Source: Mytilus trossulus
Lineage: Eukaryota
Reading direction: 5' to 3'
Length of the DNA: 64,000 nucleotides
Assembly: GCF_036588685.1 (NCBI RefSeq)
Contig: NC_086383.1
Coordinates: 17,794,001 to 17,858,000 of the forward strand
Below are positions 1 through 64,000 of this stretch, in pieces (within the stretch, counting starts at the first letter, position 1; each line of letters begins with the position of its first letter). The notes beneath the pieces are model-generated. The model searched no databases. It saw only the letters and a program-made list of their open reading frames with translations, and was not told the origin of the DNA. The translations under genes and the position numbers were made by a program.

Positions 1-12780: not shown

Positions 12781-14125
12781 ATATTGCATTGCAATAAGAC
12801 AATCTTATAAAAGTGATTTTATATTTTCAAGAATAAAAGATCAAATGATATGCATATGCCACAACTGTCATTGAAAGAAGGATAATCTCTTAATATTTCA
12901 TTATTTTGTCTGGAAGAGAAATATGTTAATTTTAATATATTCTAATTTTCTACATGATTTTCTGTATTTCTATACAACAAGACACAATTGCTTATATTAT
13001 TTGTGTTATTTGAGTTTACTTCATGGATTGAAAGTTATTGGCATTTTAAAGGTACATGTTTTAACCGACATTTACAATATAAACATTTTTTTATTAAACA
13101 TATACCTATATTTGCACGTCTCAATAAATACTTACATGAAAGAAACATTGACCTTACGTTGTCGTAGAGAAATTATGTTGTCCTACTTAGTATAAAGAGT
13201 TATGGTATAATTTCTTTCCATAACGCTTTTATGTTTGATTTTAGTTCTATTATATTATTTTTAATTTCTTTAAATTAAAAGTAGAATTACTTATTTTTGA
13301 AATGAAGATTAATTTCAACAAAATATATAAATTACATAGAACGTTTTTTTAACACAAATAACACTTTAAAAAAGGGAAAAAAAGACATTATTTTCAAAAC
13401 ATTTTTATGTTTGAACGATGAATGTATCTGTTTTATGATAAGCTCTAAGACAAAATTTTAAACCCTATATACAAAAAAAAAAATGCGGTATGATTGCCAA
13501 TGAGACAACTATCCACAAAAGACCAAACATGTTTCTTTGAGAAAATCTAATTTTTGTTACCAATTGACAATAATGATAATTTTTGGTGCTTTAAGATAAC
13601 ATAAAATTGAGAATGGAAATGGGGAATGTGTCAAAGAGACAACAACCCGACCAAAATAAAAAAACACAACAGCAGAAGGTCACCAACAGGTCTTCAATGT
13701 AGCGAGAAATTCCCGCACCCGGAGGCGTCCTTCAGCTGGCCCCTAAACAAATATATACTAGTTCAGTGATAATGAACGCCATACTAATTTCCAAATTGTA
13801 CACAAGAAACTAAAATTTAAATAATACAAGACTAACAAAGGCCAGAGGCTCCTGACTTGGGACAGGCGCAAAAATGCGGCGGGGTTAAACATGTTTGTGA
13901 GATCTCAACCCTCCCCCTATACCTCTAACCAGTGTAGAAAAGTTAAAGCATAACAATACGCACATTAAAATTCAGTCCAAGAGAAGTCCGAGTCTGATGT
14001 CAGAAGATGTAACCAAAGAAAATAAACAAAATGACAATAATACATAAATAACAACAGACTACTAGCAGTTAACTGACATGCCAGCTCCAGACTTCAATTA
14101 AACTGACTGAAAGATTATGATTTCA

Positions 14126-14192
14126 TCATATGAACATCAGGCACAATCCTTCCCGTAAGGGGTTTAGTATCATACCATCATAACATATATGA
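14126..14192 (-). ncRNA. SECIS element (type 2) in the 3' UTR of the retroelement
   Basis: Sense strand reads UCAUAU AUGUU AUGAU GGUAUGAUACU AAA CCC CUUAC GGG A AGGAUUGUGCC UGAU GUUC AUAUGA. This gives helix I, the AUGA/GA non-Watson-Crick core, an 11-bp helix II (1 mismatch), unpaired AAA and an apical mini-stem. Confidence 0.85.
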
Positions 14193-14242
14193 GAAGAACA
14201 TAACCCGTGTCATGCCAACAACTGTTATTAGAATAAATGTGT

Positions 14243-17200
14243 TTAGTTCCGACGCAAAGACCTTATCAGTGACTCAATATTAACGCCAAAATATGCAATC
14301 TTTAATGACTTGACAACAGTATCGTAATTATATCCCTTCTTAATAAGTCTATTCAAAGGTTTTGTAAGTTTATGAGGTGAATACTGACACCTTTGTGCTT
14401 TATAAAGAATATTTCCATAAAAAATTGGATGTGAAATACCTGAACGTATAAAAAGTCTGCATGTTGAGCTATATTTACGAATGATGTCTTTATACCGATG
14501 ATAAAATTTAGTAAATGTTTTGACTAGTTTGTGATATCGAAAACCCTGGTGTAATAATTTTTCAGTAATACACAAATTTCTCTCGTTAAAATCTAAAACA
14601 TTGTTACATACACGAGCGAATCGTACAAGTTGAGATATATAAACACCGTAAGATGGTGACAAGGGAACGTCACCATCTAAAAACGGATAATTAACGATAG
14701 GAAATGAAAAATCATCCCTTTTATCATAAATTTTAGTATTCAGCTTTCCGTTAGTGATATAGATATCAAGATCGAGGAAAGGGCAGTGGTCATTGTTAGT
14801 ATTAGCTTTATTTAAAGTGAGTTCACCAGGATAAATTTCATTAATATACATACTGAAGTCGTCATTATTGAGAACCAAAATATCATCCAAATATCTAAAA
14901 GTATTATTAAATTTGTTTATCAGATGTTGTTTTGATGGGTCTTTGCTTATTTTTGTCATAAATTGTAACTCGTAACAATACAAAAAGAGGTCCGCAATAA
15001 GTGGTGCACAGTTAGTCCCCATTGGAATTCCGATAATCTGACGATATACGGAATCCCCAAAGCGAACAAAAATGTTATCTAGTAAAAATTCAAGGGCATA
15101 TATAGTATCAAAACATGTCCAATTAACATAGTTTTTTTGTTTATTGCTACTAAAAAATGACCTAAAAGAGTTTGAACATATATATTCACATTCTGATTTT
15201 TTGAATGCCCATTTAATTAGATGTGTGAATTTTTTCTTAATGAGAATGTGAGGCAATGTGGTATACAGGGTAGAAAAATCAAAACTTTGAACAGATTCAA
15301 AATCACCAATATAAGCATGCAATTTATCAAGTACTTCCAACGAGTTCTTGACACTCCAAAAGTAATTTATTCCACTATTTTCGAAGGCCTTATTTGAACA
15401 ATTTATTATAAGGTTTTTAATTGTACCAAGTGTGCTGGTAAGAATAATAGACAATTTAGTAGTTGAACAATGGCTTGAAGACGAAATAAATCTATATTTG
15501 TAAGGGGTTTTGTGTAGCTTCGGAAGCCAATACATAGTTGGAACTTTCATTGTATTTGGCTCTGCTTGTAAAGCGGTGGCTAAAAGTTTATGTTTGTTAC
15601 AGATTTCGTTTTCTGAAAATGGAGTCAGTTGGAATGTTGGTGAATTGGTGATTTCCTTTTTCAGAACCTCGATGTAAAATTTACGTCAAACAATAATAAT
15701 ATTATTAGCAGCTTTATCGGCCGGGACAAAAACAAATTCCTTGGCTAGTTCTTTTAGTTTATGTTTGATACGAGAAATAGGTTTATTGTGGTTATTGTTA
15801 ATAGTAAAATGTTCTTTAAAATGTTGAATACGTATATCAACTATCTTCATTACTGAATTAAAAAAAGAGTCCAAAGATTTTTTGTCAGCTTTTTCCCGTT
15901 TTATCCATTTCATACAGTAAGTAAGGAGTGAGTCGTGGATGATATTACGACACTCATTCCAATTAATAATTGACGGGGGACGATATTTAGGTCCTTTACT
16001 GAGAAATGATTTTAACTCTCGGTCTTGAACGATGTTAAGATCTCCCGTTATAACATGGGAAATGGGTCCATAAATATATTCGGAATAACTGCAATTACAT
16101 GAAGTAGGTGTATTTTCACTGATATTAACATCTTTACACAATTGACTATAATTAAACACAAATTTCCGGGTAGATTTCTTGTAAATATAACAAATAAGAG
16201 GTAGCTCAGTATTGTCAAAATATCCAGGAATTTGTTCTTTAACAGAATGGTCGTTAAATATACCGGCAATATTTACAAAATCAAAGCCTTTGTTGACATA
16301 CTTAGTTTTAATAAAATGTTTTTTATGATCTTCAGGGCGATCAATTTTGGGAAATAATTTAGAATAACAATATGCCATAATAATTTGAACAATTTCATAC
16401 TTAGGACTGCTATATGAAATTGTGTTGCAATCCTCCAAAATTTTATTTAACTTATTAACCGGTAACGAACAGAGTTTTGTTAACAGATAATGTCTGCCGT
16501 TGTTTTTTTAAATAGAAATAAGGTCCGAAATATTGGTATGATTGGCCCGAAATTTTCTTTGATTGCGATTTGTTCTACAACCGTGAGAACGGTTTTTACG
16601 AACAGTTTTAGAAACAATATCCAAAATGTTAACGGAATTGGTTCTAGATATATTACCAATTCCCATGATATTATCATTTAGACCGAGAGGGTAAACTGTC
16701 TGTAATTTTTTAATCCAATTTAATTCAATTATTTTCCGTGATCGTACAAACTTTGAATGCGATTCACCAGGCTGCTTATTTACTACTTCTAAAGGTTGAA
16801 CTGCTAAATATTTAAAAGGATGGTTGTGCTTCTTAAGGTGTTGGTAAATGATACTTTTGAATTTATTAGGTCTTTCAAAACGATACAGATGTTCTTGAGT
16901 GCGTTTTGATAAATATCTTCCAGTTTCTCCTACGTACTGAATACCACATCCCGGTTTGTTTCATGTGAGTAAATAAATAATACTGTTTGTTTTTCAAGTA
17001 ATATCAGTTTCAAAATTTAAAGAAAATGTGCGACCATTAAACGTGGACCTTACCGTATTGTTGGTGGAAAGACGGGGACATGTAAGTCATTTTTTGGCAT
17101 GACACTTATCGATAGAAGGGTAACCACGATTTTTATTGTTAAAAATGTTAGCGATGGTAGTATTTTTAGATAACCGATTTTGAAAATTGAGACGTGTAGA

Positions 17201-17251
17201 TACCCTTTGAACAAGTTTAGTATTTAGTATTTTTCCGTTTCTTAGTTTCAT
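14243..17251 (-). CDS. GIY-YIG endonuclease-reverse transcriptase polyprotein, 1002 codons, with 4 in-frame TGA (putative selenocysteine) and 1 premature TAA
   Basis: Translated manually from ATG 17251 (MKLRNGK...) to TAA 14243 with no frameshift. TGA at 17087-17089, 16994-16996, 16961-16963 and 15686-15688 (codons 55, 86, 97, 522); TAA at 16508-16510 (codon 248). ORF-track ORFs 14243-15550 and 15686-16438 are in this same frame. Confidence 0.88.
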
Positions 17252-19028
17252 AATTGTTTTGTTAGTGAATTACATAATAAAGGAGCAAAGATTGGCGTCC
17301 AGAATATGAACCAGCATACAATAATTAAGTTAAGTAAAAGTGATAAATTTGTTCGGCTGAAAATGTCGAACGCTATCAGTATTAATTACCCGAAAAAGAT
17401 AGTGTATATCAGGGTATGACTGATGGCTGACCAATTAGTAGAATGGGGCTGAATATTGAAATACTACTTTTTGATAAACATTCCTAAAGTAATGAACTAG
17501 AGAAGTTCTCGCTCGGACACACACTCCATAATCTAAGCATACTTTCTGTAAGACGATAAAAAAAAATACACGGATGCGTGAAAATCCCAAATAACCGAAA
17601 TCATCCGCGTCCATTCCTTCTCACCCCCTGTCCATAAAAAAAAACATAAATAAAGGATTCAATAGATTTCTATTGGTCTTTTTAAACATAGTGGTAATGA
17701 ATTGCTATTTTTAAACAGAAAAATCACTAGATATGACATATTTAGAAAAAAACAAAGATTATTACGAAAACTAAAAAAAAATCATTTGTATGTCTACGAA
17801 AGTCGTAATAACAATATTTAATGAATATAGACCAATTATGTGTTCGTGTAAATGTATACATACAGGAAAGAAACGTTGAACTCAGGGAAAGCATGTTGTC
17901 GTACTACGTATAACACTTTCTGATACATATTTTCTTCAAACATCACAGAACTAATTTTTTGCTTGATTTCTGTTATTTTAAAGCTCTTTGATTTATAATA
18001 CATATGACCAATTATTGTATTGCTTACCAACTTGTATCGGATTTCCAAATGTCTTATCTCAATCCATGTACGAAGATTTATTTTTGCTAAATATATAAAT
18101 TGCCATTTGATCAATATCGTTTCACCAAACAATTTTTGCCACAAATAACCCTTTTAAAAAAGGAAAAAGGACAATATTTTCAAAACATTATTTCATTTGA
18201 ACTCCGTAAAGTTAATCTCTTTGACAAAATTTCAAACCAAAGTGTTTTTCTAGACAAAATAATTTTGTATACCAAGACATAAATAAGTCTCTTAAATCTA
18301 ATATGCTAACACTAGCAGTCCCCGAAGAGATCAGGCGTATCTTGTAAGAAGTAAATACACAATATGGTACACATTGTTAATAATAATGGCCCTATATTAA
18401 TTCTTGTAAACTGGATCAGAATGATGCGTGAGAATCTTGGATAACAGCAAACACCATGTTCCCTCACCAACCCAAACAACAATAATTCAGATTTAACAGA
18501 GTGGTATATTAAAGATATGGGAGATGAATACTTTTTGGACAGGACAGGATTACTCGAAGTAAAACATGATTAGACATATCTGAAAAAATCTTTTGAAAGC
18601 ATACAAGGATTTGTTTGGTTTATATCGATGAAATCCTAAATGCCAATTCAGAGGACATGCCAATACTGTCATTGAAACGCAAGTTAACAAGTTCATTTCA
18701 ATTTATTTGTGTTTGTCAAAAGAGACCACATGTTGTTGGTTTTTTTAATATATTCTTAACTTTTACATTTGTCTGCACTTTCGTATAACAATACTCTTAC
18801 TTTCTTACTTGTTCGCCAATTTACAATTTATTTATAGATTAACAGTCATTGAAAGTCAACAAAAAACATGTTTAATACGACACCTGCTATAACAATATGT
18901 TTTAATTTGTACACATTTGAACAACAATGACGAAACGTTAAGTCAATCCGTACATACAATTAGAGTTATACATTCCCTGATTGGTGAAGATTTCAAAATA
19001 TGCAATATAGCAATGGTCGGATCCGTAT

Positions 19029-19340
19029 TAGTCCGACCGATCGGTGAAAAATAATGAGGAAAGCATCAAATTTTGCATGATGGTACATTTGTGTGTACTG
19101 AGCAATATTAACTATAAACCCACCCTCAGATTTCAATATGGTGGCTTATTCCAAGATGGCCGCCAAACATTCTTAAATATTTTCCGGTATTGCACTAACA
19201 ACAGCCAATTTGATGCTGGAAGCACAAAATTCAACAAATTTGAATGATTTAGTGTAATTAGCAAGATTTTGTTTTGGTCAATCTTTGATATTCAAAATGG
19301 CGGCTATTTTCAAAAAGGCCGCCTTAAGAAAAAATGCAAA
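19029..19340 (+). mobile_element. Single terminus of an Academ-like DNA transposon
   Basis: Starts TAGTCCGACCGA and has caagatggccgcc / aaaatggcggc subterminal motifs like the element at 31687. No partner TIR found. Confidence 0.45.
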
Positions 19341-19989
19341 TATTCATTATTGAAAATTGACTTGAATTCAATCATTTTATTTAAGTATATGTTCATTTAG
19401 TCTTTGTTACATTTCTGTCCTTTTGATTTTGCCTGGCTTGCATTTCATATATAAAGTAGCAGCTTTCATAAAAAGCTGCAGTAGTAGCTTTCATAAAAAG
19501 CTTCAGTAGTATCTTTTATAAAAAACTCCAATATTTGTTGTCTTAGATCACACATAAAAGATGTGATTTAAGATTTGTCTGCCGTAAGATACACTACAAA
19601 CTCCTCATAGTCTGAATTGACCAGTTTTTGTTCTCGACCAGTAAAATCGAGCACACACTTTAATCGACTTGTCGCGACATTGTCTCGACTGTACTTAACT
19701 GTACTTAAGTGTACTTGACTAGGTCTCGACTTTACTTTATTAGTCTGATTCAGTACTTGATGATCTTTAGGTAGTCTGAAATGGTCTTGACCAAGGCTCG
19801 ACCTGTTTCGACCTGTCTTGACTAGTCTCGACCTGTCTCGACTAGTCTCGACCTTCAAATTTAATTTTGACTGGTGTAAATCAGCCCATCTAACTAAATT
19901 AAATATTGATCTTACAAATCTCAAGCTTATTAAGTAGATTGATTTATTGCTGTGAAATGAAAGAATTTAAGTTTACAATAGGTAAAAAT

Positions 19990-20790
19990 AAAAATTATTA
20001 TATAATTTCAGACAGCCAACCATATTGCAATATATGGATCAATAAGTGCCAATTATGCCCATCGGCAACTCTTCTTTGCTGATGGCACAGTATAACCGAT
20101 CAATATGAGCAGTTCTTTGGAAAATGAGGTACGTAACCTCACGCAAATTATCACAAAACTATGATTTCAACTAATCAGCGTAACCGTGGATTGGCCGAAC
20201 AATATAACCTAGCTTATAGGGACTTCTAATCAATATAATCGTGGATGATCACCAAATTAATAGAAGATCATCAGATCAATGGAGTATCAACAGATCAATG
20301 GAAGATCTCCTGATCATTATACACGTTGAAGATCCCCATAGCAATATAATCGCGGTAGATCGTCAGATAAAAACACATCCAAGTTTAATGCCTACATGTA
20401 TCGACCAGCAACATCCCAACAGACCAAAGATGATATAGTTTTTAAGGACAACGGTCAGCATCTCCAGGGACAAATTCAAGAAATCTCGGTTATTTCGTGC
20501 AACGGTCATCGCCAATAGGATATAGAGCAAATCAAAGCACCACCCTAACAACAGAGTCTTTAAACAGCACCGGGTTGGGCCAGCTCGACTTCAAATTGTA
20601 TTTGCCATGAAACATTACCTCATGACACAACCGAATAGAGGCCCACGTCCTCGTTTAATATTGTTATCAGACGAACATTGGAAAAAGCAATTAGCTAGCA
20701 GTACGAGGTATCATATATGACCAGATTGAGAGCATTAATGTGGACGCTGTTGCAATGATAACATTAGTGAATGAGAAATTATTTCCAGTA
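19990..20790 (+). mobile_element. Decayed Ty3/gypsy gag-protease fragment
   Basis: RSP-rich gag-like tail (GRSPDH, GQRSASPG), TTTAAAC at 20559-20565, then INVDAVAMITLVNEKLF resembling an aspartic-protease active-site segment. Confidence 0.45.
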
Positions 20791-22312
20791 GATATTGATA
20801 ATTCGGAGACCGTGAAGATACGTGGGTGAACAGCTGGTTTCTGTTATTATTATTAAGAAATAAAAATTGCTCGTTATATCCTTCGCATAATTTATCCTAT
20901 TTTGAACGAGGCAATATAAACGCTCCATATGAGAGTTATTTCCCCTTTTGTATTTGATATAAGTGATATGGATTTCTATCTTGTTAACCATAAGTGATAG
21001 AAACCTGGGATCTTTTGATTTGTGGTCTTTGGTCCAAAAAAATGAAGAAAAAAAGTCAAGGTCAAAGGTCAAGGTCATATTCTAATTTTTGAATTTGGCT
21101 TATTTTCACTTATTTTACAAAACCGTATAAGATATCAACAAATTATTTTTACTTAATTGTTAGTTGCGAAGTGTCGTAACACGTAAATTTTGATTGCAGG
21201 AGTACGTTGAGCGTAAAATGGAATTTTCTCTCTATTGTATTTGAAAATACGCGTATGATGATATTACTCATTTGCCAAATATTATTAAGACCTATGGTTT
21301 TTGATTTGAGGTCTTTGGTTTATGATCTTGAAATTAATCTCAAGGTCATAGCTTAATTTGACGTTCTAGATTTTGACCTTTGCTTTTACCTCATGTGCAT
21401 ATATGATAAAGCCATGAGAGCTAGACTTTGTGCAAAACGTATCAAACAATATAACCTTGAAAAAACAACCGGAAGTGACCTTGTGTAAACCGGAAATAGC
21501 TATCCTTTGTACCCTATTCATATAAAAGTATATAGAACCAGATATTTTTGGAATCAGTGTCACGTTAATATTCAAATATTATTGGAAGCAACAAATTACC
21601 TCAAGTTCTCAGTGTCGAGTTTTCCTTGTTTCGGCATGTTTTCCAACTAATTTAAAGATATGTATAAGAGAACAAGTGCAAAATGTTTGCTTTCAAAATG
21701 ACCAACCCCTCCCCCCCCCCTCCCAGGTAAATAATAATAAGTCCCTTAATTGTTATGTACATATGTTACTTTTGGTCTGAAACAGCCTTATGGCATCTTA
21801 TAAGAGTGAGTGCCCCAAAAAAGTGTAATTATCAGGTTTATTGGTTATTACTTCAACTTTGTTCATTATACAGCCATATGACCTTTACCAAACTGTTGGG
21901 TGACATATGACCTTGAAAAATTCAAACCGAAAGTGAACTTGAGAAAACCGAAAGTAGCCTTTTTTGCACTTTTTTGCATGAATTAGTACTCGGAATCCAT
22001 ATATTTTGTAATCTAAATACATTTACTTAACACGGTAGACTTAAAGTGATAAACCGGAAGTGGCCAATTATCTTCTGGTTAAAGGGTAAACGTACGTAGA
22101 CACTTTATATATTTGGAATCACTGTTAACGAAGCTATCATATGGGACTGGAAGTGACATTTACTTTTCCGTAAGTAGCACATTATATCCCCTTTTTTAAC
22201 TCAAAAGTATATGAAAGCCATTCATTTTTGGGATCAGTATGAAGACACTTGATTTTTTCATAATTTCTTTGATGTTGAAAGACTATTAATTGTTCTCTGA
22301 ACAATTGGTTTT
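20790..22312. mobile_element. Helentron/HINE-like non-autonomous element
   Basis: (tta)n microsatellite near one end, internal ggtcaaggtca/tgacctt and accggaagt motifs, and a terminal hairpin aattgttc-tct-gaacaatt near 22291-22309. Confidence 0.4.
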
Positions 22313-22707
22313 TAATTTATAGTGACATCTGTTTATTTACTGTACTATTTTGGTGATGTCGTACCCTTTCAGACTTGTTATATATTATATTTAGTAATGT
22401 ACTGTATCCTATTTATTTAAATTTCAAATATGTGGTTTTGAGCAGTTCTGATATCAATAAATTGAAACTGCGTCTAACATGACCAGACCATTAAACTTAT
22501 ATATTTATTTTTTTCATTTCTTCAGTCAAAAAATAGTATATTTGCAAGAATATACATTTTGTAACTTTGTTCAAAGAAAGGAAAGTAAGTTTAATGACAT
22601 TTTATGTGTTAGATATTATTGATTATCGACATGTACATGTTATACATGTACATGCTGTGGGTTTTTCCAAATGGTTCTATAAGTAACATCTTGAATGTTT
22701 AAAGTTG

Positions 22708-22714
22708 TATAAAA
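22708..22714 (+). promoter_or_regulatory. Candidate TATA box of PLA2 paralog B
   Basis: TATAAAA starting 43 nt upstream of the exon 1 ATG. Confidence 0.4.
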
Positions 22715-22750
22715 AGAGCATCAAATACATGGCATTGCAATATTTTGAAG

Positions 22751-22770
22751 ATGTACTCACACGCTAACAG
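22751..22770 (+). CDS. PLA2 paralog B, coding exon 1 (MYSHAN-R)
   Basis: ATG TAC TCA CAC GCT AAC AG|gtgagc. 20 nt, phase 2. Confidence 0.75.
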
Positions 22771-23552
22771 GTGAGCCAAAATTACACTACTACAGTTTAC
22801 ACAATAAGTTGTTATGATCAAACTTCATTGTGAACCAAGCACAAACAGTTTTTGATTGCATGGAAACATACACTATTGAATCAGTGACATTTTAGACATA
22901 GTTTTCATAAATTAAATAATATTTGGTTGAATATAATGTAAATATTTGCTTTTTTAAATTCTTATTTCAGTTTGTACATATTGTATCCATCGAGTCTAAA
23001 ATAAATTTTGAAATATTGTGGCACACATTATTTGATAAATTGTTCGTTGTGTAATTCAGTAGATGGGCTTACCTGCTTACAGTAAGAGAAAACAATCAAT
23101 ATTTATATGTTTAATTGGTAAGTGCAACTAGCTATATATAGAGACGACGCGAATAAAAGGCCTTCAACTTTGAAGCATAAAGGTATAAGTATGTTAGATT
23201 GTTCCAAAAACAGAGTTTTAGGTCTGTTTCATTTTGTCTTATGATCTTTAAAGTGCAAACATTGTGGCACATATTCTACACGAATTATAAGTTTAAAATT
23301 TTAAATCCCACTAGACGTCGCTACTAACATACTAGTTTAAACATCTTGCAAAGCAAGACGGACACCCAATTTAAGAGAGGTTCACTATCGAAACGGGAAT
23401 AACTGTTCCCCTAATATGATTAGATTAAAATTTGGTATTTTACAGACAAGTTAAGCTTCTAATTTTTCACTGTGATATTACACCAAACAATTAATCTTTT
23501 TCATTTCTTTAGTTTTTTTACATAGTTTATGGAACATTTAACTTTTATTCAG

Positions 23553-23736
23553 ATTATGTGCTTTCATAATTGTCATCGTAGCCTGTCTACATCCAATAAC
23601 AGCCACAGAGAGCTACCGCTGTTTCCAGGCTAATGCAGGATTATCCAGTGGATGTAGTATCCCTTTGTTTGATATTTTCCCTTATAAAAATGCATTCACG
23701 CCATCTTGCCAGCGTCACGACATTTGTTACGGATGT
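23553..23736 (+). CDS. Secreted conodipine-like phospholipase A2, paralog B, exon 2 (absent from the ORF track)
   Basis: ttttattcag| ... |gtaagt, 184 nt. Reads LCAFIIVIVACLHPITATESYRCFQANAGLSSGCSIPLFDIFPYKNAFTPSCQRHDICYGC. Confidence 0.9.
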
Positions 23737-24172
23737 GTAAGTACAAATAAAGGGTCGACAAAAGAATATTGTATTAAGCATGTGTTCATAATTCCATAGC
23801 TCAAAAGAAACCATCCAAATTTAAACTATATCTTTTAAAAAATAACGAATATATCAAAAAACGTCATTCCTACAAATAACAGTGAGGGAGTCGAACAATG
23901 TTTATCCCACTAAAAGGTATACTTATTGGTAGAATATTAAGGGTGAACATTATGTTATGAATACATGCAACTGTACAGTACGTTTGTTGAGTATAACTAC
24001 AGACCGTTCCATAAACTGCTTTTATTCGACCCGGGCTTTCAATTGGTAAAATATTGTCCAATTTGCATCATACCAAAACGTTTTTTTTTTAATCATAATT
24101 TTTAAAAAGCAAATAGTCATTAGTCATTTTTTAAATATTGTTAAATGAATAAAGTTGATGCTTGAGGAAATG

Positions 24173-25847
24173 TAAAATTAAGAATGAAAACAAAACAGGG
24201 AATGTATCAAAGCGACAACAACCCAACCATAGAGCAGACACAAGCAGAAGGACACTAGTGGGTCGTCAATGTAGCGAGAAACTCACTCATCTTGAGGCGT
24301 CATGCAGATGGCCCCTTAACAAATATGTATACTAGTTCAGTAATAATGGACGTTATACTAAACTCCGAATTATACACAGGAAACTAAAATTAAAAGCATG
24401 CAAGACTAATGAAGGTTAAAGGCTCCTGAATTGGAGCAGTCGCAAAATTGCGGCGGGGTTAAACATTATTTTGAGATTTCAACCCTCCACCTTTAACTCT
24501 AGCCAATGTAGAAAAAAAAAGCACAACAATACGCACAGTACAAATCAGTTTAAGAGATGTCCGAGTCCGATGTCAGAATATGAAACAAAGAAATATAAAC
24601 AAAACGACAATATTACATAAATTACAACAGACTACTAGCAGTTACTGACATGCCAGCTCCAGACCTCAATTAAACTGATTGAAGATTATGTCTTCATTAC
24701 ATGTATATGCACATCAGACACAATTCCTCCTGTTAAGTGTTTACTAGTATACCATCATGAAATTTATGGGAAGAACATAACCCGTGCCAACAACTGGTTT
24801 TAGAATAAATGTGATTAATGTTGATGCAAAGATCCTATAAGTGAATCAATATTCAAGCCAATTTGAAAATACGCAATCTTTAATGACCTGACAACAGTAT
24901 CATAAATGTATCCCTTCTTAATAAGTCTGTTTTAATGTTGTCTTTGGTTTTGCGGTGAATACTGACATTATTGTGATTTGTAAAGATAAATACCATAAAA
25001 GATTAGAAGTGAAATACATAAACGTAAAAGTCGTCAACATGTTGAGTTTAATTTACGAGGATCATTTCCTTATACTGATAATAACATTTTGTAAATGTTT
25101 TGACTATCGTAATCCTGGTGTAATAATTTTCCAGTAATAAATCAATTTAACTCGCTGAAATTTAATACGTTGTTACATACACGACCGAATCGTACAAGAT
25201 GAGATATATAAACACCGTAAGATGATGACAAGGGAACGTCACCATCTAAAAATGGATAATTAACGATAGGAAATAAAAAAAAACAACATCTCTTTTATCA
25301 TAAATTGTTGTATTGGGCTCCCCGTTAATGTTACAGATATCGCGATGGAGGAAAGAGCAGTGGTCATTGTTAGTATTAGTTTTATTTAAAGTAAGTTCAA
25401 CAGGATACATTTGTTTAGTATGCATACTGAAGTCATCATTATTGAGAGCCAATATATCATGCAAATATCTAAAAGTTTTGTTAACTTTTTGTCTTTGCTG
25501 ATTTTAGTCATAACAATACAAAAACAGGTTCGGAATAAGTTGTGCACAGTTCCTTCCATTTGAATTTCGATAACTTGACGATATACGGAATCTCAAATGG
25601 AACAAACATATTATCAAGTAAAAAAATCAAACGCAGTTATAGTATCAAACCATGTCCAGTTGACATAGTTCTTTGTTTGTTACTTCTTAAAAATGACCTA
25701 AATGAGTTTGGACATATGTATTCACATTCTGACTTTTTAAATGCTTTATTAATTAGGAATGTGATTTTTCTTTCATAAGAAAATGAGGCAAAGTGGTATG
25801 AAGGGTAGAAAAATCAGAACTTTGAACAGATTTAAACTCACCAATAT
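24173..25847 (-). mobile_element. 5'-truncated, decayed copy of the same Naiad-type family (3' UTR plus RT C-terminal half)
   Basis: Colinear with 13602-15312, with many indels. Peptide DILALNNDDFSMHTKQMYPVELTLNK matches the intact RT. Confidence 0.9.
24705..24768 (-). ncRNA. Degenerate SECIS in the second Naiad copy
   Basis: Sense AUGAU GGUAUACUAGU AAA ... AGGAAUUGUGUC UGAU. Core and AAA retained, helix partly eroded. Confidence 0.55.
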
Positions 25848-26407
25848 GATTAAGGAAATGTGTATAGTGTTAAAGAAAATAAGGCTTTTATAGTCGGAAA
25901 GTATTTTTTTGTGTTTCTTGACCTAGATTACTGTTATACAGAACACATTTGGTGTGTATCAGAGAAACAACGGTTTTGCTTTATATACTAACTTGAGTAT
26001 AAATTAAGATAATTAGCCGTCAATGACTTCTGCCTCTGGTTTTATATTCAAATGTTCATGAAAAAAGGTGCATCAGAATAAGACCGGATACTATATAATG
26101 CACGATTTTGAAAAATAAAAAAACAAAGCTATTGTCACAAGTAAATAGTACTGGCTAAATTCTATTTTAATATTCCTTATTATGGATAGAAAAATCATTA
26201 AATAACACCATAACAGACTATATCCCAATTTCGTATTGTATTTTTAGAAATTTGCCTTTGACGTCCCTATTTTGTATGTATATGAAATTAGCAGTTAATT
26301 GATATTCGATATTCGAAATTTTGACTAATAAGATGCGTATGAAATCTTTTAATGATCTCTTCAAACTTTCGAAAATTCTCGTTGTCCTCCAATGTAAACC
26401 CTTACCC

Positions 26408-28224
26408 TTTTTAGCTCACCGGGCCCGAAGGGCCAAGTGAGCTTTTCCCATCCCTTTGCGTCCGGCGTCCGGCGTCCGTCGTCGTCCTGCGTCCGTCGTC
26501 GTTAACTTTTACAAAAATCTTCTCCTCTGAAACTACTGAACCAATTCAAACCAAACTTCATCTGATTGATTCCTAGGGTATCTAGAATAAAGTTTGTGTT
26601 TTAATTCCCATTTCATCAAAAGACATGGCCGCGATGGCTAAAAATAGAACATAGGGGTAAAATGCAGTTTTTAGCTTATAACTCAAAAACCAAAGCATTT
26701 AGAGCAAATCTGAAATGGAGTAAAATTGTTTATCAGGTCAAGATCTATCCGCTCTGAAATTTGCAGTTGAATCAGACAACCCATTGTTGGGTTGCTGCCC
26801 CGAAATTTGTAATTTTAAGGAAATTTTGCTGTTTTTGGTTTTTATCTTGAATATTATTATAGATAGAGATAAACTGTTAACAGCAATAATGTTCAACAAA
26901 GTAAGATTTACAAATAAGTCAACATGACCAAAATGGTCAGTTGACCCCTTTATCAGTTATTGCCCTTTATAGTAAATTTTTAACCATTTTTCGTAAATCT
27001 TAGTTTTAACTTTTACAAAAATCTTCTCCTCTGAAACTAATGGGCCAAATTTTACCAAACATAGCCAGAATCATTATTAGGCTATCTAGTTTAAAAATTG
27101 TGTTTTGTGACCGGGCAAACCAACCAAGATGGCCGCTACGACTAAAAATAGAACATAGGGTTAAAATGCAGCTTTTGGCTTATAACTCAAAAACCAAAGC
27201 ATTTAGAGCAAATCTGACATGGGGTAAAATTGTTTATCAGGTGAAGATTTATCTGCCCTTAAATTTGCAGATGAATCAGACAACCCATTGTTGGGTTGCT
27301 GCTCCTAAATTGGTAATTTTAAGGAATTTTTACTGTTTTTGGTTGTTATCTTGAATATTATTATAGATGGAGATAAACTTTTAACAGCAATAATGTTCAG
27401 CAAAGTAAGATTTACAAATTAGTCAACATGACTAAAATGGTCAGTTGATCCCTTTAGGAGTTATTGCCCTTTATAGTCAATTTTTAATAATTTTTTCGTA
27501 AATCTTATTTATCATTTACAAAAATCTTCTTCTTTGAAACTACTGGACCAAATTTTACCAAACATAGCCAGAATCATTATTAGGCTATCAAGTTTAAAAA
27601 TTGTGTTTGTGACCGGGCAAACCAACCAAGATGGCCGCAACGGCTAAAAATAGAACATAGGGGTAAAATGCAGTTTGTGTCTTATAACTCAAAACCCAAA
27701 GCATTTAGAGCAAATCTGACATGGGGTAAGAATGTTTATCAGGTCAAGATCTATCTGCCCTGAAATTTTCAGATGAATCAGACAACCAGTTGTTAGGTTA
27801 ACGTTGCTGCCCCTGAATTGGTAATTTTAAGGAAACTTTGCTCTGTTTGGTTATTATCTTGAATATTACTATAGATAAAGATAAACTGTAAACAGCAATA
27901 ATGTCCAGCAAAGTAAGACGTAAAAAAGTCACAATGACCAAAATGGTCAATTGACCCCCTAAGGAGTTATTGCCTTTTTTTAGTCAATTTTTAACAATTT
28001 TCGTAACATTTGTAAATTTTAACTAATATTTTCCACTGAAGCTATTGGGCCAAGTTCATTATAGATGGATATAATTGTAAGCAGCAAGAATGTTAAGAAA
28101 AATAAGACCTACAAACACATCCCAATCACCAAAACACAATTTTGTCATAATTCCATTTGTGTCCTTTGTTTAATATTCACATAGACCAAGGTGAGCGACA
28201 CAGGCTCTTTGGAGCCTCTAGTTT
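26408..28224 (+). mobile_element. Helentron-associated (HINE-like) element with about 505-bp internal tandem repeats
   Basis: 5' TTAGCTCACC..GTGAGC and (cgtc)n microsatellite; 3' GGTGAGCGA and hairpin aggctc-tttg-gagcct followed by a T-run. Internal unit starts recur near 26506, 27010 and 27516. Confidence 0.8.
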
Positions 28225-28829
28225 AAGTTGCATATTTATCTTTATGTAATCTAGACTTTTATCAATAAAACGACTTCAAAGATCTACTTTTACATATGAG
28301 TTTTCTTTTAAACTTTACACTACAAACATTTAGAAATAAAAATCGGAAATACTTTTTGAAGTCCAAAAATGAATTACATAATGATTTCCTACCTGAGACC
28401 GCTTAACTGATGGTGAGACCCCTGGGATTTTAATATCGTTCAACTACATCAAAGACTCCATAGATATAAAGGTTGTATCCGAAGGATTTCCATTTCTAGG
28501 GAGGGCTTAGAATGTTACTCTTCAGCTAAAAAGTGTAAAACATTCAGAACAAGCGACACAGGGCAATGGTGAGAACCCAATGATATCTCAACATTTCTTA
28601 TAATATGTTGATACTTAGTTAATAGACAGTTATAACCGTTCCATGTTTACAGGGCGTCCTTAAGGGACGGTTAGATTCAGGGAGTTACATTTATCGGATA
28701 AAAACATAAACAGAGAAGCGAACATCATAAATGTGAGATAATTGTGGTCTCTTTCCAACACGATAACGGATGATTGCATTTCTAGAATATTAATATCAAA
28801 CTAGGTATATCAAACCTTTTTCCATTGCT

Positions 28830-29190
28830 TTTTATTGTACGTTCTTATGTTGTACTGTTATAACACTGTCCCAGATTAGGGGGAGGGTTGGGATCCCGCT
28901 AACATGTTTAACCCCGCCACATTATTTATGTGTGTGCCTGTCCTTAGTCAGGAGGCTTTAAATTCAGTGATTGTCGTTTGTTTATGTGTTACATATTTCT
29001 TTTTATTTCATTTTCGTTACATACATAAGGCCGTTAGTTTTTATCGGGGTCTGTTATAGCTGACTATGCGGTATGTGCTTGGCTCATTCCTGAAGGCCGT
29101 ATGGTGATATATAGTTGTTACTGTTTGTGTCATTTTGGTCTGTTGCTGATAGTTGTCTCATTGGAAATCATACCATATCGTCTTTTTATA
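28830..29190 (+). repeat. Dispersed repeat (PLE 3'-end-like family); other copies at 1-200, 45325-45631, 48775-49048, 63280-63470
   Basis: Shared tagttgtctcattgg(c/a)aatcatacca end and tttaaccccgccac / gcctgtcc..agtcagga module. Confidence 0.8.
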
Positions 29191-30397
29191 AGTGTATGTT
29201 CAATTGATTTATTTACAGTCATTGTACACAGAGGGCACATAGGCTAGACCAAGATATTCTAGCCGCTGTCGCATCTTTTTTGGGTGTATTACAAAAACAT
29301 CAACCGTGAACTTAAACTATTTAAACAAACATCTATTTTGAGACGCTACCGCCTTGATAAAAAGTATACAAATATACATGTTCATGAACATTAATAATCA
29401 GAATTTAGTTTGCTGAATCTATTCAACTATATAATCAAGAAATCTGAACGCATATGAAAGAAGTGGCACTGCGTCCATCTGTTTTCTTTTGAAGAAAAAT
29501 AGTTCTGCATCTACGTGTAGAATATATGTATCCGATATAATTCAATTATTGTCTGGTATATAGTTGCCTATAATTGCTAAAATCCATTTCATTTCAACTT
29601 TGATAGATATTTGTCTTGTTGACATTCATACTTCATCTCTTAATTGTCTATCTGTATTTCAGTATTCTTGTTACAAGAAAGATAACACCAATATTTGGTT
29701 ATTGCCATCAACTAGAAATCATAATATCCGTATTTTGATAGAAAGGCGGTTAACAAAATGTACCGACTCAATGTTTTATCTACCATTTACTATAAGAAAA
29801 TGTCTGTACCAATTTGGGAAAAACGACATTCGTTCAATGTGTTAGAGCTTTTGAATTTGCCATTTGCCAAGGGAAATTCCGTTTTGAAATTTCTTCTGAG
29901 TTCTGTTTTCCCCCTCTAGACATGAAAATACCTAGCATCAAATTGTTTTAACTGCGATGAAATCAGTCATTTGTATGACCCTTATCATAGTACATCATTC
30001 ACCAAGCAGCGCAGAACATACTAGTGTTTATCATTATCACTTCAATGGTGATTACATGATGTGACTCGTCACTTAGCCAGGGGACAGTACTTGGCTGGTT
30101 TTCAAAAAATGCCGTAGCTTCGGATTAAAAATGTGACACCCCAATCTTCTGACAATAATTCTTCCAATAAGACATGTGAACAGTGGGATCAGCGTCAGTA
30201 ATACGATATTTATTGAAACACAAAATACATTTATCATTATCACTTAACTTGGGATTAAACAATGCGACTCACGACTAAGCTAGGAATAAAAAAATGCGAC
30301 TCATTACTTAGCTGGGGAAGAAAAAAGGGATCCATCACGTAGATTGGGATCTCAATTGTGATACCCAAAACTATCGACACTTATACTTGCAAATAGA

Positions 30398-30853
30398 CAT
30401 GTGGTCCGAGACCACAATTGTCATCCCTTAATTTTCGTTGTTTTTTCGTTGAATATAGTCCCTAGTGTCAACAGTGGGTTACTTGCCATTCATTTTTATA
30501 CCCCTTCCAAATTTATTTCTCCATGTTTATTGCCTCAAATTGCAAGAATAGGGGGTGAAATTCTACTGTAAAAAAATTAAATTTAAAGGAAAGTAGTGGT
30601 TTGGTCCAGCTGACAAAGGTTAAAAATTAGAACTTCGGAAGCTGTCAAAAGGTTACAAGACGCCCTAAACATGATTGTCCATATTTTGAGTTATAGCCGA
30701 TGAAGATTTTTATAATTTTGATATAATTTGTCATAAAAGTAGTACATCACACTAAACACATTTAATAGTGAAAGCGCAGGTGGGATTTTTTAAATTTTCA
30801 TTTGTTTTTAAAAAAAAATGTACTACGAAATAATTGTGATCTCGGACCATGTA
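30398..30853. mobile_element. About 455-bp MITE
   Basis: TIRs tggtccgagaccacaatt and aattgtgatctcggacca. Confidence 0.7.
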
Positions 30854-31098
30854 AACAGCAGAATTGTCAGTAACACCATACTCCGTTGAAACAAACAATA
30901 CAATAATAACTAGTGTTGATACAATACGAATAAAGGATACAGACACTGTTTACATGACATTTATCCATGACAAGTACAGGGGAAAAGACATGAGGATTTT
31001 TGGCAAACAGTGACTGATGATAACATCTAGTTCAACAGTCAGGAAAAAACAGGTCATTTGACAAGGCAATCCGTACTTGTCTTGTCAATGTTTTAAAG

Positions 31099-31118
31099 AT
31101 GGACTTACTTTCTAAAAG
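31099..31118 (+). CDS. PLA2 paralog C, coding exon 1 (MDLLSK-R)
   Basis: ATG GAC TTA CTT TCT AAA AG|gttaga. 20 nt, phase 2. Leader caatgttttaaagATG resembles paralog B caatattttgaagATG. Confidence 0.7.
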
Positions 31119-31427
31119 GTTAGAAGACGTTATTTTTAAAATGAAATGATTTAACCTCGAATTGATTATAATCACTAACAATTTTACAGTAGGAAAACAA
31201 ATATAATCATTGAGAATTTGAAACCTTTCTCAATTCGTGTTGTTTCACCTAAGATTTAAATCTGCCACACAGATAATAATTGTTAGTTTGATGTTTGTTG
31301 GTTTTGTGAAAATCTTTTTTTATTCACATTTTTTTTATATTGCTAAATAGCTTCTTTGTGGAATAAACACGCCAACATACATATCAGCCATTTTTTCAAT
31401 GACTATTGAAATTGAGAATGGAAATAT

Positions 31428-31570
31428 GGAATATGTCAAGGAGATAAAAATTCGGCCGAGAGCAAAACAGACCAGAATGTCACAAATAGGTCTTCAACAT
31501 AGCGGGATATTCTGCACCCAAAATCGTGCTTCAGATGGCCCCTTAATACAATTGCGTACTAGTTCAGTGA
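31428..31570 (-). repeat. Short 3'-end fragment of the Naiad family; other fragments at 38553-38752, 46800-46878, 51038-51317
   Basis: Matches 13603-13770 (aaattgagaatggaaat...actagttcagtgataa). Confidence 0.8.
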
Positions 31571-31686
31571 TAAGTTTTTGTTTGTGTTTGTATTTTTTGT
31601 TTTTTTAGTTATGTATTTGTATTACTCAATGTCAACTCTGTACTATTAACTATTATTATTTTGTTTATTGTTAAGTACATACATTA

Positions 31687-34600
31687 TAGTCCAGTCGATT
31701 TGTGCAGATTTTTGACAAAATTGCTCAGATTGTGGTAAAAGCATGAAATTTGGCATAGAAGAAGTATATGTCATGGACAACATTTTAAGCTATGGACCCA
31801 CTCTGAAAGTCAAAATTTGAGGACGAGGCGGACATTTTAAAATGGCGGCCGTTTGATCTCTGTAGATTAATAAAAAAAGAAATCATGAAAATGATATTAG
31901 AGAAGTAATTGAAATGAAACCGGGTTAATAGAACAACAGTGCTGAATTCAATACACCTTATCGTTATTTAGTCCATTCCTGAAAAAAACAGTCATTTATA
32001 CAACTTCCTGTTTAGGTCACGCGGGCCCAAAATGGAGGTCATCAGGAGTGAGCTGAGGGAGGAAAAACTTTTGAAAGTGATCATCAAGAAACTTTGATAT
32101 AGCAGGATCCACTTTTTTCGAAGTTAAAATTGAAGTAAAAAAATATTCTGTTTGAAGTATTTACGGTAGTTTAAACAGGTCTCATTAAAAAGTATCATGC
32201 ATGGTGAATTGTTTAAACAGGGTCCCAGATAGCTTCGACTGGATAAAAAAGTTGTGTAATTTTAGAATTTATCCGGAATGGAATAAATAGCGATTAGGTG
32301 TATTGTCTTGTTGAACAAATGTTTTGGAAATATTACCCATAATGAATGGCGGCCATCTTGAAAAATCTTGATTTTTTTTTTAAGCCAAAATATGAAGTCA
32401 TGTTTCGATAAAGGAAAAAAAAAATGCATTGTCGAAGATATACAAATGTATTTGTTTGAGCTATATAAACAGGAAAAAAAGTGAGCATACCCCCTCCCCG
32501 AGTAATTCTCCTGTTTCGTATCGGGTATAACAGCATTAAAACGCGAACCACGAAGAGGATCATAAAATGAACTAATACTCTAAAAGCAATACTCGTTCCA
32601 CCGCTTGTTCAACATAGAATAACAGGAGAATTTTATTTTACAAGTACAAATAAAGCAAGAAAATATGTGTATATAGTTATCAAAAGTACCAGGATTATAA
32701 TTTTATACGCCAGACATACCTGTCGTTTATAATAAGTGTCTGATTACAGGATAATTCGTTTTGTTGATATTGTCCTTTTGAAACAACTTTCAAAAACCTT
32801 GATTGCAGACATAATGAATTTCTTATCATGCAAGTAATGTTAAAAGAACATCAATTACCTAAATGTTTTCAATTGACGTTTAAAATATCTAACAATAAAT
32901 GAAATGTACATGTTTTGCCAAACAACACTCTATCTCTCAAATTCGATCACATTGTCATCCACATTTACATATCGTAGTACTACTTAATACTGCCTTTTCA
33001 CATTTGCATTTCCTTAGTAACCATGTTCACATTGACTTAAAACATGTATAAGTTGAGCGCTTACTGCAGGAAGTCATTATATAGTCATATGGTATATTCA
33101 TCGCAGATGACAAGGCCTGTCATCTGAGAATTTCATAAATATTGATTTTTTTGGAGTAGCCATCTTGAATGATGACCATTTTGAAAACATTATTTTCCAA
33201 TATATCATTATTTGCTAATCTTTTTAATTCACTGTTTGCATTCATACATTTTTTACTAATCTATATTTGATATTCACAAAGATGTCAGATAAGGCATGCA
33301 CATGTTTACAAAATAAATATCAGTATCATAATTTTTGTTACTTACATGTTTGCCAAAGTAACTTTTTAAAACAGAAATAACGTATATATGATATAATTTA
33401 TGACCGAAAGTTTGTGTTGGAAAAGATCAAAATTGTAGATTTCGAAAACCCTGGGGCTAGATATCTGAAGAACATTTTGGGCGATTAGACTGAAAGGAAT
33501 GTGTGAAACGGCAAGAGAGGACATGTGAAGGTGTGCAATGTCAAGCAGGTACAAAGGGAACAGACATAGACATTTGAGCTTGCAGTCACTCTTTTGATGC
33601 AAGCATAAGAAGATGTTAGGTTTTGAAATGCTTTTCCTTTCGCTCAATTCGAAACAGTTAAATGAGGGCTATGGAACTGAAGAACAATCTAGAATCACAA
33701 GGCATAATGGCACAATTAAATCATGTCAAACAAATGTTTAGAGTACAAGACACACAAAGAATTCGAAAGCCAGGAATCTTTTATCCTTGGAGCTGTGCTT
33801 TCCAAAATAATAAAACAAATTGATGGCACACGGTCTAGAAGAGGTATTGTACAAATATTCAAGCTTGCAGATCACGCTAAATTGTACAGTTAACGCCTGG
33901 AACAACTTGGAGTTATCATGGAAGGAATAACTGATACAACGCTGTTAACAAAATTGGAATGTAGCTGCCATAGCAAGCATGCAAGCAAGATAAATAAGTT
34001 CTCTTGATTTTCAACAAAGGTATTCGTGACGCTCTGAAACAGACCTCATAATAAAAGCGTAATAATAAAGGCATCACCATAGCCATAGCAGGCAAAATAT
34101 ATATGTTTGATACTAAAAATAGCTTTACAGGGACACTCAGTAAACGCTGTTGACATTAATCAGTTCAACAGACATAAGTTTCCTCAGTAAGACTGATTCA
34201 TGATGGCTAAACATCGCGACACAGTCCAGTTATATCGTTGAGTGGCAGACAAACATACAATTTCTCAGCTATAATAGTTCAATTGTGCAACTCGTAGTCG
34301 AAAGGATACAACTGCAACTTATCAGTCCTCAGATAGAGAGTAAGATGTCTCAAAGATTGTGGAACTGATTAATTTTGAAAGCCTACATTGAATGTCCCTG
34401 TAAACCTTTTTATAGTAGCAAGCCCAACTCTTCAAACTATTCTAGTTACTTTGACTATGAAGAGGCCTTCACCATCACGACTAAAAGTCATGGCCTGTTT
34501 CAGAACTTCCCCAACATATTCGTTTAGAATCCGGAGAAAGACGCAACTATTCATGTGTGCTTGCATCATCTATGGCAGCTAGTTTTCAATTTTTAGGAGT

Positions 34601-35926
34601 GTTGTATTAATCATTCCTTCCATGACAACTCATATTTACTAAGAACATTTATTGTACAATTTACAGATATCATCAATTTCAAATATTAAAACAATTCCAG
34701 ACTGTGAGCCGTCACTGTTTTCTATCATTTTTGCGAGGTCCATTCCATGGATAACAGATTCTTGATTTCTTTGTGTGTCTCGAATTCTGTCTAATTGTCT
34801 TGTCGTGCAGTTTTAACAAACATTTACCATGTTATCTGCCCCTGAAATATTATTGAAATACTATTGTCGATCATAATTGTCGATGCTCCCTGATGAATGA
34901 TATCATATACCTCATAAAAAAAAGAAAGAAAAACAAAACACCCTGTAGTCATTGTTCTTGTTGATTCATCACAACTGTGGCTGGTTATTTTACTGTTTTT
35001 TTTCAATCCATGACTCATCTTAGACTTTTTTCTTTTTTCCTGACAAAATATATTTTGATCTTAAGATTTGCCTTGAAAGGATTAGTACCTTTTGCATTGT
35101 GATTCTCTCATTACATGACCTTCATCAACTTGGAACAGTTGTATGCTTACAACAAATGACTGATTACCAGCTCAAATGGCTAGGTCTGCTCTTTTTATTT
35201 TTGCCTGGCATTGTAAATCCTCACGTGTCCTCTCTTCGCGTTACGGAATTCTTTCCAGTGTATTTTTTTATTGTTAATTTCATCTCCAGTGATTTTCATA
35301 GCTACGCAGTTTTCCTTTTCAACATACGGTGGTCATAACTCATATTGTATATACACATTTTTTGGTGGTAAAAAAGTAGCTAAGCCCTTTATGCTTAACT
35401 GCAATTAAAAGAATTTACGTATTTCTTTACATACATTTATTTGTTAACCATGTTTACATACGCATGGCTTATTTGAGCACTTGGTGAATATATCCTATAT
35501 TAAAAGTCATAAATAAATTATTAGCAAAACTAGTTGTAAATGCAAATAAAACTTAGTATTACATGTATCAATTAAAAAAACAATTTAGGATAGCGAATAA
35601 TGATGTATTGGAAATTTACGTTTCCAAAATGGCCACCATTCAAGATGGCCACTAAATACTTCAATAGTCCTCAGTTGATATTCTTTGTCATAAGAAATAC
35701 GAAAGTTTATCAAAATTGGTAAAGAAATATATTTTTCATATTTTTTTCTAATTATTTTTATTATTTTTTTGGACATGATTTCAAAATGGTCGCCCAGAGC
35801 CGCCATTTTGATTTTCTGAAATTGGGTCCATAGCTAAAAATGTAAGTTATGACCTCAACTAACACTCTGCAAAGTGTGTTGCTTTTACCACAAGCTGAGC
35901 AATTGTTTCACAATTCGACTGGACTA
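31687..35926 (-). mobile_element. Academ-like DNA transposon (4.2 kb) with decayed transposase, in intron 1 of PLA2 C
   Basis: TIRs TAGTCCAGTCGA..ttgtg / cacaa..TCGACTGGACTA with long imperfect arms and a 3-bp TSD TTA on both sides. Degenerate minus-strand coding remnants such as GR*HGKCLLKL. Confidence 0.8.
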
Positions 35927-36111
35927 TTATGACGTTACTGTTTTCAATTACATTATATAGCATTTGTCAATTTGGGACTTTGACTGTTTTGAATTTAGAA
36001 ACTTGATGATTAGAGCTACGTTCATGCAGTTGTCATATAGTTTACATAATTTATCCAATGTTATCATTTAACACAACTAACTAATCTGATACAGGATATA
36101 TTACATTCCAG

Positions 36112-36295
36112 AGTAAGTGTTGTAACAATCGTTTTCATTTGCTGTTTGTGGCCAATCATAGCAGGAGTGAGCTACCGCTGTTTCAAGTCTGACCAAGGAT
36201 TAACCAATGGATGTAGTATTCCATTATTTAAAAAGTTTCCGTTTAAAAAGAATTTCACACCAGCCTGTCAGCATCATGATATCTGCTACAACTGT
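36112..36295 (+). CDS. Secreted conodipine-like phospholipase A2, paralog C, exon 2
   Basis: cattccag| ... |gtacgt, 184 nt. Reads VSVVTIVFICCLWPIIAGVSYRCFKSDQGLTNGCSIPLFKKFPFKKNFTPACQHHDICYNC. Confidence 0.9.
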
Positions 36296-36722
36296 GTACG
36301 TTATCCGAGCGTTTCGTATTTCAATTAAATTACTCGATTTATCACGTTTATGATATTATGACATAGCAAACACTGTGAACTCGTCCTGTACAATAGGAAC
36401 GATTCGATTTATCACCAATATAATGTATTGTCGAAATGTGCATCTGGTACAGGAAAATTAGTACCGTTAATGTTATTACTATAGCGGTATGTTTGTATTC
36501 TACCTTTCTAACGAAATGTTTCTATTTAACAGCACCAATATATATAACCGGAAAATTGTGATTTTTCTTAACGAGCATCAAAACTTGCTAATCTGTAAAT
36601 AATCAATAACAATATAAAGATATAATGCAAACAATATGTAAAGTTTCTCAATGACAAATTATAGGTTGGAACAAAATATGTAAAGTTGAAAGAGTGTTGA
36701 TCTGTTTTAAATTCTTTTTTAG

Positions 36723-36927
36723 GGCTCGGAATTAAACAAAAGCAGAAAATACTGCGACGATCTTTTATATGAGGAACATTTGTAAAAAAATGAAATGGTA
36801 TCAGAGAGGAACATGTAGATACTTCACACTTATTTATTACAGGGCTGTGCGCATTGGTGGTTTTTATAGTTACGAGATTTCCCCCTTAACCATAGTGAAT
36901 GTAGCAACAAAGATTAGAAGTATATAA
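36723..36927 (+). pseudogene. PLA2 paralog C exon 3, frameshifted
   Basis: tttttttag|GSELNKSRKYCDDL, then a frame break near 36765-36768, then MRNICKKMKWYQRGTCRYFTLIYYRAVRIGGFYSY...*. CD..M...C and YY.AV..GG motifs are typical of this PLA2 family. Confidence 0.8.
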
Positions 36928-37113
36928 CAATAACAGCATCCCACGAAAATTGTGTATGTTATAAATGAATAGTATTTAATGGGTTTCTTATATGTTCTGT
37001 GCATTTTCTTTTGTATGTCATGATCTTGAAAGATGACCACCAAATTTAACAAATGCATTATAATTATGACATAAAAAATTATAAAAAGAAATCCATCGGA
37101 AGTATACATATAA

Positions 37114-38200
37114 TTTCACAAAGAGGCAAGAAATAATGAATCAAAATGTCAAATTGATCTACCTTGACAGCATTGCGACATATACATGATATACACTATT
37201 ATTTCAGCTCGAAGTGTTACTCGATTCTTACCCTTAAACTCGCACTCTACAATCCATGCAGTATCTGATTAGGTTGTCTTAATGTTTATCTCATGTGTGA
37301 TAGGTGTTTTGCTTTTATTCGAAACCGATCTTTACTTTCCCAGACAGTTTGATGGTATCTATATTTAACTATAGAGTATGCCGTCGCTATTCACGTCTCC
37401 TTGTTCTTTTCCGGGGTAGAATGGTCAAATAATAAGACATCAATGTCCGTTGTCTACTTTCGACGATCGAATGGTCCACCAATAAGATTTGGCCTAACTT
37501 TTCGCGTCTACCTTAAAGGTTGCCCCCAACAGAGTTGTCAGAAGGAAATATTAAAAATGACGCTCCGTACATTGTATGGATACCATCACGAATTGATATA
37601 TACGATGTGTCTATTTCTAAACTGACTAATTATATGTTAACCACGTCTTTGAGTGCTGATTGTTAAAGATCCATTGGTAGTGCACACATACTTTTACAAA
37701 GAGGCAAATAAATAAAGAATCAAAAGGTCAAATTAATCTACTTTGGCAGCAATGCTTCATATAATCTCTAAATTTTGCTGGATGTGTTACTTAATTCTTC
37801 TCTTTTACCTTGCAAACCACCTTTCAGTACCTTTTTAGTAGGTCTTTAGACTTTTCTCGTGTGCGTAAAGCGTTTTGCTCTAATTCGTAGACGATTTATA
37901 CTATCCTGGCACTTTGAGGGAAGAGAGTATGCCGGCGCTATTCATGTATCTGTGTCTTCTTCCGAAGAAAGAATGGTCAAATTATAAGGCAAAGCATCAG
38001 CGTCTGTTGTCTTCTCTTGACGATCGAATGGTCCAACAATAAGATATGGTGTTACTATTCGCGTCTACATTAAGGGTGGTCCACCAGAGATTTCAGGAGG
38101 AAAAATTAAAAATGACAATCTGTAAATTTTATGGATACCATAACGAATACGTTGGTCTATACGAAGTGTCTGTGTCTTCACGAACGTATTTTTTTTTATC
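37114..38200 (+). repeat. Diverged ~580-bp tandem duplication containing PLE RT C-terminal remnants
   Basis: Units start near 37114 and 37692. HQRFQEEKLKMTICKFYGYHNEYV resembles the PLE RT tail (compare HQGFRYHKLVKTFTKFYHRY in the intact element). Confidence 0.5.
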
Positions 38201-39348
38201 TTCAGCGGTCATGAGCAAAATGTCCGTGTTGAAGGACGTACCTTGACCTATAATGGTTAACTTTTATAAATTGTAACTTGGATGGAGAGGTGTCTCATTG
38301 GCACTCATACCACATTTTCCTGTATCCATTATATTTGTTTTATGGCAGGTTATTGTTTCGTTCTTACTAAATTCTTTTGAAACTTTCTCGACTTGGCCTG
38401 GAACTAATAAGAGCCTGGAATATAGTGCGGAATAAACTATTGTCTTAAATATTTCTGTTGTTAGTTGATGTCTCGTTGACGTAACAATCATCTGTTATTC
38501 ATAACTAAAAAAAACACACAACTAAAATTATCTATGCTTGTGAAATGCAGACTGTAATTTTAGTTTCTTGTGTATAATTGAAATTGAGTATGGCATTAAT
38601 TATCACTGAACTAGTATATATATTTATTTGGGGCCATATAAGGACGACTCCGTGTACGAAAATTCCCGCTGCATTGAAGACCTTCTTCTGGTGTCTGTTC
38701 TATGGTCGGGTTGTTGTCTTTTTGACACATTCCCCCTTTCCATTCTCTAATTATTTGTTTTGCTGAACGTTGCTCGGGTAGACGAACCGCTTTATTGGAT
38801 ATAGCTATAACATTGACTTCTTTATCATACCAGAATCAACAATTTAAATTACAAGAAAAAATTCGACCTATGAACGAAATGCAAATGAATATCAAACAGA
38901 CGCACATATAAAATTATCGTATATGCAAAACTAAATCACCATTATTTTTTCGAAAAAAAGAAAGGCATTGATAAAAAAAAACATCAAAGTTATAAAAATA
39001 AATCATTAAAATTTAAAGTAAAAGACATGCTGTAAATTGTTGAAATCAAATTAATATATCAAAACTGAACGAAAAGTGAGAAAAAACAAGGAATTAGTCA
39101 AAGAAACTTTGTATTTTACGTCCATGAAAGGTTTAAACGAAAGTTATAGAACTTATATTATCAAAATGTTATCAGAATTAGTTCTTGATATATCACGATT
39201 TTTTAAGATATCAGCAAATTAGTTTTGTATGTTTATTACATGGATTGAAAATATGAGACAAAAAGTTACGGAAGCCTTTAACAGCCATGTTAATTTATTT
39301 TTACAATTTGATATGACAAATGATTAATTTAATATAACAGATATATAA

Positions 39349-42300
39349 TATAGCAGACCTCGCTATTTAATCACGCACGCTGGGCTCGATTGATAACAAT
39401 TGATACTCGAGTTATCAGTCAGTGAAAGGAATTTATTGACAAGATTGGATTACCCCCCTTAAGCGGACTAAGTATTATCAATGACTTATAGAAAAATCCG
39501 TCTTTTTGGAAAATTTATAGCTTACGTAGTTTTATTTATTAAATTTGCTTCTAATTTAAGACTTTGTGATCGAAACTGCCGATACGCCTTGTTTGCAATT
39601 GTATGTCATTGTTGTGTAATATAGTATAATGGACATGACATTACTATGGTGACAGTACGGTAGTTAGATATACCGCGTAGTCCGGTTCCCGGAATGATTC
39701 ATTGATAAATATTTAACTCAGGATAATATCTCGGACAGTTACCAGGTAGCGAGAATTGGCGTATTGGCGGGAATATAACGCAAGTAACATTGCCAGAGCA
39801 GACTTATAATAGAAGATATTCGGTGAGTTAGTACAATTAGGAGCATTGCATTGTATAACGAATATTAGTATTAGTATTAAGTGATAATACTCGGAAATCA
39901 CATCACTGGCGCTTGACGAGTAGGGTTTCCTGTAATAATAGAACAAATTGGGACGAGACACAGGAGTGAGTACGTCACGTGTAATTGCGAAGTTCGTATT
40001 GCTACATTTGGTATAGTATGAAATGTTTGAACACGGAATTAATATAAGCATAAAAAATTGCGTTAATTACAGTGTTTACTAACTTATTTAAGAATGAATG
40101 TTACACGTTTGGCTCAAATTAGCCGTTTTGCATAGAAAGTAGTAAAATTAGCTGGCATCCGATAAAACTAGACAAATTAGCCATTTCCTGAGAAAATGAG
40201 CCATGGTTGGATTAAATTAGTCATTTTCCAAAAAATAGCCCGGTTTTTTTTGTGGTTAGCCACAAAGCACTTACTAATTGATTTTATTTTCTAGTTCAGC
40301 AACCAGTGATTTATTTAAATTTGTGTTAATATAACATTTTGTCAACATTAGCTTTTCAGCAGCATTGCATTAAAATCAGTAGCTGTTTTTATGAAGAATT
40401 AATGTTGTTGCCAGGTGTGGGAAATGTTATAGCTGATAAGATTATTGCTTTGAAGGAGACACTTGGTAATATTCAGCCTGAGCATCTTTCTGAAATACCA
40501 AGGCGAAAAAATTACTGAAGCGTTGGTGGATTTGATAAATTTTTCACCTGTTACTCAGCAACCACAATACAATTCGCTCACAATTCAGTTATGATTTTCA
40601 AGATTATGTTGACATTGGTGAGGTGAAAACAACTGCATTTCATTCAGAAATGCATGAATTTTCAGATTCTGACGCACCTTCTGATGAATATGTGTTTAAA
40701 CGTGAACGTGAGGAAGTCAAGCGTGATTTATCATGTCCAAGTTCATCAATGAGCAAATCTTTAGATTATACATTGAGGTATGGAGTTCATCGGTACTCAT
40801 AAAAAATTTCAAGATCTTATGAAAAGAAGTCGTTACTTCAAACTGAGTGTGGCGATCAGAATAAAGTTCAAAATTTTGCTAGTGATCAATAATTTAAGCT
40901 AGAAAACCTTCATATAACAGATTTAGGGTATACGAAACCAAGTATCATATTAAATGTTGAGGAATATATTGACAAACGTGATAATTCACGTCACCAAACT
41001 ACCCATCATCAAACACTACAGTTGGGATGGCAGCAAGGTCCCAAACAAACATTGAAAAACGTGATTATTCATGAAACCATAATCTAAATCAGCAGACATC
41101 ACAGTTGGGATGGCAGAAAGGTCCAAATGAAAACATTGAAAAACGTGATTTTTCACGAAACCATAATCCACATCAGCAGACATCACAAGTGGGATGGCAA
41201 CAAAGACCCAATGAACACAAACCTAGAACAAAAAGGCCTGTCACAGTTCAAAGACGTCATCAACGGTTAGAATTACATACACAATCAACTATAATTCGCC
41301 GTAGAATACCTTCACCTGAAATTCAACACAGAATACGTATACCTTCAGCAGAAATCAGACGCAGAATACCGTCACCTAAAATTCAACGCATAATACCTTC
41401 ACCAAAAGTCATACGCAGAATACATTCACCAGATATATTCAGGGAACCAGTATATTCCTTGAGAACATATGTACACCAAACCCAGCATACTTTTTCTACA
41501 ATGAACAGAAATATTTATACGTCTAGACCATTTTAAGTTATCATGAGTCACCGCAAATTATGCCTCCAGCTAAACCAAAATCAAAGAACCTAGAAATACA
41601 AAAAAGACTGAAGTATGATGGTTCATCAAGTTGGAAAACTTTGTACACCAAGTTTCAGAGGTATGCTGATCTTTTATCGTGGACTAACACGGAACGAAAA
41701 GACCAACTGTGTTGGTGTTTACATAGTAAAGCAGGTGATTACTATGCAACTTTAATTGACAGGAACCAGGGTTTTGATAATTTTGATGTAATTCATAAAC
41801 CTTGAGAAAAATTTCAAGGCTTGCCTGAGACGTTGCAATTGCAGTTCATGAGTTCAAAATGCAAATGAGAAATTGAAAGATTGGGCATATCGATTTCTCT
41901 CGATAGCATGTAAAGCATTTAGAGATCATATTCCTGACAATTATATGTACTCACAAGATGGAAATTATGCCAGGGATGCTCAGATAAAGAAGCTGGTCAA
42001 CATGGAACCCCAACTAGACCAACATCTGTTGAAACAGCAATCGATCAGATAAAATGGTTCCAACATAACCACACAGCTATATTTGGTAAACCAACCGGTA
42101 AACGTGACCCAACACCACATCAGGATGAACCAAGTTATGATTTTGATAGCGACCTAGCTGTTCACGCAATTAGTAAGACGGACACAAAGTCAAAATTGTC
42201 TAAACAAAGGTAAAAATTGCTAGAAAAGATATGACTGCTATGTAAGCATTTCATAAATAGGAAATTGTAGACCTTAAACAGCAGTTTCAAAAAACAACAG

Positions 42301-42780
42301 CAGGCAAAACAGTTTCCTGGACAAAATGAAATCCATCCAGCAGCCCAATCATTTAGCCAACAAACCAACAAACAAGGTAATCGCAAACAATGACGTAACA
42401 GGAATAATAGGCAAGATAATCAGCGACAATCACCATTGAAAAGGCGCTGAGACCTATACCACCTGAGAAATTAGCAAATATGGCTTGCTATTTCTGTCAT
42501 CAGTTTGGACACATACAACGGCACTGTCCTGAATTACAGTCACCGACAGGAAATAGTTATACAGATTCTTTAAACGGGCTAATGGGCGGAATCCATACTC
42601 AGTCCACACCTAACCGCCTAACATTAAACACTATTTCAAACGATATTAACAAGACACCTGTTTCGGGGATTATCCTGTTAAAAACATGTGACATTTCAAC
42701 ATCTACAGATACTTTGTTTAATTCACCATTTCACAGAACGCTGCATGATAATGATTTATATGATGAAATCCAATGAGGAC
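39349..42780 (+). mobile_element. 3'-truncated Ty3/gypsy LTR retrotransposon: putative 5' LTR (about 39349-40105) and decayed gag
   Basis: LTR-like segment ending GTTACA followed by TGG. Capsid-like YDGSSSWKTLYTKFQRYA..W...KDQLCWCL and CCHC knuckle CYFCHQFGHIQRHC (42486-42527). Many stops and frameshifts. Only one LTR seen. Confidence 0.75.
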
Positions 42781-43269
42781 ATATAGTTGGACACACCCCT
42801 TTTTTTTAAACTGCTGGATCCGCCCCTGGTGGTTTGGGAAACAACGCTTTACATTTAGGTCAGATAATTTTGTTATGTAAAATGAGCCATCCAAACAATT
42901 GAAATAATAATCCCCCCCCCCCCCCCCAAATATCAACGGCCTAATTTATTTAAAAAAAAAAAAAAATTTATTTGTTCTCCTCTTATATTTAATGCGTTTC
43001 CCTCGATTTTGTTTTTTGTCCATGGATTTATGAGTTTTGAACAGCGGTATACTACTGTTGCCTTTATGTAACACATCAACAATAGAAAATCACTGAATTA
43101 CAGGCTCCTTACCTGGAACAGTCACATACATGCAGAATATGGCGGGGTTAAACAAAAGTCATGTTCTCTTGCCGACGAAAAAATTGAAATGAAACCGGCA
43201 AAATAGCAAAACTATTTATAATATTAATCGATATTTTGCCGAAGCCTTTATATTTAGACAAATAGTTCT

Positions 43270-43700
43270 TTAAACTTATAAATCAATTCTAGCCGTAGAA
43301 TTTGTAAATCCGTTTTAGCCGTAGTATTTATAAATCAAATCTAGCCGTTGAATTTATAAATCAATTCTAGCCGTAGAATTTGTAATCATTTCTAACCGCA
43401 GAACTGTTCTAAAAGTAGAACTGACTAAACTGTCTAAAACTGTTCTACGGTAAAACTGTCAGTATCAGTTCATCGGTCGAACTGTCCAAATCAATTCTAG
43501 GTAGAACTGACCAAATCCGTTCTAGGTAGAACTGTCCAAATCAGTTCTAGTTAGAACTGACCAAATCAGTTCTAGCTAGAACAGTTTTAGCCTTGAACTG
43601 ACTAAAAGGTGTCAGGCTGACAGTTCTACGTACTGTCCTAAAACAGTTCTCCAGACAGATTCTGGCAGATTTAATGAGAGGTTAGAAGTGATTTCCACTG
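43270..43700. repeat. 24-27-bp subterminal-type tandem array with palindromic GTTCTAGCTAGAAC core
   Basis: Recurring ttctagccgtagaa and gttctag.tagaactg units; ends GATTTCCACTG|TA. Confidence 0.75.
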
Positions 43701-45149
43701 TATATAATACATGATGGACTTACATATATCTAAACTTGTATGTATATTTGTCAGCCAGTACTAAAACCACACAGCTTCCCACAAAACATTGTATCACAAT
43801 TTAAATTAAGATGAAAAGTGATGACTGTTCCGTGATATCAGAAAGGATATTCGGCGACAAACATAAGTCATTCTGAGGCAAAGTTCAGCTTAAATCCCAA
43901 ATGTGACAATACGTCAATTCAATCAGAAGATGTTCCTGATTTTGGACAAACACATGCATAATTGGTTGGATTATGCTCCAGGTTTTTCCTCGCATCTCAA
44001 GCATATCAATATCGTTATTTTAGAATGAAATCCGATATATAAAAAGACACAAAAGAAAATCAGTACGGTATTGCATTTAATTCTTGAACACCGTTAAAAG
44101 TTAAAAGATGCGAAAATTGAAATTTAGTTAGCAAGACGCTAGTTTTGCCTATTAAGATTATCAGTGTCCTTGAAAAGAAGAACTTGGGAGGCAAAATTAA
44201 TAACGATGTCTTCAGAGCTATGTATAAAAAAGATACTGAAACTTATTCATCATCCGACTAAAATATATACAACGGCAAAGGAACCAAGTTAAAAAAAAAC
44301 ACAGAAAAAGCAGCAAATGATTTCAAAAAGTGATTTTGTAGAAATCAAAACAAACGTTCCAGTAGTGCTTCCCACTATGAATAAGCGCATTGATCTCAAT
44401 TAAAAAATTTACTCAGGGTTACCTACGAAAATTCCTAAGGTCACGCTGAGTTAATTTAAGAGAAAGTGATAATTCGAATGGGTCTCCATCATGTCCATTA
44501 CAAACAAGAGGAAGAAGATACAAATAGGAGAATTAAAACGCACAAGTCAAAGAATATCCGGTAAAATCATGACAAAAAGGTTGAAAACCACGAAATAACA
44601 AACAAGTGTTTAAAAAAAATATTTAAATGCCGAACAAAGAACATTTAAAACGAAAATACCCTAGCTTAACAAATGACAAAATCAAAAACTCAAACACGTC
44701 AACCGAATGCGAAGCATCTGTTATATTTCTGACATGGTACAGACATTTTCTTATGTGGACAATGGTGGATTTTATAGCTTGATAAACATCTCACTTGTAT
44801 GACAGTTGCATAGAATTCCATTTCAAAAATTGGTAGTGTTATGATATGTAGCTTTCTATTCCTCTTTCGGTTCCTATTCACAAATGATCTTGTATGATAT
44901 AATCAAATCCGATAATCAACCTACAAGTATGTCAATGAACGGCTTTCGACAATGATAAATATCCGTTTCATTGTAAATCGGATTAACCTAAATAACTGTT
45001 ACATATGAAATTAAACATCATGTGTCAGTTACCCTTGCATAATGGATCTAGAGAAGAAAACATAATCTACGAGTAAAGGATGTATATTTAGAAACTGTAC
45101 TGACATAAAAGTAGTTGATGTATAATAACTTACAAGTAAAGAGGAAAAT

Positions 45150-45169
45150 ATGATGTCTTATATTTTAAG
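45150..45169 (+). CDS. PLA2 paralog D, coding exon 1 (MMSYIL-R)
   Basis: ATG ATG TCT TAT ATT TTA AG|gtaaag. 20 nt, phase 2. Confidence 0.7.
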
Positions 45170-47176
45170 GTAAAGTTGTATGCTACATGTACCTGTAGGT
45201 CTGATTATATTTTAGAAGGAATATTGCTTCACTGATTTAAAATATCATATACATGTTATTGTTAAAAGCATCAGCATAAATAATTAACTTCACAGAATTT
45301 ACGTCAAAAACTGGTTTTATAAAAAAGAAGATGTGGTATGATTGCCAATGAGACAACTATCCACAAAAGACCAAAATGACACAGACATTAACAATTATAG
45401 GTCACTGTACGGCCTTCAGCAATGAGCAAAGCCCATACCGCATAGTCTGCTATAAAAGGCCCTGATAAGACAATGTAAAACCATTCAAACGAGAAAACTA
45501 ACGGCCTTATTTGTGTAAAAAATGAAAGAAAAAAACAAATATGTAACACATAAACAAAAGTACAACCACTGAATTACAGGCTCCTGACTTGGGACAGGCA
45601 TTTACATAAATAATGTGGCGGGGTTAAACATATACATTCCTAGGCTTTCTAACAAGCAGCTTGATGTAAATATATATAAAATATGTATTGTCCCAAAATA
45701 TCAAATAAATTTGTACAATGTACTAGGCTAAGACATCTAAAATACGATGGGTGTATGGCTTTGCTGTATATCTCTTTAGAATCGATAACACAATGGTTGA
45801 TCATTGCGGTTTTGCTTTGTTTCTTCTCTTACCTATTCTAACATCGGTCTCGGACTTCTTTTAAACTAAGCATCGCTGTGTATTTTTTTATTCCACACTG
45901 GTTAAGGAAAATTATGACTAGGGTGAGACTCACAAAACTTGTTCAATCCTGCAAGCCTGTTTTAGTCGGGAACCCCTACCCTTATTCTTGTGTGTGTGTG
46001 TTTGGTTTTTATTTTATTTTGGTTTATCCGATGTTTCGGAGCTGACTTTGTCGATTATAGTTTGCTGGACAATTATACATTAACATGGGAGGCAGCTGAA
46101 GCCCACATGATGGTGCAGGATTTGCTCGTTATGTTAAGGATATATTTGTGGCTGTGTGTTTTTTTTCTCTTCTTTTGACGGGTTGTTAATTTTCTCTTTG
46201 ACAATTTCCCCGTTTCCCCGTTTGTATATTACAAATTATATTTTGAGGCAATGTATTCTATATAATAATATAGTCAACATACATGTATCTAAAGCAAAGA
46301 CTTGCGATACAGTAATGCATTGTTGCGAATGACACAAATTCTCAACATAAACAAATGACCTATTAACGAAAAAAAAAGACATCTTTAGGTCACCGTACGA
46401 CCTTAAACAATGAGTAAAACTCATACATCACAGCAAGCTATAGGGGACCCCGGTATGTATTTCTTTTTATATGTCAATTAAGATAGGAGTCGATTAAGAT
46501 ACAAGATACAAGATAAAAGTTAAATTATTAATCAATCATGGAGCCCAAAATTTTAGCTAAAATCAAAGGAATTATAAAATAAAGCACAATATATATATAT
46601 GATTAGAGTGATTTGAAGTCGATCGAACCTTTAAAGATCGGGGTTTGATCTCAACCTCGTTCGACTAGTTGTGTTGTCCTGTCTCACTTTGTTTGCAGTA
46701 CAAACAATTCCTAATTACAAGAAGTTAGTTATAATTTCGAATAAAGGAACGATGATCAGCAGTAAGGCAAACTAATAAAACAAAACGACATATAGTGGCA
46801 TTCGGCTGTTGTTTTCGCTATATATATGGTCGGGTTGTTGTCTCTTTGACACATTCCCCATATTTCCATTCTCAATTTCATATAACAGTTGATCATAATA
46901 AACTGTCAACACATAGTGACAAGCTCTTTACTAATAACTAACAAGGATCTTTAGTTAAGAAAACATTCTTAAAATTAAAAAAAAAACAAAAAAAAACGCT
47001 TCGAAACATTTAGGGAAGCTCGAAATTTGGGTCAGACAAATGGCAAAACGGTTAGTAAAACTGTTTTAAAAATTTCACACGCACACATTTAATTATTCAG
47101 CATTTTTGTTAAGTTACTACTGTCTAATACAAAATTAATCAACTACATGTAAATAGTGTACCTTCGATCTTTTTAG

Positions 47177-47363
47177 GAAAATTCCCGTCACCATATTACT
47201 AATATGTGCTGTTCTGCAGTTGACATCTGCTGAACAAAGTCCACTTTGTTTCGAGGTTCAAGAAGGGCTAACCAATGGATGTAGTGTCCCACTATTTGGA
47301 AAATTTCCATACAAAAAGATATTTGAACCTGCCTGTCAACTTCATGATTTATGTTATAATTGT
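47177..47363 (+). CDS. Secreted conodipine-like phospholipase A2, paralog D, exon 2
   Basis: ctttttag| ... |gtaagt, 187 nt. Reads KIPVTILLICAVLQLTSAEQSPLCFEVQEGLTNGCSVPLFGKFPYKKIFEPACQLHDLCYNC. Confidence 0.9.
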
Positions 47364-48163
47364 GTAAGTTGTATTTGTCTAAATTTAAATTATGTTAGTA
47401 TTACGTGATGAAAAAAAGGAGTAAACATATGTAGAAATCACATGACAAAAAGTCACACATATCCCTTTTAATATAATTGATTGAATACATAATAACAAGT
47501 TCTTGAAATCATTTCTTTTTATTGCTTATATTCATTTGACAATAATTATTTATCCATCAGCCTTTATTAATGAAGATTTATAAAATTGTTGTTATTCAAA
47601 GGATTTTCTATTGGCAACATAAAGTCAGACAAAGATTTGTTTTGTGACCTTTTGTCCTACATTCGAATAATAAATACATAACACACACACACACACAACA
47701 TTGCCTGCTAAACTTGAAACTCAAACGAGGAGGAGACAATGAGATATATGTACATTTTGTACACTAAATACAAGAAGTTTGAAATTCGATCAAAATGTTT
47801 AAGGTTTTATTTAACTATAAACGCTCAGACGGTAACTGACCTGATTAACCATGACTATGGGGGAAACGGCACTGTTACATTTTCCCAGCATTAGGTTGCA
47901 TTTTGTGTACCCAAGATAGGTGAAGGAAGTCAACTTACGGGAGCGCTGTGATTGGATGTAAGGGTACAATATTTTTTTTATATTTATTTATGAATAACTG
48001 CAGTGATTTATATTTACAATATAAATTTTGAAAACTATTGAAATATTTTCTAGAGAATTATTCGATAAGACTTCTAAAATTTCATAAATTTTGTGAAAAA
48101 TTACGGTGGGCATGGATAACATAAACAAGTTCCGTGGGAAGTTGGTCATGATACTATTAGGCT

Positions 48164-49252
48164 TCTATACTATTACACGAGAAGACCTAAGTTTGTGTGT
48201 CGCTTCTCTTCTTTCCACAATAAATTAAACACCATTTCTCTGTGTAATATAGGTACAGTACATAGTCGCATTTGTCATCCATTCATATGATTATTCAGAT
48301 TGAGTTATTTTTGAAGAAAAACGAGAAAAAAGGCATCCGGATATTGTATCCGTCATTGGACGAAATTTTTAGTCAGATTAGACTTCCGGATTGTTTTTTT
48401 TTTTTTTTTTTGTATACTTGCATATATTACGAATAAAGTGTAGTTTCTATCTGCTAACATTTTCAAGTTTACTATCCATGGCGGTCACAGAGTTTATTAA
48501 TAGAAAGGGTCTGTATACTATATCAATGACCGCAGTGGGTTGATTAGTAAACTGAGAATTCAAAGTAAAAAACATATAATATACATGATATACAGATAAG
48601 AGCTAAAATTATTCTTGTTTTAATAAAATTAATAGTAAAACAATTGTGAATTGGAAACAAAAGGAGGAGCCGGGATAGAAAAACAATTTTCATGTCCCAA
48701 AGTACCTGTGACTTTTGATATCTTTTCTGAAATTCTCCAGTCATTAAATCTTTTACAAAAAATCAACGATTACAAAAAAAAATGAGGTATGATTGCCATT
48801 GAGACAACTCTCTACAAGAGACCAAAATGACACAGAAATTAACAAGTATAGTTCACTGTACGGCCTTCAACGACGAGCAAAGTCTATACCGCATAAAAGT
48901 GAGCTATAAAAAGCCCCGAAATGACAATGGATAACAATTCAAACGAGAAAACTACCGGCCTTATAATTTATGTACAAAAAATGAAAGAAAAACAAATAGG
49001 AAACACATAAACAAACGACAACCACTGAATTACAGGCTCCTGACTTGAATGTTCATCACATACTGAATATATGTCCATATTGAAATTGAAAGACAAAGAA
49101 AAAATGGAAATTTTGGAAATAAAGGAGGAGGGATAAAAAACAATATTTTCCTTAGATTCTCAATTCATTTAATCTTTTACCAAATTCTTCCTACAACACT
49201 TCACATTCTTTCAACCACGATCTGAATGCCTGCGATTTCGCGGGTGTTATAG
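48164..49252 (+). mobile_element. Non-autonomous Helitron with a nested repeat (48775-49048)
   Basis: 5' TC(tatactatt). 3' GC-rich hairpin gcctgcga-tt-tcgcgggt followed by ATAG|T, a variant of the CTAG end. Confidence 0.55.
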
Positions 49253-50271
49253 TCAATTTTTAAAACAGAAAAATAAAGTACTAAAACCACACATAACTGT
49301 TTTATTCAAGTTTTTATTATAAAAAGGGGTATATTTAGAAAAATGTTAGTATTATCGCCTATGGCAGAATAAATAGTATCGTTTTCCCTAAAATATCGAT
49401 CGCTTCCGCTATTAAAAAAGCATTGACCTAAACATTATTTTTTTTAATCTCCATAAAGACACACATTGAAAGAGGATTATTCCATAATGATGTTGTAAGC
49501 TGTGTTTTTTTTTAATAAGATTCAAGTATAAGTATTAACCCGAATAATCCAGTCGTTATATTTAACACATGGCATGAGTAAAATCTCTTTGTTCTTACTG
49601 TGCTATAATCTGGATAATGCACAGATAAGGTGTGTATTAACTACCTTTAGACTATTTTTAGACTTAATGGAAATTATAACGACTTTTTGAATATCTATTC
49701 CCCATATTTTTGGATCGAAAATAAAGGGGGTCATGTTAAAGGTTTCTTTTAAAACAGGGAGATTAGCTGGAGATCAAACATTCTTCATTTAGATGGACGT
49801 GTTTTAAAAAAGTAATACAGTAGATACAAAGCAATTTTGGGGAGGGGGAGTAAAAGATTGGAAAGAGAAACGTATTTTCTGTTTATTCAACATTTAAAGT
49901 TTAGGTAATCTTACTCGGTTTATCTTTCTCTTTTAAAGCATATCATTGAGGGAAAGAAATTCAAAAGCTCAATAATCCTTTCATTTTTTTTTTCATACAT
50001 CAATTTGAAAGAACACAATTTGTCAAAGTCTTAATCGTCACCTATTAAAAAAAAATGGGAATAGATTTAACAGAAACATTAAAAAAAAATCTACCATTAA
50101 ATCGCATTTTTACAGCAAGTCTAAACCAAAAAAAAGTTATCACTTTAAAACTTACCCAAGTCGTATTTCCCCCTTTCTTTCCCCTACAAGGAGCTTGCAT
50201 AGGATCCGTGGATTGCATAACATCGTCCACATCTAAAACGTTCTCGTAAATTAATGACGTCATGTGTTAAA

Positions 50272-50424
50272 ACAGTTATTGGCCAATCAAATCGGTATGT
50301 AGAGGTTAATCTGCACGCTCAGGGTGACCCTCTAACCCGAACTTCTCCGTCGTTCGGGTTAATAAGGGTCACCTGAGCTGTGCAGATTAACTTCTTTATA
50401 CCGACTTGCTTGGTCAATAACTAT
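50272..50424. repeat. About 150-bp imperfect palindrome (hairpin MITE-like)
   Basis: Arms agttattggccaa..gttaatctgcac.gctcagg.gtgaccct..aacccgaac and gttcgggtt..agggtcac.ctgagc.gtgcagattaac..ttggtcaataact around a 9-nt loop. Confidence 0.85.
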
Positions 50425-51669
50425 AACAATACGTTTAATATCGATCACTACATACGAAAAGGGGTGAGAATCGGAGACGGTCAAGGCTTGAATTATTCGA
50501 GTTACATATTAGATACAATTAGCAGTTATAAGTCAATTCAATAAAGATGTTTAATAAAACAGCTTGAACAAATATAATATGCAAAATATCTGCAAACAAA
50601 ATCTATGAATTAAAAAGAGGGAAAATAAAAACTGTTAAAGTCGCTATTTAATTTTTATTTTTTTTTAATTGTAGGGAATAGCGCAAAGTAAAGATCGGAA
50701 ATACTGTGATAAAATTTTCCTGAAAAAAATGAAACAAATCTGTTCAACAAGAAAGGGTTGGAGAAAAAGATCGTGCAAAAGATTTTCAAGGTTGTATTAT
50801 GTTGGTGTTTGTGCGGGCGGAAAATCATCATTTCGGCAGACTCCAAAAGCTGAATGTAGCGTACTAGACTGGATAGCCAGTTGTTTTCCGTAAATTAAAC
50901 ATAGTCTCTAGTTGCATGGTTAGATTATACTTTGTATTTGTCTGAAAAAAAATAAAGATATAAATAGTTTACTAGTATATATTTTGTTTTTTTCCTGAAC
51001 TAAAACCCGTGTCACAAGAGTGGCTCGCTTGTTGCACACCTGCCACAATTTTGCGCCTGTCCCAAGTCAGGAGCCTCTGTCCTCTGTAAGTCTTGTATTA
51101 TTTTAACTTTTAGTTTCTTGTGTAAAATTTGGAGATTAGTATGGCGTTCATTATCACTGAACTAGTATACGTATTGTTTAGGGGCCAGCTGAAAGACGCC
51201 TCTGGGTGCGGGAATTTCTCGCTGCATTGAAGACCTGTTGGTGACCTTCTGCTGTTATCTGCTATTTGGTCAGGTTGCTGTCCCTTTGACACATTCTCCA
51301 TTTCCATTCTCAATTTTGTGTTTGTAAAGTTTATTAACGCTCTGACAATTCAAGGGAAGAAACAATAGTTACAATCAATTGACTTTTATTCACTTTTTAA
51401 CTCGTTGTTTACTGTGATAGATGTTTTCTAGTACAGACAAAAGGGGCTATATAAACCAAAAGACAAAACTAAATTTAACAATAACCTCTAAACAACAAAT
51501 TATCGATTTATCGATTAAAAAGATTGATTGAATGTTCTTTGTTTCAAGTTCACCGGCGATCAGTCAAAAGTAAACTCCGAGGAAAATTCAAAACGAAAAG
51601 TTCAAATTCAAATAACAAAATCAGAATCTCAAACACATCAAACGATTGGATTACAACTGTCATATTCCT

Positions 51670-52530
51670 GACTTTGGTGTGCTCGTAAAGAGAACTGCTT
51701 GTAGGCTGAATAACATCATGGGGCTGCTGCTATCTGGCAAAAGATTCAAATCTTGGTTTGTTAACAGCAAATGTTGATGTTGTTCTGTCATACATGATGA
51801 TGACCATGTCTGTGTTATCATACTCAAGCGGGCAAAGCATCCGTAACATCTGGAATACTTCCCATGTCTGCCAAGCTGACCTATTAATTTTTCACCTAAA
51901 TGCAGACACAACGTCACATTCACTGAATGCATTGACGAAAGGAAGAACAGCTACATGAGGAACACATGAATTTCAGATGTCTTGAACAGGAAACCATCGA
52001 AAGTCTTTATTGCTTTTAAAGCATATCCAAAATGTGTCCACACATCATTTAGCGGTGCTGCAATTCTTAAAAGAATACTGGAAATTAATCTTCAGCAGCA
52101 TACTTATCATGGGAAACATTCGTGCATTTGCTTCGTCATAGTTACAAGAGGATAGCTGGGAAGTATTATTATTGAATTTGCAATGAATATTTTCACCATG
52201 CACAGCAAAAGCATTTTCAATTATCTCTAAAGAAGTAATTATTTCGCAATAGGCAAGATACTTGAACAATTTTCTTGTCTCCTTAACAAAGAAATATACT
52301 CAAAACCCGTGGCGTTCTACCAGAACCTTAAACATTCTGTTTAGCCCTATTACCTTGCCTTTTTGTAGTTACAGCTTTTAGATAATCCAACTTGTAAACA
52401 TCAAATACAATGTAAACTAGTACGCTCGAATACTTATCGATGCGAAATTGTATGTTAGGCAGAATGACAACATTTGCATTAACAATTTTTTCTTCACGTT
52501 GTGACCTGGAAATAACATTGCTGCCCAACC
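51670..52530 (-). pseudogene. Decayed Academ-type transposase, XPG/PIN-like C-terminal region
   Basis: IVFDVYK..LKA.T.KRQG, NYDEANARM (HEEADTR-like), LPFVNAFSECDVVSAFR..SAWQTW (HxxxGCD-like) and DVIQPTSSSLYEHTK, in the expected order. Confidence 0.7.
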
Positions 52531-53544
52531 AACTGTAAATCTGTCAGAATTTTGATTAGTTGATTGCAAATCGCAGAATGCTTCAAGTTTACCCATACAT
52601 GTATGCTGCGATTTGATTCACTTGTTTATAGTGAAATCCTGAGAGAAAGTGAAAGAGAACTAATTTATCTTGGTTAAAAAATCTTAGTGAGTGCAAATCA
52701 CTCTTTGTGTTTATAAATAGTTGCGCATGCGCGAAATTATTTTTTACATGTGTAGCATTATATTGAAAAATGTTATCAAACCAATTTATAATATCATTAA
52801 AAATCCAAAAGCACAAGGTATTAATTAAAAGTAAATAGTTTAAATGTTTTTGTGTGATTTTTTAAACATAGTCGTGCATGTGCAAATTTGATTGGTTAAC
52901 TTCCAATGATGGCTATTTTCTTATATGCAATGACATGTTATGTGAAAATTTTTCTATAGTACTGGACAGGATAAAACTTTACTCATGCCAAGTATTTCTT
53001 TATTTGAAACAAAGATAAATTTTGCACAATTTTTTGAAAAGTGCAAATTTAACAAAGACTAATAGGGGAAAATCAATGGTGGTATTACATTTATTATAAC
53101 ATTTCTACCATAAATGAGTCAAAGTTACCCCCATATTTTTATTTATTGGCCTGAAAAGTTGAAATTTTTAGGAAATGTGAGGTATAAATTGACCCTAAGA
53201 GACCTTATAAAGAAGACAAAGAGGTTTATTAGTGGTATTTGATCCTCCTAAAATCAACTTGTGTATCATTTACAACTGTTTGTAGGCAGATAAGATAGAT
53301 ATTTGATAATTTATTGGTCCACACTGTATTTTAACTTGATACGGCTTGGTTTGGATTTGTCGAAGAAATTTTGCTCGAATCGCTGTAGATGTCGTCTTTC
53401 ATTATACTAGATTTTTCTCAAACTATTGAACTGATTATGACAAAACTTGACAGAAATGCTTGAAATAACCAGTATCACTAAGGGAAAAAGTCACATTCAG
53501 TTTATTGAACAAAAAGGTCTTCTTTATACTAGAGTAATACAGTA

Positions 53545-53890
53545 AAGGAAAAGAGAGACGAAAGATACCAGAGGGACAAGAAAAAGACAAAACACACAAA
53601 TAATAGAACACAACACACAAAATAGAAAACTAAATACTAAGCAAAACGAACTCCACCAAAACTTGAGGGGTCTCAAATGCTCTGGAAGGGTGAGCAGATT
53701 CTGCTCTTTATGTGGAGCCCATTGTGTTGCTCACATAATTACAAACTCGGTAAATAGTATAATTCGGTAGCTCATATTTGTAAAAAGGGAAGAGAAGTGT
53801 ACTAACAACATAATGAACATATCCGATATCATCTGTGAAACGGTTATTCCATATCGGTCAACCATTTCATAATGGCATCCTTAAGAAATT
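53545..53890 (-). mobile_element. 3' fragment of a different PLE family (RT tail plus UTR)
   Basis: HYEMVDRYGITVSQMISDMF followed by the gagcagaatctgctcacccttccagagcatttgag motif. Confidence 0.55.
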
Positions 53891-53956
53891 TAAATGAAAC
53901 GAAATTTATATGTTGACCACTTAAAAGAACTTGAACTGCTCCATATGATTTGTATC

Positions 53957-54348
53957 CGTTTAGGCATTTTTAAATAAGGAAACGTTTAGGCATTATAGAA
54001 TAAGGAAACGTTTAGACATTATAGAAAACGGAAACATTTAGGCAATATAGAATGAGGAAACTTTTATGCATAATAGAATAAGGAAACGTTTAGGCATTAT
54101 ACAATAAGGAAACGTTTAGGCATTATGGAATAACGAAACGTTTTGGTATATTAATGAAATAAGCAAACGTTTAGGCATTATAGAATAAGGAAACAGATTG
54201 ACCTGATATAAAACACCAATCTATGCATTATAGAATAAGGAAACGTTTAGGCATTATAGAATAAGGAAACGTTTAGGCATTATAGAATAAGGAAACGTTT
54301 AGGCATTATAGAATAAGGTAATATTTCGACATTTCGGAATATGGAAAC
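53957..54348. repeat. 26-bp minisatellite (taaggaaacgtttaggcattatagaa)n, about 14 copies
   Basis: aaacgtttagg recurs at 54241, 54267, 54293 and elsewhere; no unique spacers. Confidence 0.92.
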
Positions 54349-54354
54349 CCTTTC

Positions 54355-57300
54355 TTCGTCATCTATTTCATAACCATGACACAACCCTTATATCCTTTTC
54401 AACAAAAGGATAATTGTTTTCTATGTTTGATTTGATAAGTATTTCTTGGATTTTTTTTTTAAATTAACTGTGACGTACTACAACTGAAAAGTAAGTGTTG
54501 CAGGGTTTCTATATTATTGTCATTTTGACACATATGGTATTTTGCATTTGATATCTTCATTTCTTTTAATCTTTCTTCAGTATATAAAATATATTACATG
54601 GATCTCCATTGAAATTCTTTTACTTTATTTTCAATTTTCAAATGTTGTCATCCCGACCACGTATTTTCCCAAGGTTTATTCGTTCCAAATATTTCCTGCA
54701 CCTAATTTGACATTTTGGAGATACATCTTTATTCAAAACCGCATGAATATATTTAAGTTTTAACTTTGATGGTTTGGTTTGATTGTTTGGTTATTTTTAA
54801 GTTAATGATCTGAGTCGGGTGTGTCTATTCTGTGTTGGTCTTAGCATTATATATCCGGGTTTAGTTTTTTTGTAATTAGTTAATACTTCAGTTTCATTAT
54901 GTACATCTCTTTCATATTCATTTCATAAAATTTACTGTTTGCCATAGCATGAATTGTTCTAAATTATAAGGATGTTCTTATCCCAAGCATAAAAACAACG
55001 CCGTATTTGGCACAACCTTTTTCAACTTCTGAACTTCAGTGCTGTATAACTTTGTACTTTTTTCACTTTCGATCTTTTATATATGGGCGTCACTGGTGAG
55101 TCTTGTGTGGACGAGGCGCGTTTTTGGCGTATTGAATTTTAAACCTGATGCTTTTTGTTATCTATTAATCATGTGTTTCTTTGTCTAATATGTTCTCCTA
55201 TTTATTTGTATTGTAGTCCTGTAATATTATGTTTTCATTTAAATGTTATATTTAAATTTCGCATTAAAGTGCGAGGTTTGGCATGCCACACAACCAGGTT
55301 CAACCCACCATGTTTATTCCCCTTTAAAAATGTCCTGTACCAAGTCAGGAAGATGGCCATTGTTATATTATTGTTCGTTTCTGTGTGTGTTGCATTTTTA
55401 CGTTGTGTCGTTTGTTTTCTCTTATTTTTGAGATATTAAGATAAGACGTAGCACGGTACTTGTCTCTCCCAAATGCATGTATTTGGTTTTATGTTATATT
55501 TGTTATTCTCGTGGTATTTTGTCTGATGCTTGGTCCGTTTCTGTGTGTGTTGCGTTTCGGTGTTGTGTCGTTGTTCTCATCTTATATTTTATGCGTTTCT
55601 CTTGGTTTTAGTTTGTTACCTCGATTTTGTTTTTTGTCCATGGATTTTAGAGTTTTGAACAGCGGTATACTACTGTTGCCTTTATTTGATATCTTTAATT
55701 TGTTTTCGTAATGCAAATTCGGGTTTCCACAAGATTTCAAAATTTGCGCGAAATCTTTAGACGTTTGTTTAATTTTTGAAAATTCTTTCTGAAATACATT
55801 TTTTCCGATTAATGAGCTTCCTATAAATTTCATTGCAGTAAACAAAATCTGTAGTTCTGTCTTCCAAATGTCCTTAATAGTTTTGATATCACATTTTTAA
55901 AAAGAAGAGTATAACAATGTTTTTTTAACCTAATAGAAAAGTTTCCAAATGTTCTCGAATTTAAAATTTCACTTTTATTTGAAGGTGTACATGTATCAAT
56001 ATTTTGAATGAATATTGACCGCGTATTTACAATTTTGTGGTAAAATAGTGGTAGTTTATTCATATCTAAACCATTTAAACTTAAATATTTACATACAAAA
56101 AATGCATCATTATATTTTTCATCGAATATCCGAAGCAAATACTTACCGATCGCATTCCATCTTTCCAATGGCTCATGCCTTAAACGATATACAAGTTTTA
56201 TTTGTTAACTTTTTGTAAACTTATCTATACTTACCATACCCACCACTCCTTTTATTTCACTCAAATATCAGACATGTATATCTACATGATTCAATTTTCC
56301 GTCCCATATAAAGTTTCAAAATGCATTATTTAGTTCTTTAGTATATTTATTCGGAATTCTTCGTATTTCGATCTAGTAGGAACAGAGAGAAAGTATCATA
56401 TAATTTTACTATAAAAGAGAGACGAAACTTATAAATCGAAAATAAATTAACAACGCCAAAAGTGTTTTACAGTACAACCCGTGACATCCTCTTAGTTATG
56501 TCCACTCTCTTGCATGGTCAACATCCAATGGTGAACATTTATTGGGGTATTCAATCTTAAGATGTTAACCATTTATTGGGGTCATAAAACATAGGTAGAT
56601 TTTTTTATCTAATTATCTTACCTGTTAAAATCAATCAGGGTTGAAGTTTTCAGCTGGTATGTTTCATTAAGATTTACCTGTACAGGTAACTCAGGTTCCT
56701 TTTAAAATTGATATTTCAACTTTTTTTGAAAATGTAGAGTAAAATATTGATTTAGTCTGTAAATTTTTTTTTATTTTTTTTTTGTCTTTAATTTTATATA
56801 AAGTTTTTATTTTTCTAAATAATAATTGTTTTTTTTCATTTTTGTATGTTTTTTTTTCATTTCTTTTTGTTTTTTTATTCTTTTAATTTCTTCTTGGTAA
56901 GACTCTGGAGTAGAAATAGCAAAAAGTGAAAGATAAAGTTATTGACTAGCCTTTGTAATAAACACTTTTAATAATTGTTTTTTAGTAAAAGGTTAATGTA
57001 CATAATGTACATTGTATTCAATTATTTGTTTGCATTATTAAATGAATTACTGCTATTATATAATAACTAATAATCATGCAAATGATTTCTTTTTAAATGA
57101 AATTATAAATAAGTCAGTTTCTTGAAAAATTAAGATGATCAATATCAATCCTTTTACAATTAATTTGATAATATCTAATATTATTCAGGTAAACTACAAG
57201 TATTATTATATGGTTTAGGAATACACTAATTTTGTTTATCTAAATATTTTCAAATCTCAAAACAAGAGTTGTGCACAAACAATCTCTGAATTTAGACTTA

Positions 57301-59300
57301 TTTTCCAAATGCCCATCATCATCAAATTTTGATAGATGTTCATTAAAAATGCTAATCATAATGAAATGTTCATATATCTGAATAAAGTGAAACGTATGAA
57401 AAGAAATTATTTAAAGAAATCTTCTTAAAAATTATTAAATATGTTATCTTCAGTTTGGTTAATTTCTGTCAAAATCTGTCTCCAGAAAAAATTAAGTGCA
57501 CTTATAAAGATGGTGACACTTTTATGGTCTATTAATTAAATCATAATTTTGTTCTGTGTATCATATTTTCGAAGTGCTGGACTGGCATGATACATATTTT
57601 TGGTATACATTTGAAAAGGATATTTCACTCAACAAAGGCAATGTTGGCATTTTAGATAAGTTAATACATGTAATAATTGCAGGGACTTGAATGAATTTAG
57701 ACTTTTAAAGTCCCTAATAAAAAATGATTTAAAGAAAAATCTGAGAATAAAAACGTATGATAAAAACTATAAACTCGATTGTGTCAATAGGTAGAAAATT
57801 GTTGGTCATAATTTAGAAATAGAAAATAGTGGACAATATATAATTCCTGGAAAGGATAGTATATATATGTAAACTGTACCACTTGTTGGTCAATGAAGAA
57901 CATTATTTATCTTCTCATAATAATGTCTCTTAGCCAAGAACAAAAACTAAAAGAAATGCTTAACCTCTAAATCATGGATCATGTTTAAAATATCATATGA
58001 CAATAAAAATATGATCAAATTTTGTTGTAATGAATATTTCTAATATTTATATTTTATTCGATAGAGAAATAATGAATTGCCTAAATTTTATTTAGCATAA
58101 GTCCTCAGACAATCATAAACATTTGTTAAACAATGTTGAATGCAGATCAGTCTATCTACAATAATAAAACATTTTGATTTTAGAAAATTAATTTAAGAAA
58201 CACCTTTTTAAAAGAAAAAGGCAGGCAGTGTAAATGTTTGCAGTTGAAAATGATATTCATTTATTCTTCACTTACCAAACAAATAGACTTAATACATATA
58301 AAATAAAAATAACTTAAATTGATTAAAAGATATTTAAAAGGTAGTATATCAAAACCAATAGTAATGAGACAATTTTTTTTTAATAAGCAATTTGTTCAAC
58401 TTGTTTTATTATTTCATTTTGTTTTTGAATTTCTCGTCATAATCACAGTTAGCATTAAATTTGGCAAACACATAGAAAACTCCATCATTTTCTACATTAG
58501 AAAATGCCTGTACCAAGTCAGGCATATGAATCCACCATTTTCTACATTAGAAAATGCCTGTACCAAGTCAGGAATATGGCAGTTGTTATCCATTCGTTTG
58601 ATGTGTTTGGACTTTTGATTTTGCCTTTTGATTTTGGATTTCCCTTTTTGAATTTTCCTCGGAGTTCGGTATTTTTGTGTTTTACTTTATACATGTATAT
58701 TTTACCTGAGACATATGACTTGTAAGTTATATAATTTTAACACTTATATGCATACAGGATTTCCCTTTATCCTTGACTAGTTTTTTTATTAATACCTTGT
58801 GTATGAAAAAACAACAGGGGGTATGATGATGGACATATAGGGTCACCATGGCCAACATATTTTTTATGGCCACCATTTATATGATAAAGTCGCAGGTAGT
58901 ACTGTACCTGTAAATGTAAGCTTCATACTCTTCCATACGTGTATACAAGTTTTAACTTTATCTATTATTTTTCTCCAAATATCATCGTCATCTATTTCAT
59001 AACCATGACACCACCCCTAATGTTTTAACATGCCTGTGATCCAATTGATTTTAATATCAAATTTTAGTCGTTTTCTTTTAGAAGTCCCTAAAAGTAAGCC
59101 ACATGTTTTGCAATAGTTTATTCTAGAACCCGAAGCTTTTTTCTAATTTTCGTATAAAGACAAAATTTTTAAAGTATTTCCTACAGATTTTTCATTTTTA
59201 TTAAATACCTTGGTGTCATCTGCAAACATACATAATTTAGTTTCTATAAAATTCCCTCCCTGGCCTAGAGATTATTTATTAGTTCATATACCCTGTGTGT
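54355..59300 (-). mobile_element. Heavily decayed, fragmented L1/Tx1-like LINE with nested repeats
   Basis: LCMFADDTKVF (about 59205-59240), ASGSRINYCKT, VGHGDPICP (about 58830-58860), NFIWDGK (about 56296-56316) and ETLQHLLFSC zinc-knuckle remnant (about 54480-54510). Confidence 0.65.
55087..55130 (+). ncRNA. Degenerate minimal type I hammerhead ribozyme within a dispersed repeat
   Basis: GCGTCA-CTGGTGA-GTC(TTGTGTG)GAC-GAGG-CGCG-TTTT-TGGCGT. Stems I and II and the palindromic CGCG are intact; the CUGAUGA and GAAA cores are mutated. Confidence 0.6.
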
Positions 59301-60110
59301 ATAAATTACAAGTGGTGTTTGACTTATCACTTTCTCGACACGTCTTATTAATCTAAAATATTCACAATTATTAAGACGTATGACGACACTTCGCATCTAG
59401 AAAACACCATAAATAAAATATGTGTACTTAGTCTATATCAATATAAACTTTACAGACAATTGGTTTTAATGTTTGAGAATACTTAACGCTCTCTGTATGC
59501 TAAAATAACAAGTGTACTAAAATTATCATATATTACAGTTTATTCGTTATTTTTTTATTTTTTTTATGCCAGAGACCAAGGATTTTTATTTTGAAATAGT
59601 TGAAGAGATTTTCCCAACATTTCTTATGAGAAGATAAACAAAGTAATAAGACAGGATATCATTCTAAAATTATTGTACATTTAGAAATATAATTACGTTT
59701 TGTTGTGTTGAATTAGTATAAATAAATGTATGTTTGATGTTTACAGCGGGAAACTATGGTAATAGGAAACCCAAACTAACTATGACTATATTTATACTTC
59801 AATTTGTATTTGTTTTCAAAGACGTGAAATGAAATATATTATAATTGAAAAGGTCGACAATAAATTTTCATTTTGAATGCACAATATAGCGGTAATAAAT
59901 ACAAATGCAGCTGGTGATTAAATTCTGTCCTCAACATCTACAAGTTAGCTGCTGTAATTTGCAATTAAGACAACACTATTTCAAAGGACAAATGAATTAA
60001 TAGGATACACACATTTACAGGTCTTCGTATTGTTTCTACATGAGCATTACGATAGCCTTGTAAAAGATGTGCCACATGTAAGGCAATATATCTAGGGTGT
60101 GTCTTGTGTA

Positions 60111-61100
60111 CTAATATGATGCAGGCATTACCTGTAAATGGGGACGAAGTCTGTATGAATTATTTTTTGTAACTTATTCTGTATTCTGTAACTTAAATAT
60201 TTGTTACAACAAAGAAACGGAAATATAACGTAACGTTTCCGATTTTGGTTCTGTTGTGAGGGATTTTAGTTGTGACGTTATTTAACTGTGACGTCATATT
60301 CAATGTAAACAAAGAAACGCTATCTTCAGGTAACGTTTTTTTCAAATCAAGGAAATATTAAAAATGAAATTGGTATTGCATTCCTTCCTATTTATACTAG
60401 ACTGATAAATAAATAGTTTACTCAAATATTCATACAACACGAGACCGGAAAAAGGAAGTTCATTGTAGATTTCTACACAGGTCCGGGATTTCAAAACATG
60501 ACATAAAAACAATTGAACGATTTTGAGTTCATTAGTACAATAAAAAATTCGGGAAATTTTCCCGTTTTTTTTTTTATTGAATTTTCTACTGTTATTGGGG
60601 ACTTTGTCCCCATAATATGAGGCAGCCATTACCTGTAAATGGGGACGAAGTCTGTATGAGTTATTTTTTTGTAACTTAAATATTTGTAAAAAAAAAAAAA
60701 AAAGAAACGGAAATACCGTAACGTTTCCGATTTTGGTTCTGTTGTTAGGGATTTTAGTTGTGACGTTATTTAAGTTATGACGTCATATGCAATGTAAAGA
60801 TGAAAGGCTTTCATCAGGTAACGTTTTTTCATATCAAGGAATTATGAAAAAATGAAATTGGTATTGCGTTTCTTCCTATTTTATACTAGACTGATAAATA
60901 TATATTCTACTTAAAGTTTCATACAAACGAGACCGGAAAAAGGAAGTACATTGTAGACTTCTGCGCAGGTCCGGGATTTCAAAACATGACATAAAAAAAA
61001 TTGAACGATTTTGAGTTCATTAGTACAATAAAAAATTCGGGAAATTTTCTTTGAAATTTTTATTGAATTTTCTACTGTTATTGGGGACTTCGTCCCCATA
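60111..61100. mobile_element. Head-to-tail dimer of a ~502-bp MITE-like unit
   Basis: Units 60111-60612 and 60613-61100, each with the inverted pair atggggacgaagtc / gactt(c/t)gtccccat. Confidence 0.8.
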
Positions 61101-61715
61101 TTATGTGTCTGTTTGTCATTTTCTCTTTATCCATGTTGTTATCAGTTTGATTTTGATCTATGAGTTTGACTTTCCCTCTGGTATCTTTCGCCCCTCTTTT
61201 GTAGAAAGCTATATATATTAAAAGGTTCAAAATAGCGAAATATTAATCAATACAGTGGTGAAGCTAAACAATATTCTAATGAAAGCCAATTACAGTAAAG
61301 GACATGCATTGCTAGCTTGCATGAAACAGACCAATAAACTATATGGCGGGGTTAATTGTGTTAATAAGCACCCGAATTTTCTAACGATTCTTTGGCAGTA
61401 ATATGAAAACACAATGTATACAAATGTGAAAATCGGTTGACAAAGACTCTTAAAATCAATAACTATACAAAACAAAAACAATAAAAGCAACAAACAAATT
61501 GACATAGCAAAAAATAAACTCACAAAAATACTGAAGACAGAAGAAAATTCAAAACGGAAAATTCCTAATTAAATGGCAATATCAATAAATTAGCACATCA
61601 AACTAATGGACAACAACTGTCATATTCCTCACAGGCATTTTCAAATGTAAAAAATGGTAAATTGAACCTGGTTTTATAGCGTTAAACCTTTCATTTGTAC
61701 GACAGTCGCATCCAT

Positions 61716-63000
61716 TCCTATTATCTTAGATGCTCATAAAAAATAACAAGATTGGTATTGGCAGGAAATGGCCACAGCATTTATTAACAGATATGATATA
61801 TGTACTGTTATATGAAATGCAATTTGTGATATGATATATGTACTATTATATGAAATGCAATTTGTGATACATGTAGATATATGAACTAAAATTAACTGAT
61901 AAAAATGCATATGTGTCTTTGAAAATGTTATATGATGATCGCCGAATATGTTTGAGGTGGCAGACCATATATGAAAAGGGGAAGTTCAAGATAAGCTATT
62001 AACCCTGGAAATCAGAGGCTAAAGCTATCATACGATTACAATAAGTCTGTAAACTGCAAATATGTTATCTAAGCGCAGCGAAATCTGCCATAAATCAAGC
62101 GACTAACCCTGGATATCAGAAGTTATCGCTACCAACCCAAAGTTTAATAAAAATCAGAAAAAAACAACAACAAACTAATAAATTTCTTTCCAAGTTATCC
62201 ATTCAATTTCTATATGCATGCACGTCCACTCCTCGTCCAGGATTAATCTTTTTTCTTGAATGACCGTCTCGTCATTAGAACTTTTGTACATCTTTCCACA
62301 TAGAGTGATGATTTAATTGATGTAGTCTAGACAACACAATTCTGAAATAAACAAACAAAACCAAACAGCAGTATTTTCCTTATGAATTGCATTCTACTCA
62401 TAGATTTAAGGGAGGGTGGGCGGTTTTTAGAAGATAAATCTATGGCTAAAAAATGCGTCTGCTTTTCCTAAATGTCGACGTCAAAAAGGAGGATTATGGG
62501 TAAATCAATCACTTGCAAAGATCGATAATCCAACTAGAAACCAAATACTATTACTTGACGATGTAGTATAACGACGGACAGTGATATGAGCACTACCGAT
62601 AACCGCTTTAAATTTTAGATTTAAATCCTATTATCTTAGATGCTCATAAAAAATAACAAGATTGGTATTGGCAGGAAATGGCCACAGCATTTATTAACAG
62701 ATATGATATATGTACTGTTATATGAAATGCAATTTGTGATATGATATATGTACTTTTATATGAAATGCAATTTGTGATACATGTAGATATATGAACTAAA
62801 ATTAACTGATAAAAATGCATATGTGTCTTTGAAAATGTTATATGATGATCGCCGAATATGTTTGAGGTGGCAGACCATATATGAAAAGGGGAAGTTCAAG
62901 ATAAGCTATTAACCCTGGAAATCAGAGGCTAATGCTATCATACGATTACAATAAGTCTGTAAACTGCAAATATGTTATCTAAGCGCAGCGAAATCTGCCA
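61716..63000. repeat. 375-bp near-identical direct repeats (61716-62090, 62626-63000) flanking 535 bp
   Basis: Offset is exactly 910 nt, with only two substitutions seen by eye. Contains an internal 38-bp tandem. Confidence 0.9.
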
Positions 63001-63619
63001 AATTGGCGGTGCTGCGACAATTTTAGCCTATAGTTAAAATTTTCACAGAACCGTCAACCGCCAATAAAATTGGGGGGAGCTGCGCATAGCTGTGCCATTT
63101 CAAGCAAAATTTGATTAAAATAATTTTCTGATAAATGAATATGCCATTATATGATATAAATTGTAAATTAACAAGCAACTATGTGTATTATTTATAAAAC
63201 AGCCCAATAATGTCGATGTTTCGTTTAACTGTTCACTAAGAACATATATAGGCAACTAAAAACAGTCAAATAGATATAGGAAGATGTGGTGTGAGTGCCA
63301 ATGTGACAATTCTCCATCCGAATAACAATTTAAAAAAAAACGTAAACCATTATAGGTCAATGTAGGCCTTCAACACGGAGCCTTGGCTCACACCGAACAA
63401 CAAGCTATAAATTGCCCCAAAATTACTAGTGCAAAACCATTCAAACGATAAAAACCAACGGTCTAATCTATATATATATATAATGCAATGTTTGAAGACC
63501 GTCATTGCAGTCTTGGCAATAAAACTCGAGACCAAATCAAGTTGTAACAGGCAAATCAATATATAACCTTGATATAAATTGAACTAGCTAATGATGAAAG
63601 TAACCTAGTTTGATATTTT

Positions 63620-63960
63620 AAATATGTCATTTCCCAATGTGCACTGTTATATAGCTGTGAGGATCTTCCAATCTTCGCATTAGAATATTCTTCACCTTAG
63701 AGATAGTTAAGCCATCGGTAAAAACAAACCTACCATCAAATTTTCACTTCCGACCTTTTCAAAGCCAAATTACCTCCTCCCGGTCGTTGTCTTGCTTCCA
63801 AAATCACATTCTTAATAATTGACGACCTAACAATCCAAACCCTTATAGGAGAAACGGCAACATACACACAATTAACTGGGAATTCGTATATGTAACGCAA
63901 ATATGCACACGCTTTCAAACACCTAAATATTTTATTGGATAATCCATCACAACACAAGTT
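63620..63960 (-). pseudogene. Relic of an Ngaro/DIRS-like element: tyrosine-recombinase C-terminus followed by SGNH hydrolase
   Basis: GLSNKIFRCLKACAYLRYI (YR box II-like), then VWIVRSSII..EARQRPGGGNLAL and, after a frameshift, LMRRLEDPHSYITVHIGK (SGNH blocks I and III-like). Confidence 0.55.
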
Positions 63961-64000
63961 CTCTCCATATATAGATATATGAAGATGTGGTATGAGTGCC

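What the first reader, a model, noticed from the sequence alone, without database searches (positions are those of the whole stretch)
14243..17251. Retrotransposon polyprotein with four in-frame UGA codons at cysteine positions: a selfish selenoprotein
Seen: what the ORF track shows as broken pieces is one frame of 1002 codons with no frameshift. Four of the five internal stops are TGA, each where this protein family normally has Cys: KCHAKK-U-LTC, DIT-U-KTNSIIY, IIYLLT-U-NKPGC (just before QYVGET) and DKAANNIIIV-U-RKFY in the RT N-terminal region. Random decay in an AT-rich genome would give mostly TAA/TAG at arbitrary sites. Established: UGA plus a 3' UTR SECIS encodes selenocysteine in eukaryotes, and Sec-containing Naiad-type Penelope-like elements have been reported in marine invertebrates, so the phenomenon is known but this family may be uncatalogued. 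Inference: full-length EN-RT synthesis needs four recoding events, which would tie transposition to selenium supply.
Basis: partly seen in the sequence, partly recalled or inferred. Interest (0 to 1): 0.92.

Follow-up and report, generated by a model that had tools for sequence, protein, structure and literature searches.

The report
Selenocysteine-coding Naiad retrotransposon in a mussel
This is a copy of a jumping gene whose protein uses the rare amino acid selenocysteine at four cysteine positions; the kind was described in clams and spiders in 2021, and this is a new, recently active family of it, probably in a mussel.

Summary
On the minus strand, 17251->14243 is one 1002-codon frame with four in-frame TGA codons (55, 86, 97, 522) and one TAA (248). 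All four TGAs fall on columns where every aligned homologue has Cys.

A SECIS element lies 51 nt after the terminal TAA. All four TGAs are present in 30 of 30 genomic copies, whereas the TAA occurs only in this copy.

In 80 related marine-metagenome contigs, recurrent TGAs occur at only five columns: these four and the first Cys of the CxC motif. Each column holds only TGA or TGT/TGC. SECIS presence tracks TGA presence, with 28 of 30 Sec-type loci against 1 of 23 Cys-type loci. The SECIS helices covary. All Sec-type loci form one clade. dN/dS is about 0.1 in every segment between TGAs. The host genome has tRNA-Sec and SepSecS.

This is a selenoprotein-encoding Naiad Penelope-like element, a kind already published by Craig et al. 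2021 for clams and spiders. This family's Sec pattern matches none of their four families. The window copy itself is dead: it has the private TAA, lacks the first 82 bp of the unit and has no pLTR.

Other first-reader notes of this scan flag the same kind elsewhere in this genome. Sec insertion itself is inferred, not shown.

The parts
13601..17535 (-). The Naiad element copy, 3935 bp. The full unit is 4017 bp; this copy lacks the first 82 bp and has no upstream partial tandem copy (pLTR).
   Evidence: The ends are defined by where 29 other genomic copies stop aligning. A conserved 82-bp 5' piece and 4017-bp tandem spacing are seen in other loci.
17252..17535 (-). 5' untranslated part, truncated at its 5' end.
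   Evidence: An in-frame stop lies 7 codons before the ATG at 17251.
14243..17251 (-). Single ORF of 1002 codons plus TAA: N-terminal GIY-YIG endonuclease, linker with CxC motif, and reverse transcriptase.
   Evidence: 3228 homologues of the RT piece; 2716 homologues of the EN-linker piece.
17087..17089 (-). TGA codon 55: second Cys of the CX4CxxC zinc-finger-like motif (C50-x4-U55-x2-C58).
   Evidence: Cys in 35 of 35 aligned full-length homologues. TGA in 30 of 30 genomic copies. Among metagenome relatives, 7 TGA and 20 TGT/TGC, with nothing else.
16994..16996 (-). TGA codon 86: the conserved Cys just before the GIY-YIG motif.
   Evidence: Cys in 40 of 40. TGA in 30 of 30 copies. 17 TGA and 13 Cys codons in relatives.
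16961..16963 (-). TGA codon 97: first Cys of the CCHH motif inside the GIY-YIG core.
   Evidence: Cys in 41 of 41. TGA in 30 of 30 copies. 19 TGA and 11 Cys codons in relatives.
16652..17113 (-). GIY-YIG endonuclease domain with CX4UxxC and U/C-H-H motifs (approximate limits).
   Evidence: Alignment with full-length Naiad-type proteins. Motif definitions from PMC8557442 section 6.
16508..16510 (-). TAA nonsense codon 248, private to this copy. It kills the copy.
   Evidence: TCA in 29 of 29 other genomic copies. 16509 T>G in essentially all RNA and DNA reads of three other organism labels. The column is variable in homologues.
16091..16099 (-). CxC motif (C385-N-C387). It is Cys here, but its first Cys is a fifth TGA site in many relatives.
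   Evidence: Column 385 has 18 TGA and 31 TGT/TGC in relatives, with nothing else.
15710..15718 (-). DKA motif (D512-K513-A514), diagnostic of Naiads.
   Evidence: PMC8557442 section 6.
15686..15688 (-). TGA codon 522: the Cys eight residues after DKA.
   Evidence: Cys in 47 of 47. TGA in 30 of 30 copies. 35 TGA and 28 Cys codons in relatives. Seven database proteins end exactly one residue before it, and 88 start 2-60 residues after it.
14246..15685 (-). Reverse transcriptase and C-terminal part (codons 523-1002).
   Evidence: dN/dS 0.11 against the 93% relative.
14121..14195 (-). SECIS element: helix I, AUGA...GA core, 10-bp helix II, AAA, 3-bp apical mini-helix. It starts 51 nt after the TAA stop.
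   Evidence: Rfam SECIS_1 at 14127-14191: 32.8 bits (gathering score 35), E 0.0016. Family model R1: 74.6 bits. Covariation across 17 relatives.
13601..14242 (-). 3' untranslated region, 642 nt.
   Evidence: Reads show diverse AT-rich flanks beginning at 13601 (table 7).

Best explanation
The stretch is one copy of a young, high-copy family of Naiad-type Penelope-like retrotransposons. These carry an N-terminal GIY-YIG endonuclease, a CxC linker and a C-terminal reverse transcriptase.

The family's single ORF is a selenoprotein gene. Four structural cysteines are encoded by UGA: the second Cys of the CX4CxxC finger, the Cys before GIY-YIG, the first Cys of the CCHH finger and the Cys eight residues after DKA. 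A SECIS stem-loop 51 nt into the 3' UTR recruits the host's Sec machinery (SBP2, eEFSec, tRNA-Sec). Ribosomes then insert selenocysteine four times and make the full EN-RT protein.

Shown here: the four UGAs, their conservation, the Cys/UGA exchange, the SECIS and its covariation, purifying selection across every inter-UGA segment, and host tRNA-Sec and SepSecS genes. Inferred: actual Sec insertion, and any dependence of transposition on selenium.

This copy cannot make the protein. It has a private TAA at codon 248, lacks the first 82 bp of the unit and has no pLTR.
For: - Four TGAs fall at invariant Cys columns.
- 30 of 30 genomic copies at 99.4-100% identity keep them, and 25 of those 30 have no other in-frame stop.
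- At least 40 full-length copies at 99% identity or more, out of 4198 first-look candidates, show recent amplification of a four-TGA element.
- In 80 metagenome relatives, recurrent TGAs occupy only columns 55, 86, 97, 385 and 522, and each holds only TGA or TGT/TGC. There are 96 TGAs at these columns against 17 TGA and 21 TAA/TAG elsewhere.
- SECIS hits always lie on the sense strand, roughly 30-135 nt after the ORF end. They occur in 28 of 30 Sec-type loci and 1 of 23 Cys-type loci (Fisher 1.3e-11).
- SECIS alignment: UGA, AAA and GAU are invariant, and 15 of 18 pairs show compensatory changes. 92% of cells are paired against 41-48% when the partners are slid; covariation score is 0.73 against 0.13-0.18.
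- All Sec/SECIS loci form one clade of 42 rows (SH-aLRT 100).
- dN/dS against the 93% relative is 0.05, 0, 0.10 and 0.11 for the four segments between TGAs, at dS 0.31.
- The host has two tRNA-Sec genes (79.6 and 77 bits, cut-off 47) and a multi-exon SepSecS gene.
- RNA reads cover the element.
- The same architecture and two of the same Sec sites are published for Naiads (PMC8557442).
Against: - No protein-level evidence. Sec insertion, its efficiency over four UGAs up to 2.9 kb from the SECIS, and any activity of the product are untested.
- The window SECIS scores 32.8 bits, just under Rfam's gathering score of 35.
- The SECIS sequences used for the covariation count were picked by a structure-aware model, which inflates the share of paired cells.
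- The genomic copies are so alike that their shared TGAs are one inheritance, not 30 tests.
- Loci in the SECIS/TGA table are related to one another, so Fisher's p overstates independence.
- The RNA reads lie on both strands and are strongly 3'-biased, as expected from truncated copies inside host transcripts. They do not prove a full-length sense mRNA.
Confidence: 0.9

Rival explanations
1. The TGAs are ordinary leaky stops: programmed termination or readthrough without selenocysteine, as in retroviral gag-pol. They would set the ratio of short N-terminal products to full-length EN-RT.
For: Retroelements often use stop-codon readthrough (established knowledge). Four stops in series would give strong attenuation. 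No protein data exclude it.
Against: Readthrough stops need not sit on cysteines. Here all five recurrent TGA columns alternate only with TGT/TGC. A covarying SECIS accompanies the TGAs and is absent from Cys-only relatives. TAA and TAG never recur at these sites. Products ending at codons 55, 86 or 97 would be fragments without a complete domain.
Confidence: 0.04
2. The family is non-autonomous. The TGAs truncate the protein, and the copies spread only because a Cys-coding Naiad supplies EN-RT in trans. The SECIS-like hairpin would be a conserved 3' recognition structure for that RT.
For: This genome holds other Naiad families. RTs often recognise 3' structures (established knowledge).
Against: dN/dS of about 0.1 in every inter-TGA segment shows selection on the whole frame. 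The other young family found in this genome (L035 type) also has TGAs, five of them. The TGA pattern persists across lineages with saturated dS. Rfam's general SECIS_1 model, not only the family model, finds the hairpin.
Confidence: 0.03
3. The copy is a decayed pseudogene whose TGAs arose by chance.
For: This copy does carry one genuine inactivating mutation, the TAA at codon 248, and a 5' truncation.
Against: The TGAs are shared by all copies and by relatives down to 46% protein identity, always at Cys columns. Chance is about 2e-5 for this ORF alone.
Confidence: 0.01

Closest known systems
Naiad_Mmer and Naiad_Scon, the selenoprotein-encoding Naiads of the clams Mercenaria mercenaria and Sinonovacula constricta (Craig et al. 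2021, PMC8557442)
   Same: N-terminal GIY-YIG EN followed by RT. UGA at the Cys before GIY-YIG, at the first Cys of CCHH and at the Cys eight residues after DKA. A SECIS just after a UAA/UAG stop. Bivalve host. High copy number.
   Different: This family has a fourth UGA at the second Cys of the CX4CxxC finger, which the paper reports only for a spider family. It has none at the RT6(D) site of Naiad_Scon. Its SECIS is 51 nt after the stop (published: 1-21 nt, or overlapping the stop). It folds with an apical mini-helix (type-2-like), whereas the paper reports type I. The host is probably a mussel, for which the paper reports no Sec family.
Naiad_Sdum and Naiad_Smim, the selenoprotein-encoding Naiads of Stegodyphus spiders (same paper)
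   Same: UGA within the CX2-5CxxC finger, before GIY-YIG and after DKA; three or four Sec residues.
   Different: In the spider families the first Cys (Smim), or the first and second (Sdum), of the finger is Sec, and the CCHH Cys is not. Here only the second finger Cys is Sec and the CCHH Cys is Sec. The paper says chelicerate Naiads lack the IFD insertion. It infers an independent origin in spiders.
Cys-type Naiads of bivalves (e.g. the extended Penelope-2_CGi of oysters, same paper)
   Same: Same domain order and motifs: CX2-5CxxC, CCHH, KR-rich block, CxC, GxKF/Y and DKA. Partial-tandem pLTR structure. No canonical hammerhead.
   Different: They encode Cys at all five sites and have no SECIS. 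The Cys-only relatives sampled here are 33-46% identical in protein and gave no SECIS hit.
Selenoprotein P
   Same: One of the few eukaryotic proteins with several Sec residues decoded processively from a 3'-UTR SECIS. It is Sec-rich in bivalves (Baclaocos et al. 2019, as cited in PMC8557442).
   Different: An unrelated host gene. It usually has two SECIS elements, and its Sec residues serve selenium transport rather than replacing metal-binding cysteines of an enzyme.

Membership tests
Naiad clade of Penelope-like elements (N-terminal EN+ PLEs) | GIY-YIG endonuclease N-terminal to the RT in one ORF | tested here: met
   IIY...QYVGET core at codons 92-110, with the RT motifs downstream. It aligns over its full length with 47 proteins of 820-1279 aa that have the same order.
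Naiad clade of Penelope-like elements (N-terminal EN+ PLEs) | CX2-5CxxC finger upstream of GIY-YIG, and a CCHH motif with two Cys inside the GIY-YIG core | tested here: met
   C50-x4-U55-x2-C58, and U97 with the Cys six residues later. Columns 55, 58 and 97 are conserved in the homologues; UGA takes the place of Cys at 55 and 97.
Naiad clade of Penelope-like elements (N-terminal EN+ PLEs) | CxC motif, GxKF/Y motif, and DKA instead of DKG | tested here: met
   TSCNCS at 383-388, SKGPKYRP, and PADKAANN at 510-517.
Naiad clade of Penelope-like elements (N-terminal EN+ PLEs) | IFD-like insertion between RT3(A) and RT4(B), absent in chelicerate Naiads | tested here: inconclusive
   About 80 residues separate the FDFS Asp from GIPMG. 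No canonical PLE was aligned for comparison.
Naiad clade of Penelope-like elements (N-terminal EN+ PLEs) | Partial tandem copies forming pLTRs, 5' truncation, unit of 3.4-4.4 kb | tested here: met
   Unit of 4017 bp. Most of the 29 other loci have a 5'-truncated copy directly upstream. The window also holds several 3'-end fragments. The window copy itself has no pLTR.
Naiad clade of Penelope-like elements (N-terminal EN+ PLEs) | No canonical hammerhead ribozyme | tested here: met
   No hammerhead family among Rfam matches up to E 10 in 11000-19000, and none at gathering score in the whole window.
Naiad clade of Penelope-like elements (N-terminal EN+ PLEs) | Insertion bias for (TA)n microsatellites | tested here: inconclusive
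   The flanks of this copy are not (TA)n. Read ends at the 3' junction run into AT-rich, low-agreement sequence.
Selenoprotein-encoding Naiads (Craig et al. 2021) | In-frame UGA at the Cys before GIY-YIG and at the Cys eight residues after DKA (stated for all four published families) | tested here: met
   Codons 86 and 522.
Selenoprotein-encoding Naiads (Craig et al. 2021) | SECIS in the 3' UTR shortly after the first non-UGA stop | tested here: met
   SECIS_1 hit 51 nt after the TAA. It is conserved and covaries in relatives. SECISearch3 was not available.
Selenoprotein-encoding Naiads (Craig et al. 2021) | Identity with one of the four published families (Scon, Mmer, Sdum, Smim) | tested here: not met
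   By the paper's own description of Sec sites and SECIS position, this pattern fits none of the four. The sequences themselves (supplementary file S4) are not held, so no alignment was made.
Eukaryotic selenoprotein gene | Sec/Cys pairing: homologues with Cys at the UGA position | tested here: met
Eukaryotic selenoprotein gene | Host has the Sec machinery | tested here: met
   Two tRNA-Sec hits over the cut-off and a SepSecS gene in six ordered exon matches on contig C4. SBP2, eEFSec, PSTK and SPS2 were not searched.
Eukaryotic selenoprotein gene | Selenocysteine actually incorporated at the UGA codons | not testable with these tools
   Needs 75Se labelling, mass spectrometry, ribosome profiling or a reporter assay.

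The most novel reading that the evidence does not exclude
All SECIS-bearing Naiads sampled here descend from one SECIS acquisition. Since then, five structural cysteines have flipped between Cys and Sec at least 21 times: three in the endonuclease fingers, one in the CxC motif and one after DKA. This has produced families with one to five Sec residues. The CxC site and the five-Sec state are not in the published description.

Two such families, with four and five Sec, are both recently active in this one genome. If so, once a selfish gene owns a SECIS, Cys-to-Sec change becomes a one-step, frequently taken and possibly favoured move. That would make these elements a natural experiment on why Sec replaces Cys, and a mobile source of SECIS elements for host genes.
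Probability: 0.55. Interest if true: 0.65.

Novelty: new member of a known kind. Interest (0 to 1): 0.5.

Why it matters
Selenoprotein-coding transposons are known from a single paper with four families. This adds a very young family with at least 40 near-identical full-length copies, in what is probably a mussel, with a Sec pattern not described before.

The comparison made here suggests the trait is much wider than reported. It points to a whole clade with a shared SECIS and a mosaic of one to five Sec sites.

Two practical points follow. Gene callers and repeat annotators break these ORFs at UGA: thousands of database 'proteins' start or end exactly at the Sec codon. Thousands of dispersed 3' fragments carry SECIS elements that could land in host 3' UTRs.

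The family also offers a test of whether retrotransposition can depend on a trace element.

Tried and rejected
- Pfam scan of the four ORF pieces gave no significant family; only weak chance hits appeared.
- The MFE fold of the SECIS region alone is not exceptional (z -0.85). The evidence for structure comes from the covariance models and covariation, not from stability.
- Rfam found no SECIS in the older 81%-identity fragment at 24198-25847. The family model finds a weak one at 24698-24772 (28.1 bits) with the core motifs kept and the helix degraded.
I did not try to get them another way.
The DNA behind the database proteins P0001-P0270 could not be read, so stops at their ends are inferred from where they start and end.
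- The supplementary sequences of Craig et al. are not held.
- The protein atlas gave only generic eukaryotic PLE/RT clusters.
- Organism names of the sequencing runs are coded. 'Mussel' rests on other agents' notes, about 14 chromosome-sized contigs, 1.30 Gb and 32% GC. I did not verify it.
Stops were read through only as X, and no copy is singled out as intact.
Full report
**1. Observation**

The frame is on the minus strand. Window 17251->14243 reads as 1002 codons plus a terminal TAA, without a frameshift. The other two frames of that strand have 47 and 126 stops.

In an alignment with 47 full-length homologues of 820-1279 aa from a profile-free HMMER search, every residue aligned to the four TGA codons is Cys. 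Codon 248 falls in a variable column. Only 6.5% of the one-step nonsense paths in this ORF start from a Cys codon, so four of four by chance is about 2e-5.

**2. What the element is**

Comparison with 29 other copies from the same genome puts the copy's ends at 17535 (5') and 13601 (3'). The other copies share a further conserved 82 bp at the 5' end. Tandem copies are spaced 4017 bp apart, so the full unit is 4017 bp. Most loci have a 5'-truncated copy directly upstream, the pseudo-LTR arrangement of Penelope-like elements. The window copy has neither the 82 bp nor a pLTR.

The protein contains, in order:
- a CX4(C/U)xxC finger;
- a GIY-YIG core with the CCHH motif;
- a basic block;
- a CxC motif;
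- GPKY;
- DKA;
- a reverse transcriptase.

This is the diagnostic set given for Naiads by Craig et al. 2021 (PMC8557442). No hammerhead ribozyme was found.

**3. The TGAs belong to the family; the TAA does not**

All 30 genomic copies sampled (99.4-100% identical over 3.2 kb) have TGA at the four sites. Twenty-nine have TCA at codon 248, and 25 of the 30 have no other in-frame stop.

RNA reads and DNA contigs from three other organism labels read G at 16509, which gives TCA on the sense strand. No high-share difference was listed at the TGA codons, although 261 minor differences were not shown.

The 40 scored matches in the genome are all 99% identical or more, out of 4198 first-look candidates. 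An element with four TGAs has therefore amplified very recently. Because these copies are so alike, their TGAs count as one inheritance rather than 30 tests.

**4. Independent tests from divergent relatives**

A scan of metagenome contigs returned 80 loci with 33-99% protein identity. Each was read in frame with X at every stop.
- TGA recurs at only five columns: 55, 86, 97, 522, and 385 (the first Cys of the CxC motif).
- In each of these columns every locus has either TGA or TGT/TGC and nothing else.
- There are 96 TGAs at these columns, against 17 TGA and 21 TAA/TAG everywhere else.
- Sec patterns range from one site (CCCCU) to five (UUUUU). The window family is UUUCU.

In the protein databases, seven predicted proteins of 37-65% identity end exactly at DKA+7, and 88 start 2-60 residues after the site. 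This is what gene callers produce when they meet a stop there. The closest relatives that read through have Cys.

dN/dS between the window copy and a 93% relative is 0.05, 0, 0.10 and 0.11 for the four segments between TGAs, at dS 0.31. The whole frame, not just a piece of it, is under purifying selection.

**5. SECIS**

Rfam's SECIS_1 model hits 14191->14127, 51 nt after the TAA. The score is 32.8 bits against a gathering score of 35, with E 0.0016 in an 8-kb search.

The same model finds a hit on the sense strand just after the ORF in 22 relatives, all of the Sec type or lacking the informative sites. It finds none in the Cys-only loci.

An alignment of 17 of these has UGA, AAA and GAU invariant. 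The consensus fold is helix I, core, a 10-bp helix II, AAA and a 3-bp mini-helix. Fifteen of 18 pairs show compensatory changes. 92% of cells are paired against 41-48% when partners are slid, and the covariation score is 0.73 against 0.13-0.18. The caveat is that these sequences were chosen by a structure-aware model.

A family model built from the alignment finds 40 elements. Among loci with a usable 3' side, 28 of 30 Sec-type loci have a SECIS, against 1 of 23 Cys-type loci (Fisher 1.3e-11). The loci are related to one another, so this p value overstates independence. The one exception, L034, shows only the DKA+8 site.

**6. Phylogeny**

A tree was built from the RT part, which contains none of the five sites. 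All Sec/SECIS loci fall in one clade of 42 rows (SH-aLRT 100), nested among Cys-only Naiads. The minimum numbers of Cys/Sec changes are 2, 3, 3, 9 and 4 for the five sites. The direction of these changes was not established. This was a quick IQ-TREE search, and the rows are contigs of unknown host.

**7. Host**

The genome is 1.30 Gb with 32% GC. Hits fall mostly on about 14 large contigs. Other agents' notes on the same genome call it a mussel, which I did not verify.

It has two tRNA-Sec genes well over the cut-off and a multi-exon SepSecS gene. A second Sec-type family with five TGAs, represented by L035, is also present at about 100% identity in at least 40 copies. The L058 and L034 lineages are not in this genome.

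**8. Expression**

Two RNA-seq runs of one organism label cover the whole element. Coverage has a strong 3' excess and reads lie on both strands. In one run the 5' half is biased 3-8 fold to the orientation expected for sense RNA, if the library is of the usual stranded type. This shows transcription of family members but not a defined full-length mRNA.

**9. Mechanism**

*Shown:* an ORF interrupted only by UGA at structural Cys positions; a conserved, covarying SECIS in the 3' UTR; selection on the full frame; host Sec machinery genes.

*Inferred:* the SECIS recruits SBP2, eEFSec and Sec-tRNA, so that four UGAs, 1.5-2.9 kb upstream, are read as Sec and the EN-RT protein is completed. Transposition would then need selenium.

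Three of the four Sec residues lie in the two zinc-finger-like motifs of the endonuclease. What Sec contributes there is unknown.

The window copy is a dead member of the family. It has the TAA at codon 248, the 5' truncation and no pLTR.

**10. Comparison and novelty**

Selenoprotein-encoding Naiads are published for two clams and two spiders, with three or four UGAs. The published sites are the Cys before GIY-YIG, the DKA+8 Cys, the first CCHH Cys (clams), the first or second finger Cys (spiders) and one RT6(D) site. Their SECIS lies 1-21 nt after the stop.

This family shares the three clam sites and adds the second finger Cys. It lacks the RT6(D) site, and its SECIS is 51 nt downstream with a type-2-like apex. 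By that description it is none of the four. No later paper on the subject is in the held library.

It is therefore a new member of a known kind. Three points appear to go beyond the paper:
- the CxC Sec site;
- the five-Sec families;
- the single clade with repeated Cys/Sec exchange.

These rest on metagenome contigs of unknown host and on a quick tree.

**11. Limits**

- The paper's supplementary sequences are not held.
- Run organisms are coded.
Stops were read only as X, and no copy is singled out as intact.

Noticed in passing
window 24198-25847 (minus-sense): An older 5'-truncated Naiad fragment, 81-82% identical to the young family. It covers the RT C-terminus and the 3' UTR. Its SECIS homologue (24698-24772) keeps AUGA, AAA and UGAU, but helix II is degraded. 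Its subfamily gave 11523 first-look candidates in the genome.
   Followed up: partly
window 51039-51317, 38556-38752, 31409-31573, 46795-46878, 28877-28927: Short fragments matching only the last 50-280 bp of the element's 3' end (76-90% identity). This is the pile-up of 5'-truncated insertions typical of Penelope-like elements.
   Followed up: no
own genome, e.g. G000:C6:25320622-25323922 (represented by L035): A second Sec-type Naiad family, 62% protein identity to this one. It has five in-frame TGAs, adding the first Cys of the CxC motif. It is present in this genome in at least 40 copies at about 100% identity to the metagenome contig L035.
   Followed up: partly
proteins P0081, P0109, P0094, P0078: Some database homologues have Trp (TGG) at the DKA+8 position. 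Thousands of cluster members of the same family start just after that position instead. These are probably TGA-to-TGG mutant copies that let gene callers read on.
   Followed up: partly
G000:C10:63843916-63855579 and 64461689-64492367: Two long tandem arrays, with periods of about 891 and 900 bp, of an 81-nt tRNA-like sequence. Each unit scores 45.9 bits with the tRNA-Sec model, just under its cut-off. They are probably arrays of a long-variable-arm tRNA gene.
   Followed up: no
sequencing runs X1-X14: Runs under four different organism labels hold 80-86% of the element's 31-mers. Near-identical copies therefore occur in several closely related species or labels. This suggests shared recent activity, introgression or transfer within a species complex.
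   Followed up: no
window 13401-13545: The DNA just 3' of the element is itself a high-copy repeat: read depth is large, and reads share a loose end at 13527.
   Followed up: no
L060:394-471: In this metagenome contig a SECIS lies upstream of the ORF. It sits in the 3' end of a preceding partial tandem copy (pLTR), so transcripts that start in a pLTR would carry a SECIS at both ends.
   Followed up: no
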